From an uncultured virus (IMG/VR IMGVR_UViG_3300042270_000151) (Duplodnaviria; Heunggongvirae; Uroviricota; Caudoviricetes): DNA of 64,000 bases. Made by a program: the position numbers and the translations under genes. The notes under the pieces are model-generated. The model saw only the letters and a program-made list of their open reading frames with translations. It made no database searches and had not been told where the DNA came from. Positions within the stretch are counted from its first letter, which is position 1. Each line of letters begins with the position of its first letter. Positions 1 through 64,000 of this stretch are shown here, piece by piece. Where the stretch lies: the IMG/VR virus record IMGVR_UViG_3300042270_000151, positions 62,001-126,000 of that record, one strand, 5' to 3'.

Positions 1-2
1 AA

Positions 3-164
3 ATTGGCACTTACTCCGTAGACGACTGGAATCAAACGTTCCGCTTGGGAGTGGACCGCGAATGGGACCGTGCGTGGCCACTGAACATCGTCTGGTTGGT
101 TATTGCGAACGGCCGTGAAAAGGTAGTGGGGATTACGCCACTGTCTATCGAAAACGACATTTAA
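3..164 (+). CDS. 3' end of an upstream gene (partial), probably a virion protein
   Basis: Open frame from the window edge to TAA at 162-164, followed by a strong hairpin; product inferred only from its position before the terminase. Confidence 0.5.
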   Translation: MGTYSVDDWNQTFRLGVDREWDRAWPLNIVWLVIANGREKVVGITPLSIENDI

Positions 165-168
165 CACC

Positions 169-205
169 ATACTCTCCCTATCCCCACTGGGGATAGGGAG
201 AGTAT
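169..205 (+). terminator. Intrinsic terminator-like hairpin
   Basis: 17-bp perfect stem ATACTCTCCCTATCCCC/GGGGATAGGGAGAGTAT just after a stop codon. Confidence 0.7.
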
Positions 206-265
206 CTTTAAAAGGTACCGTGCGATTGAATCTATTAGTTAACTTTACCTTTAAGGATATTCGGT

Positions 266-2404
266 ATGATTTTGTTCAAATCTGATTGGAACCGATACGG
301 TACCGCCATTGCAGATACTCGCACGACAAACGAGTCCTTCTTACGTCTAGCAGCGGTCTACCGTGAGATGGGGGTTGAGAACCATGCGTTTCACCTATCG
401 TTGTTAAATCCCGCACTGCAAGGCATAAATCCCCATGACCCTAATTTGGATTTTGAAACGAAGGTCGCGATTGCCACTGAATGTCAGTGGAACCCTTGGT
501 ACGTTGTACGTGAGGTAATTCGCTTGCCGCCACAGGGTGGTCCTGCCCCTATACCCTTTAAGGCTAATCGCGGCAATATCTCCATGATGTGGTGCTTCTT
601 CAACCACATCGATTATGCACTCATTCAACCGCGTCAGACCGGTAAATCGGCATCCACAGATGTACTCATGGTCATTATCCTGGCCATGATGGCGTGGAGT
701 ACCAAAGTACAGCTTATTACCAAGGACCATCCCCTACGTCGACAGAACGTCGCCCGTATAAAGGCCATACGCGATCAATTGCCGAATTACCTTAATCCGA
801 CAACCCGTAACGATGCGGATAACACCGAAATCATTACCATGGTTGAGCGCTCCAATGAATACCTCACCGCAGTGGGACAGAAGTCGCGTGAGGGGGCGGA
901 TAACCTGGGTCGTGGTTTGACGGCGGCTATACTCCAAGCGGACGAGCTACCCTACATCCCGAACATCCACATCTCCTTGCCGGTTGCACTGGCGGCGGCT
1001 ACAGCGGCGCGTGAGAATGCGAAGATGGCACGAGGACTCTATGGGAACATCTTTACCACGACAGCGGGTCGTAAGGATACGAAAGAAGGACGTTTTGCTT
1101 ATAACCTTGTACATAATGGCATGTACTGGAATGAATGCCTGTACGACTGTGTGAACATTGAGGATCTAGTGCGGGTTATTAAAGCTAACTCTACCTCAAA
1201 CAGTCCCATGATTAACGGTACCTTTAGTCACCGTCAGTTGGGTAAAACGGACGAGTGGTTACGAGAAGCGATCGATAACGCCCGTGCATCTGAAGACTTG
1301 GCAAACCGTGACTTCTTCAATATCTGGACCAGTGGTACGGAGAGTTCGCCTCTCTCTATACAGTTAAACCAAGCCATCGCCTTATCTGAGATGGATCCGC
1401 TTTATATTGAGCGTAGTAGTAACAACTACATACTTCGGTGGTACCACCCACATGCGGACATTACACGGGTGATGGAGAGCCATTGGCACATCTTATCACT
1501 GGATAGCTCGAACGCCGTAGGGCGCGATAGCAATGGACTTGCGGTACTCGATAGTCGTGACCTTTCGATTACCGCAGCCTCCGATATTTCAGAGGCTAAC
1601 CTGTACCGTTATGCAGAATGGTTATTACAGCTCATGGTGCGGTTCCCAAAAACCATCCTGATGATCGAGAACAAATCCTCAGCACAGGGCATCTTGGACT
1701 ATTTGATTGCGAAACTACCGACGTACGGTGTTGACCCCTTCCGTCGCATTTACAATCGATTGATTGACAATAAGGCTGAGTACCCCGAAGACTACAAGGA
1801 GCTGTGTCGTCCCTTGAGTCAGCGTAAGGAGGAGTTCTACTTACGACATAAAGGTAAGTTTGGCTTTATGACCACGGGTAACCGCAGGGCGTTTCTGTAC
1901 GATACAGTCCTCCAGCAAGCGGCGAAGACCACCGCACATAAAGTGCGAGACCGCACCCTGTCCTCTGAGATACGGGGATTGGTTACCCGCAATGGGCGGG
2001 TGGACCATCCAGAAGGGGGCCACGATGATTTGGTCATGGGGTGGTTATTGGGGCACTGGTTCCTATCCCACGGACGCCACTTGGATGAATACGGCTTGGA
2101 TACCCGGGACGTAATGTCATTGGTATCGGACGACGGGGCAACTCTGTCAGAAGAGGATGCCGTTAAACGGGGTGAGCAGGCTAAACTTAGATTAGAGATT
2201 GAAGACCTTAAGGAACAGCTTAAAGACGCAGATAGTCCGGCAGAACGTATTCGTATTGAAGCAAACCTTAAACGGTTGGTTGCGCGTACGGAGGTGGATG
2301 GCGGTAGCGCCATGTCAATGGACAGTATTTTAGAGCAGGTCAAAGAGTCCAAGCGCAAGACAAACAGCTTACGAGGGGCGGTGTTGCGAAATAGAGGCTA
2401 TTAA
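266..2404 (+). CDS. terL: Terminase large subunit, phiKZ-like
   Basis: Walker A PRQTGKS, Walker B ILQADE, TTTAG coupling motif, nuclease LSLDSS and GHDDLVMG motifs; 712 aa. Confidence 0.9.
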   Translation: MILFKSDWNRYGTAIADTRTTNESFLRLAAVYREMGVENHAFHLSLLNPALQGINPHDPNLDFETKVAIATECQWNPWYVVREVIRLPPQGGPAPIPFKANRGNISMMWCFFNHIDYALIQPRQTGKSASTDVLMVIILAMMAWSTKVQLITKDHPLRRQNVARIKAIRDQLPNYLNPTTRNDADNTEIITMVERSNEYLTAVGQKSREGADNLGRGLTAAILQADELPYIPNIHISLPVALAAATAARENAKMARGLYGNIFTTTAGRKDTKEGRFAYNLVHNGMYWNECLYDCVNIEDLVRVIKANSTSNSPMINGTFSHRQLGKTDEWLREAIDNARASEDLANRDFFNIWTSGTESSPLSIQLNQAIALSEMDPLYIERSSNNYILRWYHPHADITRVMESHWHILSLDSSNAVGRDSNGLAVLDSRDLSITAASDISEANLYRYAEWLLQLMVRFPKTILMIENKSSAQGILDYLIAKLPTYGVDPFRRIYNRLIDNKAEYPEDYKELCRPLSQRKEEFYLRHKGKFGFMTTGNRRAFLYDTVLQQAAKTTAHKVRDRTLSSEIRGLVTRNGRVDHPEGGHDDLVMGWLLGHWFLSHGRHLDEYGLDTRDVMSLVSDDGATLSEEDAVKRGEQAKLRLEIEDLKEQLKDADSPAERIRIEANLKRLVARTEVDGGSAMSMDSILEQVKESKRKTNSLRGAVLRNRGY

Positions 2405-2408
2405 TAAT

Positions 2409-2442
2409 AATACTCCACTCCCCGGGTGGGGAGTGGAGTATT
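2409..2442. terminator. Bidirectional terminator hairpin between convergent genes
   Basis: 15-bp stem AATACTCCACTCCCC/GGGGAGTGGAGTATT. Confidence 0.7.
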
Positions 2443-2446
2443 CGTG

Positions 2447-2917
2447 TTATATGCTGTGTAGCCATACCAGGTTATAACCATCCCACATTGCCAGCCCTAA
2501 CTTCACGCGCTTGAAGTGATCAATCGTGTCGTCTAACGGCCAGCGACTGAGGAAGTCATCATCGGGCATTGGAAAGATGCAGGCAACGACACCGGCCTGT
2601 TTGATTACCCCTGTGCAATGGGTACACGGCGGGTGGGTTACAAACAGAATGCTTTCCTCTACCCGGCTGCCACTGGAGAGTGCATTTAAACAGGCATTCG
2701 TTTCTGCATGCAAGATGTGTTTGTACTTAAAAGCCCGGTCATGGTAAAAGGCTGGAGTATCATCCATCCCCCGTGGAAACCCATTGTACCCCAACGCCAG
2801 TACATTCTTATCCATGTTCACTAACAGTGCGCCTACCTGCGTTGAGGGGTCCTTTGACCAGGTAGCGACGTGACGACTTAGCTCCACAAATCGCTCTGTC
2901 CATTTAGTCGAGATCAT
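2447..2917 (-). CDS. dCMP deaminase
   Basis: SKDPSTQVGA, GYNGFPRG, HAETNA and PCTHC zinc-binding motifs. Confidence 0.92.
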   Translation of the reverse strand: MISTKWTERFVELSRHVATWSKDPSTQVGALLVNMDKNVLALGYNGFPRGMDDTPAFYHDRAFKYKHILHAETNACLNALSSGSRVEESILFVTHPPCTHCTGVIKQAGVVACIFPMPDDDFLSRWPLDDTIDHFKRVKLGLAMWDGYNLVWLHSI

Positions 2918-3285
2918 GTATTTTTCTTCACCCGTTTAATACAGATAAGGTTAACGTCCCACGAAAGCTGACACAGGCACCCTTCTTCTGTAACCGCCTG
3001 AAGGGGCCAAGTGGTTACAGCCCAGCTATATGGGCCTGCCACCTCTACACTGATGTCCCAGTTATGGGCATTCAGCGTGGGTTTCAACAGCTCTACAATT
3101 GTGGTATGAAGATTCGCCTCATTCACCGACTGGGGGAGAGGCTTCACTTCCATGATGGTGTTATTGAAGTCAGTTAAGGCACAGGTCAGGGTATAGGCGA
3201 AGTTTTCACTGTCGATTTTGCCGGGATCCAGCAATGCCGTAAGGGAGGTCTTATTACAGAGACATTTATCCGGTAAACAACTCAT
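2914..3285 (-). CDS. Hypothetical protein
   Basis: 123-aa ORF overlapping the dCMP deaminase start by 4 nt. Confidence 0.6.
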   Translation of the reverse strand: MSCLPDKCLCNKTSLTALLDPGKIDSENFAYTLTCALTDFNNTIMEVKPLPQSVNEANLHTTIVELLKPTLNAHNWDISVEVAGPYSWAVTTWPLQAVTEEGCLCQLSWDVNLICIKRVKKNT

Positions 3286-3296
3286 GAGGGATACTC

Positions 3297-5084
3297 TTAT
3301 TTGAAATGATTAAGGGTGAGTAGGCGAATGGTTAGGTAAACTAAGACTGCAATACGGGTAGAGGCCTGCACCGTAGTGTTACGTTTTTCCAATGCCTTTT
3401 CTATAAGATCGGCCGTCAGGCTACGTAAGGCAATGGCGTCCGAGGCGGCAAGCTGTGAGGAGCGCATCAGGTTACGCACTTTCATGACCACATGAATAAG
3501 GGTACGTTCACTAGCCGGTGCACGACGCAAATACCCCTGGATAAAGATTACTAACGCATCGACCAAGGCCTCAACGGAGGCCCGTTCCTTGCTACCCATC
3601 GCGTCGGATAGATAAAGGAGTGCGGTACGCAGATACCGTTCATCTGCGGTAGTGACCATCTTCAAGGTACTCTCTAGCACCTCATTGCGAATAAGGTCCT
3701 GGGGATCCAGTATGATATCCTTAAGCGCACGTTGCAGCCCGGCGGCTTTATTCTCAAACTCCCGCAACACCGTCTCACCCTCTCGGGTCACTAAGGTAGA
3801 GCCCTGTGACATGACCCGTGCATCCTGATCCCGTAGACGCATGTACTCAGACTTTAACTTCTTAACGACCTCACGGATACGAGACTGGATGTCACTGATA
3901 GCGTAAATGATCTTCTCGTCATCTGAAAAGTCAATTAGGGTCTGGTAATGAATGCTACCCTTACTGATAATGTCTTCCGACCGCGCCCGTACAAGGTTAC
4001 CCCAGGTATGGTACTGCTTCAGCATAGATTTACGACTCAAAGAGTCATACAGTGCCAGTGCAATCGCCTCTTGTGCCCGGTACGGGAATTGGTGGTACAG
4101 TAGGGAGGATAGGAACTGGTAATGCATGTGTGCAAGGATTGCCACCGCAACCTCTGTACGCTCGCGTTCGGGTAGATCACCGGTCAGTACCCGGTGCACT
4201 GCGTATAGGAAACTTGCGTTTATCGGGTTCCCCACGACATGGAAGTCAGGGTTAATGGTCGGAAGGTCGTGGAAATCCTGTTTCAGGCTACGTACGTCAT
4301 CGATACGCAGTCGCTCATACCACTCTGATGCATCATCGGCACGCCAGTGTAACCGATAAACACCTACCAGATTTCCCCCTAGGAAATTAATGTGTTCCTC
4401 ATCACGACCTTCAAAGGCCCGAATCGTCGTTAGGGTGAGCTTACCCCATCGTCGGTCGAAGGTTACCGACTTACAATACTCATCGTACACCGCTTTTATA
4501 TTCACATAGGTGGACTCACCCCGTGCTTCCATCGCAGGTGAACCAGTCGGGTGAGGCGGCAGTACATTGGATGTCGTGGGTGGTGCCGGTGAAATGGTCT
4601 TACACCAGTCACCTAACGTCCCATTAAACGGCGTACGTGTCTCCCCGTCTACGTACTCTACGCGTACACGGTTCTCGACGTCTGTGTAGATCCACACCTC
4701 AACGGATAGCGGGTGGAGTCGGCCAATGGGCAAATACCATCGGTTATCGGTAGCAGACTGTTTATTAGCCAGTAGAGTCTCAATGCGCTCACTGATTTCC
4801 AGTATGCCATAGAGCTCTACTGTAACACGGGCACCGATATAGGGTACGGTATAAAGGGCTTCTTTATCGATACCATTACCGATGGCGACTAAATGGGTTT
4901 CGAGTTCAGGGCAGGGCAAAAGTTTTAACCCTTTGAGACGGGATACCAGTTTTGCCAGTACCACGCGTGGTACTAACGCGCCACTGAGGGATAGGGTACT
5001 GGTACGACCTACTGCCGCGTGGAGCCTAGACAGTGTAGACTTCGCCTGGGCGACAGCGTCATTTTGCATAAGTAATGTGTTCAT
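3297..5084 (-). CDS. Large hypothetical protein, probably conserved in phiKZ-like phages
   Basis: 595-aa ORF; no catalytic motif recognised. Confidence 0.65.
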   Translation of the reverse strand: MNTLLMQNDAVAQAKSTLSRLHAAVGRTSTLSLSGALVPRVVLAKLVSRLKGLKLLPCPELETHLVAIGNGIDKEALYTVPYIGARVTVELYGILEISERIETLLANKQSATDNRWYLPIGRLHPLSVEVWIYTDVENRVRVEYVDGETRTPFNGTLGDWCKTISPAPPTTSNVLPPHPTGSPAMEARGESTYVNIKAVYDEYCKSVTFDRRWGKLTLTTIRAFEGRDEEHINFLGGNLVGVYRLHWRADDASEWYERLRIDDVRSLKQDFHDLPTINPDFHVVGNPINASFLYAVHRVLTGDLPERERTEVAVAILAHMHYQFLSSLLYHQFPYRAQEAIALALYDSLSRKSMLKQYHTWGNLVRARSEDIISKGSIHYQTLIDFSDDEKIIYAISDIQSRIREVVKKLKSEYMRLRDQDARVMSQGSTLVTREGETVLREFENKAAGLQRALKDIILDPQDLIRNEVLESTLKMVTTADERYLRTALLYLSDAMGSKERASVEALVDALVIFIQGYLRRAPASERTLIHVVMKVRNLMRSSQLAASDAIALRSLTADLIEKALEKRNTTVQASTRIAVLVYLTIRLLTLNHFK

Positions 5085-5153
5085 AGTCTACCTTGGTACT
5101 TAAGGGAATCTATAGCATCGGCCTAAGTAACTGCTTTTGAATATTAACGTAAA

Positions 5154-5163
5154 CCTATATTAC
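5154..5163 (+). promoter_or_regulatory. phiKZ-type early promoter motif CCTATATTAC
   Basis: Contains TATATTAC, the phiKZ early promoter consensus; one of 8 copies at the heads of gene clusters in this window. Confidence 0.8.
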
Positions 5164-5421
5164 CGATACGTATAGGCGGCATAAAGTGCGTCCCTAACGG
5201 ACGCCAGTGAGGTATATAAAAAGAGAGGACATCTCAACGACATGTCCTCTAAACGAAAAGGAAATGTAAATGATGCAGGACACTTACATAGGATATCGAG
5301 TAAGGGCATAGGGGTCCGCCCCTTGGCCGGGGGCGGACGGATCAAGGAGCTTACCGTAATGGCTAAACGGTCAGCGTGTCACTAACGGAGTAACATATGA
5401 TACAGATTAAGGAGATAGGGT

Positions 5422-5625
5422 GTGCGTAACGTAGATCTACCTGTCACGTTAAAAGAAGACCTCCACCGCTTACATTGTGGAGTGGACGGTGACAGAGTTA
5501 TTTATTTAGGTGGTGACGTCACCTCAATGGTACAGCATGAGGTGGATTTGCTACAGCTGCGCTATGACTGGTGGTTAGACAATTTAGAGGAGGCTGCAAA
5601 ATGCCGAAGGACCAAAAAGAACTGA
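5422..5625 (+). CDS. Small hypothetical early protein
   Basis: GTG start preceded by AAGGAG; 67 aa. Confidence 0.55.
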   Translation: MRNVDLPVTLKEDLHRLHCGVDGDRVIYLGGDVTSMVQHEVDLLQLRYDWWLDNLEEAAKCRRTKKN

Positions 5626-5744
5626 TCGCCCTCCTGCGGGAAGCGCGTGAGGTGTTAATGGCACAGGGGTCACATTCCGACCTGTGCTTTCGTTTAAAGC
5701 GCATGCAGCGCAGGATTGTTAAAGGAGAGACGAATGAACGTTAA
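5601..5744 (+). CDS. Small hypothetical protein (47 aa; not in ORF track)
   Basis: GAGGAGG RBS then ATG; MPKDQKELIALLREAREVL... Confidence 0.55.
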   Translation: MPKDQKELIALLREAREVLMAQGSHSDLCFRLKRMQRRIVKGETNER

Positions 5745-5850
5745 ACGACTCGTTTCACGTGTCCCGGAATCTGTCAAGGCACTGTTTGTCTTACTCTTTA
5801 TAATTGCAATGTACGGCCTGGCAGATGCCGTAGATCGCCTTCCATTATAA
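5734..5850 (+). CDS. Small membrane peptide (38 aa; not in ORF track)
   Basis: AAGGAG RBS; MNVKRLVSRVPESVKALFVLLFIIAMYGLADAVDRLPL with one hydrophobic segment. Confidence 0.55.
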   Translation: MNVKRLVSRVPESVKALFVLLFIIAMYGLADAVDRLPL

Positions 5851-5860
5851 GGGGGTTAGC

Positions 5861-6250
5861 ATGTATATCAAAGATGGTCGTTATGTTAACGCTGTACGAT
5901 CGACTGGTGTTACCCGCGCTATGGCGGAATACCACCGTATACGGCGTAACCTGTTTGCTGGACTACTAGGTCGGTCAGTGTATAGTTATCCAATCGCAGA
6001 TTACACAGACAGTTACTGGATGGTGGATGCGGAAGGCACATGGTGGATAGGGGACACTGTAACAGAAACTTTAACTTTACGGTACATTGGATGGGCGTGT
6101 CGTAAAGCTGACTGTAACTACGTGCATCCGGATGATCCGGTTGAGTGGCACGCAAACGGTGTAAGGGCGATTCTAACAGAGTCAGAGGTACCTGAGATTG
6201 TTATCTTGGATACAGATAAGCAGATACCAATAACGGTGAGAGGATATTAA
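5861..6250 (+). CDS. Hypothetical protein
   Basis: 129-aa ORF in a tightly packed operon. Confidence 0.6.
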   Translation: MYIKDGRYVNAVRSTGVTRAMAEYHRIRRNLFAGLLGRSVYSYPIADYTDSYWMVDAEGTWWIGDTVTETLTLRYIGWACRKADCNYVHPDDPVEWHANGVRAILTESEVPEIVILDTDKQIPITVRGY

Positions 6251-6251
6251 G

Positions 6252-6905
6252 GTGTTAGAGAATCTTTATAAACGTAAGTTGGTTTGGCTGGATATGGAAA
6301 CGGGTGGTCTGAGCGGCTATCAGGAGGGAGGCTTCTATGGGGCAGCTACTTATCCAATCTTGGAGGTAGCCTGCTTTGTCACCGACCTGGAAATGTCCGA
6401 GGACATCGAAAAGGTTAACGTCTTTGAGGTAGCGATACATGCCTCCAGTGATGACATTGCCAAGCTCCACCCTTGGGCACTGGAGCAACACACCAAAAGT
6501 GGCTTACTGGAGAAATGTCAGCAGTCCAATACTACTCTGAAGGACGCAGAGGAGCAACTCATTCAGTTCCTGAAAGAGCAGGGGATTACCCAGTTCAATC
6601 GGGATAATCCAGACAATAACGGTGTACTGACGGGCAACAGCATCGGCTTTGATCGGGACTTTATTCGCCACCAAATGCCCACGTTGGATTCATACCTGCA
6701 TTACCAGATGGTGGACGTATCGGGCTTCAAGTACGCCTTCCCGGGTCTACTTAAGCCCATCGATAAAGTTTACGCCCACACCGCCCTGGCAGATATACGT
6801 GAAACGTATAGAGAGCTCAAGGCTTACCGTGGGCAACTCATGTTCTCCCCCGTATGCTTCGCGTGTGGTGGAATGTGTAGCTGCTCATCAATCGCTGATG
6901 AGTAA
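6252..6905 (+). CDS. orn: Oligoribonuclease (DEDDh exonuclease)
   Basis: LVWLDMETGGL, GNSIGFDRDFI, LHYQMVDVS and HTALADIRE match Orn motifs. Confidence 0.88.
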   Translation: MLENLYKRKLVWLDMETGGLSGYQEGGFYGAATYPILEVACFVTDLEMSEDIEKVNVFEVAIHASSDDIAKLHPWALEQHTKSGLLEKCQQSNTTLKDAEEQLIQFLKEQGITQFNRDNPDNNGVLTGNSIGFDRDFIRHQMPTLDSYLHYQMVDVSGFKYAFPGLLKPIDKVYAHTALADIRETYRELKAYRGQLMFSPVCFACGGMCSCSSIADE

Positions 6906-6950
6906 ATGGCGCATTCTGTAAAATACCCAATACATAGGTGAGGAGTCTAT

Positions 6951-8039
6951 ATGTTAAAACGCAACGTGCTGGTAGAGAAAATCGCACAAGAGGCCGCTAT
7001 GGCAAACGATAAACAGTATCCCGAGATCTTTTTGGATGCCCGCCTCTACAACATGGGGATCTGCCCCATCCTGCACCGACACCGCATTACTACGGGTGAG
7101 TCGCCTGATACCCTTACGGGTGCGCTGGGGGCATTGGCACGGGCAATCGATAATCAGTGCATGACGATGGGGGCGGCCATTTATGGACCTCGCACAGTCG
7201 TCCTCTATAATCGGGACGACCCTAATGAACTGGTTGGCCGCATTTGCGTACGGGAAAATACTCACGGGACGTTAACCGTCGTTGGAGTCATAGACGATGA
7301 GTGGGAGAAAAAATACCTGGAGATGATGAATAGTTGTTTCACACTCGCCACACAGGTAATGGTCAACGTCTACCGTGTTAGCGCCCGTGGCATCACTAGC
7401 AAGGCACTACCCTTGACGGAGGATAGTGTTCCCACCTTTAAAGCGGAACATTATCCGTATCTGGACCAGTCACCGGAGGATTTGATGGCCGCCTTTATGG
7501 GGTCGACCTCCAACGTACTCTTTATCATTGGCCCTCCGGGTACCGGCAAAACCAGCTACATCAAAGGGTTAACCATGGCGGCAGCCAGGCAGGGCGTAGA
7601 GAATGTCAGCCTATATCAGGACGCCGCGGTATTGGAGCACCCCGGCGTGAGCACTAAACTTGCAGAGGACATGCAGGACGATGAGGTGGGACTATTGATA
7701 ATGGAGGATGCTGATGCATTTGTGCGCACCCGTACAGAAGGCAATGTCCTTATGTCGACCCTACTGAATGGTGCGGACGGACTTGTGAGTACGCGCGCTA
7801 AAATCATTATATCCACCAACCTGGAGAGTACCAGTAAGGTAGACTCGGCCCTACTGCGGCCGGGTCGATGCTACGGCATTTTGAAATTTAGACCACTGGA
7901 GGGTGAGGAGGTGACACGTGTACGCACCCACATGGGTCTTCCGCCGGTTGACCTTACCACCGCTACGTTGGCTGAAGCTACCTCCACCTCAATGGACCTT
8001 AACCATAGAGTCAAAGGGTTTGGCTACATGGGCCATTGA
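6951..8039 (+). CDS. AAA+ ATPase
   Basis: GPPGTGKT, LIMEDAD, STN and DSALLRPGR (second region of homology). Confidence 0.88.
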   Translation: MLKRNVLVEKIAQEAAMANDKQYPEIFLDARLYNMGICPILHRHRITTGESPDTLTGALGALARAIDNQCMTMGAAIYGPRTVVLYNRDDPNELVGRICVRENTHGTLTVVGVIDDEWEKKYLEMMNSCFTLATQVMVNVYRVSARGITSKALPLTEDSVPTFKAEHYPYLDQSPEDLMAAFMGSTSNVLFIIGPPGTGKTSYIKGLTMAAARQGVENVSLYQDAAVLEHPGVSTKLAEDMQDDEVGLLIMEDADAFVRTRTEGNVLMSTLLNGADGLVSTRAKIIISTNLESTSKVDSALLRPGRCYGILKFRPLEGEEVTRVRTHMGLPPVDLTTATLAEATSTSMDLNHRVKGFGYMGH

Positions 8040-8076
8040 AAACAAGTAACTAAAACACTGTACGCCTACTGAACGT

Positions 8077-8883
8077 ATGGTAGGCATTGCCCTAATGTAC
8101 GAGCTGAAAATAACTTCATTTTCCATAAAAGGACACGTCATGAAACATCAAGAACATATTTTCGCTGTACCGGCTAACATCGTCCCTAAAGCGGACAATA
8201 CGAACCTGGTCCCCTTTACTGTAGAGGGGGGTGACATCTTTATCGGCCAGCGGGCTGGACTAGAGGTTAATCCTAACTACCGTCAGGTTCTCCCCTATGT
8301 CCTCGTAGAGTGCAACGGTAAGCTCTTTACCTACCAGCGCACTAAAGGCATTGGGGAAGATCGCCTGCTGGGCAAGCACTCCGTAGGTCTGGGCGGCCAC
8401 ATTGATATGTCCGATTTGGCCTGGAGTAATGGTCGTTCTGAGCGGCTAGATTGGGACACCACTTACCATCAGGCTATCATGCGTGAGTTGATGGAAGAGT
8501 TGGTACCGACGGCTGAGGTCAATGCCGGTGAGTTTGTAGAGGGTGGCTTTGGCTATTATCAGAAGACCGATAGTGGCTGGCATGGACAGATTGCATCGGT
8601 ACTGGGCTTCAAGGTAAAGTCCGTTCATATGCGCAATAAGATTGCAGCTGAAGGCGGTGTTGAAGCCGTTCACCTTGGCTGTCCTATCCTTATCTCGGTG
8701 ACGACTGAGGAGTGGACGACCGCTGAGGATGAGTTGGTATTCAATGGCTTCATGGATCCTCAGGATATTCTGGATGAGTTCGACTGTGAGCGTTGGACCG
8801 AGATCATACTGGAAGACTACCTGTACCACAAGATCAAGTGTGGCGGTGAGTTGACCCTTAAAGAGTGGTTCAGTAAGCGCTAA
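8077..8883 (+). CDS. NUDIX-family phosphoesterase (start may be ATG 8140)
   Basis: YRQVLPYV, GLGGHI and RELMEEL Nudix-like box. Confidence 0.75.
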   Translation: MVGIALMYELKITSFSIKGHVMKHQEHIFAVPANIVPKADNTNLVPFTVEGGDIFIGQRAGLEVNPNYRQVLPYVLVECNGKLFTYQRTKGIGEDRLLGKHSVGLGGHIDMSDLAWSNGRSERLDWDTTYHQAIMRELMEELVPTAEVNAGEFVEGGFGYYQKTDSGWHGQIASVLGFKVKSVHMRNKIAAEGGVEAVHLGCPILISVTTEEWTTAEDELVFNGFMDPQDILDEFDCERWTEIILEDYLYHKIKCGGELTLKEWFSKR

Positions 8884-8889
8884 CTATTA

Positions 8890-8938
8890 TCCCTACCTGC
8901 CCTTATGGGTGGGTAGGGACTATCTATTTTTTTTTTTA
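8890..8938 (+). terminator. Intrinsic terminator
   Basis: CCCTACCTGCCC/GGGTGGGTAGGG stem followed by a long T run. Confidence 0.75.
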
Positions 8939-9512
8939 TTGTACATTCTTACTATAGTAAAATAATCGGTGCCGCGCGCGCCACCCATTTTTGTGACCTC
9001 AGGCCGGTAAGGCCAATTTAGCTTACGCTGGGTTAGGTGTAACGCTTCGCTGGGCTACTGGTGTTTATGTCTACTGCATTCTAGTGTACAGTGTACTCTA
9101 CTACAGAGTACCCTCTATTCAAACCTGTAAAACCCTACACCCCCTAAAAGGGTGTAGGGCTAATTACTGTTATCGGTAGTCGTTCCTCCTACCTCTGATT
9201 TTATTGACTATTTTACAAGTCTTGTGAATTTTCACAAGACGTATGTATTTTTTAGAGAGAAAAAAAGACCTCAACCACTTCCAGGCTCGCCCTGGGAGGG
9301 GCGAGCTGGAAAGCGAGACACGAACCAGGAGAGACGACCGGAAGGGGGAGAGGGGCCTTACAACTCTGGATTTTCGAAAATCCCTTTAAAATCAAGCACT
9401 TAAGAAACCAGACCCCTGTAAACATTGGGGTTTGGGGTATATGCTCTATATTCTGGTTAAAAAGTGTACATGGTAAGAATCAGATAGAGTCTTTAATAAA
9501 GGAAATGTAACC

Positions 9513-10139
9513 ATGCGCAGTGTCATTTTAGAGATCGGTACTCCAGAGAAGGGTCTAGCTATTATCTATTCTGAGACAGTAGAAGGACCTAAAGATCATT
9601 TAATCCAACGATTTGTACTTCGAATCGAACCAGCCATGATAGGGGGCAACTGGTTTACACGTACACTGCGCCGTATCTTCATGACCCCTATAGAGGTACC
9701 CTTGGTCGAGTGTGAGGACGATCGTTATATGCACTACTGGTATAGCCGTGGCCAGTTCTCTATCTACAGCTACGATAAACGTCACGGTCAACGCATTACG
9801 CGGGTGGACTTAGATACAGCAGTGCATAACTACACACTGTCGGTTACCAGTACTGCAATCGAATCCCAGTCGCCACCCCAGATCGTAGATATTAGTAAGC
9901 CCGGACTGGATACCTACCTAATGATAGTCTGTGAGGATGAGGTTATACCGGATATTTACCTGATATCCAATCGAGGGGAGTTACACGAAGGGGTGGTTTC
10001 GGATATTACGCACATTGGTTCGATTGAGGTGGACTTTACCATTGAGGGCGAAGAAGCGCGCGATCTTTTGGTCGGTTGTTTAGGGGATCGGTATACATTG
10101 CGGGTCAATGCACCGGAGGCGACTCCAGAGGCGGTCTAA
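9513..10139 (+). CDS. Hypothetical protein
   Basis: 208 aa with AAAGGA RBS. Confidence 0.65.
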   Translation: MRSVILEIGTPEKGLAIIYSETVEGPKDHLIQRFVLRIEPAMIGGNWFTRTLRRIFMTPIEVPLVECEDDRYMHYWYSRGQFSIYSYDKRHGQRITRVDLDTAVHNYTLSVTSTAIESQSPPQIVDISKPGLDTYLMIVCEDEVIPDIYLISNRGELHEGVVSDITHIGSIEVDFTIEGEEARDLLVGCLGDRYTLRVNAPEATPEAV

Positions 10140-10151
10140 GGGATAAAGGTA

Positions 10152-10583
10152 ATGAAGAGGGGTGTAGGCATGGATGTTACGATAAAGGCGATAGAAACGC
10201 CTCTGGGGCGATTAGAGTACTGCATCGAGCAGGCGAAGGATGCCGTGGACGAGGTCTGTGGGTATCTTCGGGTTATAGGTGTAATGGGGGATGAAAACTA
10301 TAGCGTACGTATTCCGCTAGGGATAGTGAGCCTAAAGAGTTTACCGGCACTGGCGTACGATATGGCAGGGTTCTACATTGGACATTATACTAAGGATCAT
10401 GTTTTGGAGTTAATGGTCTTCAGTGTGGAAGAAGGCACTATAGTGGTTGCACGGGGGGAACGTGGCCCTACCCACGTTATAGGTGACGAGGCGCTCCATA
10501 CCTTTACGTGGAAAGGCAGTGCCTTTACAGTGAGACGTGCGGGCAGTACGGGCGCATTAAGTTTTATTCAGATACGACATTGA
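10152..10583 (+). CDS. Hypothetical protein
   Basis: 143-aa ORF in an operon. Confidence 0.6.
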   Translation: MKRGVGMDVTIKAIETPLGRLEYCIEQAKDAVDEVCGYLRVIGVMGDENYSVRIPLGIVSLKSLPALAYDMAGFYIGHYTKDHVLELMVFSVEEGTIVVARGERGPTHVIGDEALHTFTWKGSAFTVRRAGSTGALSFIQIRH

Positions 10584-10591
10584 GGGGCAGT

Positions 10592-11152
10592 ATGGATTAT
10601 TTAGAGTATAGTTATAAAGAAAACGGTGCCTGGCTAAAGGTACGTAAACGTCACCTGTTATGCTCCACCACGGTCTGCGAAGGGCGGGTATTGTTTGAGG
10701 AGGGGCTGAACCATAGTGCCGGGGTGGTTGTGGTTCGTCCTTTACTGCGTTCAGTCGAGCAGGGCGATATGCTAGGTGTCTACGGGCAGTGGTTCTGTAG
10801 CGAAACGGAAAGCCTCGTAACGGGTTACAGTGAAACGGCTCTGTATAAAACTGAAATACAGGGTGTTACACTGCACCGTGTGGACGAGTGCAACATTCTG
10901 TTAGTGGTCACATCGACCTACGTACGTATGCCGATGGTGGACGTAGTGGGGTTTAGTTTTACCCCTACTGGTAAGACGCTTGATGTAGGTGTCCGACCGT
11001 TTATGATGCACCGTACGAAGGTAACAGAAGAAGGCACCTACTATCAGTGTCGCAGTGCGGATGATAAAACGGTATACTTACATAGTCCCGACGGAGTCGT
11101 CACTCCTACATTAGTAAACCTGTCTGATAAGCAGTGGCGTTTGTTAGGGTAG
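10592..11152 (+). CDS. Hypothetical protein
   Basis: In frame with ORF 10508-11152; ATG 10592 follows GAGGGG and avoids the upstream overlap. Confidence 0.6.
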   Translation: MDYLEYSYKENGAWLKVRKRHLLCSTTVCEGRVLFEEGLNHSAGVVVVRPLLRSVEQGDMLGVYGQWFCSETESLVTGYSETALYKTEIQGVTLHRVDECNILLVVTSTYVRMPMVDVVGFSFTPTGKTLDVGVRPFMMHRTKVTEEGTYYQCRSADDKTVYLHSPDGVVTPTLVNLSDKQWRLLG

Positions 11153-11253
11153 GGACGATCGTATAGACGTACTTAACAAAAGCAGCGGCTAGAAAACGGT
11201 TACTCAAACATACCGAAGGGACGATTGGTTTCTATGGTAGCGGGGGAGGAAAT

Positions 11254-11466
11254 ATGGAAGATACGATCGAGATCACACAGGCTGAATATGAGCGACTGTG
11301 TAAGGTAGAGACGTTGTATCGTTATCACCTGAGCATGTTACGTACTATTGTTACGCAGGGTGAGGGTACTGGTCGTGACCCTAACAACGAACGTGGATTG
11401 GATCCAGACCGATCACTCATTGAAACCAACCCAGAGGCTAAGGCATTTCCACATGTCAGTAACTGA
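11254..11466 (+). CDS. Hypothetical protein
   Basis: GGAGG RBS; 70 aa. Confidence 0.55.
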   Translation: MEDTIEITQAEYERLCKVETLYRYHLSMLRTIVTQGEGTGRDPNNERGLDPDRSLIETNPEAKAFPHVSN

Positions 11467-11911
11467 ACCGCATCTACAGCTGTGGCACCTTTCGTTCGAC
11501 CGCACCCTGGAGACACTATGGTACCCCCGCAAGGAGGTAATAGGTGAACCTGCCCATATCTCAGTATGCCCCACCATCGAACAATGTGTCCAGTCTATGT
11601 ATCCAGGCCTGGGTCGTTTCTTTAAAAATTACCCAGCTTTAGAATACCTTATCTTTCATGTATACAGACCCTTAGGGGTTTCGGATACGCACCTGCTTAC
11701 AAGCGACGTTTTAACACAATGCTCACATGTCGCAACCGCCCACATTACAGGGGAGCACTGGATATTGGAACCTGTTAAAATGGTGCACAATGGTCGAGTG
11801 AAGGTGTATCGCCCTAGGGGGTTTGAGCAGAGTGAGGCGTACAACACGCCGAGGAGAGGGTACTTTATATACCCTACTGATACTACTATCGAATGGCTGG
11901 ATGAAGTGTAA
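11453..11911 (+). CDS. Hypothetical protein, possible ADP-ribosyltransferase-like fold
   Basis: WHLS...ISVCPT...TGEHW pattern; in-frame ATG 11453 chosen to reduce overlap. Confidence 0.5.
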   Translation: MSVTEPHLQLWHLSFDRTLETLWYPRKEVIGEPAHISVCPTIEQCVQSMYPGLGRFFKNYPALEYLIFHVYRPLGVSDTHLLTSDVLTQCSHVATAHITGEHWILEPVKMVHNGRVKVYRPRGFEQSEAYNTPRRGYFIYPTDTTIEWLDEV

Positions 11912-12228
11912 TGGATGGGTCAGTTAAAAAACTTGCACTGGGATGTGAGTGGGTCGGTCGACCCTTAATGACACGTACCCAGGGTGAACATCTCGCATGC
12001 CATATGGGGCTAACCCCGCACTCTACGCTAGAAATACACTTGTCAGAAGGCGTCATAGCGGTAGGGGGTTTCTGGTTAGGACTATGTTCAACTATAGTAG
12101 AGAACTGTAGTACGTTAGCTGAGGCATACTCCCGTATACGGCTCATGGAGGCCGGTGCGTGTCAACGGATGGAATTTGAACGTGCAGTCTGTCGCGCTAT
12201 GGGAAAGGTGTATACGGCGTCTGATTAA
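11911..12228 (+). CDS. Hypothetical protein
   Basis: TAATG stop-start coupling with the preceding ORF. Confidence 0.55.
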   Translation: MDGSVKKLALGCEWVGRPLMTRTQGEHLACHMGLTPHSTLEIHLSEGVIAVGGFWLGLCSTIVENCSTLAEAYSRIRLMEAGACQRMEFERAVCRAMGKVYTASD

Positions 12229-12264
12229 TTTCTACATGCGCACTATATAGTTTGTAGAAACAGT

Positions 12265-12349
12265 GCCCGGATGATGGAATTGGTAGACATTGGTGTTTTA
12301 AGTTCACCTGCCTTATGGTGTGCGGGTTCGAGTCTCCCATTCCGCACCA
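12265..12349 (+). tRNA. tRNA-Leu(TAA)-like gene, chimeric or pseudo-tRNA
   Basis: GCCCGGATGATGGAATTGGTAGAC D-arm, GGTG/CACC anticodon stem with TAA, long variable arm, TTCGAGT T-loop and encoded CCA; acceptor strands do not pair and the T-stem is imperfect. Confidence 0.7.
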
Positions 12350-12492
12350 TGTAAGGTAGGGGTCTAATCACGTAAGACCCACCATATTGAATAGTAGTCT
12401 CCCACTCCATTTAGGAGTGGTAGACTATGCTGTTAAACCGAATCCTCTGTGCATGGCACATCGATATCGATATCAGTTTATAGAGGCTTATT

Positions 12493-13788
12493 ATGGCTAC
12501 AAAAATCATGCGAGAGCCTTGGCTCTGGAAACGGTTTACGTCCAATGCGATTGAACAATATCTAGGGACCCCGGGTGAACCGATTATTGACCTGCGCACA
12601 GGCGTACCCACACTTCACATCTGTGACGGTGTTACCCCCGGTGGCGTGGCAATGTCAATGGACGTGTCCTTCGAGGGCATCGCGCGCCCCACAATTATTT
12701 CTCCTTTGAACGGTGCGACTGGGGTAACTATTCGCCCTATCATTACGGCCTCCAGTTTTAATGGGGTGCTGGCAGACGGTACTCAGGATACCCACGTTGC
12801 ATCTATCTGGAATTTCTATGGGGATGTTAATAAAACTAACCTTTTGTTTACCAGTGGTCGCACCACCACCGCGTTGACAACCTTTGATGTTGAAGGGTTT
12901 TACGCATTCGCAGCGAGCACCGCTGTGTATGTAGAGGTTATTTATGAAGGCAGTACCGGCGGAACAGCTACCTCTCCCCTAACCACCTTCACGACCACGT
13001 CGATTGCACCCAGTACGCCCTCTGTGACAGGCCCTACAAATGGCTCTACCGATGTAGTATTGCGTCCTACACTCAGTGCATCTGCGTTTGCAATTGAGAA
13101 CAATGAGGTCCATAGTGGCACCCAGTTTCAATTAGCAACCAACACCGGTTTTACGACTGGACTGGTAAACAGTGGTGAATTGGGTGCCGTGAGTAGCTGG
13201 CAGCCTAGTAGTAATCTGGCAGAAGGTACCCAGTATTACGCCCGCGTACGTTATAAGGATAGTACGGGTGACTGGTCAGCCTGGAGTGCCTATATTGGGT
13301 TTAAAACTGAAACGCTGATCGGGGTAGGCACTACGCTGCCCGATGGCGGTATCGTTTTCGGTCAGGAGGGAGGCGACTGGCTGGTCGTTGCACCCGCTTC
13401 ACAGCATCAGACTAAAGCATGGGGTCTCTACGGTACCGATACGAGCCTTCCCAACGTAGGGTCCGGGGCCCCACCGAATGACCCTAACTCCTCAGAGTAC
13501 AATACGGACGTACTGGTTAATAACTACAACGGCGCTACCGCTGCAGAATACTGCCGTAGTCTAGGGTACGACTTACCCAATGCTAAGGATCTGCAGCTTA
13601 TCTACAATAATCGGACTCAGATTAATGCAGCGGACGCTACCGGTAACCTACCCACGTCGTACGTCTGGTCCTCTTCCGAGTACAATTCCTACTTCGCCTG
13701 GTGCCTGAACTTTGGCAATGGGAATTGGTACTACAGCACCAAGAGCAACAGTTACTGGGTAGTGCCTTTCCGGAGAATACCCGTTTAA
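12493..13788 (+). CDS. DGR target protein: putative adhesin/receptor-binding protein (Mtd-N-like N-terminus, FN3/Ig-like repeats, C-terminal C-type-lectin-like variable domain)
   Basis: N-terminal GEPIID...LHICDGVTPGG; FN3-like YYARVRYKD...WSAWS; C-terminal LPNAKDL...YVWSSSE...VVPFRR containing the VR. Confidence 0.85.
   Translation: MATKIMREPWLWKRFTSNAIEQYLGTPGEPIIDLRTGVPTLHICDGVTPGGVAMSMDVSFEGIARPTIISPLNGATGVTIRPIITASSFNGVLADGTQDTHVASIWNFYGDVNKTNLLFTSGRTTTALTTFDVEGFYAFAASTAVYVEVIYEGSTGGTATSPLTTFTTTSIAPSTPSVTGPTNGSTDVVLRPTLSASAFAIENNEVHSGTQFQLATNTGFTTGLVNSGELGAVSSWQPSSNLAEGTQYYARVRYKDSTGDWSAWSAYIGFKTETLIGVGTTLPDGGIVFGQEGGDWLVVAPASQHQTKAWGLYGTDTSLPNVGSGAPPNDPNSSEYNTDVLVNNYNGATAAEYCRSLGYDLPNAKDLQLIYNNRTQINAADATGNLPTSYVWSSSEYNSYFAWCLNFGNGNWYYSTKSNSYWVVPFRRIPV
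13652..13776 (+). repeat. DGR variable repeat (VR)
   Basis: 125-nt ungapped match to 14578-14702 with 15 mismatches, all opposite TR adenines. Confidence 0.96.
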
Positions 13789-13798
13789 ACGGGTATTC
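13775..13798. promoter_or_regulatory. Perfect palindrome just after the VR (DGR target-recognition hairpin candidate)
   Basis: GAATACCCGTTT/AAACGGGTATTC spanning the target stop codon; absent after the TR. Confidence 0.75.
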
Positions 13799-13949
13799 AC
13801 TTTCAATACTCTGTCACTGTGAGTGTCCTTTAAAGGACACTGCTTTTAGGGCTTGCCCTTTGTAGGGCTGCCCTTACTACCCTTACTCCATTTAAAAGCC
13901 CTACAGGCTACCCAGCCCCTTTGTAGGGACTGGGTCCAAAATGTATGCC

Positions 13950-13990
13950 CCCTGTAACCGCGCGTGGGCGGTTACAGGGTGTTTTTTTTA
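13950..13990 (+). terminator. Intrinsic terminator between the target gene and avd
   Basis: CCTGTAACCGC/GCGGTTACAGG stem followed by a T tract. Confidence 0.7.
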
Positions 13991-14013
13991 TTTACCAACC
14001 CACTGTATTTTGT

Positions 14014-14418
14014 ATGACAAATCTAGAGCATCAAATTCAACCTCACGAACGTACAAAATTATATCAGCTGGCAAGGAGTATACTCAAAGACACCCACATT
14101 TTAGTATCACGAATGCCTAAGCAGTTTAAATTTACCTTAGGTACGAAGCTAATCGATCAGGCCACTAGTCTGACTCTTTCAATATTCTTAGCCTACGAGG
14201 AGGTTAATGACAGAAATAGAAAATTGCAACTAGTAAAGGAGATAAATCACCACCTCCAAGCATTGCTCTTATCATATCGTATTGCCTATGATGTGCGTGC
14301 GGTGTCGACTGGAGAGCGCGGACAAATTGGGTTTGGTAAACAAGTCCAACGACTCGTTGCCTGTACAGTACAGCAAAAACAGTGGGCTGGTGCAATTATA
14401 ACCGACGCCAGAATTTAA
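14014..14418 (+). CDS. avd: DGR accessory variability determinant (Avd-like four-helix bundle)
   Basis: Basic helical 134-aa protein with MPKQFKFTLGTKL between target and TR; ATG 14014 chosen because 13945 lies before a terminator. Confidence 0.82.
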   Translation: MTNLEHQIQPHERTKLYQLARSILKDTHILVSRMPKQFKFTLGTKLIDQATSLTLSIFLAYEEVNDRNRKLQLVKEINHHLQALLLSYRIAYDVRAVSTGERGQIGFGKQVQRLVACTVQQKQWAGAIITDARI

Positions 14419-14577
14419 CATTACGAATGGACTATCGGAGACACAGACAGAGTGCGCTTAGACCAAGGTCGGCGTAGACGTCCACTATCTCGGACCATAG
14501 CACCCATGCGGTAAAAGGCTAAAAGCGTCTAACCGAGGTGGCGACATGTCGGTGTGATTCGAGTCTATGGTCTAACA

Positions 14578-14702
14578 CCACGACGAACGTCTGGTCCTCT
14601 ACCGAGAACAATTCCAACAACGCCTGGAACCTGAACTTTGGCAATGGGAATTGGAACAACAACAACAAGAACAACAGTAACTGGGTAGTGCCTTTCCGGA
14701 GA
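14578..14702 (+). repeat. DGR template repeat (TR)
   Basis: Non-coding AAC-rich copy of the VR (16 AAY codons in the VR frame), 8 nt upstream of the RT start. Confidence 0.96.
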
Positions 14703-14710
14703 TAAAGCAA

Positions 14711-15844
14711 GTGTCTACACCGATAGTCCTTCGGGACCGGTACACGTACGAAGATATACTTTATGCCTATCTAGACTGTAGGCGTTTGAAGCGCAACAAG
14801 CGTTCAGCCCTTGAATTTGAGCTAAGGTTCGAGGACAATCTTTTAACTCTATTAGACGAGGTGAACAACGGCAATTATGAGATAGGTCGATCCGAGGTCT
14901 TCGTAGTAACGCGACCTAAACCTCGGGAGATATGGGCGGCACAGTTTAGGGATCGTATCGTACACCACCTTATCTACGCAGATATTGGCCGATACTTAGA
15001 GGAACGCTTTATTGAGGATACCTACAGCTGCATTAAGGGTAGGGGTACACTAGCCGCCTCGAATAGGGTCACCGCGCTACATCGCAGGGTAACCCGTAAC
15101 TACGCAACTGACTGCTTCGTTCTACAGTTTGATATAAAGAACTTTTTCGTATCTATAAACAAGTACATACTGTGGGATAAGTTTGAACGACATGTGGGTG
15201 AACCTTCATCGTCCCTCACATCTAATCTACTTTACCTGGTACTGTGGAACGACCCTACGGTAAATCCGATTATAAAACCGAATAGCCAGTTTGAGCTCGT
15301 ACCTAAACACAAGTCACTTTGGAACGTACCGTATAACTATGGCTTACCGATCGGAAATCTGTTGAGTCAAGTTGCAAGTAACGTGTATCTAGATGACTTT
15401 GATAAATTTGTCAAGCATGTTTTAGGCGTGAAAGCCTACGTTCGCTACGTAGACGACGCGGTTATTCTCTCAACCAACCGCAGCGAGCTGGAAGAATGGA
15501 AAGTACAAATCGGACAATACTTGAAACAACGACTTGAGTTAACTGTCCATCCAGATAAATGTACCATTACGCCGGCCTCACAAGGCATTAATTTCGTAGG
15601 ATACGTCCATAAACCATGGAGACGATATACGCGGAATTGTATATTGACTACAGCTAATTCAATTGTAGTCGACTACAGTGATTTTTGGACAGAGCGGGAT
15701 CGTGTACAGTCAACGATTAATAGCTACTTAGGGCACATGGTGCACTCTACTTCATTTAATGTCCGTAGACGTTTAGTAGAGCAACACACTATCCCTGGCT
15801 TTTTTACTACCGATTCAAACTGCACCCGTTTAATAAAGCTATAA
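14711..15844 (+). CDS. DGR reverse transcriptase
   Basis: KPREI..FRDRIVHH, FDIKNFF, GLPIGNLLSQ (DGR-type GxxxSQ), YVRYVDD and GINFVGY; 377 aa with no maturase or endonuclease extension. Confidence 0.95.
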   Translation: MSTPIVLRDRYTYEDILYAYLDCRRLKRNKRSALEFELRFEDNLLTLLDEVNNGNYEIGRSEVFVVTRPKPREIWAAQFRDRIVHHLIYADIGRYLEERFIEDTYSCIKGRGTLAASNRVTALHRRVTRNYATDCFVLQFDIKNFFVSINKYILWDKFERHVGEPSSSLTSNLLYLVLWNDPTVNPIIKPNSQFELVPKHKSLWNVPYNYGLPIGNLLSQVASNVYLDDFDKFVKHVLGVKAYVRYVDDAVILSTNRSELEEWKVQIGQYLKQRLELTVHPDKCTITPASQGINFVGYVHKPWRRYTRNCILTTANSIVVDYSDFWTERDRVQSTINSYLGHMVHSTSFNVRRRLVEQHTIPGFFTTDSNCTRLIKL

Positions 15845-15868
15845 CCATTACCCATTCTGGGGTAATGG
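15845..15868 (+). terminator. Hairpin after the RT gene
   Basis: CCATTACCC/GGGTAATGG stem followed by T-rich sequence. Confidence 0.55.
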
Positions 15869-15895
15869 GATTTATGCTTTCATTTCAATTTTACA

Positions 15896-15905
15896 CCTAT
15901 ATCAC
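15896..15905 (+). promoter_or_regulatory. Early promoter motif variant CCTATATCAC
   Basis: One mismatch to CCTATATTAC; heads a small-gene cluster. Confidence 0.7.
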
Positions 15906-15941
15906 CTTAATGGATACACCCAACAGTCTAAGGAGACTACC

Positions 15942-16166
15942 ATGAACATTCAATCCCCTACTTTCAATGTCCAACATGCCATCCGCTCACTCGAGCTTAT
16001 GGTAGGCGACAAGCGCCACCTCAATGAGGAAGATTGTCTAGTTTCTGCCCTCCTTAAAGAGGGGCGAGATTTAATTAAGGCCGAGGTTGATCTGGAGCCT
16101 TGGCTTGCCCGAGTCAAGGAAATTAACCGTGCCCTCTCACTGCGCCAGGTAGGAGTACATTTCTAA
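15942..16166 (+). CDS. Hypothetical early protein
   Basis: AAGGAG RBS; 74 aa. Confidence 0.65.
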   Translation: MNIQSPTFNVQHAIRSLELMVGDKRHLNEEDCLVSALLKEGRDLIKAEVDLEPWLARVKEINRALSLRQVGVHF

Positions 16167-16723
16167 TGAGTAATAAACATAGCGTTAAACTTACCTCCAT
16201 AAAAGGTAAGGCACTTACGTCCTTCCAGCGCTCTCTGGTCAATAACATGGCCCGTAAGGTTCTTATTGTCGGAGGCCTACTTACCCAACGCGTAGAGGTG
16301 TATGGGTGTGAGGCCATTGGCAATTATGTAAATGGTACTCAAAAGCGAGCGGAAGCTATCCAGTTCGTCCTTAATCACTATAAGACCTACCCCCGGAACT
16401 GGCAGTTCTGGTGTGCAGTCTTTTATAAGGATAAGCCTACCGGAGTTACCCAGTACAGTTCGGCTCTGTTCGAACCCCTCTATGGTACGTCTAAAGACAT
16501 TGATTGCCATCTAACCCCGATGGTGGATCAGTTTGTAAAAGACGGAGATAACGTCAACCTATGTTCCTATGGGTGGATCGCAATCCCGTCTGACGAGGTT
16601 GAGATTGACGACGACGCCGAGGAGGCGTTCGTTCGACTATTCGAAGCGAAGAACTGCTATGACAAAGAGCATGGCAAAAACATGCTGTTGGCGCGTAAGA
16701 TAGAGTGGGCCGGTAAGGCCTAA
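16166..16723 (+). CDS. Hypothetical early protein
   Basis: TAATG coupling, AGGAG RBS; 185 aa. Confidence 0.65.
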   Translation: MSNKHSVKLTSIKGKALTSFQRSLVNNMARKVLIVGGLLTQRVEVYGCEAIGNYVNGTQKRAEAIQFVLNHYKTYPRNWQFWCAVFYKDKPTGVTQYSSALFEPLYGTSKDIDCHLTPMVDQFVKDGDNVNLCSYGWIAIPSDEVEIDDDAEEAFVRLFEAKNCYDKEHGKNMLLARKIEWAGKA

Positions 16724-16732
16724 GGAGATAAG

Positions 16733-17077
16733 ATGATGAAGAAAATGGAATTGGCCGTATTGGCTGATATTGAAGAACAACTTACCATTCTGCAAGCGAT
16801 TGGTAAACGCAACTTACAGACTGATAACCGACATGCCCTGACCGACTTATCCCCCACCTTGAATCTCAGCTTTTCAGAGCTTAAAGACATGATGGGCCGA
16901 GAGCGCCTGCGCAGCGCCTTCTTGACCGAGATCGTCAATAATTTGACCCAACGTAAGTTGATCGTTAAGGTGCGCAAAGATTCACTGGCGATTATTAAAC
17001 CATTTATTGAAGAGAATGGTGAGTACGGGTCGTTAGATGACGTTAAAGCGCGTATCCGTAAGCACGTAAACAAGTAA
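16733..17077 (+). CDS. Hypothetical early protein
   Basis: AAGGAG RBS; 114 aa. Confidence 0.65.
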   Translation: MMKKMELAVLADIEEQLTILQAIGKRNLQTDNRHALTDLSPTLNLSFSELKDMMGRERLRSAFLTEIVNNLTQRKLIVKVRKDSLAIIKPFIEENGEYGSLDDVKARIRKHVNK

Positions 17078-17114
17078 CACCTACTTACAAATACCGAGTC
17101 CTAAGGAGGACACC

Positions 17115-17570
17115 ATGATCCCATTAATGGAAATGGCTTTGGTTATTGAATTGATGTCCGGACACACAGACGCACGTGTGTCTCTGGAGCATAAGTGTCT
17201 GATCGAGAACGCCATCTACGAGGCGGCTGATCAGGGACCTAAGGGCATGGCCCTGGCCACAGAGGTTGCCCTTAACCGTCTGGAAGCCGGTTACCGGTAC
17301 AAGGACACCTCATGCACAATCATCCACGACCACAAACAGTTCTCGTGGACCAGTACGCCGGCTGATAAGCGTCGTGTGTATACGCTTGAAGAGGAGCGTG
17401 CTGCAGCGCAGGTAGTGTATACCTACCTGTATGAAAACCCGAAGCGTATGTTACCTAAAAACACGCTTCATTACCTGAATACCCGTACTGCGACGGACAT
17501 GTCGTGGTACGATCCTAAGAAAGTTGTGCTGACCTATGGTGGCCACACCTTTCTAAAAGACATTAAATAA
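17115..17570 (+). CDS. SleB/CwlJ-like cell wall hydrolase (Hydrolase_2)
   Basis: CLIENAIYEA..QG..G..A...V.LNR, QFSW and GGHTF motifs. Confidence 0.82.
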   Translation: MIPLMEMALVIELMSGHTDARVSLEHKCLIENAIYEAADQGPKGMALATEVALNRLEAGYRYKDTSCTIIHDHKQFSWTSTPADKRRVYTLEEERAAAQVVYTYLYENPKRMLPKNTLHYLNTRTATDMSWYDPKKVVLTYGGHTFLKDIK

Positions 17571-17599
17571 TTATACCACGTCCTAAGGAGGACACAGTT

Positions 17600-18157
17600 A
17601 TGGCTATCTTTGCAGAAAAAAACGGCGTGCTGTACATGCGCGCCTCAGGTAAGGACGAAGAAAACGTCTATTACCAAATATTGTTAGGGGAGAATGATAA
17701 CTCCCCCTTCATCCAGACTATCCTAATCGAGGACATTCTGAATATTAAACATAAGCCCAGTGGGTTCTACCACAGGGCACTTGTCCCTAAGGGGGCTATA
17801 CACACTGGCAATGGGCACATGTACCCGCTGCGCCTACTACTGGGCTCCCACGAGGAGCGACAGATTTCGTCTGCCCGTCGAGGCACTCGCATACCCGATA
17901 GCGGGTGGATTCAGAGATCCAAGAAACGCATCTTCAATGCATTGGGTATAGATGCGTTGGTGGACCTTACCCCTGATGATGAAGGGTATCGAGATACCCA
18001 ACGTATGTTAGCCCTAGAGTACGTCTTCGAAGAGAAAGAGGCACTGATCTCAGCCGAGGCATGGGGCCTTATAGAGGGAACACCTGGTATTGAATGTAAG
18101 GGTCAGTTTGATACGGGCTATCACGTTCGTGTTATTCCGAAGGTAAAGGCCCTGTAA
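17600..18157 (+). CDS. Hypothetical protein
   Basis: AAGGAGG RBS; 185 aa. Confidence 0.65.
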   Translation: MAIFAEKNGVLYMRASGKDEENVYYQILLGENDNSPFIQTILIEDILNIKHKPSGFYHRALVPKGAIHTGNGHMYPLRLLLGSHEERQISSARRGTRIPDSGWIQRSKKRIFNALGIDALVDLTPDDEGYRDTQRMLALEYVFEEKEALISAEAWGLIEGTPGIECKGQFDTGYHVRVIPKVKAL

Positions 18158-18181
18158 TTAGCGATCCAGTGATATTTAAGG

Positions 18182-18191
18182 CCTATATCAC
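18182..18191 (+). promoter_or_regulatory. Early promoter motif variant CCTATATCAC
   Basis: Same variant as 15896 and followed by the same TTAATGGA. Confidence 0.7.
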
Positions 18192-18286
18192 TTTAATGGA
18201 GATACGTGAATAAACAGTCTCCGTCAGCATTCTATTATACCTAACGGTGACGCTGACCACCGCAAATCCCTAAGGAGGGAATTACA

Positions 18287-18961
18287 ATGTACTACATCGA
18301 CTTTAACGACGTATTCGAAAACATCGATAATCAGGTAGAGTTCAATAGCGAATGGGCAAACAGCACCGGTTACATGGATAATGCCGTTTGGGAGCCGGTC
18401 TCTGAACCGGTTAAGTTCGAAGACAATGCTGGCCGGAAGGGGGTAATTCTTCCCCTTCTGCTGGCGAAGTCGCCGGCTAACGTTGTAATCTTCCAGCGCT
18501 ACGCTGGAGGTAACGTAATCGTCTCTAATGAGGCGCCGGAAGTCCGCCGGGCGGCATGCCTCCAGGGCGATATCACAGCCGATGCAGGCGTGATCGCCAA
18601 CGCCATTGAACTTATGAACGGTGCCATCGGCACTGAGTTCGAAAAGATGGCAAAAGATGCCTTCTCCAAAGACGGCAGCGCATTCTTGGATGTTGCTGCA
18701 GAGAGCATACGCGTGTGCCGGGGGGAGGTTGCCTCGGTTACACTACCCACCAATGTGGCCAAGGCCCTTATCGAAAAGGGTCTTGTGGTAGGCGCTAAGC
18801 GTCACGGCAAGGCAGTGGGAATTAAAGTTGAGGATGGTGAAATTATCCTTAATGATGTCAAATATGGATGGGAGGAGTACACTCCCATCATTGGGGACGA
18901 AATACGGTATGTACAGAACGAGGCCAGTGCTAAGGTAATCCTTAGCACACTCGCCGCTTAA
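18287..18961 (+). CDS. Hypothetical early protein
   Basis: AAGGAGG RBS; 224 aa; followed by a terminator-like hairpin. Confidence 0.65.
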   Translation: MYYIDFNDVFENIDNQVEFNSEWANSTGYMDNAVWEPVSEPVKFEDNAGRKGVILPLLLAKSPANVVIFQRYAGGNVIVSNEAPEVRRAACLQGDITADAGVIANAIELMNGAIGTEFEKMAKDAFSKDGSAFLDVAAESIRVCRGEVASVTLPTNVAKALIEKGLVVGAKRHGKAVGIKVEDGEIILNDVKYGWEEYTPIIGDEIRYVQNEASAKVILSTLAA

Positions 18962-19169
18962 CCTACAGCCCCCAGCCTTCGGGCTGGGGCACCTCTCTTT
19001 ATTTTTTCTTTTATCCTCTCCCCTGATCCTGTACGAGGAGATTCCAGACCGAATCATGTGTCACAGGGAAGACCAAAACGATTCCCACACCCCTTTACTA
19101 GGAGTCTCTATAGCGATTGGCTATAGAGGCCCTTATTGCTCTCACCTGACCACCATTAAGGTTGTATAG

Positions 19170-21434
19170 ATGGATATTAAAATACTCAAGCGTGATGGCC
19201 GATTGGAAAGTTACCAAGCGGATAAAGTCAATAAGCCCGTCCAGTGGGCCTGTGAAGGACTGAAGACTGCCTACCCGTCACAGATTCTTATGTCCGCCAG
19301 CCGAAGCATCTACGATGGCATTACCTCCGATGCACTGCACGAAGAACTCATTAACGCAGCCGCTGGTTTAATCTCAGAAGAATACCCTGATACGCAGTAT
19401 GCCGCTGGTCGCCTCCTGATCTTTCAGATGCGTAAGCGGGCCTTTGGGCAGTTTGAGCCACCACATCTGTATGACCATGTGAAGACCCAGGTTGAAGCCG
19501 GTCGCTATGACCCAGATCTACTGAACACCTATAGCTGGGAGGAGTATCAAGAACTGAACTCCGTACTGGACCACACTAAGGATCTGGACCTTGCGTATAT
19601 TGCAGCCCGTCAGCTGCAGAAGAAGTATCTTCTACAGAACCGTGTAACGGGTCAGCTATTCGAAAGTCCACAGCAAGCGTTCATGCTTATCCCCATGGCC
19701 CTGTACTCGGGTTACCCTAAAGAACAGCGTATGGATTTGATTAAACGCTTTTATACAGCATTGTCTAACGGTAAGATTTCTCTGCCCACTCCAATTATGG
19801 CGGGTGCCCGTACCCCAACCCGTCAATTTAGCTCCTGTGTTAAGGTAGACAGTGGAGATTCCCTCGACTCTATTAACGCTACAGCTTCAGCTATCGTAAA
19901 ATACATTTCCCAACGCTCCGGCATCGGTATAAACGCAGGTCGTATTCGTGCGAAGGGATCGTCCATCCGTAATGGGGAAGCAGAGCACACAGGACTCATT
20001 CCCTTTATTAAACATTTCCACAGCGCTGTTAAGTCGTGCTCGCAGGGGGCTGTACGTGATGGCTCTGCCACACTCTTCTTCCCACTCTGGCACTATGAGG
20101 TGGAAGACCTCGTGGTACTGAAGAACAATAAAGGTACTGAAGAAAGTCGCTGTCGTGGTTTAGACTATGGGGTACAGATTAATGACTTCCTCTATACCCG
20201 GCTAAAGACCGGTGGGAACATTACGCTCTTCAGTCCCTCTGATGTACCCGGCCTCTATGATGCCTTCTTCCAAGACCAAGTACGCTTTGCAGAGCTATAT
20301 GAAAAGTACGAAGCGGATCCTTCTGTACGTAAGAAAACCGTAAAGGCGGTTGATCTATTCGGCTTAGTGGGGATGGAACGTGCGGCTACGGGCCGCATTT
20401 ATGTGATGAACGTCGATCACGTAAACAATGGTCCCTTCGATCCTAAAGTCGCTGCAATCTACCTCGTTAACCTCTGCCTGGAGGTGTGCTTGCCCACAAA
20501 ACCAATGAATGACGTCAACGGCGATCAAGGTGAAATTGCACTTTGTACCTTGGCCGCATTCAACGTCGGTGCACTAGAGGACCTGAGTGAGTTGGAGGAA
20601 CTTTCCGAACTCATCATTCGTTTACTCGATGCACTGCTCGATTACCAGAATTACCCAGTGCCAGCTGGACAGCGTGGTGGGCTGGATCGACGTGCCCTAG
20701 GCGTTGGTGTAACTGGCTTTGCCACATACTTGGCTAAGCATGGTAAGCGGTATAGCGATGACAGTGGTTTAGAGGTGACGCACAATCTGTTTGAGGCTAT
20801 GCAGTATTGGCTGCTCAAAGCCTCGAATAAACTAGCACAGGAATTTGGCCCCTGTCCTAAGTTTAATGAAACTACGTACAGTCAAGGTGTACTTCCGATC
20901 GACCGTTACTGTAAGAATGTTGACAAACTAGGTGTCTTCGATTACCTGTGCGACTGGGAGGGATTGCGTAAGGACATTCTTGCACATGGTCTACGTAACT
21001 CTACAGTCACCGCGATCATGCCGTGTGAGACGTCATCAGCGGTTACCAACTCCATCAATGGCATTGAGCCACCGCGTGGTCTGGTCATGTACAAGACCAA
21101 TAAAGACGCGATTATGGCACAGGTAGTAGCCGACTATGAAAACCTGAAAGACATTTACGAGTGCGTATGGGACATTAAATCTAACCGAGGCTATCTGAAC
21201 CTAGTGGCCATCATGCAGAAGTTTGTCGATCAGGCAATCTCTGCTAACACCAACCATGACCCGGCTCGTTACCCTAATGGCAAGGTGCCCATTCAAACGG
21301 TACTGAAGGAAATGGTGTATGCCCACCACATTGGTATCAAGACCCTTTATTACCATAATACCCGTGATGGTAACGACGCTGATGCCATTGCGAAGATGGA
21401 TGATGGTTGTGAGGGCGGTGCCTGTAAGCTTTAA
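19170..21434 (+). CDS. nrdA: Ribonucleotide reductase class Ia alpha subunit
   Basis: N-terminal ATP cone (KRDG), TRQFSSC, NLCLE, TLYY and C-terminal CEGGACKL. Confidence 0.97.
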   Translation: MDIKILKRDGRLESYQADKVNKPVQWACEGLKTAYPSQILMSASRSIYDGITSDALHEELINAAAGLISEEYPDTQYAAGRLLIFQMRKRAFGQFEPPHLYDHVKTQVEAGRYDPDLLNTYSWEEYQELNSVLDHTKDLDLAYIAARQLQKKYLLQNRVTGQLFESPQQAFMLIPMALYSGYPKEQRMDLIKRFYTALSNGKISLPTPIMAGARTPTRQFSSCVKVDSGDSLDSINATASAIVKYISQRSGIGINAGRIRAKGSSIRNGEAEHTGLIPFIKHFHSAVKSCSQGAVRDGSATLFFPLWHYEVEDLVVLKNNKGTEESRCRGLDYGVQINDFLYTRLKTGGNITLFSPSDVPGLYDAFFQDQVRFAELYEKYEADPSVRKKTVKAVDLFGLVGMERAATGRIYVMNVDHVNNGPFDPKVAAIYLVNLCLEVCLPTKPMNDVNGDQGEIALCTLAAFNVGALEDLSELEELSELIIRLLDALLDYQNYPVPAGQRGGLDRRALGVGVTGFATYLAKHGKRYSDDSGLEVTHNLFEAMQYWLLKASNKLAQEFGPCPKFNETTYSQGVLPIDRYCKNVDKLGVFDYLCDWEGLRKDILAHGLRNSTVTAIMPCETSSAVTNSINGIEPPRGLVMYKTNKDAIMAQVVADYENLKDIYECVWDIKSNRGYLNLVAIMQKFVDQAISANTNHDPARYPNGKVPIQTVLKEMVYAHHIGIKTLYYHNTRDGNDADAIAKMDDGCEGGACKL

Positions 21435-21479
21435 TGTAAACCGGGGAGGGTAGCCTCCCCTACGTTTAAAGGATGTAAA

Positions 21480-22721
21480 ATGAATAGTAAATCTACCCCA
21501 ATGCCTACCTATGTAGAAGACCACGTTGCTTTTCTGGACGATAGTGTAAAAGCTGCGCCGGTTACCCATAAGCCGTTTTCAACCTTTAATAAGAAAGCGG
21601 TGGATGCGACTACACAGCCGATGTTCTTTGGCGAGTGTATTAATGTTGCACGGTTTGATCGACGTAAGTACGAGATCTTTGAAAAGCTATCCGAGAAGCA
21701 GCTCTCGTACTTCTGGCGTCCAGAAGAGGTTGATGTTACCGGAGATCGTAAAGACTTCGCAAACCTGGATCCGCATGAGCAGCACATTTTTATCTCGAAC
21801 CTAAAATACCAGATTCTGCTGGACTCTGTACAAGGTCGCTCACCAACGATTGCTTTCTTACCAGTATGTTCTCTACCCGAATTGGAAAACTGGCTTGAGA
21901 ACTGGTCGTATTCGGAGACTGTGCATTCTCGTTCATATACCCATATCGTGCGAAATGTCTTTAATGACCCCAGTGCGGTACTGGATGAAATCATGGTGAC
22001 GCCTGAGATCATCAAGCGAGCAACCGCCGTTACAGAAGAGTATGACCGCTTTATTGAGCTAGTTAATATCTACTCAGTGGTAGGGTCCTTTGGACAGCAC
22101 ACTGTCGCTGGTATTACCTACGACTGCAGTGAACGCAATATGAAGTACCACCTGGCGCGGGCAATGGTATCGGTTTATGCACTGGAGGCTATTCGCTTCT
22201 ACGTGTCCTTTGCTTGCTCCTTTGCCTTTGCCGAACGCGGTGTAATGGAAGGTAACGCTAAGATTGTACGTTTCATATGCAGGGACGAGCTCTTGCATAA
22301 GACAGGCACCAAACAGATTTTGAATCTACTGATTGGGTCGCGTGAAAATGATCCTGTGATGCAGGAGATCTTTAAAACCCATCAAGCTGAGTTTAAACAG
22401 ATTCTGGTGGACTGTAAGGATCAGGAGTCTGAATGGATTGAATATCTCTTTAAAGACGGAAGCATGATCGGCCTTAATGCCCGTATCCTGAATGAGTACC
22501 TAGAATGGGTTGCCGATGAGGCATCCGATAACCTGGGCTGGGGGCCCATCGTAGGGCATCTGAAGTCAAACCCCCTACCCTGGATGCGTAGCTGGGTAAC
22601 CTCTGATGCGGTACAACCCGCTCCACAGGAAACAGAGTTGTCGTCTTATCTGGTTGGTCAAATCGACAGCAGTGTAGACGTGGGTAGTTTGGGTAACTTC
22701 GATGATGGGTTTGATTTTTAA
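21480..22721 (+). CDS. nrdB: Ribonucleotide reductase class Ia beta subunit
   Basis: FWRPEEVD, ETVHSRSY, EAIRFYVSF and RDELLH di-iron motifs. Confidence 0.97.
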   Translation: MNSKSTPMPTYVEDHVAFLDDSVKAAPVTHKPFSTFNKKAVDATTQPMFFGECINVARFDRRKYEIFEKLSEKQLSYFWRPEEVDVTGDRKDFANLDPHEQHIFISNLKYQILLDSVQGRSPTIAFLPVCSLPELENWLENWSYSETVHSRSYTHIVRNVFNDPSAVLDEIMVTPEIIKRATAVTEEYDRFIELVNIYSVVGSFGQHTVAGITYDCSERNMKYHLARAMVSVYALEAIRFYVSFACSFAFAERGVMEGNAKIVRFICRDELLHKTGTKQILNLLIGSRENDPVMQEIFKTHQAEFKQILVDCKDQESEWIEYLFKDGSMIGLNARILNEYLEWVADEASDNLGWGPIVGHLKSNPLPWMRSWVTSDAVQPAPQETELSSYLVGQIDSSVDVGSLGNFDDGFDF

Positions 22722-23100
22722 TCGCCTCATTCTCGCCCTTCGGTACCTCTTAGCGGACGGTGCGTTCTTATTACGGCATCGGTTTACACTGGATGCGGTT
22801 ATAGTCACCTACTATGTTAGGCGGTACCGGAGACAGGCTATCCGTAAACACGTCTGGGTGAACCGTAGGCTAATCATGATGGAGAAGGCAACGCGAAGGG
22901 GTGAACCACCGGGTAATCGCCTTGCCCCTAAGCGCATAACGAAATATATCTACCCCAGTGGGGTCACTAGCCACTACGTCGTCGAGTGGCCCACTGACAC
23001 GACCTCGGTTAACTGGCTTCACCCTGTCTACTATCCTGGACTCGTTAGCAGGGCAGGGCTAGACTACGCATTACGCCCCATCACTATGTTCACCGCATAA
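22702..23100 (+). CDS. Hypothetical protein
   Basis: 132-aa basic ORF overlapping the nrdB end. Confidence 0.45.
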   Translation: MMGLIFNRLILALRYLLADGAFLLRHRFTLDAVIVTYYVRRYRRQAIRKHVWVNRRLIMMEKATRRGEPPGNRLAPKRITKYIYPSGVTSHYVVEWPTDTTSVNWLHPVYYPGLVSRAGLDYALRPITMFTA

Positions 23101-23103
23101 AGA

Positions 23104-23131
23104 CACACTCCCTCCGATCGGAGGGAGTGTG
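23104..23131. terminator. Bidirectional hairpin between convergent genes
   Basis: CACACTCCCTCCG/CGGAGGGAGTGTG. Confidence 0.65.
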
Positions 23132-23135
23132 GGCT

Positions 23136-24230
23136 TTAATATACTTCCGCTAACTCGTCTATTGTACGCAGTACTTCAGCAATAGCTTTCTGATCGCCAT
23201 CGACGTGGGTGGCTGCGCGCTGTGCAAGTTCGGTAATTCTAGTGCTGACTTCATTTAGTTTAGCGTTAAATTGTGTCCGCACCTCACCATCCAGTTCATA
23301 GTCTTTCGCTAACTGTTTAAAGCGCTCGGTCAGCTCCTCCACTACTTTGGTATGTGCTTCCATTTGACGACGTGTGTCCTCATTTACACCAGCACGCTCA
23401 GCTGCCTTTAGATAGCGCTCTATGGCCCTGTTACAGCGTTTAAGCGCCATTACAGTGTTTGTTGCATAGCCTACCGGCTCTGGTAACTTGGGATCCATGT
23501 CCCGACTCACCCATTTCTCTTCATACTTCACAAGATAAGGGCCATCACGTGTGATCAATGCAACCTTAAACTTCTTACCCATGCCGTAAAGTATAATAAA
23601 CTCGGTTACTAGCCCATTGGCATGTTTTTGTACACGATAAGGCTTCTTACCCCTCAAGAGGTCACGGTCCATCATACGCTCAACTCGCTCAGACGTAAGT
23701 GCCTTAGCTTTATCCCGTACAACCGGATGGCCTGTGCGCTTAATGTCCTCCATAGCCAGTTTAAGGTCTTTAGTCATCTCCACAATAATGTCCGACTGAA
23801 GTGCCTGGGCCTCTTTAAGTAGATCAATCTCAGCTTCCATCGCCTCAATGGTCTTACGGACGTCATCGATATCCTGCGTTTCTCCACTGTCCGTCGTGGC
23901 CCTTGCAGTGATCGTCTCGTCCCGTTTATTGAGGTCCGCTTCCTGTGTCTTTTGTTTACGTCTGTTACGGGAGGCTCTACCCAATGCATGATCTACCAGC
24001 TTTAGAAACCACTCCTTTAATCGACGCAGTAGGGCAATGATTGCATCTGCGGCATCCTCCAGCCAATCTTTAAGTCCCTCTATCCCTAAGCTGGTCTCCA
24101 CGGCACGTACCACCGGAGAGTCAGCATCACCCTTTATGCCTAACTCCACAAGACCTGGTAAAGTATCCGTTAACCACGTCAACTCATCTACACAACGGTT
24201 AAATTCAACATCTGAACTGTACATAGTCAA
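23136..24230 (-). CDS. Putative virion (inner head) protein
   Basis: SLGIEG followed by an amphipathic helix (IIALLRRLKEWF) resembles phiKZ-like head proteins cleaved at S/A/G-X-E; coiled-coil body. Confidence 0.55.
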   Translation of the reverse strand: MTMYSSDVEFNRCVDELTWLTDTLPGLVELGIKGDADSPVVRAVETSLGIEGLKDWLEDAADAIIALLRRLKEWFLKLVDHALGRASRNRRKQKTQEADLNKRDETITARATTDSGETQDIDDVRKTIEAMEAEIDLLKEAQALQSDIIVEMTKDLKLAMEDIKRTGHPVVRDKAKALTSERVERMMDRDLLRGKKPYRVQKHANGLVTEFIILYGMGKKFKVALITRDGPYLVKYEEKWVSRDMDPKLPEPVGYATNTVMALKRCNRAIERYLKAAERAGVNEDTRRQMEAHTKVVEELTERFKQLAKDYELDGEVRTQFNAKLNEVSTRITELAQRAATHVDGDQKAIAEVLRTIDELAEVY

Positions 24231-24233
24231 TCC

Positions 24234-24971
24234 TTAATCGTTTAGCCCCATGCCAATAAAGCGATGGTGCCATTTTCGATCCTGCATCATCGAGATCTTT
24301 TTAATACGTCGCTGTAGCAGCTCACCGTACATCTGCGCCGCATCACTATACCCATCGATAATACCCCGCAGCCGACCATCCACTTGACCGCCGGTCATCG
24401 CCGTGATTGTGGTACTAACCGATAACTTATTATAAACATACATCTTTGCAGCCAATACAGCGAGGTCCCCAAATACATACATTGCCTTCTGGCTAATGTT
24501 TGTCAATTGTTCGTCGTTTTCGAGTATACAGCGCAAGAAGCAATTGAGGTTACCGGGGTTAATCGGTGTAAAGATAACGTTAGGGCCCACGAGGTACACT
24601 TCGTTCAGACCGGTTGGCCCGGGTTGTCCAGGCATGCTGCCATAGGGCTCAGAGTTACGATAGGTCGTCTCAATTGACAATACGGACGAAATAGGGCGAT
24701 TCAATGTCATTGACATTGGAATTTCAATACGTGCACCGTTCTCTAACCATTGCCATACCAGTCCACCCAAGTTCACAACGTAGGACTCACCGCCTACAAT
24801 ATTGCAATCAGGCAGTACGATGCCGTTAATCACTTCTCGTCGAATACGCTCTTCAATACTGAGTTGGTTAAGGTAGTTATACCACTCATTCGAGCCAAAG
24901 GCCTGATAGAGCACCTCGTGCGGAATCTCTCGCATGATGCGGCTTACCGCATATGTTACCATGTTTGCCAT
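24234..24971 (-). CDS. Putative phiKZ-like virion structural protein
   Basis: 245 aa, co-oriented with 23136-24230; function inferred from context. Confidence 0.5.
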   Translation of the reverse strand: MANMVTYAVSRIMREIPHEVLYQAFGSNEWYNYLNQLSIEERIRREVINGIVLPDCNIVGGESYVVNLGGLVWQWLENGARIEIPMSMTLNRPISSVLSIETTYRNSEPYGSMPGQPGPTGLNEVYLVGPNVIFTPINPGNLNCFLRCILENDEQLTNISQKAMYVFGDLAVLAAKMYVYNKLSVSTTITAMTGGQVDGRLRGIIDGYSDAAQMYGELLQRRIKKISMMQDRKWHHRFIGMGLND

Positions 24972-25034
24972 AAGGGTCCCTTAATATTGTCACGTGTCAT
25001 AGGATCGACTCAGGTCAATGGTTTCTAAGGAAAA

Positions 25035-25044
25035 CCTATATTAC
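25035..25044 (+). promoter_or_regulatory. Early promoter motif CCTATATTAC
   Basis: Exact motif upstream of the PhuZ operon. Confidence 0.8.
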
Positions 25045-25109
25045 CCTTAAGCCAGTAGAATTAATCTACGCAATAACCACCTATTCAATGTAGACAGAAG
25101 GAAGAGACT

Positions 25110-25400
25110 ATGTACTTGAATATTGCAGGCGACAAACGACTGGAAACCTATGAGGAGTGTCTGGCACATCTTCAGAAGTTTAAAGACGACAGTCGTATGG
25201 CACTGGTAGTAGAGCGCATTCTGGAGCGCAACAATTACCTCAATCTGTATACGGACAGTAACCGTCAGATTAAGAGCCTACAGGCCAATCGGTACCTGTA
25301 TCCAGTAGGCAATTTGCTGGCCGCCTACCGTACACGATTGGCGGATATCGAGGCATCTCGTATGCCTTTGGGCTGGGTAACGAAAACGTCTAAAAAATAA
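25110..25400 (+). CDS. Hypothetical protein
   Basis: 96 aa, first gene after the promoter. Confidence 0.6.
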   Translation: MYLNIAGDKRLETYEECLAHLQKFKDDSRMALVVERILERNNYLNLYTDSNRQIKSLQANRYLYPVGNLLAAYRTRLADIEASRMPLGWVTKTSKK

Positions 25401-25459
25401 GGGCCTACCCTTATCGTATAAGGGCGGAGCCCTGTAACCATTAACCAAGAGGAAAACAC

Positions 25460-28173
25460 ATGTCCACAATGTCAATCTATGCCTGCGGCGGTGCAGGTAT
25501 TAACTTACTCAAAGATTTTGTTCGTCTGCCTCAGGATACTGAGGTGTCTTACTATCCCACTGTGCGAAAATATGCGCTGGATACCTCGGATTCAAACATC
25601 CGTGATCTGGGTGATGATATTAAAACCTTCTTGGTACCGGGTCTGCGTGGCGCGGGTAAGAAGCGCCAGCAAGCTTTCGAGGGCGTGAACGATCACGTCA
25701 ACAACATGTTGGTGGAGCACAAACCGTCTGATTACAACCTGGTTATGTTCTCTGCCTCAGGTGGTTAACGTCACGTTGTGACATAAGCCCGCCGTACAGG
25801 TAACTGTATGGTGACACGTCCCTTAATTGCTGGAAACTCCTTAAGTGCAGGTAGCTACAACGTAGTCTGAAAAGGCAAACGTGAATGCTTGAAAATATCT
25901 GCAATTGGACAATCAGCAGCGAAGCCCCTAAGGACTGTCGGGAGACAGGCTAGGGGGAACGTCCAACGACTAACGCATTGACCAGCGTGTAGGGCCCAAG
26001 TGGGTGGACATTGATCCTTAAATCGAAACGGGGACTATCCTAATAATGACTGAATAGTGTAAACCAAAGGTCGATTGGGCGACCTGAATATGGAGAACGC
26101 ATTATTGGAAAAGTGGAAGAAAATAACAGGGTGTTCTAATTATGAAGTCAGTGACACTGGCCGAGTTAGAAATGTTAGAACTGGCAAACTCTTGAAGCAG
26201 GGCATCGATAAATACGGGTATTTGAAAATATCCATACTCAACGATGACGGCGGCAAAAGATATAGTACCATCCATCGATTGGTGGCAGAAGAGTTTGTAC
26301 CGGGTTGGGACGCCAATCTACAGGTCAACCATATTGATGGTAATAAACTAAATCCCCGCGCCGACAACCTAGAGTGGGTAACGGCACATAAGAACCACAT
26401 ACATGCGGTTGCCAACGGATTAAATGCGAATGCGAATAGAACGTTAGTGGAAGACCTAGAGTCCGGACAGACATTAACGTTCAACTCAATCAAGAGTGCT
26501 GCTAATTACATTAACATACATGCCAATAACCTTATACCGTTGATACGTCGATCTAAAGACGCACCCTTGCTCGGTCGATGGATAGTTAAATTAGAAGACG
26601 AGCAGACACTGTTTTGTTCCTCGAACAGTGCTAAATTCGGCACCAACGTATTTGTATTGGATTGTGTAAACGGAGAGCGCCTAGTATACCCTAGTTACTT
26701 TATAGCTGCTTACTTTACCGGTATCCGATCACTTTCTAATATATTTAAGATTAGAAAGTGCGCATATATTGCCGGATACTACGTTGCACTCAACGAGGAT
26801 GATCTCCCAACTGCAACGGACGTATGTAAAGAAGAGGCCATGGCAATTAGGGAGAGCTATCAGTTGGTACCATATCGGGCCAAAAAACAGTACTACGAGC
26901 TCTACGACTATTACACAAAGACGACTACAAAGTTTTACAGTACAGAAGCTGTGGCGAAATTTGTTAATGAGCATTACGGTGGAAACTACGATCAGCGCGA
27001 CGTTTCGACTAAACTTGGCGAATGTAAAGGGCGTAAGGGAACTACACTCATACACGGGCTGGGTTTAAGATCTAGCCTTCATAGGTATGCGTGGTATCCC
27101 TTTACTGAGGAGACCATACTCTCCAGTTACTTTAAATGTAAGGCCCCTATGCGAATGTATAGGGTAACCAATGGAAGTACCACTAAACTCGTCCAGGGCG
27201 ACGAGGCTCTTCTAGATGAGCTTGGTATAGCAGATAAACGTAAATACTTCAGTCTAGAATATGTTTATAAGCAACTGAATGACCCAAACATTCACATAGT
27301 GCGCTTAAATAAACCTATTCAAAATTAGGATATTGATATAGTCTCGTCTCCCATTGAAAGGTGGGAGCTGCAAGTAATGTTGCGGACACTGATTAACGAA
27401 CAGTGTTGAAGATAACGAGTGGTTCTGTGGTGGGCCCCCTTGTAACGGCAGAACTGTTGCGACGTGGTGCAAACGTCATTACGCTGGTGGTGGGCAGTAC
27501 CTATTCAGGTATTGAGGCCAAGAATACGCTGCGTACACTGGAAACGCTACAGTCTATGGCCATGGGTAAGGCTACCAACAATCGTCCCATTATGATGATC
27601 TATCAGGAAAACGCCGCTAGCGATAATCACGCTAACGATGGATACCTGGGCTCTCGTCCGGATATCGATAACCGTGTCGAAGAGATTGTACGTCAGCTGG
27701 GTCTCTTGTTCTGTGGCAGTCACCATGAACTGGACCACACTGACCTGGTGAACTGGTTGGATCATAGTCGTAACCACGCCGATATCCCGTCTCAGCTGAT
27801 TGAGGTACTACCCTTTAAACAGACATTTGGTGGTAAACCCGAATGGCAGGGTACCGATATTACGGCCTTGGACGGTGCTGTTATCTCGACAGCCTCACTG
27901 CTCAATAGCGATGGCGATGAAATTCCATCCTTGGGTCAGCCGTATAGCTGTGTCGGTTACTACGATGGTAAGGTCTGGGGTGCTAAGGACCTGCCTAACT
28001 TCCATTTCGCAACCTCAGCTAGTCGCATTGGACAAATCATGGGGGGTGTTGAAATGGCAATCCGTGGATACGACAGCGTACGGGAATCACTGGCGACCGC
28101 TACCCCAGTGGGTGTTCATCAGGTGATGGATAAGGGTGACCGTACTACGGACGACAGTGGTATGGTGTTCTAA
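25460..28173 (+). CDS. phuZ: PhuZ phage tubulin, spliced (exons 25460-25765 and 27418-28173; 353 aa)
   Basis: ACGGAGIN, DTS and GAGK motifs; joining the exons restores SASGG|SGSVVGP; ELDHTDL T7-loop-like segment. Confidence 0.9.
25766..27417 (+). mobile_element. Group I intron in phuZ carrying a homing endonuclease
   Basis: Exon ends in T and intron ends in G; P AATTGCTGGAAA, Q AATCAGCAG, R CAACGACTA, S GATATAGTC; the ORF is enclosed by an ATCCTAAT/ATTAGGAT stem. Confidence 0.9.
26090..27328 (+). CDS. NUMOD4/HNH homing endonuclease (intron-encoded)
   Basis: YEVSDTGRVRN, IHRLVAEEF, VNHIDGNKLNPRADNLEWVT and NUMOD1-like FNSIKSAA. Confidence 0.9.
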   Translation: MENALLEKWKKITGCSNYEVSDTGRVRNVRTGKLLKQGIDKYGYLKISILNDDGGKRYSTIHRLVAEEFVPGWDANLQVNHIDGNKLNPRADNLEWVTAHKNHIHAVANGLNANANRTLVEDLESGQTLTFNSIKSAANYINIHANNLIPLIRRSKDAPLLGRWIVKLEDEQTLFCSSNSAKFGTNVFVLDCVNGERLVYPSYFIAAYFTGIRSLSNIFKIRKCAYIAGYYVALNEDDLPTATDVCKEEAMAIRESYQLVPYRAKKQYYELYDYYTKTTTKFYSTEAVAKFVNEHYGGNYDQRDVSTKLGECKGRKGTTLIHGLGLRSSLHRYAWYPFTEETILSSYFKCKAPMRMYRVTNGSTTKLVQGDEALLDELGIADKRKYFSLEYVYKQLNDPNIHIVRLNKPIQN

Positions 28174-28220
28174 ATAGGGTGCAGGGGGAGCCTCTCCCCC
28201 TCTTAACGAAGGAGCTTGGT

Positions 28221-28634
28221 GTGAGTAAGCTTCCCTTTACTACGATTATTCATCATTTTGATCGCAGTGTAGATCGGGACATACGGGAAATCATCCACGC
28301 CTGTTTGCAGGTTAGAGACTTTACGATGGTAGAGCCTCAGGATGATCGGGGTAACAGTGTAATGGACCTCTACCGCTACTGGCTGGGGCGTAGATTAGAA
28401 GACATGTTCTTGCTTACCTACGTACCGACCCGGTATCGGCCACCTTGTCTGGAGATGGAGGTATCCATTAACCGTGCGTTGGAGGAATACTCCAGTGACC
28501 TCTATCGTGCACTCTCACCTACCCCTGAGTTCGGTGAGGCGGCGGCTAATCTAGGATTTGATGTTGAAATCCTAGGGCCAGGCGACGTTGCATTGATTCT
28601 AGCCCATTCACCCACTGCAATCATTCGACGATGA
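28221..28634 (+). CDS. Hypothetical protein
   Basis: GTG 28221 after AAGGAG, in frame with ORF 28179-28634. Confidence 0.6.
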   Translation: MSKLPFTTIIHHFDRSVDRDIREIIHACLQVRDFTMVEPQDDRGNSVMDLYRYWLGRRLEDMFLLTYVPTRYRPPCLEMEVSINRALEEYSSDLYRALSPTPEFGEAAANLGFDVEILGPGDVALILAHSPTAIIRR

Positions 28635-28656
28635 GTGACGTATCAAGGATAGACGT

Positions 28657-29313
28657 ATGTCTGAGAACAAACGTGTTATTTTAGACCTTAACCGCTATGG
28701 CGCCCTGTTACACAGCTATTTTGTGGGGGGCGCTAAAGCGGGTCTCATCCCGAACCTTAACTATGACAAGGCCTTCTGTTACAATCTCGTCGTTGCCCAT
28801 GTACGTGACGTCATCGAGGCGCCGCTCGCCCGAGTGATGGGGTGGACTGTACCAGAATACACCCGTAACCATGTGGTGGCTAAGGTACGGGGGGCATTGG
28901 CGAAGAGCTATGTGGAGACCGGCACCTACCGCAATGTAATGGAGGACGCCATTCTCCTGGCGGCCATAGAGGACTATATTCAAAATGGTCCCAGCTTTGG
29001 TCTACAACAGGTGCTCTCGAAAGCGAAGGTTAGCCCTGTTCAAATGGCGGAACTTGTTCGACAGTTGTCGGGTGAGGATATTAACTTTAACAAACCTTCC
29101 GAATCAGAAGAGGACATTGTCCGTCAGATAGAAGAGATCCTGTGTTTCTTTGACGACATTGAGCCAATCTACCATTTGAATGATGCCTTGAGCCGTGTGC
29201 GTAGCGAAAACCCATATGACGTATGGAGTTTACATCTAGCGGGTAAGCTCCACGTTTTAATCCACGATGGGGACTATCGCATACAGGACTGGCATCGAAT
29301 GCGAGGTGAGTGA
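28657..29313 (+). CDS. Hypothetical protein
   Basis: 218 aa in an operon. Confidence 0.65.
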   Translation: MSENKRVILDLNRYGALLHSYFVGGAKAGLIPNLNYDKAFCYNLVVAHVRDVIEAPLARVMGWTVPEYTRNHVVAKVRGALAKSYVETGTYRNVMEDAILLAAIEDYIQNGPSFGLQQVLSKAKVSPVQMAELVRQLSGEDINFNKPSESEEDIVRQIEEILCFFDDIEPIYHLNDALSRVRSENPYDVWSLHLAGKLHVLIHDGDYRIQDWHRMRGE

Positions 29314-29720
29314 TGAGTGAAGGGTGCGGAATAGTAGGTGTAGTGCCTACAGCTAAGGCTTTGTCAGATTGGCTTGTACAATTCGACACAGCAGCCTCAG
29401 TGGTGGATACGTGCGACATCGTACGCCATGAGGTGGATTGTCAGCTTTACGGTTCTATGTTCCGTACCCATTGTAACGATCCCCTTACGGATGTAATGAT
29501 CGCACTCTCCATCCCGACAGACTACCGTACCTATATAGAGAAGCAACTCTATGATGCGGTAGATGCACTGTTGCAGTCCACAGTAGGTGCTCCTCAGTGG
29601 AATTACACCTATGTGGTGGAGTGGATCTCACAGGGAACCGGCGTCATTAAATGGTGGCCCGATCCCCCGGTCCGACACGCGATTGCACCTACCCATAACA
29701 GTGGTTGGGGACACGCATGA
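29310..29720 (+). CDS. Hypothetical protein
   Basis: Start overlaps the upstream stop. Confidence 0.6.
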   Translation: MMSEGCGIVGVVPTAKALSDWLVQFDTAASVVDTCDIVRHEVDCQLYGSMFRTHCNDPLTDVMIALSIPTDYRTYIEKQLYDAVDALLQSTVGAPQWNYTYVVEWISQGTGVIKWWPDPPVRHAIAPTHNSGWGHA

Positions 29721-30148
29721 ATATGACACGACTAATAATACATCGCCAGCCCATACCGCCACAAGTCTTGCAGGCGGGTACCGACTTCATGGCATTGGCC
29801 GAAGACCTGTATGCGCTCTTTTATTTGGCTGAGCAGGATCCGGATGCACGGATGGACGATGTGGTTACGTACGTACTAGACAGCGATTGGATGGGCCACA
29901 TGCCGACGCTAGAGTGCGGGTGTCATGACTGTGACGTTTGTACCCGTGCCTACCAATGGGAGTCGGTGGCCTACGAGATACTGGAGGCGGTTAAAAACAG
30001 CGTAGTACCGGTACCGATGTCGATCTACATCCATGAGGATAAAAGTGTTGCGCTACTGCCACCGGCTGCAGTGGCGATTAACATTGTGCCAAACCTTACT
30101 GTTGATAACCCGTATTGGGCAGGAGGGTCCAATGAGAGGCTACCATAG
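29705..30148 (+). CDS. Hypothetical protein with CGCHDCDVC cluster
   Basis: Operonic ORF; Cys cluster suggests metal binding. Confidence 0.6.
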   Translation: MGTRMNMTRLIIHRQPIPPQVLQAGTDFMALAEDLYALFYLAEQDPDARMDDVVTYVLDSDWMGHMPTLECGCHDCDVCTRAYQWESVAYEILEAVKNSVVPVPMSIYIHEDKSVALLPPAAVAINIVPNLTVDNPYWAGGSNERLP

Positions 30149-30512
30149 CCTGATACTCACGCATTACGGTATAGAGGAAAACACCATAGACCCCCACTAC
30201 CATCCGGTAGTGGGGGGTATATTGCCTATCCTTTATAACCACCTTTTATCAGTAGACGTTATTGATCGCTGGCGTCCAGACGGACTGCAATCGGCTGACA
30301 TACTCGCCACCCATCTTTTAGAGTCAGATCAGGGGAGGGTTATTCGGGACGCCCTTTTTATGCTAGAGTACGACGTTATACAGGAATGGCTAATGGAACT
30401 CATTGCAGGATTCGAATATCCGCAAGAGGCGCTAATCATGCCGTATCTGGGTAAGCCTGTTACCCGTGCGGCTATTATCGGCCCTAATAATGTCGTGGTA
30501 TCCTTTATTTAA
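30132..30512 (+). CDS. Hypothetical protein
   Basis: ATG 30132 after AGGAGG, in frame with ORF 30033-30512. Confidence 0.6.
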   Translation: MRGYHSLILTHYGIEENTIDPHYHPVVGGILPILYNHLLSVDVIDRWRPDGLQSADILATHLLESDQGRVIRDALFMLEYDVIQEWLMELIAGFEYPQEALIMPYLGKPVTRAAIIGPNNVVVSFI

Positions 30513-30526
30513 CGGAGGTCGTTGGT

Positions 30527-31018
30527 ATGGCTTCGATTGTCATTATCAGTATCCCACACCTGTATCATCTATTATACCCACTGCAGGCTGAGGTAGGGGC
30601 TAACCCCGCAACGATTAACCGCTGGTACTACTATCTGTTCAAACCCCTCCCCGGTGCAGTTGAACACTTAGCCGCAGCGATTAACCATGGGTGGAATGAA
30701 GACATTGTGGATGAGGTTATTGACATAATTTTATCCGACACCTATGTCGATGATATAATGTCATTTCTAGACACAGGCTGGCGCAGTGACTTGGAGGAGA
30801 TGATATACTACTGCCTCCATACGCTGTGCTCAGAGATTTACGAGCAACTCAAAGTGATACCACCGGACCATGCCCTCTACCTAGCCCCTATCGCAAGGGT
30901 AGAGTTGTTGGGTGGGAACAGTCTGTTAATAAGGACGGAAGATGGTTACAATTATAATAGACCGTCGGGTCGAGATAGTGCCCCTCATCATGACGTGGCT
31001 ATTAGAAGACTCACCTGA
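30527..31018 (+). CDS. Hypothetical protein
   Basis: GGAGG RBS; 163 aa. Confidence 0.6.
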   Translation: MASIVIISIPHLYHLLYPLQAEVGANPATINRWYYYLFKPLPGAVEHLAAAINHGWNEDIVDEVIDIILSDTYVDDIMSFLDTGWRSDLEEMIYYCLHTLCSEIYEQLKVIPPDHALYLAPIARVELLGGNSLLIRTEDGYNYNRPSGRDSAPHHDVAIRRLT

Positions 31019-31289
31019 CACCCCCATCACGCCCCTTATCATTGCACAGGGGCTAGAGCGGTTGACGGAGGTCGTCCTAGCCTTGGATGATGGAGATTTA
31101 GAACCTCTGGAGTCGCTCCCCCTAGCCCTTCAAGAACCCTTGGTTGAGATCATTGATCAGTGGTATAAAGCTGAGCTTGATCTATCTACTTTAAAGTTCA
31201 TCGATGCGCTCGGTACCTACGCCGCGCGAACACGGAGATTACAACATGTTAAACGCCGTCACGGTACACCAACTCACCCTGAACGATAA
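30942..31289 (+). CDS. Hypothetical protein
   Basis: 115-aa operonic ORF. Confidence 0.55.
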   Translation: MVTIIIDRRVEIVPLIMTWLLEDSPDTPITPLIIAQGLERLTEVVLALDDGDLEPLESLPLALQEPLVEIIDQWYKAELDLSTLKFIDALGTYAARTRRLQHVKRRHGTPTHPER

Positions 31290-31671
31290 CGTACAGATGT
31301 CGCTGTACAGCGCTATGTCTGGACGGGTTGAGATTGAAGGTAAAATACTGGCCCGTCTAAACAGTGACGGGGTGCCCGCGTCAGCCAATGCAGCTACGCA
31401 TCATGCCAACATCTATCGGCATTTGCCGGATAACGTTAAGGCCATCTACCCGGATGACTGGACAGCCTATAACTACCTTATGATTAAGGCAAACGACAGT
31501 GCTATTCTGTATGTCGGAGAGGCCTGGATTATTGAATCTGCCCTGTACGTCAATACGGTGTCCAAGGCCACTATCACCCTGACTGACTTTCGGGATCCCG
31601 ATACAACCGCGATCCGTGCTCTGCTGCTGTCGAATGGATACAAGATCGATAAAATTGAAGTCAGTGAATAA
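31204..31671 (+). CDS. Hypothetical protein (start probably ATG 31246)
   Basis: Last ORF before the UUCG-loop terminator at about 31764-31800. Confidence 0.6.
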   Translation: MRSVPTPREHGDYNMLNAVTVHQLTLNDNVQMSLYSAMSGRVEIEGKILARLNSDGVPASANAATHHANIYRHLPDNVKAIYPDDWTAYNYLMIKANDSAILYVGEAWIIESALYVNTVSKATITLTDFRDPDTTAIRALLLSNGYKIDKIEVSE

Positions 31672-31869
31672 TTACTCATCACCCCTATCTCATGTGGAAG
31701 ATGTACATGCTTTACCCCTTGGTTAAAGGTCCCACTACGGTGGGTTAGCCGTTAATATTAGGCACCCTCACTCCTTCGGGAGTGGGGTTATTTTTTTTTC
31801 TATTTAGATCGGTAGCCCCTATAAGGTAGTAGAATTGATTACTCGACCCTTACGTCTGGAGTATCCCTA

Positions 31870-34071
31870 ATGAAAGATCCATTTGTACGCGCACCGTCAG
31901 AGTACACGCGCGACATTAATATCCTGAACAACTACCATGAAAACATGGCGCAGTATATAAGCATTATGTCGGGTAAGCCTAAGGACGTTGCTTTAGAATG
32001 GCTAAAGGCCAATAGTCAGTTTCAAGAGCCGGTTCTCAAGACCCTGGCCCGCAGAGACGGCTCGCCCGATCGACGTAAAGAGAAACAGCCGTTAACGAAT
32101 TACCTGAATGAGATCGAGCATACCGGTCGCATCCTGGGCCCTAACCTCATCATGTATTCGAATCCCGATAAGAAGTTGGGGTTCTTGCCTGACTTTATCG
32201 ATCAGGGCTTGCAGCGGCGATCTAAGGTGAAGAAAGAAGGGCAGAAGGCTAAGATGGAAGGTAATATGGAGTTGGCTACCTTCTGTAATAACCAACAATC
32301 TACCATCAAGATCCTGAACAACTCTATTTCGGGTGCCCACTCCAGTCCACATAACCCGATTTATAATGCCTCTGCCCATACGACACTGACCTCCATCTGC
32401 CGCTGTGCGACTAGTTACTCCAATGCGGTGGCTGAACGACTGCTTATGGGAAACCGACATTATTATAATAGTGAGGTCACCTTATCGGAAATGGCAGCCT
32501 CGATTCGACTCGCCGACGAGAGTTTGGTTAAAGAGGCACTCGCAACCTATAAGCTTACAGCCCCTACCCCCGACTACCTTAAGGACCATATCTTTAGAAG
32601 CTGTCGTCGATACTGGCGCTCCCCTAAGGGTGTGGAGCAGGTCAGTGCTTTTATTGATAAGATGGAAGATTGGCAACGGGCGGTCGTAGCCTTTACCTAT
32701 GACCTTAGAGCGATGCGGGATGTGAATGAAGGGTTCATGCGTGCCTTTATCGGTCAGTTGGTGGAGAAGCCTCTAGAGGGTGTAGAGGACCCTGATGTCT
32801 ATGTACAGGGTGCACATCCTGATTTGGTTGCCATGATCGGGTTGGTGATGTCCGAAGAGCTCAGTGGTAAGACTGTTCGCGATATGGCCAAGGATAATCC
32901 TGAGGGATATAAGCTCTATGGTGCGGCCATTAAACAAACACAGGAGGCATTATCTAACTACCAGCTCTACATCGATGCGTTCCTTAAGTCAGACCACATG
33001 CCACACGGTGTACACAGTGTCCCCACCATCTTAAGGGACTGTGCGGTGGTTTCGGATACTGACTCCACGATCTTTACCACCGAAGACTGGGTGGTCTGGT
33101 ATATCGGGCAAAATGACTTTACCCGTCGAGGCATGTCGGTAGCGGGTGCGATGGCGTACATTGACTCTCAGGTCCTTAAGCATGTACTGGCACAATTATC
33201 CAGACACTTAGGGGTCAAAGACGATAAGCTCTTTAGACTGGCAATGAAGTCTGAGTTCTATCAGCCGGTATTGGGCGTTACGAATATGGCGAAACATTAC
33301 TTTTCGTACATTCGTGCCTGTGAGGGCAACGTATACCCAGAACCTGAGTTTGACTCTAAGGGCGTAAACCTTAAGAACTCTCGTCTTCCGAGTATCATTA
33401 CCGAGACACTGGGTAACTACATCAAATGGATTATGGATTCCATTATGGCGAATAACCGCCCTACGATGTATGAGGCCCTTCGGGTACCCGTTACCCTCGC
33501 CCATGAGGTTAACCGCTCTATCCTGGCCGGTGAGTCCACGTATCTAGCCTCTATGCAGATAAAGGCCGCCAAGGCGTATAAGAATGCATCGAAATCGAAC
33601 CACGTTCACTATGACCTTTGGAATAAGGTCTTTGCCTGCCGTTATGGGATGGCTGACCCCCCTCCTTACGCAGCAGTGAAGGTCCCGGTGGACTTAGGTT
33701 CACCCGTTAAACTTAAAGAGTGGATGGAGACATTGGAACCTGAGATGCAGGAGGGGTTACGCGAATGGCTAGCGGCTTCGTATAGTTGTCAGTGTGAGGA
33801 GACGAGTGAGAAGGATGCCGTCTGCCCGACCTGCGGTACCAAGGCAACAGGCCGTAGCAGCTTCAGTAACTTCTTGATCCCTCGCTCACGTTTACAAAAG
33901 GGCAAGGTACCTGAGGAGATACTGAAGGTAATTAACGTCGAGCACATTGAGTCGGAGATGATGGCCGGGTTCCTGATCATTCTTGAAACCATGGGTATCT
34001 ACCTTAGAAACAAAAAGAAAACGCGTCTACTCTCGAAAGAGGTCGACGTGAATATCTATAAAACAGCATAA
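31870..34071 (+). CDS. phiKZ-type family B-like DNA polymerase, polymerase subunit (gp50-like)
   Basis: QQSTIKILNNSISG, SDTDS, KHYF and SKGVNL motifs; no N-terminal exonuclease domain recognised. Confidence 0.82.
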   Translation: MKDPFVRAPSEYTRDINILNNYHENMAQYISIMSGKPKDVALEWLKANSQFQEPVLKTLARRDGSPDRRKEKQPLTNYLNEIEHTGRILGPNLIMYSNPDKKLGFLPDFIDQGLQRRSKVKKEGQKAKMEGNMELATFCNNQQSTIKILNNSISGAHSSPHNPIYNASAHTTLTSICRCATSYSNAVAERLLMGNRHYYNSEVTLSEMAASIRLADESLVKEALATYKLTAPTPDYLKDHIFRSCRRYWRSPKGVEQVSAFIDKMEDWQRAVVAFTYDLRAMRDVNEGFMRAFIGQLVEKPLEGVEDPDVYVQGAHPDLVAMIGLVMSEELSGKTVRDMAKDNPEGYKLYGAAIKQTQEALSNYQLYIDAFLKSDHMPHGVHSVPTILRDCAVVSDTDSTIFTTEDWVVWYIGQNDFTRRGMSVAGAMAYIDSQVLKHVLAQLSRHLGVKDDKLFRLAMKSEFYQPVLGVTNMAKHYFSYIRACEGNVYPEPEFDSKGVNLKNSRLPSIITETLGNYIKWIMDSIMANNRPTMYEALRVPVTLAHEVNRSILAGESTYLASMQIKAAKAYKNASKSNHVHYDLWNKVFACRYGMADPPPYAAVKVPVDLGSPVKLKEWMETLEPEMQEGLREWLAASYSCQCEETSEKDAVCPTCGTKATGRSSFSNFLIPRSRLQKGKVPEEILKVINVEHIESEMMAGFLIILETMGIYLRNKKKTRLLSKEVDVNIYKTA

Positions 34072-34105
34072 AGGACAGGACTGGCTAAGGCCAGTCCTGT
34101 CTTTC

Positions 34106-35179
34106 TTATGTCAGTAGGTTCACAATGTCACTGTGCCAGCTTTCCACCTTATCCACATATCCCTTACCCAACTGCTGATGGGTGAAGCGGGCCCTTACTT
34201 GACGGGACATGGCGCGTACCCGTTGCCCGTATTCCCGTGCATCCGAGGGGGATAGTTCCAACATGGTTGCAGTACGCACCCATGCAACTGCTGCCAAATA
34301 ACGGCAGGTATAGAGCGGGAATACCTCAGGGGCGGCGATATGGGGAAAGTTATCCAGTAACGACTGTCCTTCTTGGATAGCGCCAATAAGGTAATAAAGG
34401 TACCCTAACGGATAGTTACGGCTATCACTGTCGACAATAATGTCGTGTAGAATCGATTGCAGTTCACCCGTGTGATCCGTCATACCGATATTCGATCGAG
34501 TGTCCAATTTAGGTACACTGTCGTCCATATAGCGGGATAACATATTCAACCGTACACTGTTTGCTTGACTGACCAGCATACCCGGTAACACGTAACTACC
34601 TACGAACTGCTCAATGGATTGCTTCTGTCCAGCCGGTAGGGCTTCATTGTACTGCATCCAGGCCTGATACATCAGTGCCAGTGCAGGGATATCGACGCCG
34701 ATCACCGCCCAATGATTACTGCCCTTCCCTCCCTTAGGGATATAATGGACGGGTAGAATGTAGGGCTGATATAGCACTGTAACGGGTGTCGTGTTGAGCA
34801 GGATCTCATCCGCCCCATTAAAGGTCATACGAATGTGGCTAGGGCGATGGGTCACCCAGTACTCATCGCAGTCTGGATAGCATACCGACTCTAGTGGTTT
34901 ACGGTGTTGGATACTGTTACTGAATCCCACCGCCTGCGCGAGTTCAACTTCATTCTCAACCGCCCACTCATAGACCGCCATAGGTTCCTGATGCGGTGAG
35001 AATAGAAAGGAGTACACGAGTCGAACGAGGGGGTGATTACCGTCTGCGGCCTCTAGACGGCTGCGGTAGTGGTCCTGCACCCGGGTAATCTGAGTACGCA
35101 TTAAACCAGAGACGCGGTTTAATTTAGACTGACTGATTTGCCCCCGGTTAGTATGCGAGGGTTTAAGTATAGCGTGCAT
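34106..35179 (-). CDS. Hypothetical phiKZ-like protein
   Basis: 357 aa, opposite strand, between the polymerase and the chimallin-like gene. Confidence 0.6.
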   Translation of the reverse strand: MHAILKPSHTNRGQISQSKLNRVSGLMRTQITRVQDHYRSRLEAADGNHPLVRLVYSFLFSPHQEPMAVYEWAVENEVELAQAVGFSNSIQHRKPLESVCYPDCDEYWVTHRPSHIRMTFNGADEILLNTTPVTVLYQPYILPVHYIPKGGKGSNHWAVIGVDIPALALMYQAWMQYNEALPAGQKQSIEQFVGSYVLPGMLVSQANSVRLNMLSRYMDDSVPKLDTRSNIGMTDHTGELQSILHDIIVDSDSRNYPLGYLYYLIGAIQEGQSLLDNFPHIAAPEVFPLYTCRYLAAVAWVRTATMLELSPSDAREYGQRVRAMSRQVRARFTHQQLGKGYVDKVESWHSDIVNLLT

Positions 35180-35443
35180 AATGGCTCCATGAATACGGGG
35201 GTGTCTATAGGATTCCAGTCGATAATCATTATTAGAATGTGTGAATTGTAAAAAATAATCACAGTGACACTATTATATACAAAGAACTCGCCAGTGCCGC
35301 AAGGCATTGGTGTACGACCAGAAATACGCGGTGCGCGAGTTCTCGATGTATTAATTTTCACCTTCTAACCCGATTGGATAGGAGCAGACTGACGTCTACT
35401 TCGCCTAATCGGTGTAAAACTGGCAATTCAAGCGAATTCAAGA

Positions 35444-35453
35444 CCTATATTAC
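35444..35453 (+). promoter_or_regulatory. Early promoter motif CCTATATTAC
   Basis: Exact motif upstream of the chimallin-like gene. Confidence 0.8.
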
Positions 35454-35530
35454 AATAGTGGTCTAGCATCTGTTAGGCTATTCGAATAGTTTAACCGCAA
35501 TCCCTACACTTTCATGAAAAGGAAGAAATC

Positions 35531-37486
35531 ATGCGTGTGAATGACAACAACCCGAACAAAACTGCTGACCAGACTGCACAGCCGCAGGCTGCACAGCAGA
35601 CTCAGCAGCCACAACCACAGCAGGGGTATACCAATAATACTCGTTACAACGAGTATGACGGCGCGGACCCGTTCGAGGGTCTGGGTGTAGCCACCCTGAG
35701 TGGTGGCATGGATACTGAAGGCTTCGCCGCCTTCAGTGAAGAAATGAAACGTCTGGCAGCGCTGCCAGAGATTTCTAACATGTTGAAGTTGGAGGTGGTT
35801 TCCGTTTCCAGCCAGCAACTCTACTTGCCGGTGCTGGCACTGTGTGCAGTATCCAGCGCCACCAAGCAGGTTGTCGTATATGACCTCTTGATTGAGGGCA
35901 TGATGTCCTCTAAGCTGGAACCGATCGTGGAAACCATCCGCGATTATTCTGGTCAGAAGGACGTGATCACTGATCGCCCCACAACCCGCTGTTTCGATGA
36001 GAAGCTGCGTGAAGTGGTATCCACCTTCGTGGCTAACCAGTACAAAGTGAATCCGGCCGAAGTGGTTCATATCGGTCACTGTGTGGTGCCCAAGGCAGCG
36101 GATCTCTCCTCAGCAGAGGTGACTCGAGTGTACTTTGACTCTGCACATCTGGCCATCATTGATGCCGCAGGTGGTCAGGGTGTGGGACGTGTTAACGCGA
36201 AGCACCTGCGCAACCCACAGGTTGCAGTGCGTCAGCGCACTACAGTCACTCCGGGCGAATGTCGCCTGAACCGGATTGGTCAACCAATTGCAGCCGACTT
36301 CAATACCTCCATCAAACTCACCCGCGTTAATCAGAAGCAGGGTGACATGTACCAGGTTCATACTGGTACTCAGGAGCATAACCTGGCTGAAGTGTCTGGT
36401 TATGTGGATTTCAACATTATTACCCAGCAGCAGACTAGCCCGTACGCTCAGCTGCAGCAGCCTCAGGTACCCAAGCCTGGTTACATGCCGGTCGTGGTAC
36501 TGACTGAAGTCGCCGGTCTGGCGAACTCTGGTCGCTCCATTGAGGATCTGCGTACCCAGCTGATGGGTCTGGTTGCAACTCTGGCCATGACCGCTAATCA
36601 CGGTTGGGTCCGTGTCTTCGAAACCTACCCGGGTCAGAAGGTACAGAAGCAGTCCATTGGCATGTTGGGTCTGGAATACGATCCCTACGGCCGTGGTCCG
36701 GAAGCGTTGGGTAAGGTGCCGGTTGAATCGGTATCCCTTAACAAGGCGCCGGAAGAAGGCAAGGAAACTCCGTTCAGCATGGCCACTAAGTGGTGTACGC
36801 AGAACGTAGCGGTTGCACTGGATGTGGAGCAGGGTGGTCGTCTGGAGTGGGTGCAGTCCGTATTCATTGCGGCAGCACAGAACCCGCGCTCTGGCGCCAA
36901 TGATGACATCATCGCTGAATGTGATGCGTTGACCGGTGGTGCCTTCTCTCAGGTCTGGGCACAGGCTAACAACGGCAACGCTAAGGCGGCAGTGATGCAC
37001 CACGACACTGTGACCGTTCACCTCGGTACCTACACCGATAAGGATGGTCGCGCTCGTGACCTGCGTACCATCGACTATCTGACCATGCTGTCTGCGTCTC
37101 CGAAGGACCTGCAGTTCGTAGCTCAGGCTACCGCTGCAATGACTCCGGGCATTGCTAACAACATTAACCTGTCAGACCGTCGTCGCTGCCTGATGTCCGT
37201 TGCCGGTGACTGCAACATCACTGGCATGGCCACTCGCGTGTACTTCTCACCGAACTTCATTCCCTGTCTGGTACAGGCACTGATCAACAATGACGTCCGT
37301 ATCATCTCCGATGACATGGTCGCCTACGATCAGGGCATGCAGCGTCAGGGTATTGACCCGAACTTCGGTGGCACCTACAACGCGGCTGGTTTCTACCAGT
37401 CTCCGTACGGCCAGACCGGCCCGATGGGTGAGCAGATGCGCGGTAGCTACATTAACCCCGTATTCAACAAGCCCTACGGTCAGTAA
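35531..37486 (+). CDS. chmA: Chimallin / phage nuclear shell protein (phiKZ gp54-like)
   Basis: 651 aa with low-complexity termini and strong codon bias, its own early promoter and terminator, just upstream of the nvRNAP beta-prime gene as in phiKZ-like phages; mainly a size and synteny call. Confidence 0.75.
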   Translation: MRVNDNNPNKTADQTAQPQAAQQTQQPQPQQGYTNNTRYNEYDGADPFEGLGVATLSGGMDTEGFAAFSEEMKRLAALPEISNMLKLEVVSVSSQQLYLPVLALCAVSSATKQVVVYDLLIEGMMSSKLEPIVETIRDYSGQKDVITDRPTTRCFDEKLREVVSTFVANQYKVNPAEVVHIGHCVVPKAADLSSAEVTRVYFDSAHLAIIDAAGGQGVGRVNAKHLRNPQVAVRQRTTVTPGECRLNRIGQPIAADFNTSIKLTRVNQKQGDMYQVHTGTQEHNLAEVSGYVDFNIITQQQTSPYAQLQQPQVPKPGYMPVVVLTEVAGLANSGRSIEDLRTQLMGLVATLAMTANHGWVRVFETYPGQKVQKQSIGMLGLEYDPYGRGPEALGKVPVESVSLNKAPEEGKETPFSMATKWCTQNVAVALDVEQGGRLEWVQSVFIAAAQNPRSGANDDIIAECDALTGGAFSQVWAQANNGNAKAAVMHHDTVTVHLGTYTDKDGRARDLRTIDYLTMLSASPKDLQFVAQATAAMTPGIANNINLSDRRRCLMSVAGDCNITGMATRVYFSPNFIPCLVQALINNDVRIISDDMVAYDQGMQRQGIDPNFGGTYNAAGFYQSPYGQTGPMGEQMRGSYINPVFNKPYGQ

Positions 37487-37502
37487 GCACGTCCAGGATT
37501 AA

Positions 37503-37533
37503 GGAGGCCCTTCGGGGTCTCCTTATTTTTTTA
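37503..37533 (+). terminator. Intrinsic terminator
   Basis: GGAGGCCC-TTCG-GGGTCTCC followed by a T tract. Confidence 0.8.
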
Positions 37534-37593
37534 TGTCTTTTAGTGTAGAAATAAACTTTAACCCCCTATGTCTATTTCGTATAGGAGAAGACC

Positions 37594-37800
37594 ATGGATA
37601 AAAAGAATACCTACTACTATCTCAGGTGGGGACATAAAACCACCCTCGCTACCATCGTTTTGCCCTTTCGCAGTCAGGAGTCCTACACTAACCGATATAC
37701 CAATACCTACCCACGCCCTATAGGGGATCCCACACTCTTCGTCAGAGACGCCGATCTCCACACGTTCATCCGCTACGTAGACCCTACCTTTAACCTTTAA
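37594..37800 (+). CDS. Small hypothetical protein
   Basis: AGGAG RBS; 68 aa. Confidence 0.5.
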   Translation: MDKKNTYYYLRWGHKTTLATIVLPFRSQESYTNRYTNTYPRPIGDPTLFVRDADLHTFIRYVDPTFNL

Positions 37801-37810
37801 GGAGTCACCC

Positions 37811-40800
37811 ATGCATGAGAATGAAATGATTGCGTTCTCGATCCATGACCATGACCGTGCCTTCCACTCTCTACCCTTCACTCCGATCATCCTGAATGAT
37901 GTTCCGGCCCGAACGAAGGAAGAGCGGGATGCATTGAACGCTATGATCATGACGACCTATGATCACACCGATACACTGGACTCTATCCCCTCCTGCAGCT
38001 GCGGACACCTCTCCTATGGCTATAACCTAGGGCAGCTCTGTCCTAAGTGCAATACCCGTGTAGAAGCCGCCGGTGATCAAGAGATCGTCTCGAACGTCTG
38101 GTTCCGTGCACCACAAGGCGTCCACAGCCTGGTAAACCCCATGCTCTGGATGATTCTCTCTCCCCTCATGACCGGATCCCGGTTTAACGTACTTCAATGG
38201 TTTTGTGCCCCACTCATGGAGGATCCCCCTGAGTCAAATAAGAAAGCCTCGATGATTATGCACCGGTTAATGAAAACGGGGATACCCAGAGGCCTGAATA
38301 ATTTCATTGCACATTTCGATGACATAGCCGAAGCCATTCTAACGCTAATGCCCCGACATGAGCGCGAGTCGATGCAGGCGTTCTTCACCGTCTACCGGGA
38401 CCGCTTCTTCCCACAACACCTCCCCATGCCAAATAAGATTGCATTTGTCATGGAGAACACGGCTACAGGTACCTATGCCGATACGGCTATTCGTGAAGCG
38501 TTAGACGCGGCCCGTACTATTACTTCTATCGATGAGGAGACCTATGCCAACGTACGCCGCTTAGAAGGCAAGATTACCTCCATCATTAACTCATTGGCTA
38601 GCTACTACAGTGACATGTTTGGTGATCCTTTCTCCAAAAAGGAAGGTCTCCTCCGTAACACCGTCTTTGGTGGCCGCACACCGTTTGCATTCCGGTCAGT
38701 AATTGTGTCGGAGTCAGGGGTACACGACTATGAGCAAATAAAGATCCCGTACTCTCAAGCGGTTACGATGTTTAAAGTCCACTTGTTGAATAAACTCTAT
38801 AAGAAGGGCTATACCCATCGAGATGCCTGGGAGTATATCGACCGACACACCATCACACGTGATGCCTTGCTAGAAGAGCTACTCTATGAGATCTTCCAAG
38901 AGGCCCCGGGTGGCAAAGGCGTACGCTGTCTGTTCGTGAGGTATCCGACCCTTGCTAGGGGAAGTATCCAAGCCCTCCATATAAACGATATTTCTGATAA
39001 TGTTAGCAGTCTATCAGTGCTATGTACCCGTGCACCAAACGCAGATTTTTTAGTTTAACAAGTTAATTAATACGTTGTGCCGTTATCTTATATCGACGGT
39101 CAGTGACATGAAATGAGGTGTAAGATAATGGAAAACCTATCCAATGAAGTATCTAGAGGGTTTAGAACTCCCGAGGAGTCTAAAGAATTCCCTGGATACT
39201 ACGTTGTACCTAACCATCCTGATGTGCTAGTTAACGGCGTCGGGGAGGCGATATCTGCCATTAACGGGGAACCGTTGGGTAGAAAGTGTAATTCCAATGG
39301 TAAGAGGGGATACTCCACTGTTCAGACGTTTGATGAAAAAGCCGGTCGGAAGAAGAGCGTTGCGGTCCATAGACTTGTGGCTTTGACCTTCCTAAAAAGG
39401 GAGTGTTCCACGCATGTAGTTGTAAATCACAAGGATGGCGATAAATTTAACAACAGTCCATTTAACCTAGAATGGTGTACCTGGGGATACAACTCCCACC
39501 ATGCGTATCAAAATGGCTTAAGGGATGACAATAGGGCTATCATACGGCACGATCTCGTGGACGGCAGTACCCGTGAATGGGTAACCTTAAACGCCGCCGC
39601 TAGGGACAACGGCGTTGGGCAAGAGAACATCCACAGGTGGGTAAATGGCGAACCTAAAATTAGGTTTGGACGCTACGTTTTCAGATACCTTTCAGAGAAA
39701 CTCACAAAGACGGAGTTGGCTAGGGTCGATAGGGTCGAAAGTACCTCGCATCTTGGCATCGAGGTCGTTGCCATAAACGCATGTAGTGGTTCGATTACCA
39801 TATACCCAAGCGTCGCAAGCGCTGCGAGGGCACATAACGTGTTGCCGGCCACTGTGAGGGACATTTGCCGTTATGGTAGAAAGCACGCCATTAACGGACA
39901 TGCCTTTAGCTTCATTGGCAACAAAGACGCCCTACCTACGGTGAGCGAGATAGCCGACGCCACGGTCAAATGCTCAAATGACGTTGTGGCGTTAGACCTC
40001 TCCAACGGCACAGAGATCGTCCGACCAAACTGCATAGCGCTGGGCGCGGCAATTGGTGTGCAACCTGGAACTCTTTCAGCCTCCCTAAGACGGGATAACT
40101 TCTACCCAATTAACGGGTACCTAGTTAAAAAGCTTCTAGACGATAGGGAGTGGCCCTCCTTGGAGGAGCTATCCACATACACTAGGGGTAGAGCTCGGCC
40201 GGTAGTTGCACTTTCTGTTAAGACACAGCGGCGACATGATTTCGATAGCGTCAATGAGGCCGCAGAGCGTCTTAAGATATCTAAATATCAGATAGCTACA
40301 AATGCCAGGAAACGAAGGGATTGTGACCTTAAAGGGTATGTATTCAGATACACGGACGAGTTGGAGAAGTATCCCTTCCCGGAAATAGACCTAGAGTACA
40401 TTACAAAGGCTAGGACCGGTAAACCTTTAACCCTTAAGGTTAAGGACTACGTAACTGGGCAAGAGTTCTGCAACCTGGATACGAGTCAGGCCTCAACCAT
40501 ATGTGGGGCCAAGAGGCCCAGCATAACGGCAGCAAGAATTAACAGCAGGCTGGTAAGGTCAAGGTGGTTAGTTAGGGTACAGAACGATTATAGGCCCTGG
40601 CCGACTATCGAAGAGTTAATCAAGTACCGGGACGCATACAGCATTACATATGCGTACTCGGTGACTGCCGATGACAGTGGTAATCGTACACTGTATCTAC
40701 GGTTAGAGGATGTAGCCGCTGCGGTCAACATGGAGCTAAAGCGATTGCGCGACGCACTGTCCCAGCACGACGGCGTATATAGGGTAAATGGACTCACCGT

Positions 40801-41867
40801 TAAGGCTACTAAGTGGGTCTTCAGTGAAGAGGCTAATGTCACCGGCACTGCCGTAGCCTGATCACTGAAATTAATAACTTGTTAAACAAAGTCCCCTTAG
40901 GCAGAGATGTTTAAGGGATCCTCTCTAACTGCGGGAAACCCCTTTACAGCTCTAAGGTACCCCTTACCCACCGAAAGGTAGGGTAATCCCTCTCCCAGTA
41001 ATGGAAGTGAGAGGTATGGTAAAAACCCTTAGAGATTGGGCAACCGACGCAGCGAAGCTCCTACATTACCTGTGGGTAACACGGAGTGAGTTCAACGGCC
41101 ATCCGGTAGCGCGGAGTAGCGGGCAAGCGCCTGCCAAACGGGAGGCTTCCTAACCACACTGTGGAAGGAAGGTGATATGGTCTGCTCCCCTGTGAAAGCA
41201 GGGGCGGGTGTCTGAGCACACCGGCTGTAGTGTAGCGCCTACAGTGGACAAAAGGTTCGATGGTGATAAACGTCTTTAACTAAAGACATGTGTCCGCTAT
41301 ACGGGTAACTGTATAGTGATCGCTCTCTAATTGCGGGAACGGGCTAAAGCTTGTCTAACCACAACATAGGTCGAAAGGCCAAGTGTGAAGGTTACGAAAG
41401 TAGAAAAAATAGACAAGATGCGCTATGGCAATAGTAAGCCTAAGGCGCGTGACAATGTTCAACCACGCAGCCAATGACCTAAGGACTACTGTGAAGTAGG
41501 CTAGGGTCCAGGTCCGACGGTCAACCGGTAACCACGGTGTAGAGCCCAAGTGGGCAGAAATGGGAGCCCCCTTCTATATGGAGGGTGAAGATATGACCTC
41601 GACGTCCGGGTAACACCCGGAGAAGTTCATAAGAGAACTGCTTAAGTCTAACGAACTTAGGTGAAGACCTCGCAACTATCAGGCATGATAGCGCTCTCGA
41701 AACAGCAACACGATGCGTTTGAGTATTACCGCCCACATTACGGTATCCATTCGTATACGGATCCTGGAGAGTTTAACGGGGCATCGAGTCTACCGGAGGT
41801 AGATGTTGGTGTACTGGCTAACTGGCTGGAAGAAGAAGACTATGCAATAAAGGACGCAGCCTCTTAA
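37811..41867 (+). CDS. Non-virion RNAP beta-prime N-terminal subunit (phiKZ gp55-like), spliced from three exons: 37811-39046, 41256-41267, 41673-41867 (480 aa)
   Basis: CSCG...CPKC zinc finger, GRTPFAFRSVI and RYPTL; the spliced product reads APNAD|FDGD|QLSGM, the catalytic motif. Confidence 0.9.
39047..41255 (+). mobile_element. Group I intron 1 in the nvRNAP gene, HNH ORF in its 5' (P1) loop
   Basis: P AACTGCGGGAAA, Q ACCGACGCAG, R TTCAACGGCCA, S GATATGGTC and terminal G; GTTTAACAAGTTA/TAACTTGTTAAAC stem brackets the ORF. Confidence 0.88.
39113..40861 (+). CDS. HNH homing endonuclease with NUMOD1-like repeats (intron-encoded)
   Basis: VHRLVALTF, VNHKDGDKFNNSPFNLEWCT; repeated YPSVASAARA and FDSVNEAAERL helices. 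Confidence 0.88.
   Translation: MRCKIMENLSNEVSRGFRTPEESKEFPGYYVVPNHPDVLVNGVGEAISAINGEPLGRKCNSNGKRGYSTVQTFDEKAGRKKSVAVHRLVALTFLKRECSTHVVVNHKDGDKFNNSPFNLEWCTWGYNSHHAYQNGLRDDNRAIIRHDLVDGSTREWVTLNAAARDNGVGQENIHRWVNGEPKIRFGRYVFRYLSEKLTKTELARVDRVESTSHLGIEVVAINACSGSITIYPSVASAARAHNVLPATVRDICRYGRKHAINGHAFSFIGNKDALPTVSEIADATVKCSNDVVALDLSNGTEIVRPNCIALGAAIGVQPGTLSASLRRDNFYPINGYLVKKLLDDREWPSLEELSTYTRGRARPVVALSVKTQRRHDFDSVNEAAERLKISKYQIATNARKRRDCDLKGYVFRYTDELEKYPFPEIDLEYITKARTGKPLTLKVKDYVTGQEFCNLDTSQASTICGAKRPSITAARINSRLVRSRWLVRVQNDYRPWPTIEELIKYRDAYSITYAYSVTADDSGNRTLYLRLEDVAAAVNMELKRLRDALSQHDGVYRVNGLTVKATKWVFSEEANVTGTAVA
41268..41672 (+). mobile_element. Group I intron 2 in the nvRNAP gene (ORF-less, 405 nt)
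   Basis: P AATTGCGGGAA, Q AACCACGCAG, R CCGACGGTCA, S AAGATATGACC; P3 GCTCTC/GGGAGC; exon ends in T and intron ends in G. Confidence 0.85.
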
Positions 41868-41902
41868 GGGCTGCGTTTACTATAGGTAGGAGGAGGACTA
41901 AC

Positions 41903-42232
41903 ATGAATCATTCTGCTGCACGAGCCGCACTAATGATGCGGGTAGGGCGAAGTGCTGTCGCCATGGGTCAGCAAGAGTTTGCAGACTTATTAGGGCTGGC
42001 TAAATCTACGATTGCACGCAATGAGATACTGGAGATGGAGATGAGACTGTCTACAGTTGAACTCATGGAGGAGTCACTGGCGGACATGGGGGTCACCTTC
42101 AGCAAGGAATTAAAAGACGGTGGGTTTACTGTACGGGTGAGTGAAAAGGCCGTTACAGAATTACTGGCGCGGCTGGAGGACCCGAAGACTAGGCGCAGTG
42201 ATCGTAACGTACCTAAAGGAGGTGGCGTATGA
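41903..42232 (+). CDS. XRE-family helix-turn-helix protein
   Basis: MGQQEFADLLGLAKSTIARNE HTH. Confidence 0.8.
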   Translation: MNHSAARAALMMRVGRSAVAMGQQEFADLLGLAKSTIARNEILEMEMRLSTVELMEESLADMGVTFSKELKDGGFTVRVSEKAVTELLARLEDPKTRRSDRNVPKGGGV

Positions 42233-42810
42233 AGCTCTTTGATGATACCGAGGAATACCTTAACTACCTCAGCGTATGTGAGGTACCTCGTCCGGCCAAT
42301 GGGGGGTCGTCTATGATTCACCCAGGGGCAGGTATTGTAACTCACCCCATCGAAGAGGGTGGAGTCCACATCGCTATGGGGCGTACGGCGGACATGGGTA
42401 CGGTTACACTGTACCCCTACGGATTGGGATTTGATCGTAGCCGCATTATGCGGGAGCACATTTCCTTGTCAACGAGTGAGGACGGCACTATTGGCACCTG
42501 CTGTTTTACAGCACTGCTAAATGATGGCGGCATTCGTAACTACGTACGGTGTTTTGAGGTAACGGAATTGCAGGGCCAAACGCTGGGTACCCATGCAGAC
42601 ACAGGGATGCAGGGTCGGTTTCAGCTACCAACCGTAAAGGGTATTCAGAGCATTACACTGGATGCGGCTCTCTCTAGACCGGGAGACACCTGCATTTTGC
42701 GTACGGTAGACCTATACACCGATGAAATTAAACTTGTGCACTACCGACGGATGGTAGGTGAGCAAGGGTTAGCTTGGTATCCGATTAAGGTAAACCCAGT
42801 CCCTGAGTAA
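42229..42810 (+). CDS. Hypothetical protein
   Basis: ATGA overlap with the HTH gene; 193 aa. Confidence 0.6.
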   Translation: MKLFDDTEEYLNYLSVCEVPRPANGGSSMIHPGAGIVTHPIEEGGVHIAMGRTADMGTVTLYPYGLGFDRSRIMREHISLSTSEDGTIGTCCFTALLNDGGIRNYVRCFEVTELQGQTLGTHADTGMQGRFQLPTVKGIQSITLDAALSRPGDTCILRTVDLYTDEIKLVHYRRMVGEQGLAWYPIKVNPVPE

Positions 42811-42811
42811 A

Positions 42812-42821
42812 CCTATATTAC
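42812..42821 (+). promoter_or_regulatory. Early promoter motif CCTATATTAC
   Basis: Exact motif between genes. Confidence 0.8.
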
Positions 42822-42852
42822 TATATTGAACCTTTAACGAAGGAGTAACACA

Positions 42853-43509
42853 ATGGCAGTAATATACTCCGATCCCGACACTATGGCTTCGGCGCTATTT
42901 GCGCCCTCGAGTAATGACGCCATGAACTACATTCAATCGGGAATCCAGTCTTATATGGCTGCGATACCGAATGCACCGTCCTTTATCCGTGACCGGGTAA
43001 TGACGGGGTTTGAAAAGTTCAGAGAGTCTGAGATCGGTCGACACGTACAGGCAATCCGGTACAAAATCCGCAACTTTTGGCAGGACGATTCAATTCGCCC
43101 TATCTGGGATGTGGGATCACTTCAGCAAGCACCCAATAGCATGGTGCGGTGGGTGATGGCCAACCCAACCGTACGGGAATACTATCAGGATGACCGCATT
43201 GAAGGGTACGGTAAGCGGTATGTAGATCCTGCTCCGGATGCCAATGGGCGAGACTTCTACGATTATCGACAGGCGACTGAAGGGATTATTATGCCTCAGT
43301 ATACCCTGCGACAATTAGATGAGATGGAAAACCCACCCGTGCAGGTACCGGAATGCTACGTAAATTACTACGAGCCTCTGATCGGTATGGATTCACGCCT
43401 ACAGCACCTCGAAAAGGCGGCTATCCAGATGGCGTGGGCGGTTGCGGAGGATGCACTGGATGAAGGGCTATCCGATCCAACGTCTGAGTGGAATGCCACT
43501 GTGGGGTAA
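42853..43509 (+). CDS. Hypothetical phiKZ-like protein
   Basis: AAGGAG RBS; 218 aa ending DPTSEWNATVG. Confidence 0.65.
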   Translation: MAVIYSDPDTMASALFAPSSNDAMNYIQSGIQSYMAAIPNAPSFIRDRVMTGFEKFRESEIGRHVQAIRYKIRNFWQDDSIRPIWDVGSLQQAPNSMVRWVMANPTVREYYQDDRIEGYGKRYVDPAPDANGRDFYDYRQATEGIIMPQYTLRQLDEMENPPVQVPECYVNYYEPLIGMDSRLQHLEKAAIQMAWAVAEDALDEGLSDPTSEWNATVG

Positions 43510-43511
43510 GT

Positions 43512-43814
43512 ATGTCAAACGAAATAGTGGAATGTAAAACCCTGAGCTGGGAAGAGGTTGTGCCTAAGGGCACGCCTCTTCAGGCGATCGAATCGCGCAT
43601 TACAGAGGGGATTGTCAGTGAGCTTTGGACAGGGTTAGAGACCTACTCGAACCACTACGGGAGGAATACCGTACCGGAGTTCCATCCGTACTATAAGGGC
43701 CTATATGTTGCGAATGCTGAGCGTATCCATCGCGGCATCGAGGAGGCGGTAGAGGACTATCGGGTAAATGCCTTCTTTATGTTGCTCGGTCATTTAAACA
43801 CGGAGCGACGATAG
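43512..43814 (+). CDS. Hypothetical protein
   Basis: ATG 43512 in frame with ORF 43488-43814; followed by a terminator. Confidence 0.55.
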   Translation: MSNEIVECKTLSWEEVVPKGTPLQAIESRITEGIVSELWTGLETYSNHYGRNTVPEFHPYYKGLYVANAERIHRGIEEAVEDYRVNAFFMLLGHLNTERR

Positions 43815-43891
43815 CCCTTTCGGGGGCTATTTTTTTTGTAGTAAATAATGAGGCGGTGCATGGATGCTATATAAATAGGAGATTGACTGCA

Positions 43892-44311
43892 ATGACCACA
43901 ACACTGCCTATGTTGTCGGGTGAAGGCTGGCTACAGGATCCAACCCTCATTATGACCCGACTCTTTTCCCATATGTTTTTAACAGACCACTCACAGTCCA
44001 ACGTGTATCGCGGTAATGTAACGAGTCTGCAGTACGTGCTGTCCCAGCACGGTCAGAATCCAACTGAGCTGACCTCGGAAGTTGAGAAAGCGGTTAAGCT
44101 TTACTATAGCCGTTACTTCTCCAATGTAGATGTGAGCTTTACATTGAATGACGGTGCCAGTGAGGGGGCTAAAATGGCCTTTGACCTACACATCAGTGGT
44201 AGCTGGGAGGGGCAGCGCTATGACCTTCAGCGCCTCTTACAGGCGGACAACTCAACCGGCACCTTGCAATTTATACAGGCCTTTGATGCGAACGGAGAAC
44301 TACATGGATAA
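43892..44311 (+). CDS. Hypothetical phiKZ-like protein
   Basis: ATG 43892 after AGGAG, in frame with ORF 43856-44311. Confidence 0.6.
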   Translation: MTTTLPMLSGEGWLQDPTLIMTRLFSHMFLTDHSQSNVYRGNVTSLQYVLSQHGQNPTELTSEVEKAVKLYYSRYFSNVDVSFTLNDGASEGAKMAFDLHISGSWEGQRYDLQRLLQADNSTGTLQFIQAFDANGELHG

Positions 44312-44792
44312 TCCGAATCCCTATGGAAAACTACTGGATGAAATAGAAAACGGGTTTCCTAAGGTACCCGAGTCGCTCTTTCGACAGTTTATACCTCTGT
44401 TCTTTGAACCCACGACTCTCCCCGCTGAGGAACAGGAACGTCTACGCGAAGAATGGCTGAAGCTCGCGATTGATCCTCGCCTGTCGGTCTGGGTGATGTC
44501 CGAAGATGGTAAGGATCGACTATTCCGTGTACCGCCTATCACATACACCACGCAGGTACTGACGGGACGTAACATTGCAGGGCTCTTAAAAGAATGGGCC
44601 CTTCGAACAGAGGCCAGTCCCATGCACGGTGCCCGTTTTGCAGAAAAGCACATTACGAATGACCTGGTATTGGGTGCGGTGCCAGAAGAAGACGTCAGTG
44701 CCTGGCGTGAGATCATGGCGCGTTACAACATCGGGGGTGCCGGTGTGGTGAGTGAAACGGATGTAACCTTGGAGGATGCTGATGACTGGTAA
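44304..44792 (+). CDS. Hypothetical phiKZ-like protein
   Basis: ATG 44304 after GGAG, in frame with ORF 44148-44792. Confidence 0.6.
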   Translation: MDNPNPYGKLLDEIENGFPKVPESLFRQFIPLFFEPTTLPAEEQERLREEWLKLAIDPRLSVWVMSEDGKDRLFRVPPITYTTQVLTGRNIAGLLKEWALRTEASPMHGARFAEKHITNDLVLGAVPEEDVSAWREIMARYNIGGAGVVSETDVTLEDADDW

Positions 44793-45912
44793 GGGTACCA
44801 AACCCCTGCACCTTGCCTTTGTCTCGGATATACACCTGTGCCATAGCCGGGTCTCATCAAAAAATATCCTTAAATCCCTTAAAGCCGCGTTTCCTGATAA
44901 CCGTGAAACGGGTGCACTGGATGCCATCTTTATAGGGGGCGACCTGTTCGATCAGGTTGCTCACCTTTCCGATGCGGACGTTCAGGCAATTGAGCTCTGG
45001 ATGGCGGATTTACTGTCAGTCTGTAAACGGTGGAACATTATCCTTAGGGTGCTCGAAGGTACGCCCTCGCATGACCGGGGTCAATCCGTACTCTTTGAGA
45101 CGATCAACACCATTACCGGCATACAGGCCGACTGTAAGTATGTGGATACGCTTTCTATAGAGCGTATGGAGTCACTGGGACTGGATGTACTCTATGTGCC
45201 CGATGAATGGCGCATGGACCCTGAAGACACCTGGCAGGATGTACAGGCGGTACTGCTACAACACGGTCTGGATTCAGTAGACTATGCCATCATGCATGGG
45301 ATGTTTGAATTTCAGTTACCCACCAACGTAGTATTGCCCTGTCACGACTCTGAACGGTACCAGTCAATCGTTAAGCGATACATTTCCATTGGACACCACC
45401 ACGCTGCTCGGTTTCATGGGCGTATTTTTGCACAGGGGTCCTTGGATCGACTGGCACACGGTGAAGAGGGTGCCAAGGGACATGTACGGGTTACAGACTA
45501 TGGATGTAAAGACCATGCTGGGGATGAAATCGTTTTTGTTGAGAATCCCCACGCCACTCGGTTTGTAACCTATGAAGGTGAGGCGCTCAGTGATGAGCGT
45601 GTCGAAGAAACCTTGAAAGAAGCCGGCAGTCTACCACCGGGTTCACATGTGCGCTTTACCGTACCTCGAAACGATGCGTGCTTGCCGCTACTACAAGCCT
45701 TTAAACACAATGCCCCGCTTATACACTGTACCTTCAAGTACCTTAAGTCAGAGGAGGCTGCGCAGTTTAAACCGGTACTGGGTCAAACCTTTACCCCGAC
45801 ACCGTTGGGTAGAAACGATGCAGAAGCACTTATGGCGAATCGCCTTGCACAGAAAGGGGTCGAGGCCCATCTGTCTCAGAACGCCTTAGCGCTACTGCGC
45901 GCTCATCTATAA
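44776..45912 (+). CDS. SbcD/Mre11-like metallophosphoesterase nuclease
   Basis: SDIH, GGDLFD, GTPSHD, MHG and IGHHH motifs. Confidence 0.82.
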   Translation: MLMTGKGTKPLHLAFVSDIHLCHSRVSSKNILKSLKAAFPDNRETGALDAIFIGGDLFDQVAHLSDADVQAIELWMADLLSVCKRWNIILRVLEGTPSHDRGQSVLFETINTITGIQADCKYVDTLSIERMESLGLDVLYVPDEWRMDPEDTWQDVQAVLLQHGLDSVDYAIMHGMFEFQLPTNVVLPCHDSERYQSIVKRYISIGHHHAARFHGRIFAQGSLDRLAHGEEGAKGHVRVTDYGCKDHAGDEIVFVENPHATRFVTYEGEALSDERVEETLKEAGSLPPGSHVRFTVPRNDACLPLLQAFKHNAPLIHCTFKYLKSEEAAQFKPVLGQTFTPTPLGRNDAEALMANRLAQKGVEAHLSQNALALLRAHL

Positions 45913-45921
45913 GGAGGCTGT

Positions 45922-46722
45922 ATGGCTAACGTACAAGACCGAGCAATGGGGGAAACGCTCGCTTTTAGTGTCCCTACGGCTATACCGCTGGAGGAAAACT
46001 TAGCTGACCTGGGTAAGAAAGTGGACCATGTATGGATGAATATCTATACCCTCTTTCGAAACTACCATGGTAGCTTTGAAGATCCCTTGCTCGTGGACCG
46101 AGGGGAGTTTATACAAGGCTTTGCAGATGAGCTAGCGACCCTGCATGGGTTCGTCAATGCAGAGGTACCTACCCACTATTACATTACCGCGGTAGATGCC
46201 CTAAAACATCGACTGCCACTGGCTAAAGTAAAGACTCCCCATACCCAGCGTCAGCTAGTCTATAAAAACCTGGAACGATTGGCGATTGATAACCTTAAAC
46301 GCCAGCAGGGCATTCCGGTGCTACAACTGCAACATACGTTACCTGAGATGCGGGGACGTGGATGGGTACTCACTCACCATGCTATTGACTTATTGTCACG
46401 CTACCAGTTTAGCGACATGCAGTTGCTAGAAAGTCATACGGGACACATTCGTCCCCCCGTAGAATGGATCCGTAAATTAACCACCAACGAAAGCTACTAT
46501 CATTTGCCATTTAACCTTCTAACCATGCAAGTGCTGGGTGACCGTGGGACCCTGTTTTACGCAGGTAGTCACGCCCATAAAAAGGCATTGGTAGCCTGTG
46601 CCGCTGATGGTAAGTGGAAGCCCACCACGACCCGCGAGAAGGTACGCAGTGATGTACGTACCATAACCGATTCCGATATCCAAGAGCAGTTTACGAAAAT
46701 GTTAGCTGTCCGACTACCCTAG
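45922..46722 (+). CDS. Hypothetical phiKZ-like protein
   Basis: AAGGAGG RBS; 266 aa with LLESHTG. Confidence 0.6.
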   Translation: MANVQDRAMGETLAFSVPTAIPLEENLADLGKKVDHVWMNIYTLFRNYHGSFEDPLLVDRGEFIQGFADELATLHGFVNAEVPTHYYITAVDALKHRLPLAKVKTPHTQRQLVYKNLERLAIDNLKRQQGIPVLQLQHTLPEMRGRGWVLTHHAIDLLSRYQFSDMQLLESHTGHIRPPVEWIRKLTTNESYYHLPFNLLTMQVLGDRGTLFYAGSHAHKKALVACAADGKWKPTTTREKVRSDVRTITDSDIQEQFTKMLAVRLP

Positions 46723-46733
46723 GAGTATACCTC

Positions 46734-47483
46734 ATGGCTGATAATAAATTTATCCCACCCAAGAATTTCACCGATAACCCTAAGCTCTCCCTGGTCGGTG
46801 ATCTTTGGGATCCGAACATCAAAGGCAAGCGCCCCAACATGAAGCTGCGTGTGGTGAACGGGAACATCCGTATTACGGTATATCCTAACCACCCGGACGA
46901 TGGTGACAATAGTCCGCCGGTAAACGCGAACATGGATCCGGTGATCGGTAACATCTTTATGCGTATGCTGCTGGAGGCGGCATCCAATCCCAACTTTACC
47001 GTTGAAGGGATCAAAAACAAAAACTATGATTGGTCAGGCGGTGTTAAGTCTGAAAAGCTCGAGGTCATGTCAGAGGTTTACGTCGGCCGTGATGCAGAAG
47101 GCGTGGTCTCTATCATGGTGGAGTGTAAGAACGCCCCGCGTTGTGTGTTCCGTATGATGCCTAATTTCTACTATGCCCTGGTCGACAAGAACGGCAATCC
47201 GCTGGACCCTGCGGTTACGTCTAAGCGTGTGGTCGAAGGTTACGTAGACGCCATGCGTGAGGTGCTGGGTCCGGTACTCATTGATACCCATGAGAAGAAA
47301 GAAGCCCAAGACGCTAAGAAGCGTGAAGGGGGCCAGGGTGGCGGTCGCGGCAATTACGGCGGTGGTAACCGTGGTGGCAACGGCGGCGGCTACAACAGAT
47401 CCTCCGGTAACGGTGGTGGCGGTTATAAGAAAACCGGTTACGAAGGTAACGGTCGTTCTACTGACGTGTTTGCTGACGTATAA
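46734..47483 (+). CDS. Putative nucleic-acid-binding protein with Gly/Arg/Asn-rich tail
   Basis: Beta-rich core plus an SSB-like GGRGNYGGGNRGG disordered tail. Confidence 0.5.
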   Translation: MADNKFIPPKNFTDNPKLSLVGDLWDPNIKGKRPNMKLRVVNGNIRITVYPNHPDDGDNSPPVNANMDPVIGNIFMRMLLEAASNPNFTVEGIKNKNYDWSGGVKSEKLEVMSEVYVGRDAEGVVSIMVECKNAPRCVFRMMPNFYYALVDKNGNPLDPAVTSKRVVEGYVDAMREVLGPVLIDTHEKKEAQDAKKREGGQGGGRGNYGGGNRGGNGGGYNRSSGNGGGGYKKTGYEGNGRSTDVFADV

Positions 47484-47588
47484 ATACCCCTACACAGTGC
47501 GCAGTGCGCACTGTGTATGTATCTATGTTATTTTTTTATATACAGCGACACCACCAATGTAATAGGGCGTTATCGGAGAGAATGAAAA

Positions 47589-47598
47589 CCTATATTAC
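47589..47598 (+). promoter_or_regulatory. Early promoter motif CCTATATTAC
   Basis: Exact motif between genes. Confidence 0.8.
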
Positions 47599-47637
47599 CG
47601 GTAAGACAGTATCCTTTTGTAGGTCAAGGAGTGCAGT

Positions 47638-49098
47638 ATGGAGATAGAGATAGCGAACACCGGTACGACGGTCTTAAGAACCACCCATCGTGGACAGGAG
47701 TTGATCTGGCCCACCACGATGTTGTGGATGAAGCTCAGCGGCGGGGGTACCGATACGGCGTCAGTATATGGTCCTTTGAATGAGTATTGGCATACATTGC
47801 CGATGGATCTTCAGGACGAGTACCAGCGGGTCTACGAGGAAGCCTTTGAACTCATAGAAATGGAGACGTCCTTTGAGCTGCTGCAGATAGAACTGCGCTC
47901 ATTGGTAACACGATTACTGAATCTAGTGAACCACGAACATCTCCGATCGTGGACACTGGAATATGGACGCATAGCCTATAACAGTGATATCCATGATCGT
48001 TATACTGGAGAGTATCCCAGGCGCCAGACGTATCTCAAGGATGAATACAATGAGCTGGTCGTGCTGAGCATGTACTTTAAAATGGTTACCCCTATCTGGG
48101 GTAAGTTCATGTACGTAGCCCCGCCACTGGACCCGGCCTTTAAAGAGCTGGTAACGTACGATCTCCTCAAAGAGTCGTGTGTTCACAGACTTCCGGCCAT
48201 GGATCGACTGAAGGATTACTGTGAAGCGCTGGCGGAGAAAGACTCAAAGGCGTTGACTCCGGCTATCTGCACCCACATGGGTACCTCTGAGATACCGAGG
48301 TTCTATCTGGCAATGGTGATTGTACGGCGAATCTCCATTGGGGAGTTCCGTGATCCAGACAAGACGCTGATTAAGATCGCGTACAAGTTTCTGGAATCTA
48401 AAGCCAAGAATCTTTCCAATGGGGTGCGTGATAAACGCATCACGAAATCAGAGTCAGATGAAACTGAATCCGTTGTGGAGCGCTACCGCATTAGTCAATC
48501 GGTTCCTGATTACGCCGTGGTAGCCATGACGGCGTATGTGGATAACGTACCTGCCTTTGTGACGGGACTTAACCCACAGGGGAACGTAGATAAGGCGTTA
48601 GGGTACATCGATGCCATTCAGCAGAACATGGAGTTCTCTATAGGCGCCTACCACCTCCCTTTGATTGGCCTTGTATGTAAGCGGGTGATCTACCCGCGCA
48701 CCTGTCAGCTGGTGAAAAGCCGAGATACGTATCTACGTATGATCGGTGTAACGGCTGCATGGTTGAGTGACCATGGTTATCAGGGCCTGGCAAACATGAT
48801 GCTAAGCTGTCGTATTGAAAAGGATCCATCGACAGTGGATCTCTATTCGGTGGGCGGTGTAGCACTCTTACCGCTATCCAAAGGGTTCATTGAACCTCTA
48901 GAGGAAATATACCCTCATCAACGCATTGATGTACAGGGTCGTAGTCAAGGAAACCCTGGCATTATGTTGATCGACAACATAGTGTCTGAAATCAATTTGT
49001 ACGAGTGGCCAGATAAGGACACCGTACCAACTACCCTGCGCAACGACATTGCTCGACTGATCTGTCAGGTCGAAGATTATGTGTTGCCAACCCCATAA
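47638..49098 (+). CDS. Probable nvRNAP promoter-specificity (sigma-like) subunit, phiKZ gp68-like
   Basis: 486-aa helical protein in the gp68 position upstream of the nvRNAP beta subunit; synteny-based. Confidence 0.55.
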   Translation: MEIEIANTGTTVLRTTHRGQELIWPTTMLWMKLSGGGTDTASVYGPLNEYWHTLPMDLQDEYQRVYEEAFELIEMETSFELLQIELRSLVTRLLNLVNHEHLRSWTLEYGRIAYNSDIHDRYTGEYPRRQTYLKDEYNELVVLSMYFKMVTPIWGKFMYVAPPLDPAFKELVTYDLLKESCVHRLPAMDRLKDYCEALAEKDSKALTPAICTHMGTSEIPRFYLAMVIVRRISIGEFRDPDKTLIKIAYKFLESKAKNLSNGVRDKRITKSESDETESVVERYRISQSVPDYAVVAMTAYVDNVPAFVTGLNPQGNVDKALGYIDAIQQNMEFSIGAYHLPLIGLVCKRVIYPRTCQLVKSRDTYLRMIGVTAAWLSDHGYQGLANMMLSCRIEKDPSTVDLYSVGGVALLPLSKGFIEPLEEIYPHQRIDVQGRSQGNPGIMLIDNIVSEINLYEWPDKDTVPTTLRNDIARLICQVEDYVLPTP

Positions 49099-49131
49099 CA
49101 ATATTGACCTTTAACCACCGAGGAAATTATT

Positions 49132-50532
49132 ATGCTATCTAACAGCGTTCGTTTGGTTCGCGCAGTATTCATCGCCGTACCGACAGTCCATCAGATGCAC
49201 TTCCGTCCCTACGAGTCTCATATCAACAATGAGACTCTAAATATGTTGGATCAGGTCACCCAAGGTGGCCAGTACACAAACGTAGAGCGATTTTCAGCGA
49301 TCTCGGGCCGCATTCTCTCCCCGGCTTCCCAATCTAAGGGCATTGTAGCTATTGCCAATGGCTGGGACACCCAGCGCTACTCCGTACTGATGGAGTTTGA
49401 GGTGGTAACGCCCATGGGTATCTCCCGTGAGGTCATTACGGGTTATACGGGCTATGCTGATATGTCCTACGGTGGACATTTGGCACCGGATACGCCTATC
49501 TTCACAAACTCTCATACGGAGGCCAGGGTCGACCAGGTAATGCAACATGGTCATCGTTTCGAGAAGTACGGATCTGTCGGTGCACGGCAGATACTCTCCC
49601 CGGTGACATACCTGGGCATGGATCACCAGCTCCATCAATCAGAGGCGCTACTACGTCCAGTGGATGCCATTACGTACCAGCAGCGCGAGTACCATGGCTT
49701 TAATCAGCCAGGTGTACTGGATACCCGAGTTGCTAACATGTACGGTATTAACGCCAGTGCGCGTGACAACGTAATTGGGGGACGTTACCTACATAAGGTA
49801 TGTGAAGGGTATCGTGAGGGTGTCGTCAATAACTATGACATGGTGGAGTCGCCGGATTACGTCATGGGGGCAGCCGCGGACAGCTCCAAGGTTGCAGAGG
49901 CGGATGTGTGTATGTCGTCTATGGTGTTTGCACGCCTGCGCGACCAGACGGCGTATACGGAAACCTTCTACGTGACCGTGCAAGAGATACGCACGGCGTT
50001 CCAAGAATTCGACCACGTGCTTCAGATTGCCCATCTGGATACCGGTACACCCACCTCCATGACGGAGCATACTGATCACTGGGGTGCGCCTAAGGTTGAA
50101 ACCCGGATAGCACACATGCTGATTCAAGCAGTTCCGGCACACCTGGCCCTTTACCTGGTGGCACGGTATAGCTTTAATATGGAGAACCAAACTGCACCGG
50201 ATGGCTCGGTAACCGTCAAGACCCTGGGGGCCCAGTTTATGGTCGGCGTGGCGGATGACGTACGCCGTATCCAGAACATCGAGGCTATTATACGCAGTAC
50301 AGTTGCAGCATCTGTCCAAGCAATGGGGGTAGGGGACTACAACATCACTATGTACTACAACATGGTAGGTAACACCACGGTCTCCGTAAGTGTCAACGGC
50401 GGGATGCCAGTTGACTATGCGGCACCCTGTTACTGTGATGCCCTCTACAGTCCGGTAGTGGGGGATTCCACACAAAGTCTCTCTACCATTGCAGGTGACC
50501 TGGGCAATATGCTTAATACGCTATATCGTTAA
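49132..50532 (+). CDS. Probable phage-nucleus protein import factor (phiKZ gp69/PicA/Imp1-like)
   Basis: 466 aa directly after the gp68-like gene; synteny only. Confidence 0.5.
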   Translation: MLSNSVRLVRAVFIAVPTVHQMHFRPYESHINNETLNMLDQVTQGGQYTNVERFSAISGRILSPASQSKGIVAIANGWDTQRYSVLMEFEVVTPMGISREVITGYTGYADMSYGGHLAPDTPIFTNSHTEARVDQVMQHGHRFEKYGSVGARQILSPVTYLGMDHQLHQSEALLRPVDAITYQQREYHGFNQPGVLDTRVANMYGINASARDNVIGGRYLHKVCEGYREGVVNNYDMVESPDYVMGAAADSSKVAEADVCMSSMVFARLRDQTAYTETFYVTVQEIRTAFQEFDHVLQIAHLDTGTPTSMTEHTDHWGAPKVETRIAHMLIQAVPAHLALYLVARYSFNMENQTAPDGSVTVKTLGAQFMVGVADDVRRIQNIEAIIRSTVAASVQAMGVGDYNITMYYNMVGNTTVSVSVNGGMPVDYAAPCYCDALYSPVVGDSTQSLSTIAGDLGNMLNTLYR

Positions 50533-50542
50533 GGAGTAACAC

Positions 50543-51877
50543 ATGAAGCCGATTGTAAAATTCTACCAGTCTCTACTGGAGGATGTCGGCTGCACCATTG
50601 AAAAGGATGGTGCAGTCCAATATCCGAATGACAAGGGGGAGCTTGCTCCCCTTAAAGTAAAGGTTCGTCGGGGACGCGGTACCGTATCCCTGCCCCTGTA
50701 CCTGCCCACCGAGGAGTGGGTGAATGCCGAGGAAGACGGTAAGCGGGTGTTCTTCCATCCTGCTGCAGAGTCTGTTTTCCGTGGACAGTCAGAGGTGTTG
50801 AACAAGTTTCTACACTTGGTCTCCAGCCGTACCTACATGGCTACACTGAATGTGGTGGACAGCATTATTGCTCTAGCCGCCCATACCGATAAGCATGCTA
50901 AGGTGCCACAGGCCGCTATGGAGAAGATTCTCTCCAAGATGCCAACCACCAGTACGAACACACTGGATGCCTGGCGTCGGATTCCGGCTAAGGTTCTGAC
51001 GGGGTTTGTCGGAAAACACCCCATGATCCGGTATCAGTTGGAGCGGGTAGAGGGGGACTCCAAGGTACAGCGTCGTCGCTGCACTTTCTCTGTTCCCTTC
51101 ATGGAATCGCAGACGCTCTATAATGCGCGCCTACCGTCTAAGGTAGCGCACACGGTTATCCGTACCGCCTTTGAGTTGGCGCTAGGGGATGTACCTGTAG
51201 TGGAGTCGTACAATAGCCGTACAGCTCCCTACTTTACAACCCTGTGTAAAACCTTCTATGAAGTAATGTCACGGCTGCAGGAGGTGGCGAGCCTTATCAC
51301 CAGTTACCTGACCCAAGACTTTTACTTCTCAGGCCACTGGGTGAAGGATCTTTCCAATCTGGATGACTGGTACCATAATGACCTGTACATTCAATGGGAG
51401 GGTAACATTGGCTTGGGTGCAACTGTGGAGGAAGAGAAATCCGAAACAGTAACGCCTGCACAGGCACCACGTGCAGCGGCGTCCGCGCCCCCAGCACCAA
51501 CACCACCACAGCCACAGCCAGTGGCCCCTGCACCGAAGGTAGAGGATGATGGTATCCCGACCTTTAAACCACCGGCAATGACGCCACCTAACTATGGCCA
51601 AGGTGCAGTGCCAGCACCCCAACCGCCAACGTATGGGCAGCCGCAACCTCAGTACCAACCCCAACCTCAATACGCACCGCCACCGCAGTACAACCAACCT
51701 TACCCCCCTCAACCCCAATACGGACAACCCGTACCCCAACCCCAGTATAATCAGCCGTATCCGCCCCAGCCCCAATATGGGCAGCCTGGACCAGGTGGAT
51801 ATTACGGCCAGCCCCAACAGCCACAAATGTATCTAGACCCTCGCACAGGACAATACCGTCCGATGTCTGGTTACTAA
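50543..51877 (+). CDS. phiKZ gp70-position protein with a long Pro/Gln/Tyr-rich C-terminal tail
   Basis: 444 aa; last third is low complexity. Confidence 0.6.
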   Translation: MKPIVKFYQSLLEDVGCTIEKDGAVQYPNDKGELAPLKVKVRRGRGTVSLPLYLPTEEWVNAEEDGKRVFFHPAAESVFRGQSEVLNKFLHLVSSRTYMATLNVVDSIIALAAHTDKHAKVPQAAMEKILSKMPTTSTNTLDAWRRIPAKVLTGFVGKHPMIRYQLERVEGDSKVQRRRCTFSVPFMESQTLYNARLPSKVAHTVIRTAFELALGDVPVVESYNSRTAPYFTTLCKTFYEVMSRLQEVASLITSYLTQDFYFSGHWVKDLSNLDDWYHNDLYIQWEGNIGLGATVEEEKSETVTPAQAPRAAASAPPAPTPPQPQPVAPAPKVEDDGIPTFKPPAMTPPNYGQGAVPAPQPPTYGQPQPQYQPQPQYAPPPQYNQPYPPQPQYGQPVPQPQYNQPYPPQPQYGQPGPGGYYGQPQQPQMYLDPRTGQYRPMSGY

Positions 51878-51932
51878 CGGCACGTACACCCATACGCCCG
51901 AAAGGGCGCATGGGTGTCTATTTCTTTTTTTG

Positions 51933-52280
51933 TTACAGTCGTGCTTGAGTGGTGAGGTACTGGTCTAATATTTCTTTAAATATAGACGGTGTGTAGGTAT
52001 AGACTGTATCCACTTCCCCATGAAAGTCAGCTGGACTATGATAACCGTTCGCCCTTAACGTGGGCCATTGGTGGGGCACCGCTACCCCTAGCTCGGATAA
52101 TAATCCATAAAAGTCACCCGCGTACATGCGTTTTTGACGTTCAGTGATGGAGACGTGCTCTTGAATATTGCGCCGGATGACGGGCAAGTGGGTTTCGATT
52201 GCCACTCTATATCCAGCTTCATAATAGTTAGCCTTGCCGCGAGGTACGGCGAGCTTATCAACGTTCATAATGACCCTCAA
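51933..52280 (-). CDS. Small hypothetical protein, possibly LysM/tail-X-like
   Basis: YAGDFYGLLSELG...TLRANG pattern. Confidence 0.45.
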   Translation of the reverse strand: MRVIMNVDKLAVPRGKANYYEAGYRVAIETHLPVIRRNIQEHVSITERQKRMYAGDFYGLLSELGVAVPHQWPTLRANGYHSPADFHGEVDTVYTYTPSIFKEILDQYLTTQARL

Positions 52281-52331
52281 CCTTATTTCAGGTACTCTAT
52301 AGCATCCACTCGTTATCGTTTAAGCTGAAAA

Positions 52332-52341
52332 CCTATATTAC
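52332..52341 (+). promoter_or_regulatory. Early promoter motif CCTATATTAC
   Basis: Exact motif upstream of the nvRNAP genes. Confidence 0.8.
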
Positions 52342-52375
52342 CGTACTGAGCAGTAAATGTCACAGGAGTGTACAG

Positions 52376-54451
52376 ATGGAAAAGACGCGCAATAATCTCC
52401 GACACTTGGGCACTATGGCGGCTATATCGCCCATGCTTAAGTTTAACTCGGGCAGCCGCATGCAGATGGTCTGCTCACAGATCTCTCAGGCGGTGATACC
52501 GAATAAACCGGATACCCCTCGTATCCTAACTGGGTTAGAGGATCAACTCGCAACCCATACGTTTGGGGTGAAGGCACCTGAGGACCTGCAGGTCTATGCA
52601 GTGCTCCATAAGTATACGGGCGGTGTAGGGGCGAACTCCATTGCCTATAACCCACTGGTTACGGTAATTTACCGTAGTTTGGAAACGGGGTATTTTGGAG
52701 TCTTCCATGTAGAGACCTATCAGAACCAACTGGAACGTGTACATGAAACCTTCGGGTTTAAGTATAAGTTCACCCCCCTCATGCATCAGCTTGCACGGGG
52801 AATGACTCTCGATAGAGGGGATGTACTTTCGTATAGTCCTACCGTTGAGAATGGGTACTACTCCAATGGTCTCAATTGTAATGTTGCGTACATGTCCGTA
52901 CCGGCTACAATTGAGGATGGGTTCGAGGTATCCCGTGACTTCCTTGAACGCGCCACACCCATTGCTACGGGTACCCGTGTAGTAGAATGGGGTCGTCACT
53001 ACTATCCAATTAACCTCTATGGGGATGACCGGATCTATAAGCCGTTCCCTGAGATTGGAGACACTATACGTGAAGATGGGCTAGTCTTTGCACTGCGCAA
53101 ATACGACCCTATGTTAGATGGGGTTGAAATGTCCCGTAGGGAGCTTCAGACTCCGGATCTGACGCATGATAAGTTAACCTATGGTGTACCGGGTGCTAAA
53201 ATCATCGATATTACGGTACACACCACGACCAATGAGGGTCGCAGAACGTACCATACGCCATCGGGTATGGAGGATGTCGCTAAGAAGTATGCTGATCGGC
53301 ATGCGCAGTATTATGACCGCATCGTGCAGGTTTATCATCAGATTAAACAGGAGACCAATTACAAACCGAATCTAACCCCAGAGCTTCTGACACTGATAGA
53401 GCGGGCTATGGGCGTGCGCCCTAATGAAGCGGTTAAGCGTCTAGAGTCGGTGAAGGGTCGTAAAAACTCTATCCAGAAAACATACCGTGCTAACCCCATG
53501 GATGAGTGGCGAGTAGAGGTCATGTACGCGCACCGTTTCACTGCCGACTTGGGTGCTAAGATATCAGACATGGGGGGCGGCAAAGGCGTGGTTTGCGGTG
53601 TACGGGAAAGCCATGAAATGGCGGTGGATGACTTCGGTAACCGTGCTGACGTTATTGTGTACGGTAAGGGCGCAGTTGCGCGGCTGAACCCCGGTCAGTT
53701 CTATGAGCAATACATCAATGCGGTGGCACGAGACGTTGCAGGCGATATTCGTCAAATGATGGATGCTGGTCAGAACGAACAAGCCTGGCTACATTTTCAG
53801 ACACTGGTTGCCTGTACCTCTACCGTAATGGAAGAGAATATCCGTGACCTATCCGAAGCAGAGAGGATGGAGGTGTTGGATAGCATTTATAACCAGGGTA
53901 TCTATCTGGTTATCCGTGCAGACGATGAGAAACTTTGTCCCGACTTGTACCGTAAGCTTAAAGCCTTCAGACCACCAAACAAGTCACCGGTCACCTATGT
54001 CAGTCGTACCGGTGAAACGGTTCGCACTAAGGACCCGGTCCTGATTGGTACTAAGTTTATGATTGTACTGGATAAGTTGGATCACAAGCCCATGGCGGTT
54101 TCTGGTATCTTAAGGCAGCACCATGGTCTGCCAGCAGTACAGAATAAAACTACTAAGCACTCAACTCCATCTAAGGAACAGCCACCTCGTGTCATCGGGG
54201 AAACTGAGTTGCGTAGCCTGGTATCGGTTATCGGTGGCGATGCCGCTGCTGAAACCATGGATTTGGCGACTAATCCAGAAAGTCACCGCATGGCGGTCAA
54301 TTCAATACTGCTATCGGACCGACCTTCAGACATTGAGTGTTTGGTCGATCGAAATGTAGTACCGATTGGTGGGCGTCCGATTAAGTTTGTCCGACACATC
54401 GCCGCGTGTGCCGGATGGGAAATCATTCGTGTCCCCCGACATAAACAATAA
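52376..54451 (+). CDS. Non-virion RNAP beta C-terminal subunit (phiKZ gp71-73-like)
   Basis: SRMQM...QA, EDG, GAKISDMGGGKGVV, RLNPGQFYE and RVIGETE beta motifs. Confidence 0.88.
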   Translation: MEKTRNNLRHLGTMAAISPMLKFNSGSRMQMVCSQISQAVIPNKPDTPRILTGLEDQLATHTFGVKAPEDLQVYAVLHKYTGGVGANSIAYNPLVTVIYRSLETGYFGVFHVETYQNQLERVHETFGFKYKFTPLMHQLARGMTLDRGDVLSYSPTVENGYYSNGLNCNVAYMSVPATIEDGFEVSRDFLERATPIATGTRVVEWGRHYYPINLYGDDRIYKPFPEIGDTIREDGLVFALRKYDPMLDGVEMSRRELQTPDLTHDKLTYGVPGAKIIDITVHTTTNEGRRTYHTPSGMEDVAKKYADRHAQYYDRIVQVYHQIKQETNYKPNLTPELLTLIERAMGVRPNEAVKRLESVKGRKNSIQKTYRANPMDEWRVEVMYAHRFTADLGAKISDMGGGKGVVCGVRESHEMAVDDFGNRADVIVYGKGAVARLNPGQFYEQYINAVARDVAGDIRQMMDAGQNEQAWLHFQTLVACTSTVMEENIRDLSEAERMEVLDSIYNQGIYLVIRADDEKLCPDLYRKLKAFRPPNKSPVTYVSRTGETVRTKDPVLIGTKFMIVLDKLDHKPMAVSGILRQHHGLPAVQNKTTKHSTPSKEQPPRVIGETELRSLVSVIGGDAAAETMDLATNPESHRMAVNSILLSDRPSDIECLVDRNVVPIGGRPIKFVRHIAACAGWEIIRVPRHKQ

Positions 54452-54463
54452 GGAGTAACCCTA

Positions 54464-56419
54464 ATGGCGAACATCTATGCAGCAAGCACCCTGTGTATGC
54501 TGACAGAGAAGGAGGTATGGGCCCTACCTGAGGGCCCTATGGTGGTAGAGTTTGCCGACGGATCCACCTTGGAAACTGGTAAGCGTCGTACTGTATTGAG
54601 CTGGTACTTTTGGCGTATGCACCGTGAGTTTCCAGGATGCCCTATATTGCCCACTCACCATGTTGGTAATAAATCCCTTACCAAGGGGTTTGATCAGAAG
54701 CTGGGGGCTAAGATTTTCTGGGATGTCTATGAAGGGTATCCGGATAAGCGGGAGAACTTGGTCTGGGAGATGTCAAAGGTCAGCTATGAGATACTTAACA
54801 CCGTCCACAACATCACGGTCGCCCGTCTAGCGGGCTATGTGACAACAGTGGACCTGGAAGATGTAATAGACCTCATGGATGACCCGGTAATACGGGAGGT
54901 GAAAGATAAGATCGAAGCGGATGAGATGGAGTTCAAGGAGGGATACGAGCTCATCATGCAGGAGCTTAAGAAGGACAAGCCCTCATTACGCAATAATGGG
55001 GTTGCTAAGATGACCCGTGCGAACCTGCTTTCTGAGAAGCAGTTGGTGCAGTTCATTGGTGCACGTGGTAATACCTTTGCTACGGATGGCTCTATCTTTA
55101 TGTACCCCATCAAGAAGTCCTATGCGGACGGGTTCGATACGTTGTACGATAGCATTACGGAATCCCGCAGCGCGTCTCGTGCACTGTTGATGAACGATGA
55201 TCCGCTGAAGGACTCTGAGTACCTGAACCGACGAATGCAGCTTCTTGCAGCTGTCGTGCGCAGTGTCGTGGGGGATGATTGTGGTACACCCCACACCATC
55301 CCATGGTTGGTATCTGAACAGGACATGCATGGCCTTAAGGGTAAGTACCACATGGTCGATGGTCGACCGGTGCTGTTTGATCCTAAGGACACGTCATTGA
55401 TTGGACAGGTCATTAACATCCGTTCTATCACTATGTGTCAGAATGACGATACCGGTACGGTCTGTAAAACGTGTCTGGGACAAATCTCCCGTATTGTCCC
55501 CCCTAGAACCAACGTAGGGCACTTTCTGACAACCGACCCACTGTCCTCACTCTCTCAGCTAATCCTTTCTACGAAGCACGTTGAGACCTCTCAAGGCGCC
55601 TTGTATTTCTCATTGGATGGTGAGGCCGGTAAATGGTTCCGCTATGACCCCGATAACCGGTCAGCGGTTACACTGAAGCGACAGAATGCAGCGAATACCT
55701 TCCTGATTCGCTTTGCTGAAGAAGAGGCCCCTGGCCTTAACAGTGTCCTTCAAAGTGGTGATCCCGCAGGGTTACTGCCGCAGCGTGTATCCTGTATTAC
55801 GGAGTTGCAAATTGCAAACGCCGATGGCCACGGGCAGCAGAAAGGGGACTGGAGTATCTTCAACCTGCGTATAGGGGATGAAGGCTCTGCACTCTCCTCG
55901 GATGTCCTGGAGGCCATTGCCCGTAATGGGTGGAAAACCGTTAACGGCGTTGTGGAGGTACGCTTGGACGGATTTAAAGGTCGGCCGGTCTTCATTACCC
56001 CCAGACGCAGTGAGAGCATGCTGACGTTCCAGCGTCGCATTAAACACTTTGTCTTTGGGTCTGAGGAAAAGGATGAGGCCATTGTCTCCCATAAGCACCC
56101 CGGTCAGGCGGTGGCGGCAATGAAACGCCTCTTCGATGAAAAGATAAAGGTCAACCTAGCCCATGCGGAAATCTTTGTACGTGCCTGTATGACGGTGAAC
56201 GCCTATGCTAACGACTATCGCCTACCTCGTGGTGGTGATCCATTTGTCTTTATGTCCGCCCGTCGGATTATATCGAACCGGTCCGTGTCGGCGGCTTTGG
56301 CCTTCGAGGGACAGAAGCGGGTCATTCTTAACCATAAGAGTTACTTGACCCATGAGCGTCCAGTGCACCCGCTGGATCCCATTATTGGGGCCGATGCCCC
56401 GTATGTAGATAACCGCTAA
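54464..56419 (+). CDS. Non-virion RNAP beta-prime C-terminal subunit (phiKZ gp74-like)
   Basis: SEYLNRRM, DDCGT, RSITMC...VCKTCLG and QLILSTKH. Confidence 0.88.
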   Translation: MANIYAASTLCMLTEKEVWALPEGPMVVEFADGSTLETGKRRTVLSWYFWRMHREFPGCPILPTHHVGNKSLTKGFDQKLGAKIFWDVYEGYPDKRENLVWEMSKVSYEILNTVHNITVARLAGYVTTVDLEDVIDLMDDPVIREVKDKIEADEMEFKEGYELIMQELKKDKPSLRNNGVAKMTRANLLSEKQLVQFIGARGNTFATDGSIFMYPIKKSYADGFDTLYDSITESRSASRALLMNDDPLKDSEYLNRRMQLLAAVVRSVVGDDCGTPHTIPWLVSEQDMHGLKGKYHMVDGRPVLFDPKDTSLIGQVINIRSITMCQNDDTGTVCKTCLGQISRIVPPRTNVGHFLTTDPLSSLSQLILSTKHVETSQGALYFSLDGEAGKWFRYDPDNRSAVTLKRQNAANTFLIRFAEEEAPGLNSVLQSGDPAGLLPQRVSCITELQIANADGHGQQKGDWSIFNLRIGDEGSALSSDVLEAIARNGWKTVNGVVEVRLDGFKGRPVFITPRRSESMLTFQRRIKHFVFGSEEKDEAIVSHKHPGQAVAAMKRLFDEKIKVNLAHAEIFVRACMTVNAYANDYRLPRGGDPFVFMSARRIISNRSVSAALAFEGQKRVILNHKSYLTHERPVHPLDPIIGADAPYVDNR

Positions 56420-56431
56420 AGGACGTACCCT

Positions 56432-56641
56432 ATGTTTGTACTGGATACCGGTGCCCGTGTAATCTGCACGGATAAGAAAAGGCGCAAAGGGGAGTCTAAT
56501 CCCGCTGCGTTAGAAATCGGTAAAACCTATCGTGTGACGGCGGTGCACACAGATGCTGCCCCAGAGCCATTGGTGGAAGTCGATGGCACACTGGGGCAAT
56601 TTTCGGTCGAACACTTCACCTTTGAATACGTATCACACTAA
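56432..56641 (+). CDS. Small hypothetical protein (SH3-like beta barrel?)
   Basis: 69 aa with AAAGGA RBS. Confidence 0.55.
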   Translation: MFVLDTGARVICTDKKRRKGESNPAALEIGKTYRVTAVHTDAAPEPLVEVDGTLGQFSVEHFTFEYVSH

Positions 56642-56661
56642 CCACCTAAAGGACTATTACG

Positions 56662-56895
56662 ATGCAAAAGCAACTGATGAATGCTGCCCGTGAAAAACTG
56701 GAACGTCAGTACCAGATCAGCCTCCCCAAGACGCGTGGGGAGCTGGATAATCTACTCAATACCCTGCGTCCAGAGGGACAGGATACACACCTGTGGGCAG
56801 GATGTCGCAGTGCAGTCTCTGAAGCACTGGAGATCCCAATGTCGGATACCCTTTTTCAGACCTGGTTTACTGCGACGGTTAATCAGAAGGCATAA
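56662..56895 (+). CDS. Small hypothetical protein
   Basis: 77 aa with AAAGGA RBS, followed by a terminator-like hairpin. Confidence 0.55.
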   Translation: MQKQLMNAAREKLERQYQISLPKTRGELDNLLNTLRPEGQDTHLWAGCRSAVSEALEIPMSDTLFQTWFTATVNQKA

Positions 56896-56982
56896 ATAGT
56901 TATAGACATGCACTGGGCGAGCCCAGTGCATGGTCATTATTTTTTATTGCCACTAGGGCTAGGCATCCTATAATAGGGGATT

Positions 56983-58956
56983 ATGGCTGTCATGGGAGGC
57001 AGAATGGTTAAGTTTAAAGTAGACGTCTACAGTCATGGTGTACGTATTCAGGTACATTACCCGAATGAGCGAGAAGCCATCCTTAAGTACTGTGAGCGAC
57101 TGGCGATCTTTGAAACCGTCTGGATTCCAAAGCTTAAGCGTCGAGTTAAGAAAACCAAGGCCGTCTTTGCAACGGCTACACATGACCGTAAAGAGTTTGG
57201 ATTTCTGAAAGCGGAGATTACAAAGGTTGAGGAGTATCTAAGGGGACTAGGGTACACTAGTAGTGACTTTCAATACACGTACCACGAGCCTATTGAAGGT
57301 ACCCCTATCGAGATAGCGTTGCAGAAGGGAGTAGGGCCTCGCAATGAGGAGCAGGAGTTGGCCATGTCCTTCATGAAGGAAGGTAAGGCCATTAACCGTG
57401 TACTAAACCTTCCTACTGGCTTTGGGAAGGCACAGCCGCTTTCCTCACAGGTGTTAACACCACACGGTTGGGTCAAAATGGGAGACCTTAGTGTAGGGGA
57501 TCCCATTAGCGGACCTGATGGTAGTGAAGGTGTGGTTGTGGGTATCTATCCACAGGGCGTACGTCCAGTATACTGCATCACCCTAGAGGATGGGCGACAG
57601 TCAACCGCTGACGCTGAACATCTCTGGTATACCATGGAGAAAGGGTTAACGGGTGAGGTGCTAACAACAGCAACCCTCAAGGATCGGGTGGAGAACGGTC
57701 GTGAGCAGTATTTGCCCATACATGTTCCAGATAGCGACTATTTGGAAATGTCTAGGGTTATCGACGTACAGTACGTAGGGGCGGATGAGGTCCAGTGTAT
57801 AGAGGTATCACACCCATCTCACCTCTATGTCACAGATGACTTTATCGTGACACACAACACCGCCTGTGGTCTCATGACCACTGCACATTACAAGGTAAGA
57901 ACAGCCTTTGTAATGGCCTCGGGGCATTTTAAAACGTGGATTGACTCCACTAAGTGGGTACTGGACATTGATCACGCTAAGGACATCTGTGTGGTACAGG
58001 GGCGTGAGCATTTGGTGAATCTGGTTAAGTTATCGTTAGCCGGACAGAATGAGTATAAGCTCATCTTTATCTCCATTGCTACCATCCGGGCCTTTCTCAA
58101 GGACTACCTTACAGAGGGATACACCATTGAGGGTGTGACGCCCTATGAGCTATTCCCCACACTAGGCGTGGGCATGCGCATCGTGGATGAGTCACATGAG
58201 AATATCCATGCACTCGTAACCGCCACCACCTTCACGCATGTACGTAGAGCCATCTACCTATCTGCGACACTGGTGTCGGAAGATGAGAAGATCAACAACC
58301 AATACCTTAAAATATTTCCTATGGAGGATCGTTTTAAAGACGTAAGTCAAAATGAACACGCGCAATGTGTCTCCGTAACCTATAGACTCGAGCACCCTGA
58401 CAAAGTGAAGTGTACGGGTACTAAGGGATATAGTCACGTCGCGTATGAGCAGTGGTTAATGGCGAACCGTACCGCGGAGACGCGCTACTATGAGTTCATA
58501 GAGAGTTTAGCGGAGCAGGCATTCGTCTCAGACTACCAGGACGAACAGAAGCTTCTTATTTTCTGTGCAACCACTGAAATGTGTGAACGCCTGGCCAGTC
58601 GACTGAGTAAGCTCTATCCGCAGTTTAAAACCTCAGCCTATACAGCGTCCTATGCCCCAGAGGTATTGTACGCCAATGACATTATCGTCAGTACACCGAC
58701 CTCGGCGGGTACTGGTAAGGACATACCTAACCTAAGGGCCTGTATCAGTACGGTGGCTATTGGTTCGGTACAGCGTAACTTGCAGCTACTGGGGCGTCTA
58801 AGGCCTATAAAGAAATATCCCCATATTGCACCTGTTTACTACTGGCTAACCTGTCTGGACATCCTCCAGCACCGTGAGTACGACGTACGTAAGCGAGAAC
58901 AGTTTTCCGGTAAATGCGCCTCTATTGGGGACATGCCGACAAACGTTGTCGTTTAG
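56983..58956 (+). CDS. SF2 (DExH) helicase containing a mini-intein
   Basis: PTGFGK|T Walker A once the intein is removed, VDESH, LSAT, GKDIPNL and QLLGRLR. Confidence 0.9.
   Translation: MAVMGGRMVKFKVDVYSHGVRIQVHYPNEREAILKYCERLAIFETVWIPKLKRRVKKTKAVFATATHDRKEFGFLKAEITKVEEYLRGLGYTSSDFQYTYHEPIEGTPIEIALQKGVGPRNEEQELAMSFMKEGKAINRVLNLPTGFGKAQPLSSQVLTPHGWVKMGDLSVGDPISGPDGSEGVVVGIYPQGVRPVYCITLEDGRQSTADAEHLWYTMEKGLTGEVLTTATLKDRVENGREQYLPIHVPDSDYLEMSRVIDVQYVGADEVQCIEVSHPSHLYVTDDFIVTHNTACGLMTTAHYKVRTAFVMASGHFKTWIDSTKWVLDIDHAKDICVVQGREHLVNLVKLSLAGQNEYKLIFISIATIRAFLKDYLTEGYTIEGVTPYELFPTLGVGMRIVDESHENIHALVTATTFTHVRRAIYLSATLVSEDEKINNQYLKIFPMEDRFKDVSQNEHAQCVSVTYRLEHPDKVKCTGTKGYSHVAYEQWLMANRTAETRYYEFIESLAEQAFVSDYQDEQKLLIFCATTEMCERLASRLSKLYPQFKTSAYTASYAPEVLYANDIIVSTPTSAGTGKDIPNLRACISTVAIGSVQRNLQLLGRLRPIKKYPHIAPVYYWLTCLDILQHREYDVRKREQFSGKCASIGDMPTNVVV
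57430..57858 (+). mobile_element. Class 3 mini-intein (143 aa, no endonuclease)
   Basis: Starts AQPLSSQVLTPHGW, has DAEHLW and VQCIEV, ends FIVTHN before Thr+1. Confidence 0.9.
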
Positions 58957-59044
58957 ATAAGGAGGTTCACCCCTCCTTATTTTTTTTTGTCTGGTAGGGT
59001 TGGCAAATCCTATTGATACGACCTTTAAAATAAGGAGCACCCTT

Positions 59045-59533
59045 GTGAAAGTTATACTGGTTAAGTCGGTAGGTCAACTCTACCTGGAGTTACTGGCCCA
59101 CCTAGAAAAGAATAAAGAGATTCCTCTGACACTGCAATTTGATACAGTGTTTTTATGGGACACTGAGCTACTAGGTATTCACGACACCATCGATCTGTTT
59201 GCGGGTAAACTGGATATGCAGATCGAGGTACTCTACGATATGCCGGTACACTTTGCAGTGGTATTGGCGGCACTGCCAGTCGAAAAGCGACGTTGCATGC
59301 CTTCTACTATCGTACACTTTGTACGCCAGACCCAATACGCGATGGGTACCGCAACCGACATTACGGCCACTGGTGAGCAGGTCATTCGGGTAGAAGAGCG
59401 CATTGCATCTATCATCGCTGCTACGACGCGTTTGGAGACAGTTGACATTCGCACCCGCTGTGACCGACATGAATACATGACCGCCGATCAGGCGATTGAG
59501 CTAGGTGTGTTTGGAGGATACGTTCATGGCTAG
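59045..59533 (+). CDS. Degenerate ClpP-like protein (probably non-catalytic)
   Basis: ClpP-like layout ending YMTADQAIELG; no AAS nucleophile elbow or HQP motif; GTG start after AAGGAG. Confidence 0.6.
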   Translation: MKVILVKSVGQLYLELLAHLEKNKEIPLTLQFDTVFLWDTELLGIHDTIDLFAGKLDMQIEVLYDMPVHFAVVLAALPVEKRRCMPSTIVHFVRQTQYAMGTATDITATGEQVIRVEERIASIIAATTRLETVDIRTRCDRHEYMTADQAIELGVFGGYVHG

Positions 59534-60035
59534 AGTCATTGTAGTCGAAGGGGCCATTGAACGTAAAATGGGACGTAAGGTTATAGAAGCCTTAAGGGAC
59601 CTAGAGTCGACCGTAGTCGCCCCTATTGTGATGTTGATTAATAGTCCGGGTGGCGACGTTGCAGTGGCACGCTCCATTGTCGATACGATGGAGGCGATCG
59701 AGTCTCCGGTCTATACACTTTCGATCGGTCTAGCCGCTTCAGCCGGCGCACTCTTACTGTGTTCAGGTCAACCGGGTAAGCGATACGCCACCGTGAATAC
59801 TGAGATCATGATACATCAGCCCAGAGGTACCAGCGCTATAATGGCGCCTCGCCTGGAGTACATGAACTATATTAAGGATACCTTATCCAAGCACATCGCC
59901 GATCGATGCAATCGCAGTGAGTCTGAAATTGCAGCATACTGTGAGACTGACTATTACCTAACCGCAGAAGAAGCACTGGCGTTGGGACTAATCGATGAAG
60001 TTGTGCAACATAATTATCAGCTTGAGGATTATTGA
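59526..60035 (+). CDS. clpP: ClpP-like protease subunit
   Basis: INSPGG, GLAASAG, MIHQP and DYYLTAEEALALGLID. Confidence 0.88.
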   Translation: MARVIVVEGAIERKMGRKVIEALRDLESTVVAPIVMLINSPGGDVAVARSIVDTMEAIESPVYTLSIGLAASAGALLLCSGQPGKRYATVNTEIMIHQPRGTSAIMAPRLEYMNYIKDTLSKHIADRCNRSESEIAAYCETDYYLTAEEALALGLIDEVVQHNYQLEDY

Positions 60036-60646
60036 TGTCATTGAAATGGATGGTGTGCGGTAATGCGCGGCATGGGAAGGACACCGTCTCCCTGTACCTC
60101 ACCGTAGTCTACGGACTGCAATACGAGTCCTCCTCCTTATTTGTATGTCGGCGGTTTATCTTTGACAGACTTGCCCCCCTCTATGGATATACCACTGTAG
60201 AGGAATGCTACGCGGATCGAGGTAACCACCGTAAGGAGTGGTTTGACCTGATCGTCGAGTACAATGGGGAGCACCTAGACCGTGTCTCCAGAGAGATTTT
60301 CGAAGAGCACGATATTTACTGTGGTCTTCGAAACATAGATGAGCTGAACGCCTCTAAGGCTAATAAAGCTCATGACTTTGAAATATGGGTAGATGCCAGT
60401 AAACGTAAGCCATTGGAACCGGCCTCCTCCCTAACGATTACGGCGGATGACTGTACCCATTACGTTGACAATAACGGTACGTTAGTAGAGTTGTTTGAGA
60501 ACGTGGATGACCTGATGCAAACCGTGGGCACCCATCCAGTTCCCTTTAGCGATTTCAATGTACATGCTATCGAAGTACACCTTCCAGATCCACTGGAACG
60601 CGCCTACTTTACACGGGCGCTGTTAGACCACCTTGAGCTTGCATAA
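60032..60646 (+). CDS. Putative deoxynucleoside monophosphate kinase
   Basis: GNARHGKDT P-loop, GLRNIDE and DNNGT. Confidence 0.7.
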   Translation: MMSLKWMVCGNARHGKDTVSLYLTVVYGLQYESSSLFVCRRFIFDRLAPLYGYTTVEECYADRGNHRKEWFDLIVEYNGEHLDRVSREIFEEHDIYCGLRNIDELNASKANKAHDFEIWVDASKRKPLEPASSLTITADDCTHYVDNNGTLVELFENVDDLMQTVGTHPVPFSDFNVHAIEVHLPDPLERAYFTRALLDHLELA

Positions 60647-60648
60647 AC

Positions 60649-60683
60649 TATACTCCCAGAGCCCTAAAGGCTCTGGGAGTATA
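60649..60683. terminator. Bidirectional hairpin between convergent genes
   Basis: TATACTCCCAGAGCC/GGCTCTGGGAGTATA. Confidence 0.7.
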
Positions 60684-61253
60684 TTAACTGTTATTTATTT
60701 CTGTCATTAACTCATCCGCTAACTCACCCTCAAGGTGATTAGAGGCGGAGCATGCATTGGTTACCAGCCGATAGGTCTCCACTGGTAAACTGAGTATGGC
60801 ATCTAAACCCATGCCAGTTTTCTGTGGGACCTTTAATCGAATCAACCGCCGTATTTCATTCGCATATAGCGAGTACGGAATGGTTTGACTGGCTGAGGTA
60901 TGTCGCACCAAAGGCGTAGCGACGTCGTAGACGACGGTGGAGTGGTCGTGGATACCTAAAATTGTTTCATATTGTTCCGCCATTAATAGCTGGAGTACAA
61001 TATTGCTCTTAGGCGTCTTTAGCTCCAGTAATGCCTCTGACAGTGCGGTGCTTTGTTTCTTGGATAAGCCAAAATCTGCAAACAAAGTTGAATGGGGTGT
61101 GGGTCGCTTAAACAGTGCGGTATTCGTGGTTTCTTTCACCACGGTATGACAATGGGGACAGACACGTCCTTTCATGTTGTCCCCATTGCTCTTCCCGCAC
61201 AGACAGCTGATTATGGGTTGGTTGAGATAGTGGCCTCGTGTTCCCATTTCCAC
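60684..61253 (-). CDS. Hypothetical protein with N-terminal zinc ribbon
   Basis: CLCG...CPHC. Confidence 0.55.
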   Translation of the reverse strand: MEMGTRGHYLNQPIISCLCGKSNGDNMKGRVCPHCHTVVKETTNTALFKRPTPHSTLFADFGLSKKQSTALSEALLELKTPKSNIVLQLLMAEQYETILGIHDHSTVVYDVATPLVRHTSASQTIPYSLYANEIRRLIRLKVPQKTGMGLDAILSLPVETYRLVTNACSASNHLEGELADELMTEINNS

Positions 61254-62851
61254 ACCATGATGGTAAAAAAATACGCCACCATGTCCATTGGAATCAGCCC
61301 ATGTTCTGCTTCAGCCGGATCCAACTGCGGTTCATTACAGGATGGGCATACATAGTTCGGTATACCTGTAAAGGTCACCTGTGCTTCCACCCGGTGACGG
61401 TCAACCGCTTCGATGATGTTCCTCGCTAACGCCTTGTCTTCAGCCAACGTCTCCAATGAGCTGAACAAGGTATCAGTATCTGAAACAATGCGTGGTTCAT
61501 CTTCACCCGGCACATGCATCTGGAGGTTCTTTATCCACGCAGCATGCTTTTGCAGACGCAGTGCGTGCTGGTAGTTGCGGATAAAGCTAATGCGCTTGGT
61601 GCGACGAGTTTCACGGTCCGCATCCGTAATGCGATCCATCGCGGCATTGACCATTTCCATTACCCCGTTAATCCACAGTCGACCTACACGCTCATAGGTT
61701 TCCAGGTTGGGCTGGTGGAAGGCAATTTTTACGATGGCCCCACTGTCAGACAAAGGTGCACTCAAAGGCTCCAAGGTGTTAAATTCATCTTGATATTCTT
61801 CGATCTGCTCGACAGTATGTACATTGTTACCGGCTGACATAAACCGACGCGCCTTCGGACTAACTCGGGTGCGATCCGTCCAGACCACCTTTTTAAAGTC
61901 CAGCAGACTGTCGACTTTAAACTCAATACCGTCAATATCGACTTCCAGGGTAGGATTGTAGTCACACTTACTAGTGCCACTGTTCTTACACTTATGGACT
62001 GTTGGGTAGCCTGAGGGGTAAATAGATGCCAGAGCACCCGCCAACAGTGCAGGAATATCCATGACCTTCAGCAGTTTCTTCAGAACCGCCTTATCCCCGA
62101 CCATCCAGCCACGTATGTTGGTGGCAATAACGTGATCGAGGATGAAGTCCACCACCTCAGAGATGATGTTCACATCCCCACCTGAAAACAACATGCCGCC
62201 GGTTTCATACCCGATCTCAGCGCGGGTCTCTGTCAAGGCTAGGTTCAGTGAGAGAATCTCTGAGGTCTTAAAGTTACCTAGGGTTAGTACCAGACCTGAC
62301 GACCAGCAGGGTACCTTAGTTGGCTTACCAATACCCAGTGCATTCTGAATCGCCATAATGGCAGAGGGCCCGGACATAGCCTGACTGCTACCTAGTGCAA
62401 CGTTCTGACCACCGATACGGATAGGACCTTTATCAGAATCAATCGCCTGTACAAACTCAGCTCCTTCACGGGTGAAGAGGTCGGCGTACTGTCCATGCCG
62501 CCAATGTCCAAGATAGGTCTGGCGAAGGTGGTCCGCATAAGCCTGTACCGCAGAGCGTGCTGCGGATTCAGACATGTTCGCCTCGGCTTCCAGCGCATAG
62601 TCACGAATCAGACGATCGAGGGTCTCAACGGTTGTTGTTTCCATGGGTACTGGGAACACCCAATCGCGTACTCGAATACCCGGTTCTGCTGAAAGGTCTT
62701 TGAAGGGGTTAGCCTCCAGGATAACGGTAGGTTTATGGGTTGCTGTACTGGACTCTTCACCAACCACAGCGTCTTGAGTAGGAGTCTCTTCGGTGCCGTT
62801 GAATGGATTCTGTTCTTCAGTGCTCATCGTTGATAATTCCTTGTACATCAA
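61211..62851 (-). CDS. phiKZ-like hypothetical protein with C-terminal CxxC
   Basis: 546 aa with CPSC near the C-terminus; start probably ATG 62827. Confidence 0.6.
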   Translation of the reverse strand: MMYKELSTMSTEEQNPFNGTEETPTQDAVVGEESSTATHKPTVILEANPFKDLSAEPGIRVRDWVFPVPMETTTVETLDRLIRDYALEAEANMSESAARSAVQAYADHLRQTYLGHWRHGQYADLFTREGAEFVQAIDSDKGPIRIGGQNVALGSSQAMSGPSAIMAIQNALGIGKPTKVPCWSSGLVLTLGNFKTSEILSLNLALTETRAEIGYETGGMLFSGGDVNIISEVVDFILDHVIATNIRGWMVGDKAVLKKLLKVMDIPALLAGALASIYPSGYPTVHKCKNSGTSKCDYNPTLEVDIDGIEFKVDSLLDFKKVVWTDRTRVSPKARRFMSAGNNVHTVEQIEEYQDEFNTLEPLSAPLSDSGAIVKIAFHQPNLETYERVGRLWINGVMEMVNAAMDRITDADRETRRTKRISFIRNYQHALRLQKHAAWIKNLQMHVPGEDEPRIVSDTDTLFSSLETLAEDKALARNIIEAVDRHRVEAQVTFTGIPNYVCPSCNEPQLDPAEAEHGLIPMDMVAYFFTIMVWKWEHEATISTNP

Positions 62852-63212
62852 TGTTCAGTCCTGCATCGGGTACAGCCCGTGCGGTAAAGGCATTCGCCAT
62901 CGGTACAATTTCATCAAAGAGACGATCTTTGACGTCTGAAATCTCGACAAACGATTTCAGGTACAGCGGATGATCGTCATCAGATACATAGGTCATGCCC
63001 TTGGGCACCTGTGCCAGTGTCTCGGTAAGCGTCTCCCTGACCTCAGTGAGTGCTTGTGCTAGCTCATCATCATACTGCGTTTTATCCTGCTGCACCACGG
63101 CTACCATACCTGCAGCGATGTGACGAACAATGTCATCACAGCATTTCGCTAGCTCTAAGATACTGCTCCACTCTGCCAGCGGCATTGCGTCTTGGGGGGT
63201 GTGCTGTTCCAT
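62817..63212 (-). CDS. Hypothetical protein
   Basis: In frame with ORF 62817-63353; ATG 63212 follows GGAG on the minus strand. Confidence 0.55.
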   Translation of the reverse strand: MEQHTPQDAMPLAEWSSILELAKCCDDIVRHIAAGMVAVVQQDKTQYDDELAQALTEVRETLTETLAQVPKGMTYVSDDDHPLYLKSFVEISDVKDRLFDEIVPMANAFTARAVPDAGLNIDVQGIINDEH

Positions 63213-63481
63213 TGTATTTCTCCGTAAACTGCTATTCTTGCTAGAGCATATACTAGGGTTATAATTTTTCACGTATAATTCCTTTAGGGTGGTTAAAATG
63301 ATTTTATTTCTGAAATCGAGGGTCAATGTTTCCGGGGGTGTGCCTGTGGGCAAACCTCGATGGGACGGGGGTTTTTGGCAAGGTCGGAATTACGGAAAAA
63401 GTAGTATATATAACCAACACACTGCACCCCTCTAACTGTGGGGTGAAATGGTATGTTCCCAGTCTATAGGAGAGACGTATA

Positions 63482-64000
63482 ATGGATACGTTATTTGATC
63501 GCATTTCCAGTTTTATACCCTTAGAGCATCTCAGTGTATTTATACAGACAGAGCAGTTACTGCAGGGGGTAGGCTATACCGACCATGAACTCGACCTAGA
63601 AGAAGCCGATGTAGGGTTAGAGGAAAGTAACGACATTATCGCCAGCATTAATTACCGCTACAGCGAGCACCTAGAGCGTTACCTCAGTGGATTAGGGGTA
63701 TGGCTCAATGCAGAGGAGTCTCACCGCTTGGATCACCTCATTCAATTAGCCGAAGCCTGCACTGTCCTTACAGACCCCCTCTTGGTGGATGTTAGCCTAG
63801 CACTCGACCCTGAAGCAGTGGATGCAAATGAGCGACTCATTTCGGCGCTGGTACATATAAATGACCTTAGTATCCATCAGCTCAGATCCTTAATCGGATT
63901 CACAGATGGTCGTCTGTTAGATGCCTATACGGGCATAGAGCGTATTGAGCCGTACGTCAATGAAGGGGAGGAAGCAGAGGCACGGTTAAAACACGCGATC
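63482..64000 (+). CDS. Hypothetical protein, partial (runs off the window)
   Basis: AGGAG RBS, ATG 63482 and an open frame to the window end (MDTLFDRISSFIPLE...). Confidence 0.6.
   Translation, partial: MDTLFDRISSFIPLEHLSVFIQTEQLLQGVGYTDHELDLEEADVGLEESNDIIASINYRYSEHLERYLSGLGVWLNAEESHRLDHLIQLAEACTVLTDPLLVDVSLALDPEAVDANERLISALVHINDLSIHQLRSLIGFTDGRLLDAYTGIERIEPYVNEGEEAEARLKHAI

Follow-up and report, generated by a model that had tools for sequence, protein, structure and literature searches.

Evidence for two group I introns 12 nucleotides apart, with the FDGD codons on a micro-exon between them, in an RNA polymerase gene of a nucleus-forming jumbo phage

Introduction

How can a phage keep an RNA polymerase whose catalytic NADFDGD motif is not encoded by adjacent codons? 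The question is raised by a gene of an uncultured phage lying in the 64,000-nucleotide stretch of DNA analysed here as a whole (the window), in which the motif had been read, in an earlier note made from the letters, as split by two tandem group I introns around an exon of only four codons. The available passages of the phiKZ literature describe, for gp56, gp72 and gp179, group I introns with HNH endonucleases in phiKZ-like RNA polymerase genes (PMC11512511), and the PhiPA3 vRNAP intron is likewise presented, in the passages available, as a group I intron with an HNH endonuclease (PMC12908238, PMC11620839). Gene family, intron kind and endonuclease kind are the same as in the window. The phiKZ and PhiPA3 introns are, in the same passages, described as single at each site, whereas the window has two, 12 nt apart, with a four-codon exon inside the catalytic motif.

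Micro-exons are also on record from organelles, where the portions of the literature available to us describe a single-base exon in placozoan cox1 and the intron-rich mitochondrial genomes of fungi (PMC5436844, PMC12308204). Like the one studied here, these exons, as described there, are very short, lie between introns and are missed by ORF callers; they come, however, from eukaryote mitochondria and not from a phage. The literature that we found by combining 'group I intron' with 'micro-exon' included nothing about a phage or a bacterium, a term search of the text available for PMC12908238 and PMC11620839 gave nothing on a micro-exon arrangement or on phage Goslar, and no report of such a stacked-intron micro-exon layout was found in the literature searched.

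Results

The interrupted gene encodes the beta' (N-terminal) subunit of the non-virion RNA polymerase. Its exon 1 (37811..39046, plus strand) matches phrog_2987, 'RNA polymerase beta subunit' (E 5.8e-118), matches Pfam RNA_pol_Rpb1_2 weakly, and is about 36% identical to phage rpoBC or nvRNAP beta' genes (289 matching phage records). This protein identity of about 36% is that of the closest cultured relatives of the window phage, and no near-identical DNA was found in the 'phages' collection. An ORF for the nuclear shell protein (35531-37486, phrog_4795) lies upstream of exon 1, and the window phage is a nucleus-forming (chimallivirus-like) jumbo phage.

Read directly from the letters, exon 1 ends with AAC GCA GAT (N-A-D) at 39046 in the reading frame of the ORF 37811..39058, and exon 3 (41673..41867, plus strand) begins with CAA CTA TCA, in frame with the ORF 41661..41867; its translation opens with Q-L-S-G-M, and its stop codon is at 41865-41867. 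Exon 3 is matched (E 6.5e-10), from one residue past DGD onwards, by a profile made of the C-terminal portions of uninterrupted homologues, and the amino acids of this exon are identical in the window phage and in a sister phage (L015). The letters TTCGATGGTGAT at 41256..41267 (plus strand) encode F-D-G-D, and thus two of the three catalytic aspartates of NADFDGD; these four codons fill exactly the four-residue gap that is otherwise left against uninterrupted homologues. The joined product, NAD-FDGD-QL, aligns without gaps across the motif to three uninterrupted non-virion RNAP beta' homologues, and it is only with the micro-exon included that NADFDGD is complete and the product has the hallmark of a phiKZ gp55-type non-virion subunit. 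The exon ends and the FDGD codons had all been placed at these positions in the earlier note and the letters agree, while the fit to uninterrupted homologues bears out the product that it had proposed.

The pattern TTYGAYGGNGAY is found a single time in the window, where chance would give about 0.19 matches, and 17 of 100 shuffles contain at least one, so that the motif alone is weak evidence. What excludes chance is its place: one covariance-model match stops at 41255, immediately before it, and the intron that begins directly after it has a match of its own, ending at 41672. An assembly artefact is excluded because the arrangement recurs, identically in two further IMG/VR contigs (L013 and L014) and also in public DNA runs: at least half of the sampled words are present in 13 of the 24 runs listed, and among the four runs compared with the stretch (X10, X13 and X15 included), the contigs of X10 agree with it letter for letter over the parts that they cover, and in X15 a diverged contig runs from the 3' end of intron 1 through the micro-exon and across intron 2. 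No RNA run was found to contain the stretch.

Intron 1 (39047..41255, plus strand, 2209 nt) follows a 5' exon that ends in U, ends itself in G, and is 95% identical to the intron found at the same site in L015. The full Rfam model RF00028 matches it at 40871-41204 with 52.2 bits, above the cut-off of 50, and a covariance model built from 18 introns of other phages, none of them from the window phage (R1), matches 41090-41255 with 95.5 bits (E 2.6e-20), ending on the terminal G. The 5' strand of its P1 (39044..39049, plus strand; exon GAU and intron UUU) faces an internal guide AAA GUC (40888..40893, plus strand), which occupies the position homologous to the GUCC guide of related introns, and the letters give a U.G wobble at the splice site (U39046 with G40891). 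P1 is adjoined by an inverted repeat of 16 nt (39050-39065 and 40875-40890, 94% complementary) that brackets an ORF of 582 aa (39113..40861, plus strand), which lies wholly within the intron, in the terminal loop of the extended P1. This ORF matches the HNH endonucleases of phrog_59 (E 1.4e-34); in Pfam, HNH_3 scores 24.0 bits, slightly below its cut-off of 24.8, and the I-HmuI NUMOD-like and NUMOD1 modules also match. An intron-encoded HNH domain together with NUMOD modules makes it a putative I-HmuI-like HNH homing endonuclease. The length, the HNH ORF and the final G previously attributed to this intron are borne out by the coordinates and by the phrog_59 and Pfam matches.

Intron 2 (41268..41672, plus strand) also follows a U and ends in G. 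The letters and the ORF list agree with the earlier description of it as 405 nt without an ORF: no plus-strand ORF of 40 aa or more was found inside it. Two mechanical minus-strand ORFs overlap the same stretch. With the full RF00028 model, intron 2 gives 20.6 bits over 41272-41620 (E 0.03), 30 bits short of the cut-off; this model is blind to the P7 pseudoknot, and both P7 and P4 of intron 2 have been altered by compensatory pairs. With R1, it gives 105.3 bits over 41512-41672 (E 1.2e-22), the match ending exactly on its last letter, and BLAST finds matches to known phage group I introns. The earlier claim of two tandem group I introns is sustained for intron 1 by either model and for intron 2 by R1, and the assignment of both introns to group I is supported. 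Elsewhere in the window, a weak Rfam match near the PhuZ gene (27123-27366) was considered as a second intron and rejected, as it is the 3' half of one intron split by an HNH ORF.

The secondary structure of intron 2 is backed by covariation. Its guide GUC (41292..41294, plus strand) lies at the homologous column of the family alignment and pairs with GAU of the exon (41265-41267); in the fold of lowest energy for 41262-41296, U41267 is joined to G41292. A P1 extension hairpin (41272-41287) is followed by a P2 hairpin with a GUAA tetraloop (41295..41318, plus strand, from the fold), in which 7 of 7 pairs are changed on both sides across the family. The P7 pseudoknot (41519..41598, plus strand; 41519-41523 with 41594-41598) encloses P3' (41562-41567, pairing with 41322-41327) and P8 (41569-41574 with 41580-41585); it is paired in all 9 sequences, and in the window it differs from the family consensus by three compensatory base-pair changes. 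In the strain variant of run X15, G41322>T occurs together with C41567>A, which are both partners of the outer P3 pair. Over 48 pairs in 10 helices, which we chose from the Rfam alignment and RNAalifold and scored on a MAFFT alignment, a procedure that somewhat favours the structure, 92.3% are paired, against 74.6% in shuffles (0 of 500 reach the observed value) and 34-44% in controls with slid partners; 32 of the 48 pairs are changed on both sides, and 22 of 36 pairs show compensatory changes in RNAalifold. P1, P8 and P9 were left out of the formal count because MAFFT misaligned the 5' exons of two loci (L080 and L068) and the P9 helix, and covariation in P1 comes from reading the sequences only. 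Covariation is found in intron 2 from P2 to P9.2, and it supports the core helices P3, P4, P6, P7 and P8.

The window phage is not alone in this arrangement; its locus is one case of a recurrent intron pile-up on the NADFDGD motif. Among 80 related loci, (F/Y)DGD is read straight through in 54, and 26 are interrupted in or next to the motif, at no fewer than 9 insertion points. R1 matches all 26 interrupted loci and none of the 54 others. In 10 of the 26 there are two or three introns, and the micro-exons between them measure 6 to 15 nt (several boundaries in other loci being set by the rule of an exon-end U and a terminal G). In-frame micro-exons are kept in nine distinct phage lineages, and at one locus (L019) two ribozymes share a 6-nt exon, which is 3' exon to the first and 5' exon to the second. 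Guides and sites correspond: GGAU with GUCC at NAD^, GGUGAU with GUCACC at DGD^, GACGGU with GCCGUC at DG^, and AAU with GUU at PN^. The cultured E. coli phage Goslar (locus L003) is among the multi-intron loci, with its micro-exon, predicted at 10 nt (junctions 4250^5691 and 5700^6059 of the locus), unannotated; its second intron was missed by the Rfam search at E up to 1 and detected by R1. A last splice site after ...GGTAG in Goslar was rejected, since the site lies 21 nt further downstream both by homology of the 3' end of the intron and by the point at which the R1 match stops. The earlier statement that a single intron splits the phiKZ gp55 homologue needs correction: fnug, a phage of the phiKZ species, has two introns in this gene, and PA7 has one, which lies exactly at the site of intron 2 of the window (DGD^Q).

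Natural alleles separate the two introns. In L015, whose exon 1 is 95% identical, intron 1 is present with a different HNH ORF and FDGD-QLSGM is read continuously, intron 2 being precisely absent; the same is true of a wastewater DNA contig (run X13), which has intron 1 and joins 41267 to 41682, with 9 synonymous letters in place of 41673-41681. The boundaries of intron 2 are fixed by its exact absence from these DNA alleles, which also imply that the two introns do not always travel together. One could still regard 39047-41672 as a single composite intron (a twintron or nested element) with FDGD inside it by coincidence, as the frequency of the 12-nt pattern in shuffles would allow. Removal of the whole stretch would however delete the (F/Y)DGD that all 54 uninterrupted relatives possess, the stretch contains two complete ribozyme 3' domains, ending at 41255 and 41672, and alleles exist in which FDGD is fused to exon 3 behind intron 1 alone; we hold this to be the least likely of the alternatives considered.

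Nor does the tandem look like the product of duplication of one resident intron, an origin that would account for the match of both introns to R1 and for the GUC guide in both. Pairwise BLAST finds no match between introns 1 and 2, their 3' ends are of two sub-types, each with closer relatives elsewhere (intron 1 nearer to those of L015, L020 and L007, intron 2 nearer to those of L008 and vB_pir03), and L015 has intron 1 only, which together make a duplication scarcely more credible than a composite intron. The core of intron 2 shares 73% identity over 242 nt with another intron of the same phage genome, and its 3' end is 80% identical to an intron of Vibrio phage vB_pir03 located at NAD^F. 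Two independent invasions 12 nt apart, as the earlier note had suggested, are thus supported by the lack of mutual similarity and by the alleles with intron 1 only.

Both introns have the expected pairing of exon-end U with guide G in P1, and a terminal G; the GTC guides that had been proposed for two 5' exons ending in GAT are found at 40891-40893 and 41292-41294, both reading GAU. Each P1 has just 3 bp on its exon side. P10 with the 3' exon amounts to at most 2 bp in intron 1 (AA with UU), and no convincing P10 was found for intron 2 by reading the letters. The guide of intron 2 (GUCCGC) pairs with 5 of 6 bases at the end of exon 1 and only 4 of 6 at the end of its own micro-exon, and that of intron 1 fits the end of the micro-exon better than the end of exon 1. 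With guides that suit each other's exons in this way, mis-pairing could occur and the micro-exon could be skipped, and the skipped product would be without two catalytic aspartates, since the internal exon encodes active-site residues. According to a review passage, exon skipping occurs among three similar group I introns of phage Twort (PMC3073962); internal exons of the kind seen in the window span 6 to 15 nt and code for residues of the active site.

It might then be argued, from this precedent, the exchangeable guides, the short P1 and the score of intron 2 under the Rfam threshold, that intron 2 or both introns no longer splice correctly, the micro-exon being skipped or the gene dead, with an inactive beta' fragment or recourse to another polymerase. 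Such decay is difficult to reconcile with core helices of intron 2 that have all been kept by compensatory changes, even within its own strain lineage, with exons 1 and 3 and a micro-exon that are intact and conserved, with the recurrence of the sequence in two other IMG/VR contigs and of at least half of its sampled words in 13 of the 24 DNA runs listed, and with the nine lineages that keep their micro-exons in frame. We regard it as very improbable, if somewhat less so than a composite or a duplicated intron. The layout of the locus, the family to which the introns belong, their covariation, their exact boundaries and the allele without intron 2 are established from the sequences; that both introns self-splice in vivo, and in what order they would do so, is something we infer.

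Discussion

It is very probable that the beta' gene of this phage contains two independent group I introns 12 nt apart, with FDGD on the micro-exon that they enclose. A putative HNH homing endonuclease is encoded by the intron at NAD^F, within the loop of its extended P1, and the intron at DGD^Q is a ribozyme without an ORF, from a sub-lineage related to but distinct from that of the first; each is predicted to form P1 with the GAU closing its own 5' exon, through a GUC guide and a U.G wobble, and ends in G. An active polymerase with the four-codon exon retained would require self-splicing of both. The most likely ancestor of intron 2 is an intron that occupied NAD^F, the site next to it, and shifted its target to the following GAU. 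Having no endonuclease of its own, intron 2 probably spreads either through co-conversion alongside intron 1 or through reverse splicing, a mode of movement that we infer. The available part of a study of phage T4 describes an endonuclease-less intron (the defunct I-TevIII intron) that is mobilised by a neighbouring endonuclease, mobE (PMC2790892), and such trans-homing may serve, by analogy, as a model for an ORF-less intron 2 travelling with the HNH endonuclease of intron 1.

One might speculate further, and we do so tentatively since we think it rather less likely than not to be right in full, that the DNA encoding NADFDGD in the nvRNAP of chimalliviruses is a contested landing strip, where related group I introns switch among nine or more points lying inside some 27 nt, stacked up to three deep and leaving exons as small as 6 nt; that stacking is selected or tolerated there; and that a skipped beta' can be produced. 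Selection could favour stacking, since with each resident intron a rival phage's homing endonuclease loses its target site, in which case stacked introns would be a layered immunity in co-infection. Stacking may also be tolerated since ribosomes are kept apart from transcription and splicing by the phage nucleus. As neighbouring ribozymes read the same GAU, an in-frame beta' devoid of the aspartates could arise as a side product or a regulated one.

Exons of 6 to 15 nt are invisible to ORF callers, and the catalytic subunit thus enters sequence records as a truncated protein accompanied by a 'hypothetical protein', as in the RefSeq record of Goslar; the hidden codons are needed by anyone expressing or modelling these polymerases. 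In the window, the 12-nt exon has to act as 3' exon for the ribozyme before it and as 5' exon for the one after it, with guides that read the same three bases, and splicing order and exon skipping are directly testable, Goslar being a cultured system in E. coli. More generally, one intron family occupying many adjacent sites, with its guides retuned for each, provides a record, kept in nature, of how group I introns change targets. This record bears on the recent finding, as given in the available text of PMC11620839, that intron endonucleases are weapons between co-infecting jumbo phages.

Exons and gene context

Judged from its sequence, the gene for the non-virion RNAP beta' subunit is very probably split by two tandem group I introns around a micro-exon. 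The boundaries that an earlier note had proposed can all be read from the DNA: exon 1 ends in AAC GCA GAT at 39046, the two intron-terminal Gs stand at 41255 and 41672, the micro-exon TTCGATGGTGAT lies at 41256-41267, and exon 3, which shares the frame of the ORF ending at 41867, begins with CAA CTA TCA at 41673. The predicted spliced product, NAD-FDGD-QL, fits the homologues: when aligned with the genes of Klebsiella phage Eowyn, Xanthomonas phage Xoo-sp14 and Pseudomonas phage PhiPA3, which are uninterrupted, the joined pieces run without a gap through the NADFDGD motif into exon 3. In this alignment the 12-nt piece accounts for exactly the four residues that are missing where exon 1 meets exon 3. 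Shifting the splice positions of intron 1 by one or two T yields the same mRNA, and only the position adopted here leaves an intron-terminal G. In-frame TAA codons lie within four codons of both 5' splice sites (39056-39058 and 41277-41279); ribosomes on unspliced RNA would thus halt at once.

The virus record holding the window comprises 132 kb, with an estimated completeness of 47%. The RNAP ORF (37811-39058) belongs to the jumbo-phage "RNA polymerase beta subunit" family phrog_2987 (E 5.8e-118), and its neighbours include the nuclear-shell (chimallin) gene (35531-37486; phrog_4795, E 5.2e-56) and the PhuZ tubulin gene (25460-28173 including an intron; phrog_4733). The gene order around the locus is that of nucleus-forming phiKZ-like phages. 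The nearest cultured phages share only about 36% identity in the RNAP protein, and no DNA near-identical to that of the window phage was found in the phage collection.

The PhuZ gene is itself split, at the glycine-rich motif SASGG^SGS (the caret marking the insertion point), by a single group I intron (25766-27417) of the same family as intron 2 of the RNAP gene, with an HNH ORF at 26075-27328. Two Rfam matches there were considered as separate introns and rejected, as they are the halves of one. Outside the window, the same genome carries two further group I introns (G000:C1:36771-40190 and G000:C1:41508-44858; Rfam scores of 61.6 and 67.2 bits), each adjoining an HNH ORF, in another RNA polymerase beta-type gene (phrog_3148). 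With those of the window, this makes at least five introns on the 132-kb fragment, four of them in RNAP genes.

Group I identity of the two introns

Intron 1 was recognised by the Rfam group I model RF00028 (52.2 bits at 40871-41204, against a threshold of 50), in agreement with the earlier note. It was also recognised by R1, a covariance model trained on the 3' domains of 18 introns taken only from other phages, none from the window phage; the match (41090-41255, 95.5 bits, E 2.6e-20) covers the full model and ends at the predicted terminal G. A long helix (39050-39065 with 40875-40890, 94% complementary) carries in its loop the HNH endonuclease ORF with NUMOD modules that this intron contains (39113-40861); the helix is an extension of P1, the exon GAU and the following UUU being paired with AAAGUC at 40888-40893. 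In two public DNA runs, X13 (wastewater) and X15, contigs follow the end of intron 1 as far as 41255 and then diverge into unrelated sequence, so that another gene or phage in those samples must carry a close copy of the intron's 3' end.

The assignment of 41268-41672 to group I, for which the earlier note had named a covariance-model match as the check, fell short of the Rfam threshold (20.6 bits, E 0.03) and stood with R1 (41512-41672, 105.3 bits, E 1.2e-22), again over the full model and up to the predicted terminal G. The Rfam match spans the whole model despite its low score. In P7 the family sequence GACUA/UAGUC is replaced by GGUCA/UGACC, that is, by three compensatory pairs, which the Rfam model does not credit and penalises as sequence changes, hence the low score. 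BLAST searches with intron 2 gave partial matches to group I introns from phages of Staphylococcus, Clostridium and Lactococcus, as well as to the intron of Vibrio phage vB_pir03 in the homologous gene. In an alignment of intron 2 with eight related introns, RNAalifold recovered P3, P4, P5, P6 and P9.x, and 22 of the 36 pairs showed compensatory changes. When P2 and the P7 pseudoknot were included, 92.3% pairing was obtained over 48 pairs (74.6% in shuffled alignments, 0 of 500 reaching the observed value; 34-44% with slid partners), and 32 of the 48 showed changes on both sides. A diverged strain in X15 carries both introns, and there G41322 and C41567, the partners of the outer P3 pair, have changed together. 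P1 of intron 2 pairs the exon GAU (41265-41267) with GUC at 41292-41294, at the guide column of the relatives, and is found, with a U.G wobble, in the minimum-energy fold of 41262-41296.

Probable separate origins

In a sister phage (L015) exon 1 is 95% identical, and intron 1 occupies the same site with a 95% identical ribozyme and a different, 335-aa HNH ORF; the gene then reads FDGD-QLSGM without intron 2. An X13 contig likewise joins 41267 to 41682, the nine intervening letters coding for the same three residues with other codons. These empty alleles define intron 2 as a discrete insertion, exactly 41268-41672. Relative to them (L015 3109-3117 and the X13 contig), 41673-41681 shows 5 differences in 9 nt, all synonymous, whereas almost no differences occur in the remainder of exon 3. 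Such a cluster may be what a co-conversion tract or a change conferring immunity to an endonuclease would leave.

The proposal of two independent invasions is supported, as introns 1 and 2 show no similarity detectable by BLAST, each has closer relatives elsewhere, and intron 1 occurs alone in L015. Over 242 nt, the core of intron 2 shares 73% identity with an intron that this genome carries in another RNAP gene. The terminal 79 nt of intron 2 show 80% identity to the intron of vB_pir03, which is located 12 nt upstream, at NAD^F, and its guide GUCCGC forms five of six pairs with the end of exon 1 (GCAGAU) and only four of six with the end of its own micro-exon. From this likeness and this fit, we infer that intron 2 originated at NAD^F and was re-targeted to the next GAU.

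Recurrence in related loci

Comparison was made with 80 related IMG/VR loci, picked by peptide pattern with duplicates included and thus not a population sample. In 54 of them the reading frame continues unbroken through (F/Y)DGD and for 30 or more residues beyond; the other 26 have an interruption within the motif or immediately ahead of it, and R1 matched all 26 of these and none of the 54. Insertion points were predicted from the reading frame, from P1 pairing, from the U and terminal-G rule and from where the R1 matches end; they fall inside the codon before N, at PN^A, NA^D and NAD^F, one, two or three bases into the F codon, and at DG^D and DGD^x. The exon/guide pairs vary with the site (GGAU/GUCC, GGUGAU/GUCACC, GACGGU/GCCGUC, AAU/GUU).

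Two or three introns are predicted in 10 of the 26 interrupted loci, representing nine distinct architectures, since L013 and L014 are both copies of the window type with its 12-nt micro-exon. L071 would have a 12-nt micro-exon between two ORF-less introns at the same two sites as in the window. The micro-exon would measure 9 nt in L021 and in L065, 15 nt in L066 and 10 nt in L063 (Escherichia phage Goslar), and the three-intron loci would have two each: 6 and 12 nt in L019, 13 and 10 nt in L072, and 11 and 12 nt in L085.

In the Goslar RefSeq record (NC_048170; positions are those of its locus L003), the exon 1 CDS overruns the inferred 5' splice site (4250) by 16 nt, ending at an in-frame stop (4266). 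The annotation includes one Intron_gpI and an HNH gene, and lists exon 3 as "hypothetical protein" gp185. The predicted 10-nt exon (5691-5700) and second intron (5701-6058; R1 79.1 bits) are unannotated, and an Rfam search at E up to 1 missed this intron. In phage PA7 a single intron occupies DGD^Q, the site of intron 2 in the window, whereas phage fnug (Pseudomonas, phiKZ species) has, upstream at RN^PTL, a second intron with its own ORF (1815-3058 of locus L093) that PA7 lacks, and hence a 126-nt middle exon before the DGD^ intron. In the cultured Vibrio phage vB_VmeM-Yong XC31 (locus L006, region 997-1254), an R1 match ends at 1242 and is directly followed by an FDGD-coding 12-mer (1243-1254); a further intron at NAD^F is therefore likely in this phage, whose flanking ORFs are annotated as hypothetical.

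Proposed splicing and spread

The earlier observation is confirmed and its interpretation supported, with splicing as predicted from the DNA. Each ribozyme would fold separately and excise itself, in either order. The last three or four bases of the micro-exon would form P1 of the downstream intron, and its first bases would serve as 3' exon of the upstream one. With P10 weak or absent, the terminal G and P9 region probably fix the 3' sites. Since both guides read GAU and pair no worse with the exon of the other intron than with their own, exon 1 could be taken by the downstream ribozyme as its 5' exon, so that the micro-exon is skipped. The product would be in frame with two catalytic aspartates fewer. 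Skipping of this kind is reported for three similar introns of phage Twort in a review (PMC3073962). Intron 2, having no endonuclease, might have spread by reverse splicing into a GAU site or together with intron 1 by co-conversion.

Group I introns and HNH genes in phiKZ-type RNAP genes (PMC11512511, PMC12908238, PMC11620839) and multiple introns per phage gene (PMC3073962) are established, and micro-exons are described for organelles. A literature search combining "group I intron" and "micro-exon" returned no phage paper. Micro-exons or tandem introns in the NADFDGD motif were not reported in the openly available papers searched, nor in the passages of PMC12908238, PMC11878797, PMC11620839, the Goslar RNase H preprint and the ChmC preprint reached by term searches. 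In the literature searched, the only Goslar intron mentioned is that of the DNA polymerase gene (Goslar RNase H preprint). As read from these sequences, the window locus exemplifies a pile-up of introns on polymerase active-site codons that recurs among related phages and is unannotated.
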